DNA of 63,656 nt, counting the filler, from Atractiella rhizophila (taxonomy: Eukaryota): NCBI GenBank assembly GCA_021432655.1. It is 4 parts of 4 records of this genome, joined end to end, with 100 filler letters (N's around TTAATTAATTAA, not from the genome) between each part and the next. Parts side by side here need not be neighbours in the genome. Positions count along the whole stretch, not along the records: positions 19,987 to 39,842 come from MU271846.1; 3 more parts are not named here. One strand, written 5' to 3'. Made by a program: the position numbers and the translations under genes. A model generated the notes under the pieces. The model searched no databases, was not told the DNA's origin, and was given only the letters and a program-made list of their open reading frames with translations. Positions 1 through 63,656 of the stretch are shown here, piece by piece. The first letter of the stretch is position 1; each line of letters starts with the position of its first letter.

Positions 1-2759
1 TGAACATGGCACTGGCATTGAAGGGAAGCAAGCCCTTTTAACTTGTCAAGACTCAACAAGGTTTTCCAAACTCTTTTCAACACCACCTAACCTAAACATT
101 TCCCAAGCATCTGGAAGAGATCGCCCCAACCACCATATGGGGATTCCAGCCTGATCCTCACCCCTTTGAGCTTGTACACAATAAGGAAAGGAAAAGTCGT
201 GGTGAGGTGAATCAGGACGTTTCCAAGTAGCTCTAAGATTCCTCCTCCCTTGTCCATCCTTTCCTGTTCAAAATCATAGGAGTAATACCGCGCCGAAGTT
301 TAGCAGCATTCCAAAACCGCAAGTCCCTGGCACTGTGTGAAGACGCGGAGCATGGACGACGTATGACAGAAAGCAAACCATTCATGCCTTCGGCCAGACA
401 GCTTCGGGAACATCGACTAAGTTTGACAGACGCGAGCTCAGAATATGCAAACTCTCCTTACGTCCCTAAAGACGTAAAATCTGGGGAAGATACCTCCGGC
501 ACTACTGAAGATAAATGATTTGCGACACGACTAAGGAGAATGACAAAGGAGTTGGTGCCGCAGTTAGACATGCTGAACTACATCTCGACTTACCCTGACT
601 GCGATGAGCCAGCGTGGAAGTGGCTTGGAGTTTTGGGTCTAGGACTTGTATTGGGAAAGCTCTGACGATGCATCGCACATGGATACACCACCCATAGTTC
701 TCAAGATATTCCTACCAGATCTCCAGTGTCATCCTGAACTGCGATCGTCGGCACTTTCTCACTGTCACCTGCAGCTCTCACATTCTATCTACATTCAACT
801 AGAATGGACTTGAATGGCTGACGAAGCAAGAGGGAAGCTGAGATCTGCGTAGAGCCACCTCGTCCCACCTAGGGTTCCAAACTGATCCAGCCTCAGTCAA
901 TAGATCAAGGGAACCTGAATCTGAAGACAAGAAACAGAAGCTGAAGGAAGGGGGGAGAAAGTCTCCTTTTCTCCATCCTCAGCATCGCATCGAAAAGTCA
1001 AACCGATTGAGAACGCAGATTGCTCCCCTTACATAACCGTTGAAACTCGTTTGCTGTCTCGGGCCAGGCTTTCAGGGCCGATGGACCAAATGTATCGGCT
1101 TCAATGGAGAGGGGAATGAAACGCATGGCGCCGCAAACAAAAATGAAAACGGAACCAAAACGTGGAGGATTCGTCGATGGAGGGTTGTGACTCTACTTTT
1201 TGCAGTGGCAATCAATTACATTGTAAAAACGGCTGGAGAACAGTATCACCAGGCATCATTCAAGGTCCCAGCCCGATTCCAGTGGATTCCAGACCCGGGC
1301 AAAGCCTTCACCGGTGGGTTTTACTCATAATCCGAGCACTTCCAGCAACTTCATGGAGCCCTCAGCGCCGAATCTAGTCATCGCTTAAATCTAAGACGTC
1401 GCCTTATTCACAAGTTGACAATCAGCATTGAAATCAATATGCGTCCTTCGATTGCGTTTGTACGAAGGTCAATGCTATGGTGCATAAAAATTTGACATAT
1501 ATATTCAACGATGAAGATTCTGCAGTTGAAACCTTGAGTTGACTGTACGCGAACCATCTCTTCTAACCTTGTTAGGTTGACAGCATTAGGGTGCTGGAGC
1601 TGGCTGAAGAGTACACTGAAAAGTCTCACGTTTTGCAATGAGAAGCCTTGGTCGATGCCCATTGTTCTCAAAGACAAATGTAATCACGGGACATGCCGTT
1701 CTTTTGCTCCATGCCTATTGTACGAAGGACGGTCTTACGAAGAATACCTAACAGAACACTAGGACTTCACTTCTTCTCCTTGCATCCGTCAGCATCCAGG
1801 ATGGTACACGGAGACAGACAGAACTCCTCAGAACTGATTGGAAACGAACGAAAGGGTAAGAATCGGAGCAGCGCGGATGGCGCAGGGAAAGCTAGACGGC
1901 ATTACCTCCTCCGAGATCGACGCGAGAAGGGCTAAAACCGTGATAAGACGCGGTAAGCTGTTCCACAGAAGAACAGGACATCCAAGCAGCTTTTCGGAGG
2001 CCGCGTATCATTTACATACAGCGTTCAAGCCATCAAGCGAGCTTCTGTCTCCACAAAGACGCTTCTTCGCTCAGCACCAACACGGAACCAAACATATACT
2101 GATTGATTCTCATCGTCATTTCTGCAGCCTAAGCTTTTGATTGTGGTTCCTACGAGGAGGTATTGAGCGCATTCCAATTAGCGCTCAGCGCCTCCAAAAT
2201 AAAAACGCGAAGGTGACGTTCAAATTCTCGGGATGAATAAACACCATCAAAATCAGATCAATCGATGCAGGAAAGGATTAGATTGTATGGAAAGTATGTA
2301 TATCTCCACTGTAAGAACAGGAAGAGATAGAGCTGCTGAAAGAGCTCATTACCCAATGACAATTCTACCTCTACTCAAGCCCTTAATTCAGATTGCTCAC
2401 CTTCTTTCACCCTTTCTCTTTCCTTGCTAAATCACTGCGGACAGCGATCTGCCCAGGGATCTTACACTACATTCCTGCATCTTCCGCCATTGGATGGACA
2501 TGTTGGCAGCCGTCAAACGCGTCCAATCCGATCCAATCCATTTCTGACCCAATCAAGTCCCTTTACTCCTCCATCTCGCTGCCCAATCTCGATCTCCAAT
2601 TTCGAGCAAGCGCTCGTTACTGACAGAAAACTGAAAGCAACTAGGGAAGAAAGGGAGCCTCAAAAGTTGGTCGTTTTGTGGTGTTGTGGCATTGTCATTC
2701 CCAGAATAGTCCCAACAGCTGGAAGTGGAAACGACGAACGCGAACGCGTCAAAGCAAAA

Positions 2760-3689
2760 ATGTCGGTCTCTAACCATCCCTCCTTCTCAGCACATCACCA
2801 GCGCCTCGCCCGCCAATTGCTGTATCCACGACCAGCGGCTCAAGGCGGTCCCTCTACCTCGAAGAGCGGGGAGAGGACGACGACTGAGCTGGATGTTTTG
2901 AAACGGCACCATAGATTCATACGGTCCGAAGACGGTGCAAGTGGTGAAGGGAAGGAGGGAGAAGGAGATGAATGGGGAGATAGGCTTGCGAAGAAACATT
3001 ATGAGAGTTTGTATAAGGATTGGGGGATCGTGGATCTAAAACACTGGAAGACTCGCGCTGTGGGTCATCTCCCTCCGTTTCCTTCCTTGTTTGTTGTATG
3101 AAACATGGGTTATTGCTCGTTAATCTCTCTTCTCGGTGTTTGGATTTGGTACCAGATTGCGATTCGCTGGAGAACGGAATCTGAAGTGCTTTCAGGGAAA
3201 GGAGAAACTCGATGCGCAAACGTCCGTTGCACGACCGTCCAAGTCTCCCCCTCTCCCACACACTCGCCCTCTTCGACCGAACGGCGGGTTGCGAAGGAAA
3301 AGGAGGAGGAGGAGGATAGGAGGGAGAAGCTGAAAGAGTACGAGATCCCGTTCTCGTATGTCGAAGGAGGGCAGAAGAAGAGCACCATGGTCCGTGTTCG
3401 GGTTTGCGCGAGGTGTGCGAGGAAGTTAGTGCCTTCAAGATCTAGGAAGGAGAAGGGATTGAAGCAGGATGAGAGGGAAGAGAGAGGTGTACCAGATGAT
3501 ATTGTCGAGGAAGAGGGAGAGGATGAGTATGATAGACCAGAAGACGAAGAAAGCAAGATGAATGGGAGAGAAATGGAGCGGGAAGGGAGAAAGAGGCGGA
3601 GGGAGGAGGAGAGGGAAGAGAGGCATCGAAGGGATAGAGACAAGCGACGGCGCGTAGAAGAGGAGGAGCGGCGTCATCGCCCGAAATAA
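2760..3689 (+). CDS. FRA10AC1: FRA10AC1-like (folate-sensitive fragile site / spliceosomal) protein, 2 exons
   Basis: TELDVLKRHHRFIR...WGDRLAKKHYESLYKDWGIVDLKHWK | intron (gtgggt..accag) | IAIRWRTESEVLSGKGETRCANVRC...YEIPFSYVEGGQKKSTMVRVRVCARCARKL, followed by an R/E-rich tail. Confidence 0.85.
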
Positions 3690-3900
3690 TGTGAAGATTG
3701 CTCTTCACTTGGGGATTGGGAGTATTGCATCATGTATGTCTATGGTTCGTCGTTATCGTCACGATGAAAGCTTCCAATGCTATTGCTGTACACATATCAT
3801 TTCTGTTTGTTACATTTGCAACCTCCCTTTTCACAACCAACAGTTGACCCCAGGTATCGAGAATCCCCATCCCACTCTAAATTCTCTGCAAAACCCACAT

Positions 3901-5029
3901 CTACGAATGCACAAACAGTCCCCTATCCCTAACGACCAACCCTGTCCTAGCCCTCTCCGCCCACGCCCTCACGACCTGCATGCTCCCCTCCTCTGGCGAC
4001 TGTGATCTCGGACAAAAGAACCAAAGGACGCAATCGACCTGATGCTGCGGGAGGCGCCACAAGACCAAGATGGCGTCCGTGAGCCCTTTGCGGGGGTGTT
4101 CAAAGGTGCCTTCTAGCAGTGGAGCGGGAGGCAGAGGATGGGGAGAGGAGGCGGTGGTGCTGGAGGCGGTGGGGATGGAGACGGTGGGGATGGAGGAGGT
4201 GAGGGAGAGCGAGTGGACGGTGGAGGAGGTGGAGTCGGAGTCGGAGGCTTGGGCTGAGAAGTGGAATCTGGAAGATTGGGAGTGAGCAACTTGCCAGTGG
4301 TAAGTTGAGATAGCGGTTTAGAAGGATTGTCCCCTGTCAGAAATTTGATTTGAATCATCGTTCTCGCTCTTTGATCTGATCTAGCATATATAGACAACTC
4401 GAAGACTCAGAAGACAACAAAACCATCCTTGTTGGAGTCCGAGCCTGAGAAACTCAGAGGAACGAAGGAGAAGCTTGAGCAGCCAACGCTTCGTGTCTCA
4501 GAGTGCCACAAACATTGAAAGAGTCTTGTCTCCTAAGCAATCAAGCTTGGAATGCAGAGAACGATATCAAAAATGTCTACTCTATCGTATCGATCTAAGG
4601 TTTACGCCTGGCAGACACGTACATCATCTGCACCAATAGGTCAAGGACCATGGTAGCGCATGTAATGATATGCTCTCAAGGTCGGATAATTGCTTCGCCA
4701 AACGAAACAAGAATCGAAAGGTCGCAACTGAAAGGAAGAAAGGGAGAAACCACAAACCTCAAGGCCGCTTCGTCCCCTTCCCCTGCACACACATGTTCCA
4801 ATATCTCAAACAATATGCTCCGCCCGCTCTCGTCAGGGAAGACGAAGAGCTCCTGGGTATCAGGTACTGGTCTTATATCCCTGTGATCGCATGTGTGTCA
4901 TCAACGTGTTGTTAGACTCGGAGGTTGGTGTGCGTACGATGCATCTTTGAGGTTGGGAGGGAGGAGCAGAGTGAGTGCGCCGTCGAAGAGGGGACGGGCT
5001 TCTAGTTCGTTGGGAGTTGGTTCCTTCAT
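3901..5029 (-). CDS. MOG1: Ran guanine nucleotide release factor Mog1 (Mog1/PsbP-like)
   Basis: Spliced reading MKEPTPNELEARPLFDGALTLLLPPNLKDAS|DIRPVPDTQELFVFPDESGRSILFEILE...ALR|FHFSAQ...GLVVRDRGLFVHS*; matches the Mog1 motifs LFGGAI, DASDLRQVPDTQE and FHF; intron 2 is 4268-4757. Confidence 0.8.
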
Positions 5030-5202
5030 GTATTAGATACAGCGTTGCAATTGGGGGATGATGGTTGGATGATTTGGCGGGAAGGCATCTGAATTTGAAA
5101 ACTAAAACGACGAACTTGAAGACATCCAAGAAAAAGACGTAGGCGCTTGACAAAGTAGCGAAGCAGATAGAGTAGTACAAGGCAAATATCAGCACGAAAG
5201 AG

Positions 5203-7837
5203 ATGGAATGCCATTTCTGCGGTTCCCCTCACTCACTCTCCACCAGCACCTCCACTTCGAGGAACAACAGCCCACTCTCAACCCTCCTCCGGTCCTCAAA
5301 TGGGAAGAAAGGGAAAGGGAGAGAAGGATACACGTTCAAGTGCTTGGATTGTGAGGCGTGGAATTGGTGGGATGCTGAGAAAGGAGAGTGGAGCGACTGG
5401 CGGGAAGAGTGGGCGAGGGGTTTAGGTGGAGGTTGGTGTTCTCCTCAATTGTTTTCTTCTTCGCTTTGTGAAGTGGGGTGTTGTGTTGTAAAGACTGAAA
5501 GGCCTCGTTCGAGTTGGAAAGAACAAGTGCATTCTCTGAATTTGTGTTGTTCTCTTCCTCCTCTCCCCCAAAGAGTATATCTACACGTACGAGTACGCGC
5601 TTTCGATGCTGCGATTGTTCGTTATCCCTGGACAGCTGGTTGTCTAGTTGGTGTCGAAAAAGGAGAATTCTCCCTTTCTTTTCAACATTTGGATATCAGC
5701 GAGTAAACCTGCCAAGAGTGTTGTGACAGGAGCAGGGAGCAGTCATTGCCATAAGTGCAAGTCGGCTTGACTTTTCACGTCTGTGGAGAACGCACATTCA
5801 TAAAAGTTCTGTTCTTGGTTTTCCCTTTGTCAACGTTCCATGGTTGTTTCTTGACAGTTCAACCGGGTCAGTAATCAAGAGTGATGACTTCCTGATGTGT
5901 TGAGGCTTAAACGTCTCTCATCCCATCCCCACCAGGAGTAGAAGACGTATTTCGCTATTCCAGAGAGCCAGTTTCTTCGCCCATCACGCTGTCTTCCTTT
6001 TATTCGTTGACAGCAGCCATTTTGACCGTCCCATTTCACCAGTTAACCAATGAGGAGACACATTTCGACGTGAAATGAAAGCTGAGACAACGTTTTCTAT
6101 GAGAATGAAGCTGAAACCATGCACTAACATCGTTCGAACCAGCGTCGACCTCCTATGCGCAACCCACGCCATCGCTCTCGCCCTCCTCGACACCTGTCGA
6201 TCCTCCATTCTGCAAGGACTGTCTATCGAACCAATCGCTACAACTATACCTGCTGTCGAATTTTGCATCTAACAATGAAGCCGAAGTTTCCGCCTATCGA
6301 GAAACATTGAACCATCGATATCCCATCCTCTGCGCTTCTTGTGCTCCCAAGATTGAAGAAATCGTGAAGCGGAGGGATTACAAAGTTCGAGCTATGTACC
6401 TCAATTCGCGATTGGGGGAGAGGCGACGGCAATTACCGAACTCTAGCACGACAACAAATCACGAGAAAGGGAAGGAAAAGGAGGAGCATCATGACTATCG
6501 TGATGGCAGATCGGTGTGGACTTGGCGGGTGAAAGGGGCGTTGTGGGGAGTCACAATCTTTCATGGCTGGTGCTGGAAGGGAGAGTACATGCCATGGATC
6601 ACAGTATGGTTCTTGCTGTCCTTCGTTTGGAGTTTTTGGGACCCCCATTGGAGGAAGGCTTGTAACTTGAAGAAGGCCCATTGCAAAGTTGATCGTCTGG
6701 GATTGCCCCAATGGAAGGTTTGTCATCTCTTCATCTATCGATTGTCCTCATGCCAACCTATGAGAAGTAGATATCTCAAGCCATCGTTTTCGGTCTTCGA
6801 CTTTCAGAACTAATGTTTTATCTCGCTGTCGGGTATGACATCCGACTCAAACTAGTTTCGCTCTGCATCGCAATATTGGTCAGCTTCCTGCTACTGTCCG
6901 AAACGCATCCTAACTTTGACTGTATAGGGTCTTTCCTATGGTTATTGGAATCTCCGTTTGAGCTCTCAGATACCTGTCAAAGTCCACTTGTCTCATCGAC
7001 CTCGAGTGGCTACCCCTGTGCCGCTCAATCCCGACGACCTTCAAGAACGATCCGTTCTCGATCCGCTCGCCTCTCTTTCACTGTCGACCGCAGATGCCTC
7101 TCCACTCACAATTTCTGCACAGCAGCGCCAACCAATATTTGGCGAGGCCTCGACACCAACATCTACCCTCATCGGGCAACCAGACGACTCCCCCGCACCT
7201 GAAGGAGACATGGATTGGCAACCAACATACCAAGAGCCAAGTACACGGCGGAAGTCGAACAGCTTCGTCCCAGGCCCACAACGATTTTGGCCGCCTGAAA
7301 AGCCGACCGGACTCGAATCCTTGTTCGGCAATTCCCTCCAGCTTTTAGAAGGCTCCTCTTCCTCCCCTCGATCCTCCACCTCAACACCTTTGTTAGACAC
7401 ACCTGCTCACGACGTCCTTATACGTGGTCCAACAACTACGACTGATGCATCGGGAAGGAACAGGCAGCCATCATCCATATTGCAGCTTGCCTGCGATGTG
7501 ATCGGATTGGCCTTGCTTTCAAATCATATCTTTACGAGCAATCTACCGTTTTTTGCAATCATGTGCATGATTGCTGGTTTAGCGTTGTGGGACGACCTCA
7601 ACCAACCATGGCGAATGTCACTTTCACACGTTGTGAGTCCATGCATGCATAGAGCAAACGAAGCTGAAACTAATGATTTGTTAGGGTCGGAGACTTAGAT
7701 TATTTCTGTTGATGGGTGGCTTATTCGTCCCTGTAATATCGTTTAATTTTGAGACTTCGATGCAATCGTCCAAATGGACGACAATCTTTGCAATCGACTC
7801 TTTTTGGAATATATTGATTTTGAGCGTTTCGTTTTGA
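5203..7837 (+). CDS. IMA1: Inner nuclear membrane protein Ima1 (Samp1/TMEM201 family)
   Basis: Four CxxC pairs (CHFC, CLDC, PFCKDCLSNQ, RYPILCASCAPKI) joined across intron 5432-6142; hydrophobic TM segments; GPQRFWPPEKPTGLESLF motif. Confidence 0.8.
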
Positions 7838-8311
7838 ACAAATCTGTGCATTGCAAGGCGGTATGAACACAAAGCGATGAACCAAAAAGTGAGTAGTGTT
7901 AACTGAGACTGGAGCAGCTGGTATCACAAGACGAAACCATTTCTTAGAGGCAAACAAGCAAACAAATTGAGAGAATTGGGAATTGTCATACAGGCTGGGT
8001 ATGACACTAGACGAATTACCGCATACAACTGAAGAAGAAAACCAACAATTACATTCCTTACGAAAACAATATCGAGTGAGAAATCTGTGGTGGAGATGAA
8101 CGACGGGGATTGAAGGACCACAGATTAGATTGTGGGATTTGAAAATGAGAATGCTTGTTTGCTCTCTGCATGTAGACGAAAGCAGTGGCCATGATCTGCG
8201 AAGAAGGAAGGAGTTGCTGAATGCGACAGGAATAGTCGTTCTGTCACTTATTGTGAACTTCGTCTGATGAGGCTCGGAGAGGCATACCATGAAAAGTGCT
8301 TATTGTTCAAA

Positions 8312-11300
8312 TTACTTTTTGAGACCTCTCAACTTGAGTTCAATAACCGCTTTTCTAGCCTTAATATCTTCAAGAGAGTGCAAGCCATCTTTAATTTCCG
8401 TGATAAGTTTGTCCGCTTCCAAACCGAGCGCCCTACGCCGGCATGTCAGCTTTCGAGGGACAAAGAAACAAGATCACATACTGCGACGTGACTTCACTAT
8501 GCTCGTTGAACTCGAAGACGTCCGAAGAAGACTCCGAAGGGGAGAAGAGGAAGGTGCCCGACAGATCGACACCTTTGCCCTTCAACTTAGCTTGCGCTGC
8601 AGAGTCGTTGAAGCCCGCAGAAATCTCGGATATCAAAGCCAACTTGCGCAACTGTAGTTCTTCCAATTTACGTTGCAACAATTCCTCTGGATCGATGTTT
8701 GACACGTGAGGGCTATTAAATCTGCGATCATTCTCGGCCATTTCGCGACGAAGTTCAGCGTTGAGTCGTCGAACAATGTCCTCTCTGTCTTGCTGCCTGC
8801 CTTCCGTATGGATCGTCTCCAACTCCAACGCGAGCTTCCTTTTCTCTAATTCGATCTCCTTCAACAACTGTCCCTCTCTCACCTTTCCCATCGCCTCAAG
8901 CATTTCCATCGTTATTCTCTTTCTAGCCGGGGGCACGTTAGGCGGAGCAACGTTGGTAGTAAGCTTCGGCGGGGCTGCCAATGGTGCCATACGAGGAGTA
9001 TTCAACGGCGCTAGTCCTGGCGTTCCAACGCGTCGAAATGGTGGTGGGAGAGGACCAATCATTCCCAGGGCTGGGACAATTCCGCCGTTGTCGAAGGCGT
9101 GACCTCCAACGAGTAAACCAGCTTGATTGTGACCGATACTGACAGGAGTGGTACGATGGGACGGTGCGAGATCGGGAAGGTCAAAGCTGACCCTCCTGGT
9201 GCGTTTGGGTATGGCTGGACTGTTAGCTCGTTGTACTTCTGCAGCAGCCTTCAAGGCAGGAAGCGCAAGACCACCAGCTCCTCTGACAGCCGCTTTTCCA
9301 TCCCTTCGTAACCCTTCTGTCGAGAAAAGCGAAGTCCTAGCGTCTCCTTTGCCTTCAGCACCACCAGACCCAGCCGAGGTCGATGCATCTTTCGCGGCCG
9401 TTTTATCTTTTGAAGAGCCGTTTTTCTTGAGAATCGATTTCAACGGCTTAGCGGGTATGGCTGGGGCGGGTTCAGACAGGAGTGAAGGTGACAGATGATT
9501 CAGGCCATCGGCCACCATGGGGGACGACATCGAAGCTCTTCGAGGTCTTACATCAGTCGCTTTGGCAGGACCCTCTCCTTTCCCGCGCAGAGTCTGCAGT
9601 TCCACCTCTGCTGCTTTGATCTTCGCTCGGAGGTTAGCTTCCGTAGCGCGCAGAGTGGCTTCGTTGAGACGAGCCTCGAGCATCGCGTCAGCCGTGATGG
9701 CGATATTGCTAAAGTTCAGCTCCTGCAGATTAGGGTACTGTCGTGGCGTCTGGTGCGGTTGCAGCACATAGGAGCCAGACATCGATCGACGATGGTTCCG
9801 AATGGGGTGATTGAAGGCTGTTTCGGCAGAAGGGGTGACTCGGGAACGCAATTCTCCCCAACCCCCGACGGCAGGCTTGATGGTCTCCGGTCGATTTGCA
9901 GCGGGACGCACGGTCCTGTCGATTGTAGGAAAAAGAGGGGTCTTGAGGGCAGCGGACATGCCGGGGTCAATGGCAGGGCCTCTTGGTGATGCTGCCTTCT
10001 TTGTATCAGGGGAGCCGTTGAAAGGAGAACCATTCAGTTTGGAAGCAGCTGATTATGGCACGGTTAGATAACAATGGCGCTGTGATAAAGGCACTCACGT
10101 TGTGGAATTGGTTTATTTGTGAGTTTTCTCAAACGTTCTTGTGCTCTTTCCATATCCTCACTTCTTATATCTTTATCACCACCAATCAAAGACCATTCAC
10201 CTAACCTTCCTTGATCGACCTTCGGCGCCGAAGGAGGGACAGGAAGTGGGACATCAGGCCTGGGCGAGGGCTTCTTCGCGTCCTCCAACTTTGTGCTTAC
10301 AGCAGGAGTGAGAGTGTCGGTTTTCGGAGACGGTGCGAATTGAGGTCCAATCTGAGGTTGATTTGAATCGATGGCACGATCCATAATCCCACCGAATCCG
10401 TCTTTAATTCCCCAATAAGCACCAGCCATGGACGCCGGCGGCGCGGTCCTAGCCAGACCAGAATCGACGGAAGTCTTCCTCTCCCTCGCAGTTGGGATCA
10501 CCGGCCCACTCCTGAGTAACACATCTCTCGCCTCTTTCTCCTTTCGTTGCGCCTCAGCCATCTTCTCTCTCCTCGTCGCCTCTTCCTTCCTCGCCTTCTC
10601 CGCCGCTTCCGCCTTAGCCTTCGCCGCGCGTTCCATCTCCACCAGTCGAATCACTCTTTCCACCCTTGCGATTCCAGGGTCGAGCGACGTTTGTTTCATG
10701 GGAACTTTCGCCTCCGAGCCACCGAATAAGGAGGCTGGCCCTGTGCTCAGTATCCGAGCTTTAGAGATCAGAGGTTCCGGTTCGTAGTCGTACCGAGGGG
10801 TCTTGCTCAAATCAGTGCGAGGGGAAGGATTGAACATTGGACGCGGATCGGCACCGTGTTGGATGTCGAGGCTTGACCGTGACGGGGGAGAGGGACGCTG
10901 AGGCTGGGTATCCATGCTAGGTCGGGAAGGAGATGGACGCTGAGAGGAGACTAGTGGGGATGCGTCAAGAAGGAAGTCAGCTGGTGATTGGACATTGGGA
11001 GATGGCCTCCTTTGGTCCTGCTGAAGACGAGGGATAGGATCCATCAACAAGTCTTGCGACACCTTATTCGGCGCGCTCTGTCCTTGTGTGACCTGCGCTC
11101 GGATCTCTTCATCGCTGTTCAGCCGAAGCATCAGCAATCATTCCCTGCAAACCGATTTAAGTAAGACGCACCTGAAATCCTCTCCCAAGCTCTTGAACTC
11201 CTTCGTCCTCAGCTGCTCAAAAAGTGGGCTCTTCACACCCACCGCTCCGGCTCCACCATCGTCCTCCAAATCCGCTCGAGCTTTCATCGATTCTCCCCCA

Positions 11301-12817
11301 CCGGTTCCATTTAAACGGTCCGCGAAAGCTTTCGTAGCTTCATCATCAAACTGATACCCCTCAAGCGCAGGGGATGGGACACGTTTGCCTCCGCCTCCCG
11401 AAACGTCAGCGAAAGCTTGGATCGTCGGAGCATGTTCGAAGTAGCTGACGGAAGGCGTGTAGGTCGCTTTCGAGACTGTCGGATTATCGTCTTTATAAAA
11501 CCTGTCCTGCATCCCACCTGCTACTCCCTTTCCAGGGACTTTCTCCAACCCTCTTGAAGGGCCAATCTGGGACGAACGCGCCGAGGAAGAATTAGAATGC
11601 ATTTGTTGCTGGCTCGTGGACATGGCCATGGCGATGGAAGTTGGTTCGACAGAGTTGAGATAGTTCATGACGGGACTATCGATTCCAAAATCATTGATGA
11701 TCGATTCTCTTCTCGAATTATTCTTGCTTCCATTCCCGCTTCCAGGGAGAGAGAACGACCCCGCCGGTTGGAGGTCGAATGGGACGCTGCTGATTTCGCT
11801 CGCTGAAGACTCGGACCTACTTCTCGGATGGTTGGCATAAGCCGTCGACGACGGTTTCGTCTCATCCGTCGCAAAATCGGTGCGATACCTAGCGACAGGG
11901 GTCTTCTTCAAACCTTCGTACTCATCCCCTCCATCGTCGTCATAGTATTCGTAATCGTACTTCCTCTCGCCCGCTCCTTTGCTCGCTCTTCCTCGCGAAG
12001 CAGACCTGATCGTCCCAGAATCTTTGAACTCCTTTGCAGTCGAGGTCGTACCCACGCCTCTCCCAGAAGGCGTCTTCCGACTCAATTCCCTGAGATCGTC
12101 CAAGTCAGAAGTAGACGAGGAAACGTTGGAGTTTCCCCGTCCCCGCTTCCTGTGATGACCATATGACTTGGAGTTTGGATTGACGATGGCATAGGAGGAG
12201 GATGAGGAGTCAGAATCGAGGGAAGACGGAAAGGGGACAGCCATCTGTGCTTTCGGGGTTGTAGCAGGTTGAAACGATGGAGGTTTAGGAAGTATTGAAA
12301 GCGCAGAGGCGGGGGGAGCGTAGAATCCATAATCTGAGAAGAGAGAAGGCATCGGTTTAGCTTGTTGTGTATTAATATTCGCGTTCGAGGTAGTCGGCGA
12401 GAATCCGTCGTTCGAAACTCGCTTCGATCCGTTCTCGATCCTCCCTCCTCCAAACATTCCATTCTCCCTCGCCATGGACATCGAAGTCAGGCTAACCAAT
12501 CCGCCTGACTCCTTCTTCCATTCGGTGGCAGCAGCCTCCGCTAAACCAGAATGTTCGAGATTCTCCCATCCGCCTGAATTCTCAGACGAAGCGGTTGGGG
12601 AAGACGGAACGGTCCTCTTCTTTGGTGACTGTGATTGTGATGATGACAGTTGATTCGATGGTCCGGGTCTGGCAGAGGTGGATGGGAGCTCTTCAAATCG
12701 TTCTTCGGAGCGAGGGTCGGGATGGACGATGTGGTTATCAATGATTTGTGCGCCGGTAGATGATGATGCACTTTTGTTGGAGAACAGGGGGAGGATGGAA
12801 CCGAGGGAGAACGACAT
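8312..12817 (-). CDS. Large Ser/Pro-rich, low-complexity hypothetical protein with coiled-coil patches (multi-exon)
   Basis: Three long co-oriented ORFs (559, 357, 508 aa) separated by short GT-AG introns; last exon ALGLEADKLITEIK...RGLKK* stops at 8312. Confidence 0.7.
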
Positions 12818-13657
12818 TGTCTATGAGAAGGAAGAATCAAATCAGCAACCAAGCTGGCATGAGTAAAGCATGTAGGTAGCCTTCTTAAAGGGTGTTTTAT
12901 ACGTGCGCGAGAATCGGGTGAGCAAAGAAGGACCATAAGGATGCAACGATGCAACGGACACAAACAAGTGATCAGATGAACAATGAAGTCATGATCAGCA
13001 ACTTTGGCAGCGAGTTGAGCTGAGCAAACATGGAAACATCTCATTTCAGCCGATAGCTCCACGCCACCAAAAGCACAATCAAATCCACTGCTGAAAGATC
13101 AAGCGGACGTTCATCTCATACCCATCAAACATTGGCAGGCACGGGGAGGCAATAAGCGATGGCCCAAATGCCGATTGGTCAAATTTATTCCAAAAAACGT
13201 TGACATAGCGGCTCTCGCCTTTCGGCATAAGGAAGCCACAGATCCCCACGCTCGCCATCCGCCACGAAGCGAGAGGACGTACCTGCAAACGGCAATCTCC
13301 TCTCCGTGGTCAATCCTGGTATCCCGATAAAAAAACGCTGGCAATTAAATATCGTATAGGTAGACAGGGGGCTCGTGCGCAAGGTGATGCCAAAGGCAAA
13401 GGAGGGAGAAGGCTTCTGTTGATTCTGATGGTCGTTTGCTTTGGGCACAAAATTTCGATAAAGCGTGAGTCACATCGCAGATCTGACGTCGTTAATTAAG
13501 TTCGCAGCGATTGCTCTGCCTATCTGTCCCGATTAGGTTCCGGCCGACAAATGCGCCCAAACATTAGGTCAACAGCTCAACACAAACACCAACACAACAG
13601 CTTCCCAGGGAGTTCTCAACAAAATTAGATAGAGTGTGGGTGTAGAATATCGCTGCC

Positions 13658-14378
13658 ATGAAAGGCATGTCTGTCTATCTTCTTTGCTTAGTGCCACGCT
13701 GATTCGATCACGTAGCAATCCTCCAGCGTGTCCTGTCATCCTCCGTCCTAATTCCCCCTTCTCCTACTCCCTACTCTTCAGCTGGCCCCGGCCTTGTAGT
13801 ACTAGCCGGAATCTCTCCAGCAGACACAGCGGAAGATGCGGAGAAGCTCGCCTCCAAGATTCTCGCGCTGCGCCTATGGGATTCAGCAGAAGGACAACGG
13901 TGGAAGAAGAGCGTGATGGATATCCAGGGGGACGTGATGCTCGTCAGTCAATTTACATTATTTGCAAAAACACACAGAGGATCCAAGGTACGCTGTTCTC
14001 AATTCATGGATCCTGAAGCTGTGAGAGGCTGAAGAATTCGCGTGATGGATGAAATGGAAGGAGTAGCCCGACTTCCATGGTGCCCTTGGCCCCGATAAGG
14101 CGAAGCCGCTCTTCGATCTGCTAGTCAGCAAGGTGCGAGAGAAATACGTGTCCGTGCGTCCATTTGCCGCTTTCGATCGCTTACGGTTCATCATTTGATT
14201 TTGGTGGGACGTGGGACAGGAGCGTGTGAAAGAAGGCGTGTTTGGAGCGATGATGCAGGTCGCTTTGGTCAATGACGGCCCTGTGACTGTGGAGGTAGAC
14301 ACGGATATCGGGAGGAAGGGGAATCGGAAGGAGGGAGAAGTCGATGGTGAAAAGGTGATAGAGAAAGATGATCAATGA
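13658..14378 (+). CDS. DTD1: D-aminoacyl-tRNA deacylase
   Basis: MKAILQRVLSSSV...GLVVLAGI...SQFTL...KPDFHGA...GVFGAMMQVALVNDGPVT (SQFTL and Gly-Pro motifs); the first intron is GC-AG. Confidence 0.92.
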
Positions 14379-15017
14379 AACCTTTTCTGCGCAAAAGAGA
14401 CTCGATCGCGGTTTCTTACTTCAACTCTCCATCTTCCAGAAGTAAGCAGGGAAGGTTCAGTCCCTCCATCAATTATTCGTTTCAGGTCCGCGTACAGCTA
14501 TTCTTTATCAAAATCAAATGAGAAACTTGAGTTATGGCTTAACGCCAGAAGAAGAAAACAAACACCAAGTACATGTTATGCATCGCAAAAAGAGGTAGGA
14601 GGCATCAGTGTTGGCGTCAGTGGACCAGTAGACTTGGAATCGGGTTCTCCAAGAATGAGAAAGGGCACGACTCGCGCTCACAAGAGAGGACATTGCACTT
14701 TGTCGCACTCAACGTTTTAAAAGGCGGAGTTGCGATCATTTATACAGCTATTAGTACAGATGGAGTAATGTAATGTATATCGAAAGAGAGAGCCAGAAAG
14801 TGTGAGTGAAATCTTTTGTCAGTCGAATAGAAGCGTTCTGAATGTCATTGCTTCTTGTGAGTCATGGTTGGGCGAAATGAGAGACAGATCCGCGTTGTTC
14901 GCTCTGTTCATGAATTGAATCCGTTTACGGATAATTCCTCTATCCAGACTTCCTTGCAATATCAGCTTGCGAGGGCGACCACCTCATCCATCGACACTAC
15001 TTTCAGAGTAGATAAGG

Positions 15018-17680
15018 ATGGAGAGCATCTTCAACCTCTACGGGAAGCGAGCTTATGCCAATATAGAGGACGGCGAGGTTCGGGAAAGCAGTGAGGGGGA
15101 AAGGGATCAGAAACGGAGTTGGGGGACGCAACATGTACAGGGACAAGGAGGAGGGAGTGGCAGTGGCAGTGGCAGTGGGAATGGGCATAGGAGAAGGAGT
15201 AGGCGGGGAAATGGCAGCGGTGGTAATGGGAGAGGTGTGTGATTCCTTCTGGAAGGCAGAGTTGTTACCCAAGTGGTCGTTGTGTTTGACCTTTTCCCTC
15301 TGATTGTACAGTACTTTTCTCACCCTCTTCAGGGGTGAGAATGTTTCATTCTGTTTTCTAACTCTTTTGCATCTAAGAAATTCTCTCTATGTTCCTCAGA
15401 ATCCGTGCAGGCTTGTTTTATTTTACATTCCTGATATTATTCTTAGCATATGCCGTGGCTACGTGACTCTGCAAAGGATCAATGAACCTGAAAGTGCCTT
15501 GACTTGCTTCCACAATGAGGCTGTGTGCCCGTCGCGATCTGAGCTCATTTGTCTTTTCATTTCTGATGAACTCCTACGCACAGTGGCTGAAGCGGAGGTG
15601 GATGACCATCTTAGCATAGAACATTGACTCTCCTCATCGCTGTAGAACGCTTCAACATGGTACTCACGGTGCGCTCTAGGGAATCAACCTTCTCCATTTG
15701 AGGGCCCAAACGCGAGATTGCTGGGTCCTCATGTTAGCGATACGGAGACCAAAAGAGGTCTCCAAGAGCAACTAAACACATACAGCAGAATGTATGCCGA
15801 CGAAAAGAGGCTTCGTGAGCAATCGGAAGCCGAGTGCCAGAGGTTGCGAGGGGAGATGAGCGAGCTCGCAACGCGAGTGGACAATATGAAAGCTCAGCTG
15901 AAAGGTATGGTTTGGCACCTTTGTGCGTAGTTCGGTAAGCTCAATCCAGTGTGATTGGGGCGATAGAACAAGATCCGACACAGTATCAACATACCATCGA
16001 TCGTATGGGACAGGAGCTACATCAGACGAGGAGCGAATTAGATACGATTCGAACCAACTATTCGAACCTCCAAAACTCCTACTTCGAGATCGATCGGATG
16101 CACATCGATTCGCGGACCCAAGTCCACCGTTTGCTTGTAGCGCAAGAGAATGTCGACGCTCTCAAGGACCAATGGCAGCGCAAGGAGGATCTGTTGCGAC
16201 GGGAGATCCGAGAGGTCCGTGGCGAATCCGCAGACTTGAGGAGGGACCTAGCAAGAGAACGTTCGGTCCCTGTGCGAGCGTTGGATGACGTGAAAAGGTT
16301 GAGAGAGGATTTGGAGAGGGAGAAGAGATTGAGACGTCTGGCAGATGAGAAGATTGCGGAGCTGACGTTGAATGCGACGAAGAGGACGACGAATATTGGA
16401 AGTCAAACTGCAATTTCGTTGCAGGTAGCCGCTAAGGAGCGGGAACTTGGTGTGTTGCCGTTTATCTTTGCCTCAAACAGCAGATGATAATGGGAGGCAT
16501 AGAGACGAAGTTTACGAAGGAGAAGGAAGATCTAATCTCTCAACATCAGCAGGAAATCCGCGAATTCGAGCGGACCAAGGTCGATTTGGAGAGAGCAGCT
16601 GCAGATGCTCGCAAGGCCGTTGATGACCATGCAGCGGACGCGACAATGTGGGAAAACAAATATACAAAGCTCCTTGACAAGAGTCGGAAGCTCAAGGAGA
16701 AACATGACGCGACCGTTCAACTGGCGAAGGAGTATAAGGAGCTAGTCGATAGCACAGTCCCTCCTACGAAAGGTGGCAAGGGGAAGAAGAAGGCAGATGG
16801 TACGGGATCGAAGAGTCTTCCTTCGGCTAAGAGGATCCAGAAGGAATCTGCGCCGCGACCCGCCGTCGTCGATGCTCCAGCCTCTGCTGTCGCTGTCACG
16901 CCAAACACGACCACAGGTTTGCCCGTGCAGCAACCAGGGATGTATCCTATACCACAGCCCTCGACTTCGATGCAAGCCTCTTCCTCCACTGCGCAGCCGG
17001 CGCTCCAAGCCAATTCTCAACCCCATCGTCCGCCTGCTCCTGTACCTCCTCATCAAACAGCAGCTGTCCCACCTGCCCCTGGATCCACTAGCCAATCCCC
17101 TGCTGTTCCACCGGCACGTCCCCTTAAGACGGCACCTCCGTCCCAAACAACAAGAGCGGTGAACCCTGCAGCACCTTCTGCTCCACCATCCATGCATGAG
17201 AACCCGCTCAGCATCTTCAAAAGAAAGTCCAATCCTACCCACTCCCCTGTATCTTCACAAGCCACCTTAACCCCTGCTTCTCGAAAGCCCGTCGCCGCCC
17301 CGGCTCCTCCCCCAACCGCAGCGAAGGTACTACGGCCGCCTCCTCCCATTTCAAGAGGACTCTCTTTTGCCCGATCCGCCGCACCGATGGAACCGGACCC
17401 GGAGGAAATGAGGAGACGCAAACTCTTCTTGGATGAAGAGGATGAAAAACCAATCGTTGAGGAAGAGAGTCCGCGTAGGAGGAAGCCAACGCCAATCGAT
17501 TTGGACCCGGACGACGGTGAGGCGAGACCTGATGCGGCCATGGTGTCTAGCGCAGTGAAACTGAAGCTTGAGCAGGATGATGGCATGGAGGTGGATGAGT
17601 TACAAAGGGATGATGCGTACGTCGATGACGAAGAGCAAATGTGGAATCAAATGAAAGCAGAGATTATGGGTTCAAGGTGA
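15018..17680 (+). CDS. Hypothetical coiled-coil / Pro-rich protein (multi-exon)
   Basis: ORFs at 15018, 15718, 15951 and 16484 join through GT-AG introns (first intron 15235-15679); long heptad-like region followed by a P/A/S-rich region; 3' end uncertain. Confidence 0.65.
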
Positions 17681-18037
17681 TATAGTTCCAGTTCCTCGTT
17701 TCTTACCCCCAAGCAACATCTACCTTTCGACATGTGTGTTGTAGCCACTACACTACGATTGCAGCATTTATGTTTTAAACCATGTAGTACTAGCGAGCAT
17801 CCCTCTGTTTTGAGACTGCACTGTCAAGGATGAGATCGATGAGACTTGAATACTACATTGTAAGATGCTAGTGAGATGCAGAAACGACAGAGACTCATAC
17901 CGCAAGCTGTCAGAACTACACACTCGACTTCTCGACAGCCAACAAAACAAAAATAAGGAACAAGAACGACGAAAAAGACCGCTTTTTCCGAAACCAGAGT
18001 CCCCAAGACTAGACAGTTCACTGCTCACCAAAACAGT

Positions 18038-19452
18038 TTACTTTCCTTCTCCCTCTCCGCTTCTGCTTCCTGATCGCAATCTTAAGCCACCAACACCACT
18101 TCTAATCCTTTCGTCTTCTTCTTCTTCCTCCCTTCCTAAAACTTCATCTAGTGTCCTTCTCTTTCCTGCTGCCAGCAGCCTATCTATTTCCTCGGATGTA
18201 GCTCCTCCGAGAGAAAGCGACTCGCCCATCACGAGTACTGTCGGAGATGGAGATGTTGAAGAGGGGGACGGCGTGAGGGAGAATTCGATTCCGGGGAGGA
18301 AGACTTCGAATTTCTGGAGGAAGGGAAGATCATCCTTGAATAGTTGGAAGGCGCGAAGGACAGCGCTGCCCGTCGAGATTCTGTAGAGAAGAAGAAACTT
18401 TTGTGAGCATTTCGGCTACCCAAAATAAGGAACAAAGACGATGGGCGTGCGTAAATATCAGGAATGAGAGGAAGTGTTGAAGAATCTTGCAGTTATCCAT
18501 TCGAACATCGACAGAATTCTGCCAATGAATCAAGGACAACTTAGTTTGGTTCATATATGATCAACTTAGTTGATATACGGTTGTCACTTACTGCCCCGAA
18601 AAGATTTGTAAGGCGCGCTGAAGCATGAAGGGCCCGGTTACTTCCTCATTAAAGGATGGGAGCATGAAGCTCCGAGAAGGAGAGATGGAACGAGCTTCTT
18701 TTCCTTCTTCCCCTCGGTCAATCTGTTGAAGCTAATCTTAAAACTCTCAGAAACAGGATATTAATTACCGTTCCAGACTCTGCTTCCCTTCCAACATCGT
18801 GACAACCACATCTAAGGAAGAAACGAATCGCTGCGCTGTAGCGAGCTGGAAGAAAAATTGTAGAGATTCTGGGGGAATAGAAGCTTTGTTATCATTGCCC
18901 ATCCAATGCAGACTTCTGTGCCTTCACTTTCGATATGTCAGATCGGCACGGCCAGTAACATTTCCTTGTCTCCACGTGAGGCTTCAACGTACCAGTGAGA
19001 GTGTGAATGCTACATAGGAATAAAAAGCAAGATGTCGCACTATCTTCTCAAACCGTTACATATTTCTTTAGAGCAGAAACGGCGCTGCCTGTGCTGTCTA
19101 AATGCACGAAGAGCTTTACAATAATCTTTGTGAGCTTTACAGTACAGCTCTTAAATCGGGTGGAAATCAAGGACTTCCATTCTCCCTCAGACAGCAGACC
19201 AGAATACCAAACTCACTTCCGCGCCTTGACCTCTCCCAACAATTCCGTCGTCTCGAAATAAACATCGCTTTCCACGCCATACACTTCCCTGACCTCCTCC
19301 AGCAAATGCATAGCATCCAATATTGGTGATCCGTTGGTATGCGAATCCTCAGTCATAGCCTTGTGGAAGGAGGACCTCGCGCTGGGCGAACGGATTGCTG
19401 GATCGAGAATTGGTGTCGGCGCGCTGTTGGGGGGAAGAGAAGTGGTGGCCAT
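18038..19452 (-). CDS. Small protein with a single Sin3-type PAH (paired amphipathic helix) domain, 2 exons
   Basis: Joining exon 1 and exon 2 across intron 18381-19216 gives DAMHLLEEVREVYGVESDVYFETTELLGEVKARK|ISTGSAVLRAFQLFKDDLPFLQKFEVFLPG, colinear with the PAH consensus DALxYLxxVK..F...PxVY..FL.....ID...V..LF..H..L...F..FLP. Confidence 0.65.
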
Positions 19453-19886
19453 GTTGTTTCTGGCAAAAGCGTCTGTTGAGACGAGAGTGTTAACGTGATG
19501 AAGGGCTGTTTGTCGAGGTTTCAACTGTTTACCTGCACTCTGGCGGGCGGAAGGGGAGCCGAGGGAGATTCCCTCCGACAACAAATACACACAAGACAAG
19601 AATAAGTATTATTATGTACTGGATCAACGAGCTCTCCCTCTGTAAGTCGATCCTTACAGTTTAGCTATTGTGGTATTTGTTTCCAGTGGTGCCCCTATCA
19701 CCGTGCTCCTTTAGTGAAAGTTTAATTATCATGGTCGTACAAATTTCGGCGCTTCTTCCCCCCCAGTCATAATCTTTACTACCCAGCCGACTTCCACATA
19801 CGCACGAGCGTGCTTGTCGTATTCTCGAGGCATCTCATTCAATAACCCATAAATTATTCCGCCTGCCCACCAAGGAGACACACCTA

Positions 19887-19986
19887 NNNNNNNNNNNNNN
19901 NNNNNNNNNNNNNNNNNNNNNNNNNNNNNNTTAATTAATTAANNNNNNNNNNNNNNNNNNNNNNNNNNNNNNNNNNNNNNNNNNNN
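19887..19986. other. Assembly gap (44 N + TTAATTAATTAA linker + 44 N)
   Basis: Directly visible; an artificial six-frame-stop spacer. Confidence 0.97.
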
Positions 19987-21582
19987 GCTTTCTAGAGCCT
20001 CGAGAGACATATCTTCGCAGAGGAAGAAAACGAGGGATTCCAGTCGGTCCGTCAAGAGGTATAGGACTAGGGATACTGTTGCCAGCGTCGTGACTGAGGG
20101 CTCGGGACTAGCGGAAAGGTCCTTCCATTTCTCTCTCCATATTTATTGTTTCGAATAAATGATTTGATCTCAGGTATATACTTGCGAATGATATGAAGCT
20201 CTTCTCGATTACGGATTTGTTCGTCGCTGTCCAACAGCTCGACCTGGAAGGGACGGATGATGAGTCCCTTGCTTCAGGTGACGACGAATACGGTATAGCA
20301 GAGGACAATCTCTACGTCGATGGGTTTGGCGATGAATACGATGATGAAGGAAGGAGCTGGAGAGACTCGATCCTATCTTACCCGTTTATCACATTCTCAT
20401 CAGCGGCGACGGCTACAGCGGCTCAAAACAGACACTCAAGAAGCATGAGCCCCCCAGTTCGTAGGACGGGAGCGTTCAGGACTCTGAAAAGGCTCGGAAC
20501 GAGCGAAGTATCCGACGTTGGGACATCTGTACAAGAGTCGAGGCGGCCTCTCCTAGCACCAGTCGAGAAGGAGTCCGTATGGAGGTCCATACCCTGGTAT
20601 TTGGTTGGAAACTATGCGTTAGTCGCATTGCATGCTACAATTTTCGATCAGCTCTTCATGTAAGTATCCTTTGCACTCATTCTGGCAGTTGCTGATAGGA
20701 CGTCGGCTTAGGTCCCTGCTCCTGACACCAATCGCCGCCAATGGACTAGGAATAAACGCTGTTACCTTCGCACAATTGATTGCCTGTGTAGGCACTTCGT
20801 CTTCTTCCATCACTCAGTGGTACAGCTAAGGGGGAAATGCAGCTCTGTTTCTTGCAGATGGTATTCCAATTTGTTGTGGTATGCACCTCTTTGCTTCAAT
20901 AGCACGAAGCAAAATAATTAGGCTACCAGTATCCTGCTCTTGGACCTCCAACTGGACCACTCTCCTACACGTCGATGTTCGTCCTAGGTCTTACATTCTA
21001 CCTACCGACCTACATTCTGGTGCCCTCTCTGCGTCATCTCCTGCAACCTACGGACAACCCATCTGAGTTTTTGCTTATCTGTTTGTTCTGTCTCATGGGT
21101 ACATTCTTTTCAACTCCTCAAGTTATTGGTTTTAACTCTCTTCAGCGAGTCGCAGTTTCGGAGGCATCTGCGCGTACACTTCGATCTCCATTCTTCTGAA
21201 CGAGAGCACCCCGCCGAAGTATATTCCCTATGCAAATGGTCTCGCCCAATCATTCGTTAGCCTAGCCAGATTTGCTGGGCCAATGCTAGGAGGATTCGTG
21301 TGTTTCCCATTGGATTTCGTGGCATGATTGTACTGATATTTCGAATCACCGCAGCTTTGGTCTCTTTCGATGAAAAGCGAGAGCGAAAGCACGAAAAATT
21401 TGCCTTTCTTGCTTGTCGCCAGCATGGCTATCTTCCCCATCGTGTTGCCATGGGCGATGCTAATCTCAAGCCTCATCCTAGATGGCATTTTTACTCTCTT
21501 CTGCTGTTTCTTTCGCCCTTGCACAACTTTCTGGTACATTTTTTGTCTTGATCACCGGGAGGACAGGCCGATGAGATATTAA
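19987..21582 (+). CDS. MFS transporter, C-terminal half (5' part lost in the gap)
   Basis: Hydrophobic helices across short introns; ...YTSISILLNESTPPKYIPYANGLAQSFVSLARFAGPMLGG is a typical MFS C-terminal motif. Confidence 0.75.
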
Positions 21583-21588
21583 AAGATG

Positions 21589-22255
21589 NNNNNNNNNNNN
21601 NNNNNNNNNNNNNNNNNNNNNNNNNNNNNNNNNNNNNNNNNNNNNNNNNNNNNNNNNNNNNNNNNNNNNNNNNNNNNNNNNNNNNNNNNNNNNNNNNNNN
21701 NNNNNNNNNNNNNNNNNNNNNNNNNNNNNNNNNNNNNNNNNNNNNNNNNNNNNNNNNNNNNNNNNNNNNNNNNNNNNNNNNNNNNNNNNNNNNNNNNNNN
21801 NNNNNNNNNNNNNNNNNNNNNNNNNNNNNNNNNNNNNNNNNNNNNNNNNNNNNNNNNNNNNNNNNNNNNNNNNNNNNNNNNNNNNNNNNNNNNNNNNNNN
21901 NNNNNNNNNNNNNNNNNNNNNNNNNNNNNNNNNNNNNNNNNNNNNNNNNNNNNNNNNNNNNNNNNNNNNNNNNNNNNNNNNNNNNNNNNNNNNNNNNNNN
22001 NNNNNNNNNNNNNNNNNNNNNNNNNNNNNNNNNNNNNNNNNNNNNNNNNNNNNNNNNNNNNNNNNNNNNNNNNNNNNNNNNNNNNNNNNNNNNNNNNNNN
22101 NNNNNNNNNNNNNNNNNNNNNNNNNNNNNNNNNNNNNNNNNNNNNNNNNNNNNNNNNNNNNNNNNNNNNNNNNNNNNNNNNNNNNNNNNNNNNNNNNNNN
22201 NNNNNNNNNNNNNNNNNNNNNNNNNNNNNNNNNNNNNNNNNNNNNNNNNNNNNNN
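21589..22255. other. Assembly gap (667 N)
   Basis: Directly visible. Confidence 0.99.
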
Positions 22256-25200
22256 CCATGAAAGATTTTTGTACCAACTATACCTGACAACCATATAAAT
22301 CCTTTAAATGTAGAGTGTTGAAGATGGTGCAGTTTATGTTAAAGATCTGCTAAAGCTGAAGCAGGTCTTCGGCAGCGGTCTCTGTCAAGGTGTTTAGGCC
22401 TTGAACTAGCTGTGTGCTATTCTACCACGCCGCTATTCCAAGCATGTCAAGGTTAAGGGCAACGAACGTGTAGGCGGTCGAAGGTGTCGAAGCTAAGGAA
22501 AGGACGCTTGCTGGTAGTTTTAAAAGTGGCAAGCGTGTTGTGGTCGAGGTCGTGTTGACACTTCCCTATTATCGGTTTACCGCTCCAGCAAGAAAAGGAG
22601 GAAGTAGTGCGTCTGGGTCGCGAGCCCTGGCGGTTGCGGAGCTCGAGAATGTGCAGGGGTCGGAGGTCCGTGGGGAGGTTCCAGAGCTGTGCCATTAGGT
22701 AGTTTTAAATGCGGCTCCTCCAAATCTGGAGCGGTAAAAGAATCCGCAAACCAGGAAAAACCGAGAAAAAGTAGCAGGAGTTAAAAGAGGAGTGTTTTGA
22801 AGTGGAGGCAGGCAGAGAGTCGCAGAAGAGAAGTTGAAGCGTCTCTTTCCTCTGCTTTAACCTATAACTTGTGGGTTATGGTTTCGACTACTTTCTGCGC
22901 CTCCTCTTCACCTTCCTAGATCAATTCTCCCCACCCTTCCCCTTTCTGGACTCCACCTCGTCTCTCCTAATGTTTTTCTCCATATCGGCGGAGTCAGTCC
23001 CTCACTCTTCACTGATACCGTTAACCGTACTTGGTGGCGTTCCTACCCTTCGTACCACCTTCAAACGACTCCCACTCTAAAGGAAGTAAAGGTACTGTAC
23101 TATAAACGGGCCACCAACACACCAGTTAGGGAGTTAGACGTCTTTCTCCGCAAAGAGACGTCATGTTACAAGAGGCGGTAAAAAGTAAAGCGTCTTTACC
23201 TTTAACGCCCAAACGCACAAAAGAGGTACTAAAACTTTCATAACACAGTGACTGCTTGCAAGCCCCGACGCCCATCTCTTTCTTCAAGGTAAGGGTCGAG
23301 ACATGCTGTGCGAATGACTTTGAGACCGGCAGAAGGCTCCAAATGGTCGCAGACTTGAAGCGTTCGCCTGTATACTCTAGCGCTTAGAAGGGTGTAAGTG
23401 AGAGCAGGTTTATCGACGACCTCCTGCGCAGGAGCAGTGTGGCCCCCCGCACTATCAAATCTGTGATACTTCGAAAACCCTCGGTGCTTCGCTCGTTTCC
23501 CTAAGCGCTACAAAACTACTTAGACCCTCTCCTTTAGGACTTCCTGAAGCTTCCACAGCGAAAACGGTAGTTGCTTAACCGCCTTGGCTCCCACAACAAC
23601 CTAATATTCGTAGCTGTCCCTTACTCGCTCCCTTAGCACGGCGGCAGATGCTTAGAAAGAAGGCAAAAGGGTATGCGCCTGACCTCCCCATCTCCACCCC
23701 ATACCCTGAGCAAACAGCCTCGGACACGCGGTCCTTCACGACGCTCTTCTGAGAACCACCCGAATCTCTCCTTGCTCGTTGGCCTCTACGTTAAAAGCGT
23801 CTGTTACCGTGTCAGTAGGGTGAAGTTCTAAGGACCTGAGCGTTTGGATAACGAGGTCTTCGAACTGTTTCTTTGTTAGCTTTGCCTCTCAGCAGTTCGG
23901 CAGTGGAGTCCTGTTCGTTCTCCTTCTCCTACCGGAGCTGTTTGCTCTCAAAGCGTAGTTCAAACTGTCGAGCCGAGATAGGTACAGACTGTCAGACTAC
24001 AGAGCCTTCAGAGGTCTTCTCCGACGAGTAAGTCTCCGAAAGCTTAAGAGGTTGAGCAATCCTAGTTTCTCAGATCCCAATACGTTGCTAGACAGTCAAT
24101 CCTCTTTGGTACCTCGCAAGATGAGCCTAACCGCCTGCCAATGACCCGAGATAGGACAGAAGTCGGTAAGTTTTAAACTACCCAAAGAGCTATAGTTGAA
24201 GGGGTCATTGACCATAATATTGGGTGGGTTCGTAATAGATAAGTTACGATCATACCGCGTTCAGCTTAAACTCCTAGCACAGCTAGTCTAAAAGACCTCT
24301 CCATCATGTTGACCATACAGAATGTGAAGGTATTAAGAAGGCAAGTTTGGTACTTTATCCACCTCCTTTATTAGGCGGAGCGGTAGTTGTAAGGAAGGTC
24401 TCTGTAGCCGAGTACGCTGTGTAAAGTGGACTTTAGGTAGGTTGGCTACATCTACAAAAGAGAGGGAGGGCAAGACCGTTGCCTCAGTGGGTAAGAGACC
24501 AGGGAGTTTTTATGGAGTTGAGAGCTTAAAAGCTGCAACGAAAGTGGGTAGAGGTTCCAACGCCTCTGGTCATGTGAACGTTGCAGTGTGAGGACGAGGG
24601 AGAGATGGCAAAACGACTATGCCACGGAAAAAGCCTCAGACGTTTCACCTTCCAAGAAGATCTATAGCTACCGGTCCGCATAAGTCCAGCAAAAAACTCG
24701 AACAACTTCTACCCTTCGCGTCATTACTTCTCATGCGACATACTTCTTAAGAAGTCGCTAATGAACTAGGGAACCAATCAGGAATGAGAACAGCTTTCTC
24801 GGTTGGAACTGTAACGATTTTCCATAGTGCAGTAAGGGTAAAGGTACCTCATGTTCCTCTAGATGTTGCAGAAGTTAATAAAGGAACCAGAGGGTCTAGT
24901 TCTTCTCCTCTTCAACTACCTTCTTTACGTTTTCCTACCATGTAGGTGCAGCTCCTTCGACAATTTAGCAGACGCCTTTTTCTTCTCCATAGTTCCTCTA
25001 GCTCTCTCTTCTATCTTCTATGTGGGACTCCAAGGTTGACGACCCTGGCGTTCACTTTGATTCTCTTCAAAAGAGCTCCGAGTCTTGGATTACAGTACTG
25101 TGGTTTACTTCAGGCAGAAGGGAGCCAAATTCGGGGCATATCTATCACATAAACATAAACTAAAAATCTTGACCCTGGCTGAGAAGCTAGCCTTAGTAGC

Positions 25201-25430
25201 TTCGCTATTCTGGAAAACAATCCACATTAACCCACAACAGGAAAATAAGCAATGAGCAACAAGGTACCGTGGAAAAGCGTAGTTGTCCACTCATAATAAT
25301 GCAGAAACTTCGAAAAGCCTAATGACATGAAAGACGTGATTGTGTGTCGTGAGTACAATGGAAACCCGACGAAAGAACGGTCCTGACCCTGGCTGATCGA
25401 AGGGGATTGTAACTTTGCGAGTCTTGTATC
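22256..25430. other. Block present as complement-only (equivalently reversed-not-complemented) sequence
   Basis: No credible ORFs in six frames, but the base-wise complement read left to right gives a spliced gene; right boundary lies between ~25030 and ~25480, probably beyond 25350. Confidence 0.93.
22578..25430. CDS. CAP10: CAP10-like glycosyltransferase family 90 (xylosyltransferase-like, type II membrane), readable only in the complement
   Basis: Complement translation: EHPIPKLMKDAEEKWKDL...GWEAWWKFA|..FAINELAEPRV..DWRGRGGVWDSFVGACAPGSAARRL..HGAFYSDWRTVTGLYPVFS..IFWRGSTTG|GG..FQRHRL..LLDIDGQAYSGRFLSLL..KSTLYEEFFSDYLIPW|YHVIP. GT-AG introns at 23073-23276, 24314-24359 and 24775-24822; several single-base indels; 3' end tentative. 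Confidence 0.88.
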
Positions 25431-25484
25431 AACTAAAATACTTAACGCATCATGACTCTAAAGAAATGATATTCGGGTGAGAGC

Positions 25485-26360
25485 TTAAGGCGTTGTATTT
25501 GGAGGAAGAGTGATCGGTTCGGGCTTGAGAGAATGTCGAGCCAGGGTAAGCACTGATCTCTTCATCGATTGTCTCAAATCGTCCATTTGCGTCGAAGCAA
25601 AGAGATCCTGCTCATACAACTTGAGCCGCAAATGAGAGCGCTTTTCAGCAAATAACACACCTCTTTCGCAACCTCAAAACGACCTGAGAATGCTTTTGAA
25701 TTCCCAAGGAGCAGTTGGAGAGAATCGCTGATGGAATCTACGTGCTTCAAGTCTTCAAATAGCCTCTACTCCCATTTCAATTTAGGCAGAGGAGAACCTG
25801 GGGGTCGCGCACATTCTGCCACGCAGCTGCAAACACAAGTGGGAATCTTTTTGCCCACGTCTTCGCGATAGCGCGAAACACGTCTTGGGAAATATCGATG
25901 TATCCTTCTCCATTTACGCTGAAACTGACGCGTATTGAGGTGAGGCGAGCCGCTGAAGCGGTCGTGATCAGTTCTGAAGAACGAGAACCATTTGCGAGGG
26001 AGATTTCGAGTGAACAACTTTCGACGCGTCGGACTTGAGAAATCGACAGCGCTTCTTTTAACTGTAACACATCGAAGGAAGTCCCAGCTGTGAAGGTAAC
26101 AGAAGCTGACCAACCTCTTCCAATTGTAGCACGAAACTCTGCGCGAGATCTTCTTCACGTATATCTTCATCAAATTGCAACTGGATTGGCAATGTGCTGG
26201 GAGCGATCACGTCGATAAGCCTGCTTCTTGAGGAAATGATGGCTGGGGCTTCGATCTCAAAAAAGGATTCGACTGCAAGCGTTCCAAGACGTGTCGTAGC
26301 CTTTTTCTTAATTTTCTTGATCCCTCCCATCCCCAGTCCCATCGACATCCTTTGCTCCAT
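25485..26360 (-). CDS. Hypothetical protein (multi-exon), divergent from Hsp110
   Basis: Parts of ORFs 26058-26546 and 25777-26070 plus downstream exons ending DLFASTQMDDLRQSMKRSVLTLARHSLKPEPITLPPNTTP*. Confidence 0.55.
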
Positions 26361-26453
26361 CCCTCTTGACGCGTCGTGTCGCGTGTCGCTATTTCTTTTG
26401 TGGTCACGTTTTTTGGGCATTCTTGCCACAGCTCCGTTAAACTTTACGCGAAG

Positions 26454-26500
26454 TTCTGGAAAATTTTCGACGACTACAAAGCTTCTGGACGATTCTGGAC
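26454..26500. promoter_or_regulatory. Probable heat-shock elements upstream of Hsp110
   Basis: TTCtgGAAaaTTT and TTCtgGACgaTTCtgGAC: imperfect alternating nGAAn/nTTCn units 60-110 nt upstream of the ATG. Confidence 0.5.
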
Positions 26501-26560
26501 ACGAAATAGAAAAGGACCACTTAGATCGCCACCCTTGCAACAGCACCTATCACCCCCAAA

Positions 26561-29500
26561 ATGACCAGCGTAATCGGTATCGATGTTGGAAATTTGGCCT
26601 CCAAGGTAAGCTCTCATCGTCAACTGAAGCATCAGCCTGATCGAGTCGATGGCGCACAGATTGGAGCGGCGAGAAATCGCGGAATTGATATCTTGATCAA
26701 TGAAGTCTCTAACAGGGCTACTCCGTTCGTGTTTGCCGTGCTGGACTTGGGGTTTCCTGATCAAAACGGAAAAGGCCTTGGGGGCCTTCCGAACCCCGTC
26801 AACGAAAAATGGGGAAGCCGCAAAAAAGCAAGAAAAGGGGAAACTCAAAAAAAACAATGGAAACCTGAAAAAAATGAATGGAACGGCCCTGCAAGGAAGG
26901 CCCTCCCTTGGCCTGCCTTAATTGGGCCGGCCAATGAATTGGTGTCCATTTCTTTGTCTCTCTGATGGTAGGACCCTGACATTCAACAATATGAAGCGAA
27001 GTATCTCAATAATGAGCTGGTAGACGTCAAGGGATCCGTGGGAGTCAAGGTGGGTTCTTTTGGTACAAAAAAACCGTTTTTTCTGAACACAGGTCAGGTT
27101 AACTATCTTGGAGAGCAAACTGAGTTTTCCGCCACACAACTGTATGGTGCATACCTTGGGAAGCTTCGAGACATTGCTGCGAAAGAGCTTAAATCAGCGG
27201 TCAACGATGTCGTTATCGCTGTTCCCGGCTGGTATACTGATGCTCAAAGGCGTGCCGTTCTTGACGCTGCTGAAATCGCCAACCTCCACACCTTACGACT
27301 GATTAACGAACCCACCGCTATTGCCCTTGGCTACGGCATCACCAAAACCGACCTTCCTCCTCCCGAAGAGAAGCCCAAGCATATTGCGTTTGTCGATATA
27401 GGACACTCCTCTTACTCCGTTTCCATCGTCGCTTTCAGTAAAGGATCTCTCACTGTCAAGGGTACGGCTTACGATCGTCATTTCGGAGGTCGAGATATCG
27501 ACTGGGCTCTCGTCGAGCATTTCGCTGAGGAGTTCAAGTCGAAGTACAAGATTGACGTCAAGAGCAACAAGAAAGCTGTCTTCAGGCTCGCCAGTGGTGT
27601 TGAGAAGTTGAAGAAAATCCTTAGCGCAAATGCCGCCGCACCGCTCAGTGTAGAGAGCATCATGAATGATGTCGACGCTTCGAGTTCTATGACGCGTGAA
27701 GCCTTTGACGAAATGATTGCCCCGCTCTTGGAGCGCACAATCGCGCCTCTCGAAGCGGCTTTGGCTGAAGCGAAAATCTCACCCGATGAGATCGAGGCTG
27801 TCGAGTTGATTGGAGGTTCGACAAGGATTCCGGCGCTCAAAAACCGCATTCAGTCGTTCTTCGGGCGACCGCTCAGTTTCACCTGCAATCAAGAGGAGGC
27901 TGTTTGTCGAGGCGCCACTCTCGCTTGCGCCATCCTTTCCCCAGTTTTCAAGGTGCGAGACTTCTCGACGAGCGATATCACCGGATTCCCCATCGACTTT
28001 ACTTGGGAGAGAGACGCTGGCGATCCGGACGATGATACCACTTTAAGGGTTACCCAAAAGATGGAAGCCGTCCCCTCAAAAGTCAAAGCCCTTACCTATT
28101 ACCGCAAGCAACCTTTCGAAATCATGGCCTCTTATCCAGATGTTAAGGATCTTCCCGGTGTCTCCAGCCCTTTCATCGGCAAGATCTCACTTCAAAACGT
28201 CACGCCGAATTCGAAAGGCGACTTCTCCCAAGTTAAGCTCAAGGTCAGGCTTAATCTTCACGGTATTCTTTCCGTCGATTCTGCTGCGCTGGTTGAAGAG
28301 GTGGAAGTCGAGGCTCCCGCCGCAGAGCAAAAGATGGATGTTGATGGAGGAGAAGTCCCAGCAATTACCGCAAGCAACCTTTCGAAATCATGGCCTCCTA
28401 TCCAGACGTTAAGGATCTTCCCGGTGTCTCTAGCCCTTTCATCGGCAAAATCTCACTTCAAAACGTCACGCCGAATTCGAAAGGCGACTTCTCCCAAGTT
28501 AAGCTCAAGGTCAAGCTTAATCTTCACGGTATCCTTTCCGTCGATTCTGCTGCGCTGGTTGAAGAGGTGGAAGTCGAGGCTCCCGCCGCAGAGCAAAAGA
28601 TGGATGTTGATGGAGGAGAAGTCCCAGCTGAAGGTGCAGACGCACCGCCGGCGAAGAAATCGAAGAAGACTATTCGAAAGGATATTCCATTTACGTTCGA
28701 GACCTCGGCACTTCCAACTCACATCTTGAATGACATGAAGCAGAGTGAGGGGGAGATGCACTCTAACGACCGACTTGTTTCTGAGACGGAGGATCGCAAG
28801 AATGCCCTTGAAGAGTATATCTGTATGGATTTCTTTACTTCTTTCGACTCTCCCCGCTTAACAAGTTATTCCAGATGACATGCGAGAGAAACTTGATGGA
28901 TCATACTCTGCCTTTGCCCCTTCCGCCGACAAGGATACTCTACGATCCAAGCTTTCTGAAGCTGAGGATTGGCTGTACACGGAGGTTCGTGTATTTCTAT
29001 GCTTAGCCCGGTAGTATTAAAGTTGATCGTGAATAGGAGGGTGAGGATGCGAAAAAATCCGACTATGTGTCCCGTTTGGATGCTCTCAAAAAGCTAGGCG
29101 ACCCTATTGCCTTCCGTTATAGGGAGAAGGAGGAGCGCGACCGAGCAGCAAAGGCTTTGGGAGAGACGCTCGCTGGTTTCATGGACAAGGCACAGTCCGG
29201 AGACGAGAAATACAGTCACATTGAGGAGGTGAGTTTCGAGCCGTTTGCTACGAAGAAGAAAGAGCACTGAGCACCTATCTTATGGACTTGTAGAAGGACA
29301 TGCAGAAGGTCATCGAAACCGTTGCAAATGCTCAGAAGTGGATGCAAGATATCATGGCTAAGCAGTCGGAGCGACCAAAGGACCAGGACCCTGTCGTTAC
29401 TGTCAAGGATCTCGTCAAGAAGCGGGAAGAGTATGTTTCTTTTTGCTGCTCCGAGCGTTTAGTCGCTGACCTTTTTTCACCTTCAGTGTCACCTTTACTT

Positions 29501-29664
29501 GCACACCGATCTTGTCCAAGCCCAAACCTAAAACGGCAGAGCCGACTCCAACCTCCACTCCTCCGCCAAAGGAGGAGAAAAAGGAGGAGAAGCCGCAGAA
29601 TGGAGATGTGGATATGGATTTCGCTGGTGCTGAGGGAGAGAAGCCAGATATGGATGTCGATTAA
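26561..29664 (+). CDS. SSE1: Hsp110/Hsp88 (SSE1/Pss1-type Hsp70-family nucleotide exchange factor)
   Basis: MTSVIGIDVGN..IGAARNRGIDILINEVSNRATP; AVPGWYTDAQRRA; ALGYGITKTDLP; TEDRKNALEEYIY; C-terminal MDVD; disrupted in this assembly by a garbled patch and a 266-bp duplication. Confidence 0.93.
28098..28629 (+). repeat. Tandem 266-bp duplication within the Hsp110 coding exon
   Basis: 28098-28363 and 28364-28629 are near-identical, with about 6 substitutions, mostly synonymous. Confidence 0.95.
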
Positions 29665-29889
29665 AAAGCTTGAGAAGTCCCCTTTCGCATGTTCATTACG
29701 ATTGTTGAAGAATAGCATAGAAGTTGTATCGCTAGAACTATCTCACTGAAGAACGAACAATCAAAGAGTTTGTTTCACTGAATTCTTTGCATTGGCACCT
29801 CATATTGACATTCCAGAATGTACATCGGGTCCTCTTGAACGGATTGAAGCCGGATTGATTTACGTGTTCCCCCTTTGGCGATGTAGGCT

Positions 29890-31142
29890 CTACTCTTCCA
29901 TCTCAACATCATCATCCTCCCCCTCTTCCTCCTCCTCCAGATCCTCCCAGTCACTCTGCGTCACCTCTTCCTCTTCATACCTCTTCCAAAACTGTTCATC
30001 ATACGTGCCTTCCTCGAAGCCCCTTGGCTCCACACTCTTGTCAAAGAATGCTTCGGGTGGCTGCGACGAGGAGGTGGCTGAACCTTCGGGGTAAACATTG
30101 TGAAGTGCGAGAGGGATGAAAAAGCCTTTGGACGGTATCAGATACAGCGAGGCGTGAAGTTGATCTTGAGGAAGGAGGTGGGCAACCATGACTCCAGGTA
30201 GACGGAGACGCCAGGGAGGTGGGATGGTTGTCGGGCTGTCTACTCTCAAGAACCGTCAGTCTAGGGACTCTATCAAGACCTCAAAGAATTGGAGGCGACT
30301 AACCCAAGGTAAACTCCGTCAACTCAACTCCATCATCCAATATTTTCGAAATATCAAAATAACCCTCCAGGACGTCAGTCTCCTTAATCTCCTGGTCTTT
30401 GATTCCATATGCACTCTTGGCCCAAGTCGCAAAGTCTCTCCCGATCTTCTTCGCTTTCTCACTACGCTTCAATGTCTTTGCCTCCACCTTACACAGCTGT
30501 AGTAGGATCTCGACGTCTTGTTCTGGGAGGAAATTGAGGTCTGGAGGGGAGTGGAGGAAGCGCGTGAAGGCTGTTAGGTGGGAGACGATCAATTGAACAG
30601 TGTTGGGACGGAGGGAGATTTTGTCCACTGTGATCTGTTGAGGAAATGTTGGAAGGAAGACAAAACAGCGAACCGAGGTAGTTCTCAAAGAACTGCTGAT
30701 ACAGCAACTGAAGTAGATCTGTCTGTGGCCTGTGCAATTCACAAAAGCGAGCAGCATCATGCTGGTCGCCTGCATCAAGGACGAGATTCCATCCAAACCT
30801 TGAAGGACGCTAAACTCTCAGATAATTGTCAAGAGAAAGAGCCAGGGGAAAACGCACGACTCGCAGCACTCTCTAAAGAGATGCATGCTTCGCCATACAT
30901 CCTTAAACTCATTGCCTCCCTCCGCTTTCTTTGTCGCGACAAATGCCTTGAAGATGTTCGATAAAGTCGGTGTCTTCCGACAACATATGCTTGAACATCT
31001 CTATTCTCCCAAACTACAGGAAGACTGGAAAGCGCACCACTTTGGCCAAATCGCGATAATTGGCTGCCACATCTTCAGGCGGTAGCTCTGATAAACGATT
31101 CAGTAGAGGGTTTCCTCCTTGGGTACTGCTTCCTTCATCCAT
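29890..31142 (-). CDS. Hypothetical protein with acidic C-terminus (multi-exon)
   Basis: Co-oriented exon ORFs (MDEGSSTQGG..., ...QLIVSHLTAFTRFL..., ...PPWRLRLPG...EEEEEGEDDDVEMEE*) separated by GT-AG introns. Confidence 0.6.
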
Positions 31143-31396
31143 TACCAGAACTGACTCTGCCTTGTATGCTTGAAATTCGCCGTTTAGTGATTCTCCACAA
31201 GAACTTGAAAACTTAGTTTCATGAAATGCATCTGTATTCATGATGTCATAGGTACCCATTGGACTCTTCTCTTCCTTTCTGATGGGACACCATCCATTTG
31301 TTTGTTGCTGCCTGGCCCAAGAAATACACACAAGAAGTAAATTTATTTTATGCACAAACTAAATCTATTTCGCATGTTGTCATTGGATAATCCAAG

Positions 31397-32278
31397 TTAA
31401 AGCTTGACATCCAACTTGAGCTCTTCTAACACCGTCTCATCCGGAATCCTCTCCAAAAATGCCCATTCATCGTCGCTGCCATCACCTTCCTTGAATTTAA
31501 ACACCCTAACCTCCGCATTTGGCCAAGTCTGGAGTCAAAGACGTACGAACCATTAATTGACACTTGGCTACATAAGTAGCATAGCAAAAACGCACCTCTA
31601 CTCCTTCCCTATGTTCACCGCGACTGATAAAGTCCAATATACCATTGTGCGCCACAAGCACGACTTCTCTCTCGCTCCTTCCTCTAATATACCTCCTAAC
31701 CCAAGCAGCGCGCTTCTTCAGATCCTCAAAATGGGGGCTCCAGAACCCCTCTTTGCTCCTCCACTCTGGCTCAACCTTCTCAACCTCACTCCAATCCAAA
31801 CCCTTGACAGAAGAAAATTCAAAACCTTCACCATCTAGGAGAGTTGAGAGGGGAGATCCAGTGTCGCAGGGATTTGGACCAGACTCATGAGCTTGAGGGA
31901 GGAGCACGACGCCTTTCTGATTCGATTTCGGAAGTGATTCGATGTGTTCTTTGAGCGGAGTGAGCCCGTTCAAAGTCGTCTGGATCGTACGCCGCAGAGG
32001 GGAAGACAGGAGGAGGATGGAAGATGACTTTGACGAGTTGAGATAGCGACCGATCGGCGCATTGGGGATCGAGGTTGTCTGTGTGACTCCAAGTGGCGTG
32101 AGTGGAGGGTCGGGAAAGGATTGGGCTACTTCGAACGTGTATTGGGGAAGGTTGTGTTGGGCTTGCCCATGCCTGGACAATCACCAGAAACAGGTTATGA
32201 TCTGAGAACCCAGCAGATGGTAAGGACTGTAGCTTACCTGTATAGGTAGACACGTTTTTCTTTGATCTCTGGAGACAT
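31397..32278 (-). CDS. Histidine phosphatase / phosphoglycerate mutase-like protein
   Basis: RVYLYR|HGQAQHN, SSPLRRTIQT, CDTGS, VVLVAHNG and WPNAEVRVF motifs. Confidence 0.88.
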
Positions 32279-32617
32279 ATTCTATGGTCTATTACGAATT
32301 TAAATGTCGACAGAGCGTTGCAAATCGTCGTCGTGATCGAGGTAAAAATGATGAAAGCTATTGAGATAAAGTTACTTGCTCGTTGTTGAGACGCAGCAAA
32401 CGTTATAACAAAGTTCACTATGTCACTTCAACGACAGATTTGTACAACCAGGTCAAGCCAGTTACCACAACACAGGGGTATACACGCCTTGCAAACATGG
32501 AGGCCTTGAGCCAACTTATTGAAATGGAGTAAACTGAGCTGAGAGCTATCACATTTCACGGCACCGTTATCCAAACATGAAATTGCCCGAGCTTTGCAAT
32601 ACTTCATCCGACACCAT

Positions 32618-33027
32618 TCACCATCCAAAAACAGTCTTGAAGTTAGAGCTCACTCCCACACAATGAACGGTGGATCCAACCGTAGCTTGCCAGAGCGCGT
32701 TTCCGCTGCAATCGCCACTTCCAAAGAAGTTCATACTCTTCGTAGCTGAGCTGGTATAAGTGTGTCCCCACTTAGCGCCGTTGGGGATGGTCGCACATTG
32801 GCCTTGAGAGAATAGTCAGTTTATGATCATGCAATTGAAAGAAAGGTAGACCTTCGACAACGGTGGTGCCCAAGTAGGTTCCTTGGTCACAATCATTTCC
32901 GGTCCACCAAGCTACACTGCTATCAGATCGCTGCTACGTAAATGTATGAGAACAACTCACTGATTTCGAGTTTGGCCGTGGCGAGAGTAGCAGAGAGGAG
33001 CGTGAGGGCGATAGCGCTGAATTTCAT
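32618..33027 (-). CDS. Small secreted Cys-containing protein (~103 aa, 3 exons), MiAMP1/beta-gamma-crystallin-like
   Basis: MKFSAIALTLLSATLATA-KLEI|TWWTGNDCDQGTYLGTTVVE|GQCATIPNGAKWGHTYTSSATKSMNFFGSGDCSGNALWQATVGSTVHCVGVSSNFKTVFGW*; signal peptide, 4 Cys, two canonical introns; not in the ORF track. Confidence 0.8.
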
Positions 33028-34097
33028 GATTTCTTCGCTTGCTGTCTGGATGAAGACGTAGATTAGATGTTCTTGGTTGAAATTTTAGCTGCCACGAAGT
33101 AGTGCTTTTATATTCTGCCTTTGCTACATGCACCTCCTTACGATACACTGAGTACATGCCCCAACCTGGCAAGGTTGGGAGATGAAAGCGGAGCAGCGTT
33201 TCTGCAACAACCAAGGACACTCGGAAAGGAGCCATAGTATTTGCGATTCACAGGAAATTCAGACACGTATACAATGTATGAATATTCAACTTGTTGCTTC
33301 GCGCGGAAAGGGTGACGCGTAACTTATTGAGATTTGCGGCAGCGGCATATCTAATGTGATTTTCATCGGGTTTCCTCTAGCCATACCCCCATGGAAAACT
33401 ACATTTTGTCCTTTACAGCCCTAGAGTTTCCAAAGTCAGGAACTTATGCAAATTAAGACTAAAAATATCCCAGCACGCTCCAGTACGGAAGGGCTTGTCT
33501 GTTGTGGTTAATAGATTATCGAGGGGAAAAGCATGCGTGTTTACGTGCCTCACAATCAAAGGAAGTCAGGGCTGTCAAAAGTGTAGTTTGCAGAACAAGC
33601 GAAAAGGAGGCAGGACGAGGAGTAGGCGGGAAACTTGAATCGATGGTCAGATCGTTGGCTTGATTATCATACTCCTGAACTGCAACCAAACCGAGCAGAT
33701 CTAGGCCTGTGAAGTCCTACTTTATTATTTTGTCCTCAATTGAGCATATATTGTCAACCTGACGTAAAAGGAGAAAACAGAATAACGATAACGACTGCAA
33801 AAGAAAACACACTTTGAATGCGATTCGAAACATTGTCTTTCCTCCCAACGTTTTCAATTTTCCATCATGCACTGTCACCCAATAATCTACTATCCTTTTA
33901 AAGAGAGATGGTCATGACTGCAATTCGATGGTGTGTGATTTGAAGAGCTCCCAGGATTGGTTTCTAGTATAGAACGTTGGACTTTGTTGCAGCTTATCGA
34001 AGTTTGTAAAATTCGGACAAATTGCGACATCTCTCCCTCGACGACTCGAGTCCAACTCGGTTATAACAGCTCGTTGTCGCCAGCAAACCCTCACAAG

Positions 34098-36532
34098 ATG
34101 TCCAACCCAGTTCCCCCTCAACAGATTGCACTAGATGCTGAACTTGCCCAATTCCGAGAAGACTGGAAAATAGAGGTGTCATCGAAGGCTGAAGCATCGT
34201 CACCCACGTCGAAGGATGTGGCCAAGTCGCTGCACCAAAGGAAGAGGTCCGCGGAGCAGCCAGTCTCTCGAGTGAAACATGGGAAACAGCCAAGTGTGGA
34301 AGTAGCCGTCGATGAGGAGAAAGAAAGAAGGGAGAAAGAGAAAGAGAGGATTTTGGAGAGTGAAAATGCAGTAGAGATTTATGCTGAAGCTGTTGAGTTC
34401 GAAAGGCAGGGGAGGCTCAATGAAGGTGCGTACGTCCCCTTGTCGTGCTTGGGAGATTTTCTGGCTTCACATCCAAACGGCTTACTCAGCCCATCTTGAT
34501 AACAGAAGACTCATGCCTGGGGTCTCTATGAGCCATATTCACATCCCTGGACATTGATTATTGTCGTAGAAAGCTGCATGAGGGAGCTACGACAGCAAAA
34601 CTACTTGGGGCTATATCCCCCGCAGGCGGCAGGCGCAGAGGTCAGGAAATATTGAATTATTGAATCAAATTCACAAGTGCGAGACAATCTTTAGATCACA
34701 CAACAAGTGTTGATTTACTCGCGAAAGCTTGTCAAGATGTGCAATATCAAACACTAGCGAATTACCAGACGCAGGTCATATTGACACAGAAACATACCCA
34801 TTTTGCCAGGTCATGTAATATGCATAACCCTCATGACACCGAGCAAGCCAGAACCTATAATACAAGAACAAACGACCAGTCGCAATCAAGTCCTTGTGTT
34901 CTTCTTTATTGTCCCCATCATTCCGGACGAAATTCTCGGACAGCCAGATTATTCTTTTTGGTTGTCGGGAATAAAGTCAATATGCCAGGTGGTATTGCGG
35001 CATGAGGCTCTCCATTATGATGCCCCTAGCTGTGCGCATCTTGCGTACACTCTGCAAAGAGCCCAATGCTCGTGAACGAGGCACAGGCTCTCGTCAAGTC
35101 TGTCATTCATCCCACGTTTGATCCACTCACTGCCACAGCTGTTGCACAGCTATCTGATATACTAACTTGACTCTTGTTTAGCACTCGCATTCTATCGGAA
35201 GGCGTTCAAGGTTTGTTATCTTTTGTTCCATTTCACCAAGCTATCGTAATTTGTCTTCACAGTTGGACGAAGATGTTGACCGCGCGTACGACAAATCTGC
35301 ACTTTCAAAACGACCTCCACCTAGCGAACAGTCCAAGGATGACGACTTTCATTTCTCCCGCACGATACACTTAGGACCAGAATATTCCTCTAAATCGTCT
35401 GAGCAAGCACTTGCGCATCCAAGTTCTACACAAGGACTTACTGAGCGTCTTATGCGGTCATTCAGCGTCAATCCATATCCTCCTCCACCAGAACCCGAAA
35501 CTTTAGAGCGACAAGACGAAACTGTGAAGGATGGTCCCACTGTGACTGTAAAGAAACTACAGGAAGACCTATCATATATCTATAAGTTCCATCCAAGAGA
35601 CGAAGAACTACCGCTCCGCCTTAGACTACTACCAGCGGATATTCTTATCCTTATTTTCACCCATTTAGTCTGCGGTCACGGCGCAGGTTTGGAGCGGGCT
35701 ACAGCAGAGGGAGTTTATGACGTCCAGGCTCTTGAGAGATTTGGCAGTGTCTCACGATGGGCCAGGCTCCTGACGTTAGAGACTATGATTTGGAAGTGAG
35801 CCCCTTACCAATCCCTCTCCTTTGCCAAACGCGTGCTGTCTCTCAGGAATCTCTGCGAGCAAGTCTACGTGCCACCTCAAATATCTATACTGGAGTCGCC
35901 AAAAGACCTTGTTGAGCAACACGGTAACGACTGGCGGCGGATGTACATCGAACAGCCGCGATTACGAACGGATGGTTGTTTCATCGCTGTTATTACTTAT
36001 TTTCGCAAAGGTTCATCGGAGAATGCCTGGGTGTCGCCAACACTCGTACGTTTTCCGTTACTTCAGTGGATCCTAAGGTCAACATGCACTAGGTCGTCAC
36101 TTTCTTTCGATATTTTCGGTTTCTACCGAATGGTGTAGTCGTGACCTGTTTAACGACCGAAGACCCTCAAACTATCGTACGGAAACTGAACCCAAGCCTG
36201 AAGATACAAGGAACCTCGACGGGCAGGTGGCGTCTGCAAGGAGATCGTTGGGAGTGTTACGACTTGGCGGATCCAGGCAACCAGAACTCGAAATACACTT
36301 TCCGAATGTCAGGTCGACTCAGCAGCACACAACGCGGAAAGATGTACGTCGTGACCGCCCAGCTCTTGCAGAGAAGAACTGACGTCCGAAATGCAATGGT
36401 GACAGGAATAAGCTTGAACTGGAAAACATCCAGACGGAGAATCGTCGAACGCACGAGCTCGCAGATATTCCTCTCAAGCACATGCGGCCATTTTACTTTT
36501 CACGGGTCAAAACGTATTCCCTCGTAGACTGA
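34098..36532 (+). CDS. HRT3: F-box protein HRT3/Pof7 (FBXO9 family)
   Basis: ELAQFREDWK; AVEIYAEAVEFERQGRLNE|ALAFYRKAFK|LDEDVDRAY; F-box LLPADILILIF; WRRMYIEQPRLRTDGCFI; C-terminal FYFSRVK. Confidence 0.85.
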
Positions 36533-37367
36533 CGGTAGTCAGTTCGGATACCGTTCTTTCCATCTCGCTCGGGTCGCGTTTTAGGACTTCACATGCCCAG
36601 CCTCGACTCCTTCTGAGATCCGAATTCTGTTTCGGTCGTACGTCCTTGATTATAGGCTCTGAGTCTCTTTTGAGGCTCCATTATTTTTTTGTTTGAACGT
36701 TGGTTTCAACAAGACTAACGTGATGGAGTAAAGTAATATTTACGTTGAACAGCATTGATTGGCACTGAGACGAAAATGTCCAATCACCACCTCCAAATGA
36801 AATCGAGAACAGACTTATCCTTGTTTGAATTCGAACGAGCAGAAGACCACACACAACACTTCAAAACTCAACCGAAACGCGATTCTGTCTAAAGACTAAA
36901 CATGTTTGTGAGAGAGAAGAGATAGAGAAAAGGGACGGATAGAGAATGTCGTAAGAGGAAGGCGAAGGGGGCTGGGGGTTTTGGATTCGACTGCTGAAAA
37001 GAAATGCGAAGACTGAAGAATGAAAAACGAAACAAAAGTGGTTGAAGATCAGTCGCATCCAAAGGGTATATATCCTGAGCCGGGTTTTGGGTATATGAGC
37101 ACTCGATATTCTATTCGATCCATGATTATGAGAGGAGAGTTAAAGGAGAGCTAAGACGAAGACGATGAAGTGAAGGTACTTTTGAGAAACGGAATGGAAG
37201 ATAAAGTGAAAGTGTAAGACCATGGACTGAATCGAAGTATCTAGCTCCTTCGCTGCTCCCTGCTCGGTCGTCGTTCGCACCGCTCCTTCATACAATAACA
37301 ATCAATAATGAAAACTAGCACACGGGTTCTACTACTATTGCTGCTTCTTTCGTCGTCATCAAATTTG

Positions 37368-39430
37368 TCATATCACTGGAGATGCCATCAACCCGCTGTT
37401 GGAAGATTGGCGCGATATTGAAGGTGAGGAGGTGTTGTGATGAGGAATGGGAGATCTGACAGCAGAACGCGCCATTCCGTATGCTTTGGTGGGTAACGGT
37501 GGTTTGTTTGGTATGGAAGTATTCCGAGCTTGAGCAAAGAGGCTAGTCGACGAAGCTCTGGATACGCGATGATGCATCGTAGGAGAAGCCATGGTTGCGT
37601 CCTCCTCTTCCTCAAACATTGATGAATCTTCATCCTCGTCCATCGCCTGGAAGTCCACCTGAATATCCTCACACATCCGACTTGGAGACGCCCTCATCTT
37701 CCCTTTGCTGCTGCTGCTCGTCCTCACATCGTCTGAAGCGTAACCACCAAAGACGTTGACCTCGGCGGTTTCCATCTCTATCGAGGAATTGGAAGCTGTG
37801 GAAGCTTCAGAAATTGGAGAGGAAGAGGGTTGTTGGCCGTGAGTGCGAGAGCTAGGAGCGAACATGCGATGTCGGAGAGCTTTCTTGGCCGTCGCACGAC
37901 GAAGGGAGTCAAAGTGCATCATCCACTATGAGTATCGAAGCGTCAGCTTATTCGTACAAACGCGAGCGTTAGGTCTCACGTAGAAAAGATCCACAGCAAT
38001 GTCATCCATCTCTGGCATCAAATCCTCAATCTCGAGGCCCTTGAACTTGGGAAAGCTCGGTTTATAGTCGGGCATAATTGAGAGGGCGGGCCATTGTTCA
38101 GGAGTCGGTGTTCCCCAGACTCTAGAAGGAGGCGAAGCGATGAATTGTGAATGTGGGAACGGTAATTGAGGGGAACGGAAGGATAAGCAGGGAAACGACG
38201 CATCACGTCAACGCATAAGTTTGGAGACGGAAAGAGCGACTGACCTAAAGATTTTGAAAATTTGGTCGATCTCGGAATCACCTTGAAAAATGGCTTGACC
38301 AGTAATCATCTCCGCCCATATTGCGCCTACACTCCAAATGTCGACCGCCGTCCCATAATGTTTGGTGCCTAAGAGAATCTCCGGGGCTCGATACCACAAC
38401 GTGACGACCTGGACAAGAATAAGGTTGGAAGGTCAGCCAAAGATCTCCAAACAGAATATGCTTATCTTCCTGTGACGCGCCAACAGATGAAAGGGAACCT
38501 CACCTCATGTGTGTAGGAATGCATGGGAACTCCGAAAGACCTCGCTAAGCCAAAATCTGCAATTTTTAGGTTGCCATCCATGTCTATCAACAGGCTGTTG
38601 CGCTCATTAAAGTCAGTGAGACGATCTTGGCTTGAGAAAGGCGCGACGGACTTCTGTGGCTTCAGATCCCTGTGAATTATCCGTCGCATGTGCAAGAACT
38701 CCAAGCCTGTCAGAATCTGCCAAAGGAATTTCTACGAACCACCTGTGTTAGTAGTTCGCAATCCAAGCAGCTGAAAGGCTTACTGTGGACTGCCTCCAGT
38801 CCAATGCTCTGGGTCTGCTCCAACTCCGATCCTGAACGTTCCGTCCCATCGCGAGCTGCTTCTCAACCTCCTCTTCTTCCTCCAGTAATCGGTTCTGAAC
38901 TACATGATGAATGTAACGATGTAGATCCACGTCCATGAACTCGAATGAGAGGTATAGCCGTGAATCAGACAGGAAGACTTCGTATAATCTGTGGAGAACA
39001 CCGAAGATACGTCCGTCAACAAAGAGATCAGGAACACTCAGAAATCGACGACACCACCTCGTCCACGTCACAGAACGTCGTTCCACCCGAATTTAAGATG
39101 AAAAGAAGAGGAAGCGAACCTGACGATGCAGTCTGCTCCTCTCCCCTCCCTCCACTTGAAGCCCGTCATTTCCTTGAGTACGCTGATTTCTCGAATTGCA
39201 GTCGCCGGAATTCCATCCTCCGTATCATCGAATCTGATGCGCTTCAACGCTCTTATGGTGTTTGATGGAGTGTGACGCGCTTTGTACACGACTCCGTAGG
39301 TACCTTTTTACGGCCAACCGTCACTTTTTCAGTCACCGTACTCCGAGTGAATCTCTGCGGAAAAACACGCACCTTCTCCCACCTTTTCAATTTTGACGTA
39401 GTCGTTCATGGAAGGCGAATGCTCGTCCAT
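37368..39430 (-). CDS. CDK1: Cyclin-dependent kinase, CDK1/Cdc2-like, with PATAIRE helix and long C-terminal tail
   Basis: [81 protein letters not shown]. Confidence 0.85.
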
Positions 39431-39842
39431 CCTCGAGGTGCGAAAGACAAAAATACAGGTGTGGAGTAGATGGGTGATTTGATCGCAGAATTTGAGCTGA
39501 AAACGAGAAAAATGCGACCTGGGCGAGTGATAACGAATGTACTGACAATGATTCTGATGATGTTGAGTTGAGAGATGAAATTTATGGACAAAGTGAAGAG
39601 CGCCTCCAACCTGATGTGACGGTTGCTCGAGCGAAGTTGACCTGCAGATATTAGGTTCAAGAGTGACAACCCTAAACCTTGCCCTGTTTACCAATCCCAA
39701 GCTTCCCTTTGAGAGACTTGAAAGGGGTCGCTGTGGTTTCACCTGAGGCAAACACCTTTAAGTTATCGCAGCGAGCTCTTTGGGCAACTTTTCTTGCCAG
39801 GACATATCACAACTTCGCTCCACCATCAAGTTCGTTTCATAA

Positions 39843-39942
39843 NNNNNNNNNNNNNNNNNNNNNNNNNNNNNNNNNNNNNNNNNNNNTTAATTAATTAANN
39901 NNNNNNNNNNNNNNNNNNNNNNNNNNNNNNNNNNNNNNNNNN
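39843..39942. other. Assembly gap with TTAATTAATTAA linker
   Basis: Directly visible. Confidence 0.97.
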
Positions 39943-42192
39943 GTCCATCGGGTCGTGGAAACGCATGATTACGTGGATAAGAAGGACAGGAAGACAAAAC
40001 AGATGATATTGACCAAGGGAGACAACAATCAAGATGTTCGTTTGTCCTCTGCCACCTTATACTTAACCCTTGTTGTCTTGAGCTTGAGTAGAATAATTGA
40101 GTCGATTGACTGTTGTCGGTTGATGTCGATGTGGATAGAGCGATGAAGTCTTTTACGCCGGAAAGAGGTATCTCGAGGCGGAGAAGGTCATAGGAAAGGT
40201 CTATGGGTCCGTCTTCCTCCTTGTTTCTCCTTTTGCACCAGGCTTTCAGTTGATAATCATGATAGATTTGTTCCATACGTTGGATACGTGACAATAGCGA
40301 TGGTGCGTATTTCCTTGTTTCTGCTCATCCTTCCACGGCCTTTTTCCTTTCTTGAGTGATGCAAGGCTGACTGGAGCATTCCAGACGGACTTTCCATACC
40401 TCAAATACGCGATGATAGGCATAATGGGTCTTTGGACGCTAATACAACGGGAATAATGAATGCATTTTGTTGAGTTTAAACGCATGGTTCTATGAAAGAA
40501 ACGGTCGATTTCATGAAAACAGCAGACCCGATGCTGTACGAAACGGAAACATTTCTGCTTCTTCAAGTAGCTGGGAGCAAGAGCAGCGTTCGTCATATTA
40601 AAGGATGATATTGCCATTCTTTGGGGAGTTCGGAGAGCTGAACGACAACTCAAACCCCAGCTCGGGAATGTAGAAGCGCCACATTGAGTTGCTTCATTTT
40701 GCTTTAAAACGCTTAGTGAGAATATTTGGCCGTTCACGTTCAGATCTTTGAGTCCCTCTCTTTCATCCACCAGTTCCCCATAAAGGAGCCAGATACTAGT
40801 ACACATATTTGACAGTGGGATGAAGGCAAGCCCTTCCCATCCTTCGGATCGCTGAACTCTCACTGTTATCTATACAAACGACCATGTAAACTAATCCAAA
40901 GAATACGACTTCCATCGCAAATCTGCCTTCTCTTCGATTTTCGCCGTCTACAAAGGTCGTCCTGAACTGTGAATGAACGCAAGAGTCAGATTTCTAGTAT
41001 GATTGCTTGAGAGGTGTCGGCCTACAGTGTGCACTTAAAGCTACTGTGAGAAATGAAGATAGGTGGTCGGGAAGACAATTAGGATAACATGTAGCTGTTA
41101 TTCCTTTCTTTGTCTCTTTTAAACCAAATCCCAATTGTTTTCATAGCTGATTACATGCGACCATCACACCTTGTGAACTCCCCATTTGGTTCCGGTCCTT
41201 ATGGTATGCTGCAAACTTGAGACAAAGTTTTTTGTACTTCTTTGCTCCAATATCCTTCCTGTCCTTACTGCAAAGCACTCCTGCTCTGTTTCCTCACCTC
41301 TTCAATAATTTCCCCCACAATATAGCCAGGTAAATCTTCTTTCGTTCGAAACACCGCGTAACTTGGCGTTTCGACAACATTCGCTCAACCCATCCACGAT
41401 TAGATAGCCCTTAGCTCTGGATGTGATGTAAGAGTACCCAATGATAAGCCAAAAATTGTACCGCTGCTCTTCTCACCTCATCGTATTGCCGCGCAAAAGG
41501 AGATGAAACTTCGGCTAGCACCCCTTGAACTGTTAAACCTTCGATAATGCTTTCCAAAGCCAACTCTCCCCACGGTATGATTCTGTGCTCTTGGGTTGGA
41601 GTTAGCTATTGCAGACTCCTTTGAAAGAAGTCAAACCATCTGCGAGTCGGTACATGGACTTGGGTGAAACTGGGACTGGCAGAGAAGCCCATGGTGCAGG
41701 GTTGAGCTGTGCTTGTAATAAACCTTCTGGTTCGTAGCTGCTTCTCGTTCGACCTCGAAACATACTTCGTTCTGCAATTTTGCCGATCCCAGTGGGGCGA
41801 AAGAGATTTCACTGCAGAGTAACCCTCGTTGTTAACAGCAGAAGGACGGATCAGAGTAAGAACCGCACCCAGAGAGCAGATAATACAGGAAAGCTCGATA
41901 GGTCGAATAGCAAATCGATTTACGATGCGGTGGATATCTCTCTCCACTTCAGGTATAACCTTTAAGGTTATATACGAGCCGGGACCTGAGCGAGAATACA
42001 TCACCAATCTAACGAACCTCTGCAGTAATCCAAGGTGGAAGGTCTAGGGACTGAATGCTGTTCGGAAACATTCCGAACTCGGATTAAATTTGTCGCCATT
42101 CGACAAAGTTAACTAGACCATGAGTAAAGAGATACGAGATCCCTGATTTTGAGGGGTCGACTCACGTTAATGCCAGCCCAGTGTTCAACCAT
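39943..42192 (-). pseudogene. Degenerate multi-exon coding remnant(s), family unknown
   Basis: Protein-like fragments (e.g. DGPIDLSYDLLRLEIPLSGVKDFIAL; KEDLPGYIVGEIIEEVRKQ) and splice-like sites interrupted by stops. Confidence 0.3.
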
Positions 42193-42488
42193 CACAGGGG
42201 TGCTTGCAAAAATAGTATACTTATATCCACGTTGTTCGGGAGCACACGATAACTCCATCTGATGGAGCAGGCATGAGTATATCAGCACTTTCTGGACGGG
42301 TGTCTATGGAGCTATGAGCCCTATGATAGCTCATAGGGCTTTTGTCACCTGGTCGCTATCCTAGACCCCTAGGACAGACAATGGGCAATATTGATAGTTT
42401 GTACGATACAATAATTATTATTCACAGCACGGATATCTCTGAGATCAGGTCAACTGTCTCACACATGTAAACTCCTGTCTCGACTCCG

Positions 42489-43528
42489 TCACTCAATTGT
42501 AACAGCCTTCACACCATCACCTACTTCGTCAGTCTCTTCATCGTCCTCTTCCTCATCCAACCAGCTGTTCGCATCCATCCTGGTGACGGGATACGGCGTT
42601 CCCTTTGCTCTCCTTCCGCCCACTATGCCAAGAGCCCTCCTGAATGCCACCCTGTTCTCCTCTCCATTCGACAATCCCAGTCTTATGGCTTCCATCTCAT
42701 CACTGGACGCGGTAGAAGGGCAGACCGTCGATTCCCCTGAAGACGATCCAGACCCCATCTTCGACTCCGGATTCCCCAGCATCAAATGAGCTTTATGCTT
42801 CATCTTGATCGTACCATTCGAAGAGTGGCTCGATTCTGCACTAGAAAAAGACACGCTTCGCAGAATGGCAGGTGTCTCGAGGAACGTAGGCTTGAGTTTC
42901 GAACCACCCTTGTTGATGACGGCGCTATTGGGACCCAGGCCGTTGACTCGGGCGAGAGAGGGGGAGTTGCTGGGGGATCCGAGCCGAGGAGAGCCGCTGG
43001 TTCGCGAGACTGGCAACGTGAAGTAGTCGGGATACCCAGAGATGGTGGGGTGACGCTTCTTCATGCATTGACGATGTGGTGCGATCGTTCGATGCGTGGG
43101 GATGTGGATCTGAGGAATGGAAGTATGCGCAAGAGGTTCGGGAGTAAGCGACATGTCAAAGAAGCTGTTATTGCGAAGGTCAACGTGATACGATGGACGG
43201 GAAGCGAAACGAACCTTGTCGTTCTCAAGGAGTGCCCTGAATTATAACGGCAAGTGATGAATGATACTTCGAAGTGCAAATTTCCAAATGTGGATTCTCG
43301 AAGAAGAGAACGTTGTAAAGCGTTTTGCTGGCTGAAGGGCGAAGAGTTTAAGTGACAGAGACGAGAACTCAGGGTGTTTACTGCAAGATATTCGACGGCC
43401 ACAGGCGGTGGGAAGGGTTCAAGAAGGAATCCGCCTCTTAATATAGGTTCCAGAAGGCACGGGACCAGCAGATTAGTGAGAGATAAGAGACTTCCATGTC
43501 TCACACACTCTACTCCTGAATGGTCCAT
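42489..43528 (-). CDS. Hypothetical Ser-rich protein; N-terminal exons uncertain
   Basis: 221-aa last-exon ORF with acidic end (RRAKGTPYP...WLDEEEDDEE); upstream exon structure unresolved. Confidence 0.5.
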
Positions 43529-44564
43529 GACGCAATAGCTTCAGTCACCTCTAGCCAGACTTCCACTTTTCTGTCAAAGCTACATGCAGCTAGACAGGAC
43601 GCGAAGTCCTACTGAGTCCGACCTTGAAACATCTGAACCCTCCACCAGCTTGCGACAAGTCGTACAGTACGCTATGGTAGCTCTTCCTTGAGAAATGAGT
43701 GGATCGTGAAGCGGCTCAAGCACGAACCTGACAGTGTCGTGCGAGCCTGGTTGTTGTTCTCTCATCCTTCCTATCCTCTGATCTGACCCTCTAACATCCA
43801 TCAGTTCTTTGCATGAGTCATAAAACGCATTTGTGAGCGTTTAGACCTCCTTCACCTCACCACGCACATTGAAATGAGATGAAGTACACCGTCTTACTCC
43901 ATATGTCTACGCCTTTCTGAGACTACAAGAAATTTTTATTTTGAAGTCGTGAAAAAGGTGTTTTTTTTTGGCAGTGGACTCGAACACAAATAGTAGAACT
44001 CGTGTAGAAAGTGTGAGACCAATTTGACCAAAAACGTCAAAGCTCAACCGCTCAACATTTGCCTCTTTGTTCGAATTTCGCTCTGCTTCCTCCAGATACC
44101 TCATTTTTCGCTTACTTTGCCTTACAAGGACATTTCATTAGTATAGCAAAGGCTCCCAAGTAGCGGACAAGCAGTTCAGTCCGTCAATCAATCAGACAAG
44201 AAAGATAAAGACGAAGTTTTTATTGCGTTTAACCGTTGTTGGATGCCCGTACGTTTCTTCTCTCCTTCAACCATTAAGTGGATGGATGGATGCATCGAAA
44301 GCCTCCCCCTCAACTTGAGATCATTCTGTCATGAGCATCCACAGTGACTTGCTTGGAGTGATATAACTACGTCGTTTGCACCTATAATCGCAGTGGAACC
44401 TAAATTCGACTTGAAACGTGAAAGTAATCTCAATGTCACATAAATTAGTTGCTATATTAGTGAAGCCTATTCGAGATGAATCGTTACAATGCCACCCAGC
44501 ACGGTCAGTCTACCAAAAAACAAATCGGCAAAGACAGAACAAGAAAGTTCAAACAGTAACAGTA

Positions 44565-46357
44565 TCAAGAAGTGGAAGAAGGGACCGGATGATCTGAGAA
44601 ATACTTCTGGAGCCTGCCGATTTTGGCTCTTCCGGATAGTAAGAACTTTGTAAGAGCTATGACACCGTTCAGTGCTCCTTGTCGTCCCTCCACGGTCGCT
44701 AAGTCGTATTCTTCACTTTGAAGGAAATAGACCAGAGAGTCGGTTGACATAACCAACTTTTCCATCGCATTTCGAATGTGGTCTGCTGGGAAGAAGGCGA
44801 CCGAGAAGTGCATTCGAAGATTTGTCATTCCTACCACGATTGCCTTTGAAACCGTCAACATAGGTAAGAGAGAGGAAGAGGAAGGGAGGGAGACGGACCT
44901 CATGGTCTCCCACGCCGTATTCTTTGGCGTTGGCTAATATTTGAGCAAGCATTAGCTTCAGTTCGGCAGCATAACAAGACCTGCTGGGGATCTTTTGCGT
45001 TTTGCGGTACTCTGATTCTGCTGGAATAGGAGGTGGAGTGGGAGTGCGTGAAGGAATAGGGGGATCTGCGTCACGATATTTGTCCGGATATCTTCGGTTG
45101 TCTCGCACATCCCCCCGAAAAGTGAACCAGTTTCGATATGCGGTAGCGTACACAGCTGGCACTCGAAGCGGATCATCCATCTATCAGAAAGTTAACCAGA
45201 AAACGGTGTAAACAGATACAAGGAAACTAGCCTGAAAATAAAAGTTGGTCACCGAAACGGGATTGTCACTGAGAGGATCAGACCCGTTGGGGGCGCTTAT
45301 AAGGACATCGTGATATCGTGAGATGGAGAATCGTTTTCCAGCCAGCGGTATGGAATCGTCAATTCGACCACGGAGCCAGCTATTACATCATCAGTTCCAT
45401 GAACACTCATTTCACGGTACGCACTCGAAGCTCAGCTTGCCTGTGACATCAGTACCTGGTATCTTCTCAAATATAGGATTTGACACAGCATGGAAAAGAT
45501 TCCGAGCACGCCTTTCATTGAGCGAGCTCCCCCATAAAATGCTTCTCAGCTCGTCGAACAGCTTCTTGTAAGGAAAACCCTTGCGGAATTTCACCCGATC
45601 CTTGACTTCAAGATCTTCGAGGGTTAAGAGTGCGATATCAGCCAACGATTGCTCCTCAGCTAGGTGACTGTCAGAAGAAATCAGCACAACGGATACAAGG
45701 CTTACATGGTTGTAAATGGAGAAACTCTGGGGCAAATATGCTAGACAGGGAACAACCAAGCAAAGGAATCACCCTGCAGGCAATGACGTGATCATCCGTC
45801 CATCCAGGTGTAGCTTCGAAGAAGGATTCACGATGTGCAACCATCAGATTCTCTGCAGATAGCGTTGGGAGAGTGGTGGGATCGGATGAAAGATAGGTGC
45901 AATAGAATCGGTTGCTGAGAAGGTCGGATTCAAGAATAGACCGTTGGGGTATGGAAGTTTCACTAAGTCGCATCCGATCAAGATGTGCGGCGTGCGCTTT
46001 CTGGAAAGCTGGGCTTGAGGTATCGAAGTCTCCAGGAGCGCAAGAAACTAAGCTTCGGAGCGAAGGGAGAGGATATCCCTCATTTGTTAGCGAATCGGCT
46101 GTGATATCTTCTGCAGCAGCCGTGGGATATCTTTTCGAGTGGTCCCTGACGTTAGGCTTCTTTCGTTTCCGCAAATTCCCTTCTTTCTCACCCTGTCGTT
46201 TTCGTTTACTGATATTCTCCATGAATATTTCTGTACCAAATTTCGCAATAAGTCTTCCATTCCGTAGCCTGACTGAATTTTCGAGCAATTCGCGTTGCTT
46301 TCTCTCTTGTTCAACTGCCTCTGCCTTCCTTGCTTGTCCTCGAGTCCATGGCGCCAT
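44565..46357 (-). CDS. Hypothetical protein of a lineage-expanded fungal family (possible nuclease-like fold)
   Basis: Exon ORFs MAPWTRGQ..., ...FPYKKLFDELRSIL..., ...AELKLMLAQILANAKEYGVGDHE|AIVVGMTNLRMHFSVAFFPADHI...SEEYDLATVEGRQGAL; has a degenerate paralog at 49.5-50.3 kb. Confidence 0.6.
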
Positions 46358-47065
46358 GTCGTGAGGTTGACTTGTATTTTCTAATCCTCTCGCAGTTTCC
46401 AGAAGGGCAAGGTCAGGTAAAAGTCGTTGTGTTGCGCTGTTGGCAAGATTTTAGACTGATCCAAATACCGTCGCTTTAGTCTCTATTTTAAAAAAATTAT
46501 TTAGTGCCAGAATCTCACACAGAGCTCACTAGTGGACTATGTTTACCGCAAGGATATCACAAACAATTTGTAAGTTGTATCCTCGACGCGACTGATAGAA
46601 TCTCTTTGAACTGGTCGGCATTTGCCTATTTCGGACATACAAAACCATAATCGCACAAGCAAATGTCATCAAATTTCATTTTATAATTTATGGTCTCAAT
46701 TATCTGAACAGAAGGGCTTTGTACCATATATGTGTATGGTACATGATGGCTCTCGCGTGGTCCCTCCCCTTCTCAAGAAGTTGAGCATGCTAATAACAAA
46801 CTTCAATGCAGGCTAACGGGAGATAATTTACGAAGAGCTTACAGAGCATTTGATGACAGGGTACGAAATATTGACGAGCAAGCGCTGCAGGCATGTAAAA
46901 TGTAAACATCTACTGGCGGGCGGAATCGACGTGATCTTGTTTTACTGATCGTGACTCAAGAGTCAGGGCCTTGTTAGCCTGTCAACAATTCTGGACGCCG
47001 AGGGAATCTTAAAGGAGGAAAAGCATCACACTGCTCGCTCACGGTTATAGGCAACGCAATTTAAG

Positions 47066-49435
47066 ATGAAGAGGACGACAGCAAAATTATCTGACGGTAT
47101 ATTGTCATCTTATTCTGGATCGTAGCCCATAATACTGAGAACGGAATATCAGGTCCAGAACCTGGACCCCAAAGGAAGCGGAATAGTGAGGAATCCAGTC
47201 TTCGTCTTCAGATATCTTACCTGTATTAGAACCAAATGTCACTGGCGGCATCGATGATGCAGGCACGATCAAGCCGCGACTTACAGGCAAGTGATCCCTT
47301 GTTGGTATTGACACGTTTTTGATTTGGGAGATATAGAGGTAAAAGAGGTTACAGGGCGTGGTGCGTTTTCCTAACTTAGACCTGTCCATGGTCTGAAACG
47401 GAGATTAAAGCTGGAGCGAAGGCGGCTACAAGGGCCATTGGTAAGATTATCTTGATCTCACGTACACACTCATCCCCACGCTGTATAGGAGGCTCCAACA
47501 CTGCCTCCAACGGAAGAAAGACCAGAAGCAGTGAGTTGTTTACGAATGTTAGTGTTATGTGCTCATCTGCACAAAGTGACAGCAAAGGACAATGCTGCTA
47601 TGCAAGGTAGAAGACATTTCATGCCAACGCTTGCAGCCAGGGCGGAAAAGATTCCCGAGGACGAGGATCCTGTAACCTCTGCAGAATCTAACAAAAGAAA
47701 CAAGGTAGCAACTGTAGATGTCAACAAAGCAGCGACCTGTAATACTCGATGTGAGTTCACGTCGATGTCAGGCAGATCACAATAAATTGACTATTACTGC
47801 GATTTTAGCCAGTGGATACGATCTTCGACGTTTGCATCAGAAGAATTATTCCGAGCAAGGTACGTAGATAGTTTTCCTGGAGTTCTGGCTGATAATACAG
47901 CAGATTGGCCTGTCATTGGAGACCCTGAAAAAAGGTCGGATGACTTTGTTTTGAAAGCAGCGAAACTCACCAGCCCCACAGGTGGATCGATGCATATACG
48001 GATTCGTTACAAGACGAAGCTCAGGTCACAGTTAGATCAGGCAGCGCCTGGAATGTGGAGCACCTCAGGCTACTAAAGGTTATCCCGCATGTAAACCACC
48101 CCGTGGACGAAGGTTTTTGCTATGGTACTGGTCTTTTCGACAAGATTAGGAAGTTTCCAGGCAAGTCCTTCATTTTTCTAAGGCAGCACTAAGTTTGTGC
48201 GCACAGCCTACGAAGCCGTGAGACAGGATTTATTGAGGAATACCAACGATTTGAACAAGCCGGTCCATCTAATTCTCGCTGTCGCAAACCTGCGGGAATC
48301 GATAAGCGTCGCCCAGTGCAGTCACAATCGTGGAATACTTCAACAGCACAGAACTCCGACTAAAAGTTTCGTTGCAACGAAATCGTTGTCCAATTCGCCC
48401 TCGGCGGAGGTTCACAGCTTTAACAACGGAGAGCCGATTGGCGTCAATTCTCTTGTCATGGAGATGCTCCGGAACCCGGCAGAGGAAGGCACTATCCTGA
48501 CACTAGGAACAGTAGGTCCTAATGAGGTCGAAAATACTGCTCCACAAATCTCAGAAGGACATTCTCAAGGGTCGATTCTAACGAAGGGCACTCCTGAAAC
48601 TGCGATTGAAGCGATCCTTCTCGCTGTATGGCGTCTGATCTTCGCGATTGGTGGAAGAGGAGATTCGAACGAAAGGACCAAAGATCGTTTTGCTTGGGAT
48701 GGGGAAGGGCAGAAAACCGGCTTCACGTTTCACCTAGACGCGGAGTAGGTTTTCTCAGCTAGTACTGAGCGTACTGACTTAAGGGTGTAGTCAAAAAAGA
48801 AGAACGACGAGGTGGTACATGCTTCAAAAGGATGACCCCTGGGTGGCAATAAACGATGGGTCGATAAGCGTCAGATTTCACGATGCAACAACGGGACAGA
48901 GAACGTTCTTCCCTAGGTTCTTATTGCCTCAAGAAGCAAAAACTGACGATACGACGTTGGACAACATGTTTTATCAAGAGAGTAAGTATCGGTTCAAGGA
49001 TAGCACAAGTCGGTACTGAAGATGATATAGTCGCCGAGGCTGTAGCGTGGCTATTCCAGTCAATTTCTAAGGGGGAGACGCCAATAGACCTGGCGGCTGT
49101 TGATCACTTCGATGAAGAGCAGGTAGGTCGTCTCCCAATATATATTTAAGTACTAAGGATTGCAGGTATGGGTAATCTGCATGCGAGGGACAAAGAGCCA
49201 CATCACGCGATTTGTCTTCAAGCCGGAATACATCGATGCACTTGTCCATGGAGTCGACCTGGACGATCTCTATCTGCATGCCTATAGATCAAAGGAACTC
49301 GACTGGGCTGTCCCCGAAGAAGCGGCCCAAGCGCTCGACGAGTTCCTCCAGGTACTCAGTTGGCAAAGGAGCTTAAGGTCCGCTCATTTTTCGACTGTAC
49401 TTAAAGACATAGGGCCGTCCTCAACAATGTTTTGA
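47066..49435 (+). CDS. Putative PD-(D/E)XK (restriction endonuclease-like) fold protein; 5' exons uncertain
   Basis: AWNVEHLRLLKV..., ETAIEAILL, VAINDGSI...LPQEAK...FYQE|VAEAVAW...VWVICMRGT: E...D...ExK...Q spacing. Confidence 0.5.
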
Positions 49436-49539
49436 TTCGTTTGATTATGGATGGCAAGGCCTATAATTATGTTTGACGTCCTCCATGCCGCCATGTATTT
49501 CTGTTTCTGTGATGCCGTTGAAGCGAAATCATGGGAGAT

Positions 49540-50300
49540 GCAAAGAAATTCCTTCCAGAAAGCCACCTCTCAGCAGTCCTCCTGCCCCCACAAGCTCCCG
49601 GATAGGTCCACCTCACTAGCAGGCTGACTTTTCCATTCCGTTTCCAATGTGGTCTCCTGGAAAAAAGGCGACGTAGAGCTCGTCATTCCAACTATGATGA
49701 CCTTATGGAGTCCTCAACATTGATTCATTGTTGATTGAGAAGTAGGAACGTCGCTTCTCGTGGTCTCACACTCCAGACCCTTTCTCATTCGCTGTTATCT
49801 AAGCTAGCATGAGCTTGAGTTTCAGAACTTTTTCGTGATAGCCGAATTCGAGGTCTTCAGCGATATCCGCTCAAGCTTCCCCTTACTGTTTGCACAGCGG
49901 TCTCATAAACTTACTTGGTAGCAGACGAAAGAATTCCTGACTAACTGAAAGTTGGCGGTCAAGCAAAGGGTACCACTCCACACGCAATGACGTGATCATC
50001 CGTTCATCCAGGTTCAGCAAGCGCATCTATGTTTCATCCAACCCCAGGATTCTCCGCAGAGAATTTAGTGTTCGGACATGGTGAATCTTTCTTGGAAGGT
50101 GGGATGTCTGAAAACTAGAGACGACTTGTCAAACTTTCTTCACAGCGCTAGCCTTGAGGTTTCCCTCGTTTTCGTGGGTTGCCTTCTTCCCACCTTTCAA
50201 CACATTCGCACTTTCTTTTTCTCGTGTTGTAATGGCATTGTGCCCTTCTTTCGATTCGCATTGCTTCTCGTCTGCTGCAGCTCGCGCTTGAGCCGAGGAT
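49540..50300 (-). pseudogene. Degenerate, internally deleted paralog of the 44565-46357 gene
   Basis: Shared DNA, e.g. caatgacgtgatcatccgt(c/t)catccagg (45781 vs ~49985) and ttttccat...aatgtggtct.ctgg.a.aaggcgac (~44758 vs ~49630); many stops. Confidence 0.7.
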
Positions 50301-52024
50301 GTACTATGTCGGAAACAAACTCAAGTGGTCAATATTCTTTGCCTGGAGGGATGACGGCGTTTGACTAGATTGCCGACAAAATCAATACGCGAGGTTTTGT
50401 TGTTTCATTGTTGATGTTATCATTAGTGTTGTTATCCACTTTACAGTTTTCCTCATGATCGTTTTGTTGTAAGGCATAGAGTGTTTTGGTTACGCCACCA
50501 ATCTCTTAGCGTCAAAGACACGGAATTGATGCTTCAACCCTTCTTGCCGTTTTCACGATCAATCTAGACGGGGTTTGTTGCCTCGGTGGCTGCCTCCTCT
50601 CGCGGGTAGCAGTTTGCGCCGCACAGAGGGAAGAAACATGTGTTGCGACAACCCCTAGAAGGCGGAATAGCTGCTGTAGGATTGTGCCCCCTCAGCGATG
50701 ATGCGCTCAGCATTCCATGCCCGATGCTCACGCTTGGAAAGCTCAAGGTCAAATCTGGGCGTTCCATCTCCGAGTTGCGGACTGATGAGAATAGGAAACC
50801 ATCTCCATGCTTTGGGAGACAAGCTCAGACTAAGCCAGAATTGGAGAAGATGCGAGAGTTGCATTGGGGTGAGAAATGACGACACAAGGGCCGAGCAAAG
50901 AGAACTTGAACTTGATTCGAAGACCAAGGATGGTGATGTTTCTTCGTCCAACCATCCTTCAAGCAAAGTTTGGGCGAAAAAATCCAAGATGGAAAGTCCA
51001 TTAACCATACTTCTCCATTTGGAGCTGTTACGGACTTCAGTTGGGGCCATCGGAGGCCAATGCAATGGAATTCAAAGATGGGCAACAGCCAGGTGCGTCC
51101 CCTATGCTGAAGATGACTACACGTACTAGTAGATCGCTTCCAATCAATGATGAGGCTTGGGTCTAGCTCACTTTCTGGCGAAACATGACATTTACAGACG
51201 TGGTCAAGCCTTCCACAGCCATCCTCCTTTACATCTTTGACCACAATTCAGGTGATTTAGACTGATACAACACCACCCACTTCCCCTTATCCCTTTGAAG
51301 GAGCTCACCTCTTATTTTTGATTGCCCATAGCATGCAAACCTCAATCGTCATAAATCAGTCAATCACCACCACTGCGTATCCAACGATACCCAACCCCCG
51401 CATCAACCGCCTCTCGTATTTATGTATTTATGAATGTCATCTGCTTCCAAGAAGCGCCAGAAGGCTGGTTGCCATACCCAAAAGTTCCATGCTTATGGTT
51501 GCTTTATTGACACGAGTACAAGAGATTTGGTGAATTGTTTCCGTAGAAACGACCAAGTGCTTGGGACTCGCCCCATCCAGAAGTCTGACAATTTTCTTCA
51601 CGTTCAGCCACCGGGAAGGCCGTCGTGAGCTCACCGGTTCTTTATCAATCCATACCCTCCAAAAGTGGAACCAGCTCCCCTTTACTTAACCTGGAACGAC
51701 GCCCCACCGGTGAATCTCCGAGTGCCAGGAGCTCACACGCTCGTTCATATTCTTCCTCCTTCCAAGACAGCGCTCCTTTTAGTAGAGACATTTAATATTC
51801 CATCTAGAAGTTGAACTTCTTTTCCTAGCTCAAAGGACACTTTTTTTACCCTACGACGAAGGAGCGAGGTGCTGCGATTTTGGTTCCTAAGGGACGGTAG
51901 CTTTATCCACTGGACAGGTTCACGCGATGGCTCAAATCCCAAAGCTCAACTCTTTGTCCGTCTCTTCCTTTACTCTCCGTCCTGCGACCAACTATCGTCT
52001 GTTGCTGACCTCGGTTTGACTCAG

Positions 52025-53484
52025 GTGGACGTCACCCTCTTTCTTCCTCGCAAAGGCGTCGCAAGCGGCGGACAAGCAGCAGTTCACACTCGTTAGACAA
52101 CCCGGGAAGGATGAAGGAGGTGAAGGAGTCTTCGTGCGCTGCAGCGTTACTGGATGCCCGTACGCTTCCTCACCTCTCTTAGAGCTGTTAAGTGAAGGGT
52201 GGATGCATTGACAGCTTCATGCTCGACCTGAGACCGTTTACGATTGGCAAGTTCCGCGTCGAGGAGGCCTGCCATGAACATTCGCATTCCGTTCTGTATC
52301 CAGTTACAAGTGAGTCTACTCCTCCATCGCGCTCCCATGTTGATATTGAAATGTGACCGAAAAGCTACAGCCACCCTCACACGTTCGCGTACCCTCCGCA
52401 CATCGGCTGCTCCTCCTGCTTCCACTTCCCCCTTCTCCGAAGAGAATGAACCATTCCGTTTTCCCGCTCGCTCGGACGAGCCCATGCCCAATATACCCCT
52501 CAATCTCCCACCGTGGGACTACGCCATGATAACGTCTGACCTCAAGCGTGGAACGTCAATGGATCCCACTCCCATTTCTTCCTCCCAATCCGCTCAGAAT
52601 CTTGGAACCTTGCAGAGATCCAACACTTCTTTTGGGAATACTGGATTGGGCAGATCAGCCAGTGCGGTGGTGTCGACCTTACCGGATGGGAGGCTCGAAA
52701 GGGTTCCTACCCCAAAGAGGGCGGATTCCACTCCTATGACAAGGCCGCTTGGGCGGACTCCGACAACCATCAACGTGAAGACGAATGGAGGAGGCCGTGG
52801 AATTGGGAGCGTCCGACGACCTTCTTCTAAGGGGAATGGGAGTGATACAGCTAGCATTAGGTGGGCGGATCAATCTTCGCCTCCTTCCCTCTCGTCCTCC
52901 GCCATCACTACGCCATACGATGTGCCCACTACCCCGAAACCATGCCGGTTCCCATCGTCAAGGGTGGGAAGAAAGGGGATTTACCCACTCTTCCGGACCT
53001 GGAGCCTCTTTCGCTGGAACCAAATCCAGAAGAGGGAGAGCGCATCGTCTTCTCTCCAGTAGGCCAATCTCTTCCTCCCTCCCCTCGCTCGCCATTAGCC
53101 TACGATCGTCCCTCGGCTCCAACTCCTCCTCTCTCCCTCCGCTCCCGCACTCCAGGTTCCTCTCGCCACCAATCTGAGTCCTCCTCCTCCTCTCTCGCAC
53201 CTTCCTCCTCCATGCCTATCAGAGACTTCCTTGCCTCTTGTTTACCAGATGGGAGACTCGTCTCCTACGAAAAAACGTTCAAGGATGCGGGAGTCGATAC
53301 TCTCTTACCTTTGATGACATTGGACGATGAAGAATGTAGGGAGTTTTTGAAGCATGACCTGAGCCCACCCATGGGAGGTGTCGACTTGAGACTTGTCGTC
53401 AGCGGATTGAGAGGCGTGAAGAAGAGGATGGGATTCGAGGGACATGGAAGGACGGGAAGCGGAGGTAGTGCTGGTTGGGAGTAG
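52025..53484 (+). CDS. S/P-rich protein with C-terminal SAM-like domain; start uncertain; one apparent frameshift near 52932
   Basis: C-terminal IRDFLASCLPDGRLVSYEKTFKDAGVDTLLPLMTLDDEECREFL...MGGVDLRLVVSGL resembles a SAM domain; ORFs 52244 and 52861 overlap in different frames. Confidence 0.55.
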
Positions 53485-54374
53485 GAACGATGTCAACGAA
53501 GACATTTTGGGTTTTAGATTGAGATGGGGAACAAGGGTTCAAGTTCTGTTGTGGACAGTCTACTATAAATCTTCAGTAGTACAGTAGTGGCTCGCATGAT
53601 GTTGTTTCATCAATTCACCCAGTTTCGATTCAGTCATCCTCATCTTTATCTCTTCTAGTACTTGCAATCCTGGTGATCATCCGACAAAGCACAAGGACTC
53701 TTTCCTTCACACATATACATAGCTTAACCTGTATTTATTCCATACATCCACTTAGTATGATGAAAAGGGAAGGAATGTAGTCATCCTGAACATCCTGCTC
53801 TGTTGACTGTCAGCTTTCTTTCGAAACCAACATGCTAAGCCGCAGGACTTTCTGGAGGACCTACCGAAGGAATCTCCCTATCTCTCTAGGAAGGAAAGGA
53901 TATCAACAAGACCCTTCGGTTTCGCAAAGCGCTTCGATCTCGCACCCCGTGTAATAGTCTAGATTTGTGGGCTTTGCACTAGACCCTCTTATAGGATGCT
54001 TCTCTGGTCTTATTCACTCAAGCATGCAGGACAGTCTCAATGTGGATTATGAACGACATGTGCTTTGCAGAAGGTTATGGATAGTTTGAATTATTCATGG
54101 TGTTGCGAACTGGGACACCAACCGTAGTCAGCATTTCACGCTTCAAATAAGAAAGTAGAAAGAAAGAGAAGATGAGCGCTCAGAACGTCAAGGACTTCAT
54201 CGCCCTCCCACTCCGAAGAGCCAAGAGGGATCAAAGCAGAGGTGCCAGAAATAAAAGGGTACCGCATACTCTGTAACTGCGGTTATCTTCATAGCGCATT
54301 CATCTCCACCTTCCACATCCCAACGTACAATAGATAGGAGGAGACGACGGAACTCACCTTCTTTATAAATATAA

Positions 54375-55769
54375 CTACTCCTCATCATCGCTCCCATAAT
54401 CCGCCAAGCTCCCCAACGCGTTGGGCTTCTCTTTCGTCGCCGCAGCTCCTGCCACAGATTTGAGACTGTCAAGCGCACCAAAGGAGAGAAGCCCGGTTGG
54501 TTGCTGCATCTGCGGAGCAACAGGGGCGGGTGCAGCTTCAAGTCGAGCACGCTTCGCTGGCGGGGCACCATCTTCGTCGTCTGATCCCTCCCCGACGAGA
54601 CCATCGTTTAATCCCTCTAGGTCATCGAGCTGTCGAATGTGGCGGACTAATTCGGGAGGCAGACGCTTGGCGATTCCTTCTTCCCCAACTCTCTTCAGTC
54701 GTGCTAGCTCTTCCTCTTTTGACGTCGGGTTGGGGTCTTCAGTCGCCCATCTAGGTCGCGCGAGCATTAGACATATATCAACCTACTGAGATCAAAAGAA
54801 CACACCGGACATTCAGCACTTCATCATGGTCGAGGGATTGATGCATCATCGCTTCTTTCGCAAATTGTGCTTGAAGCTCGGAAATGTAAGTGACAAAAGC
54901 GACTCCACGACCATGAAGTACACGTACTGCCAACGACACCAAGTTCGTTACTGTTCAATAGAGACAAAATCACAAAACTTACTCTTCTCGACCTCCCCAA
55001 ATTCCTCAAAATGCCGCAGGATCATATCTTCCATCTCTCCCTCCCTCCCTCCTCTCACGCTTTCATTCAGCCTACCAACGTACAGGGTCCTATTCTGCCT
55101 CAGGAAAGATCCGACGCCACCCATATCATCTCGGTAGTTCGAAAACTTTTCACGTCCGAAAACGTCACGAGCAGCGTCGGGAAGTTTAGACTCTTTCGGA
55201 GGAAGACGATGGAGATAGCTGCAGTCTTGCCTGCTCGTAAGTGAGCGGCTTGATGCAAATAGCAGGAAAAATAACAAACCCATAGGGACAACACCCACGT
55301 GCAAAGAAGAGGCAGATGTATTTATTGTTTCCACCGTCTGCACGCGTGTACCCAGTGTCTGTTGCCAGAACACAACGGGTCTGAGACTTCTCCTTACTAT
55401 AGGTTCCCGTCAGTATTCCAAGACAGTTTGCATTACTGCGCAGAAAGACGTACACGTTATACTCATCAAATTTATCACCCCCCGCCCATCTGCAAGGTTG
55501 GTGTCAAAACAGCTTCACCATCAGAAATTCGCGTACTTATGGTACCATAGGTTGTACTGCCTTCCCAAGAAACGTAAACACCCATTTAACGTAAGGAAGG
55601 AGCAACATACGATTTGACCAGTCTGGGCTAAGGCCTTCTTCTCAATCTGCCCTTTTTCCACTTGCTTCCTAGCAGGTCGCCTTTTGACTTTGACAATCCT
55701 AGGCTCTCCATCTTGACCATCTGCTGGGGCCACAACAGAATTTGACGAAGTAGAAGCAATGTTGGACAT
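54375..55769 (-). CDS. CWC2: Pre-mRNA splicing factor Cwc2 (CCCH zinc finger + RRM)
   Basis: RRPARKQV, YNLWYHK|WAGG, TRC..DTGYTRAD..ICLFFARGCCPYG|..CSYLHRLP, DVFGREKFSNYRDDMGGVGSF..NRTLYVG, RWATEDPNP. Confidence 0.93.
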
Positions 55770-55949
55770 GGTAGTTGTAATTGTGATGTGCTTTTATAGG
55801 GTACCGAAACTTTATGCTGCGCGGCGGCTGTTTGTTTTTCTTGTGCAACCCTAACTCCTCAGCTCAAGATCGTGACTTGGGATCGACCAGCTTTGTCGTG
55901 CGTATAAAAAGCGTTAGGCACTCTACGGGAAGGATCAACAGCAGGAACA

Positions 55950-57388
55950 ATGTCTAGCGGAACTATTAGCAAACGTAGAAAGGTTCGTTTCTGCTCTTTC
56001 CATGGTGCAATACATGAGGGACTGTCGCATTATCTCTGCTTCAATTGATGAGATGGCATGGCAAATAATATGCACTTGCCACTAATATTGTTTTACTTCT
56101 GGCAAGAAGACAATGATTAAAAACTCTTAGCTCTTCGAGTGGACATGACAGCAGTTGTGAATCGTTTGCTCTGAAACTCTGACTCCCTGCTCTCTGCTGC
56201 ACTTCGATCGCTCACTAACTTGATGTGAACCATAGTTCGTTGCCGACGGTATGTTTAAGCAATCAATAGCACCAACGAAATACTGAATTCTGCTGCCAAC
56301 TTTAGGTGTTTTCTACGGTTAGTCTGGATGCTTCTCTTTGAGATCCGATGACTGATTCGCCTCTCTGGTACTAGCCGAATTGAATGACTTCTTCACCCGA
56401 GAGTTGTCTTCTGAGGGATACTCCGGTTGCGAAGTCCGTGTCGCCCATGCCAAAACCGAAATTATCATCCGCGCCACACACACCCAGGAAGTTTTGGGAG
56501 AGAAGGGTTAGTTTCCCGCCTTCATATTTCCCAAAGGTTGAATGCATAACGTGGTACAGGACGCAGGATCAGGGAGCTCACCTCGCTCCTTACCAAGAGA
56601 TTCCACTTCCCCGAAGGAGCCCTCGAACTGTTCGCTGAAAAAGTGACCCACCGTGGTCTCTCCGCCGTCGCTCAAGCCGAATCCCTCCGCTACAAACTTC
56701 TGCAGGGTTTGGCGTACCGAAGGGCTTGCTATGGTGTTGTGCGATTTGTTATGGAGAGCGGCGCCAAAGGCGTTGAGGTTGTCGTCTCCGGAAAGCTCAG
56801 AGCGTATGTCTTTTTTGTCTGCTCCGGAACTAGAGGTAGATACGAATAATCCATCTTAATGGATAGTGCGAGGGCAAAGAGCATGAAGTTCACCGATGGA
56901 TTCATGATTCATTCCGGTCAGCCAGCAAGGGACTTCGTGGATGAGGCTGTCAGGCACGTCCTCCTTCGCCAAGGTGTCCTCGGTATCAAGGTCAAGATGT
57001 ATGTCTATTCTCCCTACCAAATCCCATTGTGCTTAACTCTCCATTAAATAGCATGAAGCCTTGGGATCCTGAGGGCAAGACTGGACCCAAGCGTCCTCTT
57101 CCTGATATGGTCACCATTGTTGAGCCGAAGGAAGAGTCTGCTGCACCAGCACCCGTTACTCACGCGTATGCTCATTATTGACGATCACATGCCAGTTCTG
57201 ATGGGAAATATAGTGAGCCTCGTCCAGCTGGCGAGTTCCATTACCAGCCCGCCACTGAGCAGGCTGCTCCAGAAGTTGCAGATGTTATTGAGGAGCAGGT
57301 CGTTGGAGAGGTACCTTCCGGGACAAAGGATGGATGGGGAGGAGATGAGCCTGCCGCTCCAGTGGCTGAGGCGTCTGGATGGGATTAA
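55950..57388 (+). CDS. RPS3: 40S ribosomal protein S3 (uS3)
   Basis: [90 protein letters not shown]. Confidence 0.97.
56020..56175 (+). ncRNA. Candidate intronic snoRNA(s) in RPS3 intron 1
   Basis: The 252-nt intron has a hairpin (tatctc/gagatg), an H-box-like AAATAA, a hairpin cttgcca/tggcaag and ACA at 56110; also C-like ATGATTA (56113) and D-box CTGA (56171). Confidence 0.4.
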
Positions 57389-57613
57389 GCGTTTTTCTAT
57401 TCTGTTTTCGTACGAGAGTGAGAGTGTAAAGCTACTCGATATCGCAATTCATCAGAATTGTACACCATCAGTTTTTCAGTGCTGGGACAAGAACATGGGG
57501 AGTTGATTGCATAGTGAAACAAGATGGTTAAGATCGATGCGAGAACAAAAGACAAAACCCAAGAAAAGAGATGGACGATACCGTCTATGATGTGTGAACT
57601 GAACCACTCGCAC

Positions 57614-58882
57614 TCAAAACGCGCAAAACAACAACTTAAACCGAAACATCATACTGCTCATTGAACGTATCTCTTCCTCTGATTCACCATCGCTCTTCTC
57701 GTATCCGGCGTCAAACTCTTGAGCCTACTATGCACAGGCGTCACAGGGATCTACGAAAGGCTCAGTCCATTTCCTGCCATAAGAAGTTTGAAAGGAGTGA
57801 ATGAACGCACCTCCACTCCAGCGCTGCGTAAGCCAACGCTCCCTCGGTAGCCTCTTGGAAGGTCAAAGTGCATGTCGTTCCTAATGGCGTCGCGGAATCG
57901 CGTTGCCATCTTCGGATCGTGCATGTCAATCGACCACCGCTCGCTTATGTACCTGATCAGATATTGGTTTCAGCAATGAGCAAGAGGGGAGGACGGGTGG
58001 ATGTGAACGGACTTCTTGAGACGTTGTTGAGATATCAAGTCGTCTTTTGAGGATGAGAGGGCTTCAATGGACTTCTGCATGTACCAAGGGGAATACAGTC
58101 AGTGCGAGCGATTTTGGAAGAAGAGAGCGGCGCACCTGTACCATTCCCCTCCACTTCTCCTCCTCTGACATCGCTTTCGGCTCGCCCAAGTTCAAAGGTG
58201 GCGGTCTCAACCTCTCCCTCGACTTCTTCACATTTCCCTCCTTTCTTATCGACTCTGCGTTGATCGAGGGTACTAGTAGCCTTAGTATCTCTGCTTCCTC
58301 TCCCTCCTCTGTCTCTCCCTCTCCTTGCATCGCGTCAAATGTACTTTGGATGTCCACCACTCTTGTTGAAGCTAGTGATGATTTGAAAGGTGAAGATACT
58401 GGTGTAGGATCGTACTCTATGTCTCGCGTTGGCGAGCATAATGGGACAAAAGGCAACTCCAGAACTGGCGTCCTCGTTGGAGGAGGCGAGCTTTCCGGCG
58501 ACCTAGGAAGATGGAACTGGAAAGGCACTTCGAAAGCCGAGGCGTGTGCGCCAAACGGGGTGGAGAGACGCTGCAATCGAGATGTCAAGGGACTGGGCGG
58601 TGGCTCTTCCTCCTCCTCGATGGTCGCGAGCGTGGGAGGCGAAGAAAAAGTTGGACGAGGGGTACTTGAGGGAAGTAGGAGGGTCTGTTCTGCTATGTCG
58701 TCCTCGTTTTCGGGAGTGGCGGAGTGGGTAGAGTGGGGACTGTCACCGCTTAGTTCAAGGGGTGTTGGAGAGGAGAGAGTTATTGAGGTGGAAGAAGCAA
58801 AGATGGAGGAAGGGGACAAGTTGAAGATGGGCTGGAGGTAGGAAGTCCAACGTGCGGACGGGGATGCCTCCGAAGTTGACAT
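57614..58882 (-). CDS. Protein with C-terminal linker-histone H1/H5-like (H15) winged-helix domain and S/P/E-rich N-terminus
   Basis: Spliced: KWRGMVQ|KSIEALSSSKDDLISQQRLKK|YISERWSIDMHDPKMATRFRDAIRNDMHFDLPRGYRGSVGL, resembling the H15 pattern Y..MI..AI..L....SSRQAIKKYI...F.QPKG.SG.VKL. Confidence 0.55.
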
Positions 58883-59718
58883 CAGAACGGATACCTACGA
58901 GAGAAATGAGGAGAAAGAACTGAAACGAGCATAGTTATATCATACAACAACCGTTTGACGGAGCCAAAGGTAGCCTTGTTACTTCCCGAGTTTTGCTCTG
59001 GTGAGATTTGAACGAACAAAGAAGGCGAGGCAAGAACCAACGCGGCGGGCTCTCTCGAGTTGATTTCTGGTTCTAATGAAGAAATAGAGGTACTTCAGGC
59101 GTCAAAAAAAGTCGTAAAAGGGGTCGTGAAATATTAGCTAGCTCAGGTTCAGCGGTGGTTGTTTCCTGCTGCATCCATTTGCGCGGACGTGGGCACAGTC
59201 TCGCTCATTACAACAACAAAATCCACTGACATGAACAAACTCTTGTGTGAGATCTTATATGCTCTAGCAGCCCAAAAATCCTCTAACCTGGCAAATGACA
59301 TTGAAATCATTGTTCCCAGCGTAAGCTCAGCGGAAGGTGCCTATTCCAAAGTTCAAGTTGCTCAGAGAATGCGGGGTAATAAGGTTCGTCACTGCCTTCT
59401 AGAAGCACAGCCAAATAGCCCACTCGTGACTTTTTCGCGCTGTCCTATTTGGACGTGTTGATATTACCCTGCCAGTAACATGGATTATGGGAACGACCAC
59501 GGACTAACGCATTGGCAGGGAGATTGAGACTGACGAGGTACGCTTTCTGTTGATGAAGATGGACCATATCATCTTCTGACATTTCGCAACTTGCATTTTC
59601 GCAGAGGTCCATCAGTTGGGACCATTGTTTTCAACGCACGGGATACGACATCTACGGTAAGGTAAACACTACGACTTGGACGCTGCTACTCTTTACGAAC
59701 GACGACAAAGACGCTGTT

Positions 59719-59818
59719 NNNNNNNNNNNNNNNNNNNNNNNNNNNNNNNNNNNNNNNNNNNNTTAATTAATTAANNNNNNNNNNNNNNNNNNNNNNNNNN
59801 NNNNNNNNNNNNNNNNNN
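59719..59818. other. Assembly gap with TTAATTAATTAA linker
   Basis: Directly visible. Confidence 0.97.
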
Positions 59819-62319
59819 GATCGAGAAATTGTTTCTTCAACTCCAATCCATACGCATTTTTGGCTTACATGACTCGTCACAGTGGATTGCATGCCCGCCT
59901 GTTGCCCTGACAACTGAACTTCTTGACTTGGTTTTTGAGAATATTGCCAGAGATAATCAACACGTTTCTCCTTATTCGAAGGTCTGCCACCTTTGGTGGT
60001 AGCGATTTAGGTCCCTCGAACAAGAACCTTCCTCTGCTCAGCGCAAGATAAAGTCATTGTCCAGTTGGCCAATACTGAGACGATTCTGGTATTCCCTAAA
60101 GTATTTAGAAGAAGATTCCCGACTCAATATCAACATGTCAGAGCTCGTCCGCTTGGTATCTCTTTTTCAGCCTCGGATTACCACTGTTCACCTTTGGTGC
60201 CCACAATCGCCCCAGGATCGGAGTGTACTGGATGTCCTTGCAAAATTGAGGCATATTTATGATGTAGAACTTATGGATTGGCCACAACAAGCGCTGCATA
60301 GGTTCTTGAATAAAATGTCCTCGTGGGGTCAACTCAAACGCATCAGTGTGGTCAGTTTTGAAGTTCCCTCAGTTGCAAATTCACCGCCAGCGGCGAGTCC
60401 AGGTGTTCAGTTTGTGGCGCCAATTCGACTGGATCGTTTAGAGGCGAAAGACCTAACGACCACACCGGTCCCTGAGTCGGCGTTGAATGCTACTCGATTG
60501 GGATTCCTCAGCCTCGACTGTGGGTTTCCACAAAGTTTCTCTTTCGACAACCGACCTTTACTTCATCTGAAGCACCTAAGCCTTTCCTTTACTTGGGCTG
60601 AATGGCCAACAGAATATCCGCTGCGTAACCCTTTGCAGCTCACGCATCTTCACGACCTTACATGGCTGGATATTGATGGAGGTCATGAAAGTAGTAATAT
60701 TCTCCCGTTCGACTTCTTCGATAGGCTCTCTTCCTCGCTTGACGGGCATTAAGATTTCATTTGCTTTGTTGGAATATTGGTTTTGAAAGTTTTGTAGATC
60801 GTTTCTCGGACCGCAGCGCTGAAGTCTTCGTCGAGCTGTTTTTCGGACAATGGGAAGAAGAAGATATGCCTCGTGATGATGCGAGTAACGGAGCTCGAGA
60901 AAGACGATAACAGAGAGGGTTTTCATGAATTTGAGTTGTCAGAAGACTTGGAATAACAACTATTCCATGCATCTGGTGTAACGTGTACATTGTCACAGTA
61001 GATGTAGCAGCCAGCTTGCTCGTCTTGGCCGCTTGCAAGAAATTTCGAGGATGGCATTCTTTGTACATTGCATCATCTGTAGATTGAGACTGGTTTGCGC
61101 AACTCGGGCATTCTGGTCCTTCGGCTGTAAAAGAAAAGGGGATCAACGTCCCCGGAGCCGCACGCGCAAGAATTACTTCAGCCACACTCGGACAGTCAGG
61201 TCATAACATTCTACCAACACACGGCTGCAACTGTTCGCCGCGTTCTCCTGTACCTCATAAGATCGAGAAATTGTTTCTTCAACTCCAATCCATACGCATT
61301 TTTGGCTTACATGACTCGTCACAGTGGATTGCATGCCCGCCTGTTGCCCTGACAATTGAACTTCTTGGCTTGATTTTTGAGAATATTGTCAGAGATAATC
61401 AATACGTTTCTCCTTATTCGAAGATCTACCTTTGGCGGGAGCAATTTAGGTCCCTCGAACAAGATTCCTCTGCTCAGCGCAAGATAAAGTCATTGTCCAG
61501 TTGGCCAATACTGAGACGATTCTGGTATTCGCTAAAGTATTTAGAAGAAGGCTCGATTGGAATCCCTCAGCCTCGACTGTGGTTTTCCGCCAAGTTTCTC
61601 CTTCGACAACCGACCTTTACTTCATCCGAAGCACCTAAGCCTTTCCTTTGCTTGGGTTGAATGGCCAACAGAATATCCATTGCGTAACCCTTTGCAGCTC
61701 ACGCATCTTCACGACCTTACATGGCTGGATGTTGATGGAGGTCATGAAAGTAGTAATATTCTCCCGTTCGACTTCTTCGATAGGCTCTCTCCCTCGCTTG
61801 ACGGGCATTAAGATTTCATTTTGCTTTGTTGGAATATTGGTTTTGAAAGTTTTGTAGATCGTTTCTCGGACCGCAGCGCTGAAGTCTTCGTCGAGCTTTT
61901 TTTCCGACAATGGGAAGAAGAAGATATGCCTCGTGTTATGATGCGAGTAACGGAGCTCGAGAAAGACGATGACAGAGGGGGTTTTCAAGAATTTGAGTTG
62001 TCAGAAGACTTGGAATAACAACTATTCCATGCATCTGGTGTAACGTGTACATTGTCACAGTAGATGTAGCAGCCAGCATGCTCGTTTTGGTCGCTTGCAG
62101 GAAATTTCGAGGATGGCATTCTTTGTAAATTGCATCGTCTGTAGATTGAGACTGGTTTGTGCAAGTCGGGCATTCTGCTCCTTCGGCAGTAAAGAAAAGG
62201 GGATCAACGTCCCCGGAGCCGCATTCGCAAGAATTACTTCAGCCACACTCGGACAGTCAGGTCATAACATTCTACCAACACACGGCTGCAACTGTTCGCC
62301 GCGTTCTCCTGTACCTCAT
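59819..62319 (+). repeat. Tandem duplication: copy 1 at 59819-61260, copy 2 at 61261-62319 (lacks ~380 bp)
   Basis: Both copies start gatcgagaaattgtttcttc and end ctcctgtacctcata; copy 2 lacks the segment corresponding to ~60115-60492. Confidence 0.95.
59869..60956 (+). pseudogene. F-box/LRR-like pseudogene (second, more deleted copy at ~61310-62018)
   Basis: TELLDLVFENI F-box-like start and LxxLxL repeats (LLHLKHLSLSF, LHDLTWLDI); frameshifts near the start and near 60750 in both copies. Confidence 0.55.
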
Positions 62320-62648
62320 ACTACCGTCCGCCCTTTTTCTCTCGCAGAGGTGACAAAGCCATCAGGATGCAGGAGGGAGCGAAGAAGGCAGACAGAACAG
62401 GACCTGTCTCGAACGGTTTGTCAAGGGTGAACAATTAGAAACTTGGCACGGACCCCGAACTCGCCATGGAGCAGCAGAAAGATCTGAAAGCTGTCTTACT
62501 CAACGATATAGGCATTAGGAATTGATGAGGTGATCCACATTAAGTCGTGGACGCACGAAGAGGGCATCAAATAAAAAGCACCCTTGTCTTATTCCTCGCA
62601 GCGTCATTTCAATACATTGAAGCTGCACTACAACATCGATAATCAAGC

Positions 62649-63656
62649 ATGTCCGTCTATGTCGTGACAGGAGCGGCACGAGGGATTGTAAGTTTTATCT
62701 GTGGTTTTTGGCGAACGCTGACCCATGCCCATCAAGGGAGCAGCCTTTGTTCAACAGTTTTCTGCGGATGCAGCCAACAGTGTCTTCGCCTTGGTTCGCA
62801 CACGGTCGACTTTCATCTACACGCCCGCTTCAAATGTCCACGTCATAGAGATAGGGGAGATTGGGGAGACAGAAGCATACACAGCTCGCCTCGAACATGT
62901 AGTCAAGGAAATCGAAACCAAGGCAGGCAGAGTGGACGTGTTGGTCAATAACGCTGCCGTGATGCACGGAAAGATGGCTAGAGAATATGTGGAGGCCGAA
63001 GGTGGTTTGAACGAGTTTATCAAGCACATGAATGAAAATTGGGACGTCAATGTTGTTGGAGCAAGTATCACCTTCATTTAACGACGCTATTTAAGTATCA
63101 CCCTCATTTAGGTGAATGTCACGATTTTCGCGCTCCTGCCTCTGCTCAAGAAGTCTGCAGACCCCAAGGTCATATCCATCGTGAGCCCTTCTTCCCCCTT
63201 CCCAAAAATTTGATCGCGATGCTCTGCGCAGTCTACCGGATTCGCCGACCTTGACGTCGTTCATAAAGCACGCCTGCCTGTTGCACTTCCCTATTCGAGT
63301 ACAAAGGCTGCTCTCAACATGTCAATCGCCAAATGGTCATACGTATACCCAGAAATCAAGTTTCTCTCCGTGTGCCCAGGATATGTTAACACTCTGAATC
63401 GACCGCGTGAGGTTAATTTACTCCAATCGTTTATTTCAACCACAAAGATTGTGATCTGGTCATATAGCTACGGAAGAAGACATCGGCAAGCACGCATATA
63501 TGATGTCGCAATTCAGGAAGATAAACCCCGAATTCAAAGGAGCAATTACTCCTGCAGAGAGCGTGACGGACATTGTGGGGTTTATAGATAATTTGACTCC
63601 CGAACAAAGCGGTGACTTTATTTCCCACTATGGAGGAAAGAATTGGCTGGGAAATT
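62649..63656 (+). CDS. Short-chain dehydrogenase/reductase (runs to the window end)
   Basis: VVTGAARGI|G, VDVLVNNAA, PYSSTKAALN (YxxxK), VCPGYVNT. Confidence 0.9.

Follow-up and report, generated by a model that had tools for sequence, protein, structure and literature searches.

We analyzed a window of 63,656 nucleotides of Atractiella rhizophila DNA (assembly GCA_021432655.1), in which a block of sequence directly to the right of a scaffold gap holds a gene of the GT90/CAP10-domain glycosyltransferase family that can be read when each base is complemented without reversing the order of the letters. The features of the window are collected in Table 1. Three separators with TTAATTAATTAA between their N runs give stops in all six frames. 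Between them lie pieces of 19,856 and 19,776 bases, and the remaining two parts of the window are cut ends. The window is an artificial string of separate scaffolds similar in length, and genes that flank a separator are therefore not neighbors. The same 12 letters are described in PMC539331, where they stand between shorter N runs and separate the contigs of pseudomolecules. Outside the block, we found Fra10Ac1- and Ima1-domain sequences, both belonging to eukaryotic families in keeping with a fungus-like source, and an Hsp70-family gene. Spliced contigs from two public runs (X3 and X4) gave 12 introns of 46 to 65 nt, which lie in the Hsp70-family gene and in unnamed minus-strand genes on both its sides. 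On the true DNA, the hidden GT90 gene has the gene at approximately 25530 to 26370 as its upstream neighbor.

Table 1. Features of the window, with positions counted along its whole length
Feature	Position	Strand or reading	Details
Fra10Ac1-domain gene, two exon-like ORFs	2340-3686		E 2.4e-12 and 1.6e-22
Ima1 N-terminal domain ORF	6115-6810		E 2e-10
Separators, 100 bases each (N44 + TTAATTAATTAA + N44)	19887-19986, 39843-39942, 59719-59818		
Scaffold gap, 667 N	21589-22255		N run; 3' end of hidden gene runs into gap on true DNA
Reversed, uncomplemented block	22256 to 25008 +/-1		2753 bases; loose ends of run contigs and complement-only profile matches
GT90/CAP10-domain glycosyltransferase gene	22578-25008	complement (minus strand of true DNA)	3' end open
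Exons 1-4 of hidden gene	22578-22774, 22822-23072, 23277-23404, 23457-23699	complement	
Exons 5-7 of hidden gene	23767-24313, 24360-24774, 24823-25008	complement	
Intron 1 (proposed)	22775-22821	complement	47 nt, atypical GTCCTC start; path search
Intron 2	23073-23276	complement	204 nt, GTGAGA..TAG; only single-intron path; join aligns gap-free to references
Intron 3	23405-23456	complement	52 nt, atypical GTCCAA start; only path of usual intron length
Intron 4	23700-23766	complement	67 nt, GTATGG..TAG; one of 8 possible paths
Intron 5	24314-24359	complement	46 nt, GTATGT..TAG; joins WRGSTTG to G
Intron 6	24775-24822	complement	48 nt, GTTAGT..AAG; joins ..LIPW to YHVIP
Profile-matching piece	22745-23098	complement	E 8.8e-7 (14-protein profile), 2.2e-5 (120-protein profile)
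Profile-matching piece	23237-23458	complement	E 0.009 (14-protein profile), 0.57 (120-protein profile)
Profile-matching piece	23767-24351	complement	E 9.4e-18 (14-protein profile), 7.5e-14 (120-protein profile)
Profile-matching piece	24335-25012	complement	E 1.1e-18 (14-protein profile), 1.9e-15 (120-protein profile)
Correctly written flank, outside block	25009-25430		X1 and X2 contigs fit from 25008 on
Introns from spliced X3 and X4 contigs	25766-25812, 26062-26114	minus	
Introns from spliced X3 and X4 contigs	26606-26659, 27050-27097, 28823-28874, 28985-29036, 29229-29293, 29431-29486	plus	
Hsp70-family gene	26972-28875		Pfam E 1.9e-113
Four introns from spliced X3 and X4 contigs	within 30240-31037	minus	

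Inside the block, stop-free stretches of at least 100 codons occurred in the complement or plain-reverse readings only, apart from one plus-strand stretch of 106 codons. In the rest of the window, long open frames were mainly plus or minus. A preliminary description of this locus had stated that 22256 to 25430 lacks real ORFs in all six frames, which holds as far as 25008, the 106-codon stretch aside; the remainder is correctly written sequence.

We assembled reference sequences for the family from at least 116 metagenome loci, which were picked by a degenerate pattern for the DxDG..SGRF motif. Long ORFs of the 14 best loci gave 14 proteins, of which 14/14 were over Pfam's PF05686 cut-off. These 14 proteins make up alignment A1, with which we retrieved 120 database proteins that had PF05686 in 120/120 cases among the matches listed (precomputed annotation). 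Two local profiles, one of the 14 and one of the 120 proteins, were used to search 2747 stop-to-stop pieces from 12 readings of the whole window. The 14-protein profile matched four complement pieces in the block and nothing else among the 2747. With the 120-protein profile, no piece beyond its three best complement pieces fell below an E value of 0.3, and the best plus- or minus-strand piece had an E value of 4.3. Below an E value of 4, matches to the GT90 profiles were found for 0/694 minus-strand pieces and 0/700 plus-strand pieces.

The selecting motif came from the complement reading, but the matches extend far past it, and the references are independently GT90 by Pfam. When the block pieces in 12 readings were compared with the metagenome loci by tblastn, 110/116 loci were matched, with 186 of the 189 matches in the complement reading, 3 in the reverse reading, and none in plus or minus. 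These matches were colinear. Sixty-two loci match a piece without the selecting motif (best E value, 3.4e-12), and 12 match the N-terminal piece. The three reverse-reading matches were rejected, as they lie antisense to the motif region by which the loci were picked. Bacterial GT90 genes were also tried as references and were too distant, giving a best tblastn E value of 0.11 outside the block. Among 401 sampled Bacteroidota genomes, GT90 was over Pfam's cut-off in 4 (L002-L005; G112, G244, G360, and G172), and each of these ORFs had 334 to 354 residues with a partial profile match between positions 153 and 307 of 396.

A codon-usage scan was noisy, with 37/407 scanned intervals favoring a mirror reading, 14 of these 37 overlapping the block. 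Clearly positive complement scores (7.0, 12.7, and 16.3) were confined to the block. The preliminary description had proposed a scan of the assembly for other blocks whose complement scores better; within the window, the block itself stood out. Outside the block, the sole run of three neighboring mirror-favoring intervals was at 5551-6300, in the plain-reverse reading with scores of at most 1.8, where the reverse reading is open at 5695-6048 and 5973-6284 and no gap is nearby. This signal is probably noise that falls within the Ima1-domain gene or next to it.

The spliced model of the hidden gene has seven exons and 655 codons with 0 stops, and it begins at the ATG at 22578 that the preliminary description had proposed. 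The true position of a base in the block is 47264 minus its given position, which places this ATG at 24686, approximately 320 bases from the junction. The model matched the 14-protein profile as one domain over positions 116 to 630 of 647 (203.6 bits; E value, 2.8e-64) and also matched the 120-protein profile (171.0 bits; E value, 2.2e-54), in agreement with the earlier decoding of the complemented sequence as GT90. When the exon coordinates of the model were read as given, there were 26 stops. Complement and reverse readings of real genes are often open for at least 100 codons elsewhere in the window, a point in favor of chance as the source of the GT90 likeness of the complement reading. We give that explanation effectively no weight, since an E value of 2.8e-64, reached over nearly the whole profile and colinearly across seven exons, together with the 26 stops in the sequence as given, puts the likeness far beyond chance.

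The introns of the 3' half of the gene were found with the usual rule for this window (46 to 65 nt, GTNNG then C, T, or G), which we took from the spliced X3 and X4 contigs, and the 5' half needed looser rules. A strict intron pattern search gave no match. Introns 4, 5, and 6 correspond to the three clean GT-AG introns noted earlier, intron 4 with the ambiguity given in Table 1. For intron 3, the alternatives were seven single-intron paths of 112 to 160 nt. Intron 1 is doubtful, and a one-base error at this place is a fair alternative because frame 0 holds a much better hydrophobic anchor. This best membrane-anchor stretch, at 22745-22800, has a mean hydropathy of 1.71 and lies in a frame other than that of the ATG, and the best 19-residue hydropathy in the all-intron model is 0.85. 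Some errors inside the block are conceivable because two of the six introns start atypically and one is 204 nt long. The homopolymer indels reported earlier are conceivable but not required, since an all-GT-AG path exists, and the density of homopolymers was unremarkable, at 3.63 per kb in the block versus 3.17 per kb in the flank. A frame-1 match at 23876-23960, common to 123 references, was set aside; it aligns to the N-terminal part of the references and is out of order. No stop codon occurs before the end of the block, so the 3' end is lost in the gap and the gene is incomplete (at least 655 residues), not whole as had been claimed.

The significant match of the local profiles across the catalytic domain places the hidden protein in the PF05686 family, and the conserved motifs and invariant residues of GT90 are present in its sequence. 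The spliced model contains all six motifs quoted in the preliminary description (residues 83, 230, 450, 469, 557, and 586). Of the 91 columns that are invariant in A1, an earlier partial model matched 54 and had a gap or an X in 2. Compared with fungal GT90/CAP10-domain proteins, the hidden protein matches colinearly over nearly the whole profile and shares the HPI.., ..EPRV, WRGSTTGG, DxDG..SGRF, and PW.H..P motifs, but it is only 25 to 27% identical to the nearest of 134 references, which are ascomycete or metagenomic. From this identity, it would be a distant branch or paralogue, and "Cap10 homologue" applies here at the level of the family and not of the orthologue. The gene also has six introns, whereas many reference loci are one uninterrupted ORF. 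Source names of matched proteins include "Glycosyl transferase CAP10 domain-containing protein," "capsule-associated protein CAP1," and "Beta-1,2-xylosyltransferase 1," and the named database matches are from Leotiomycetes, Dothideomycetes, and relatives. An N-terminal membrane anchor with type II topology is typical of the GT90 family. By family membership, the hidden product would probably act in the secretory pathway as a membrane-anchored sugar transferase.

We compared contigs of four public runs (X1 to X4) with positions 22256 to 32255. Contigs of X1 and X2, which represent one sample, fit the window rightwards from 25008, and leftward of this position they carry 57 and 94 letters that do not fit. 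The 30-letter consensus of these loose ends is the plain reverse of 22257-22286 at 30/30 letters; within the whole window, this string occurs in the reverse reading and in none of the plus, minus, or complement readings. The reversal is therefore seen directly at one end of the block only, from the 30 letters of this consensus out of loose ends of 57 and 94 letters. Because the X1 and X2 contigs join 25008 to the reversed letters, the block is turned end for end in the natural DNA and the gene lies on the minus strand: the base given as 22256 adjoins 25009, and the base given as 25008 faces the gap. A single C at the junction fits both sides, which leaves the boundary uncertain by one base.

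These contigs also bear on the extent of the block. It starts at 22256, the first base after the N run, exactly at the gap as had been described. The right end, earlier put at 25430, is at 25008 according to the X1 and X2 contigs, and the stretch 25009-25430 flanks the hidden gene on its upstream side in the true DNA. The preliminary description had listed a fourth intron in the complement reading at 25288-25348 (gtgagt..ctaac..cag). This is a chance look-alike, since run contigs there agree with the sequence as given; record 9 of X2 covers 25302-25541 with 2 letters differing. Depth was 0 over 22256-24927 in all four runs, and we did not count this absence of cover as evidence.

Only 53 of the 91 X1 contigs placed on the window are at least 99% alike, and X1 and X2 may be the very data behind the record or those of a near strain. 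The X1 contigs show two forms at many places within 25008-32255; at 26237-26339, approximately 214 of 335 X1 depth units show other letters. Between X1 and X2 and the window, there are scattered single-base differences and small indels. The two forms and the scattered differences suggest that there are two haplotypes or two nuclei, or that the sample is from a near strain.

The many single positions at which X1 and X2 depart from the window would be consistent with a natural inversion or a strain difference behind the mismatch between the record and the runs. We regard that explanation as extremely improbable. A natural inversion gives the reverse complement, yet the given minus strand has no gene reading, with no minus- or plus-strand piece among those searched matching the GT90 profiles, and the loose end is the plain reverse and not the reverse complement. 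Nor do we see any realistic prospect that the DNA of the organism is truly as given, as a biological "mirror" copy of the gene. The run contigs join 25008 to the reversed form, this reversed form is an intact intron-bearing gene, and the block as given is without support in the four runs. The preliminary description had held that reads matching the given sequence across the junction would speak against an artifact; among the contigs of the four runs, none that matched the given block across 25008 turned up. Copying from a template produces antiparallel complements, and we know of no enzyme that makes a reversed, uncomplemented copy.

These results show that 22256-25008 is, almost certainly, no real feature of the organism but an in-silico reversal that hides an ordinary, distant fungal member of the GT90/CAP10-domain family. 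Only the order of the letters was turned, so neither strand can be read in any of the six frames. Ordinary assembly inversions and misjoins likewise occur at scaffold gaps, affect a contig end, and hide a gene from annotation. However, they give the reverse complement, which is readable on the other strand, whereas this block is readable on neither. Among the results listed by full-text literature searches, there was no description of a reversed, uncomplemented block in a deposited assembly. According to a portion of the RRE preprint (10.64898/2026.04.14.718546), reversed, uncomplemented genomes are made on purpose as decoys for false-discovery estimates. The string operation is the same, but there it is deliberate and meant to give signal-free sequence, and here it is accidental and within a record.

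The preliminary description had attributed the block to a half-done reverse complement at the gap, made in silico, and the junction of 25008 with the plain reverse agrees with this. We think that the error probably arose in a partial gap fill or contig extension because the block reaches from the gap to a point within sequence that is otherwise continuous. A gap filler or extender would add bases one at a time to the left end of the contig, or work on the opposite strand. Its code would have to reverse and complement the new string before prepending it, or reverse it alone if plus-strand letters were collected outward. If the string were prepended after just one of the two operations, reversing and complementing, this would be one operation too few, and the base truly nearest the contig would be written farthest away. 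The contig to the right of the gap would then open with 2753 bases that stand end for end without having been complemented. A reversal after assembly, by an editing script of the submitter or by the processing that strung the scaffolds together, would fit a record as heavily processed as this one, with its three separators between pieces of approximately 19.8 kb and their 12 letters known as a pseudomolecule separator from the passage in PMC539331. We consider it unlikely, as the block begins exactly at an internal gap and whole pieces would be the likelier target of a script run later. If gap filling or contig extension is the source, the error could conceivably be systematic, such that each partly filled gap, also in other assemblies from the same code, would have a reversed extension on one side; this suggestion is tentative.

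The finding is of interest mainly for curation and has no bearing on natural DNA copying. In the record, 2.75 kb of the genome is misrepresented, and read mapping will leave a hole over the block, which can be fixed by turning the block end for end. The same error may exist elsewhere because six-frame tools cannot see an error of this type. If it is systematic, genes adjacent to gaps would be silently missing from the annotations of a set of public genomes, and a scan for coding blocks that can be read only in the reverse or complement would recover them. At this locus a gene finder would call nothing, and A. rhizophila would appear short of one GT90/CAP10-domain glycosyltransferase, a member of a family that the source names of its members tie to fungal cell-surface polysaccharides.
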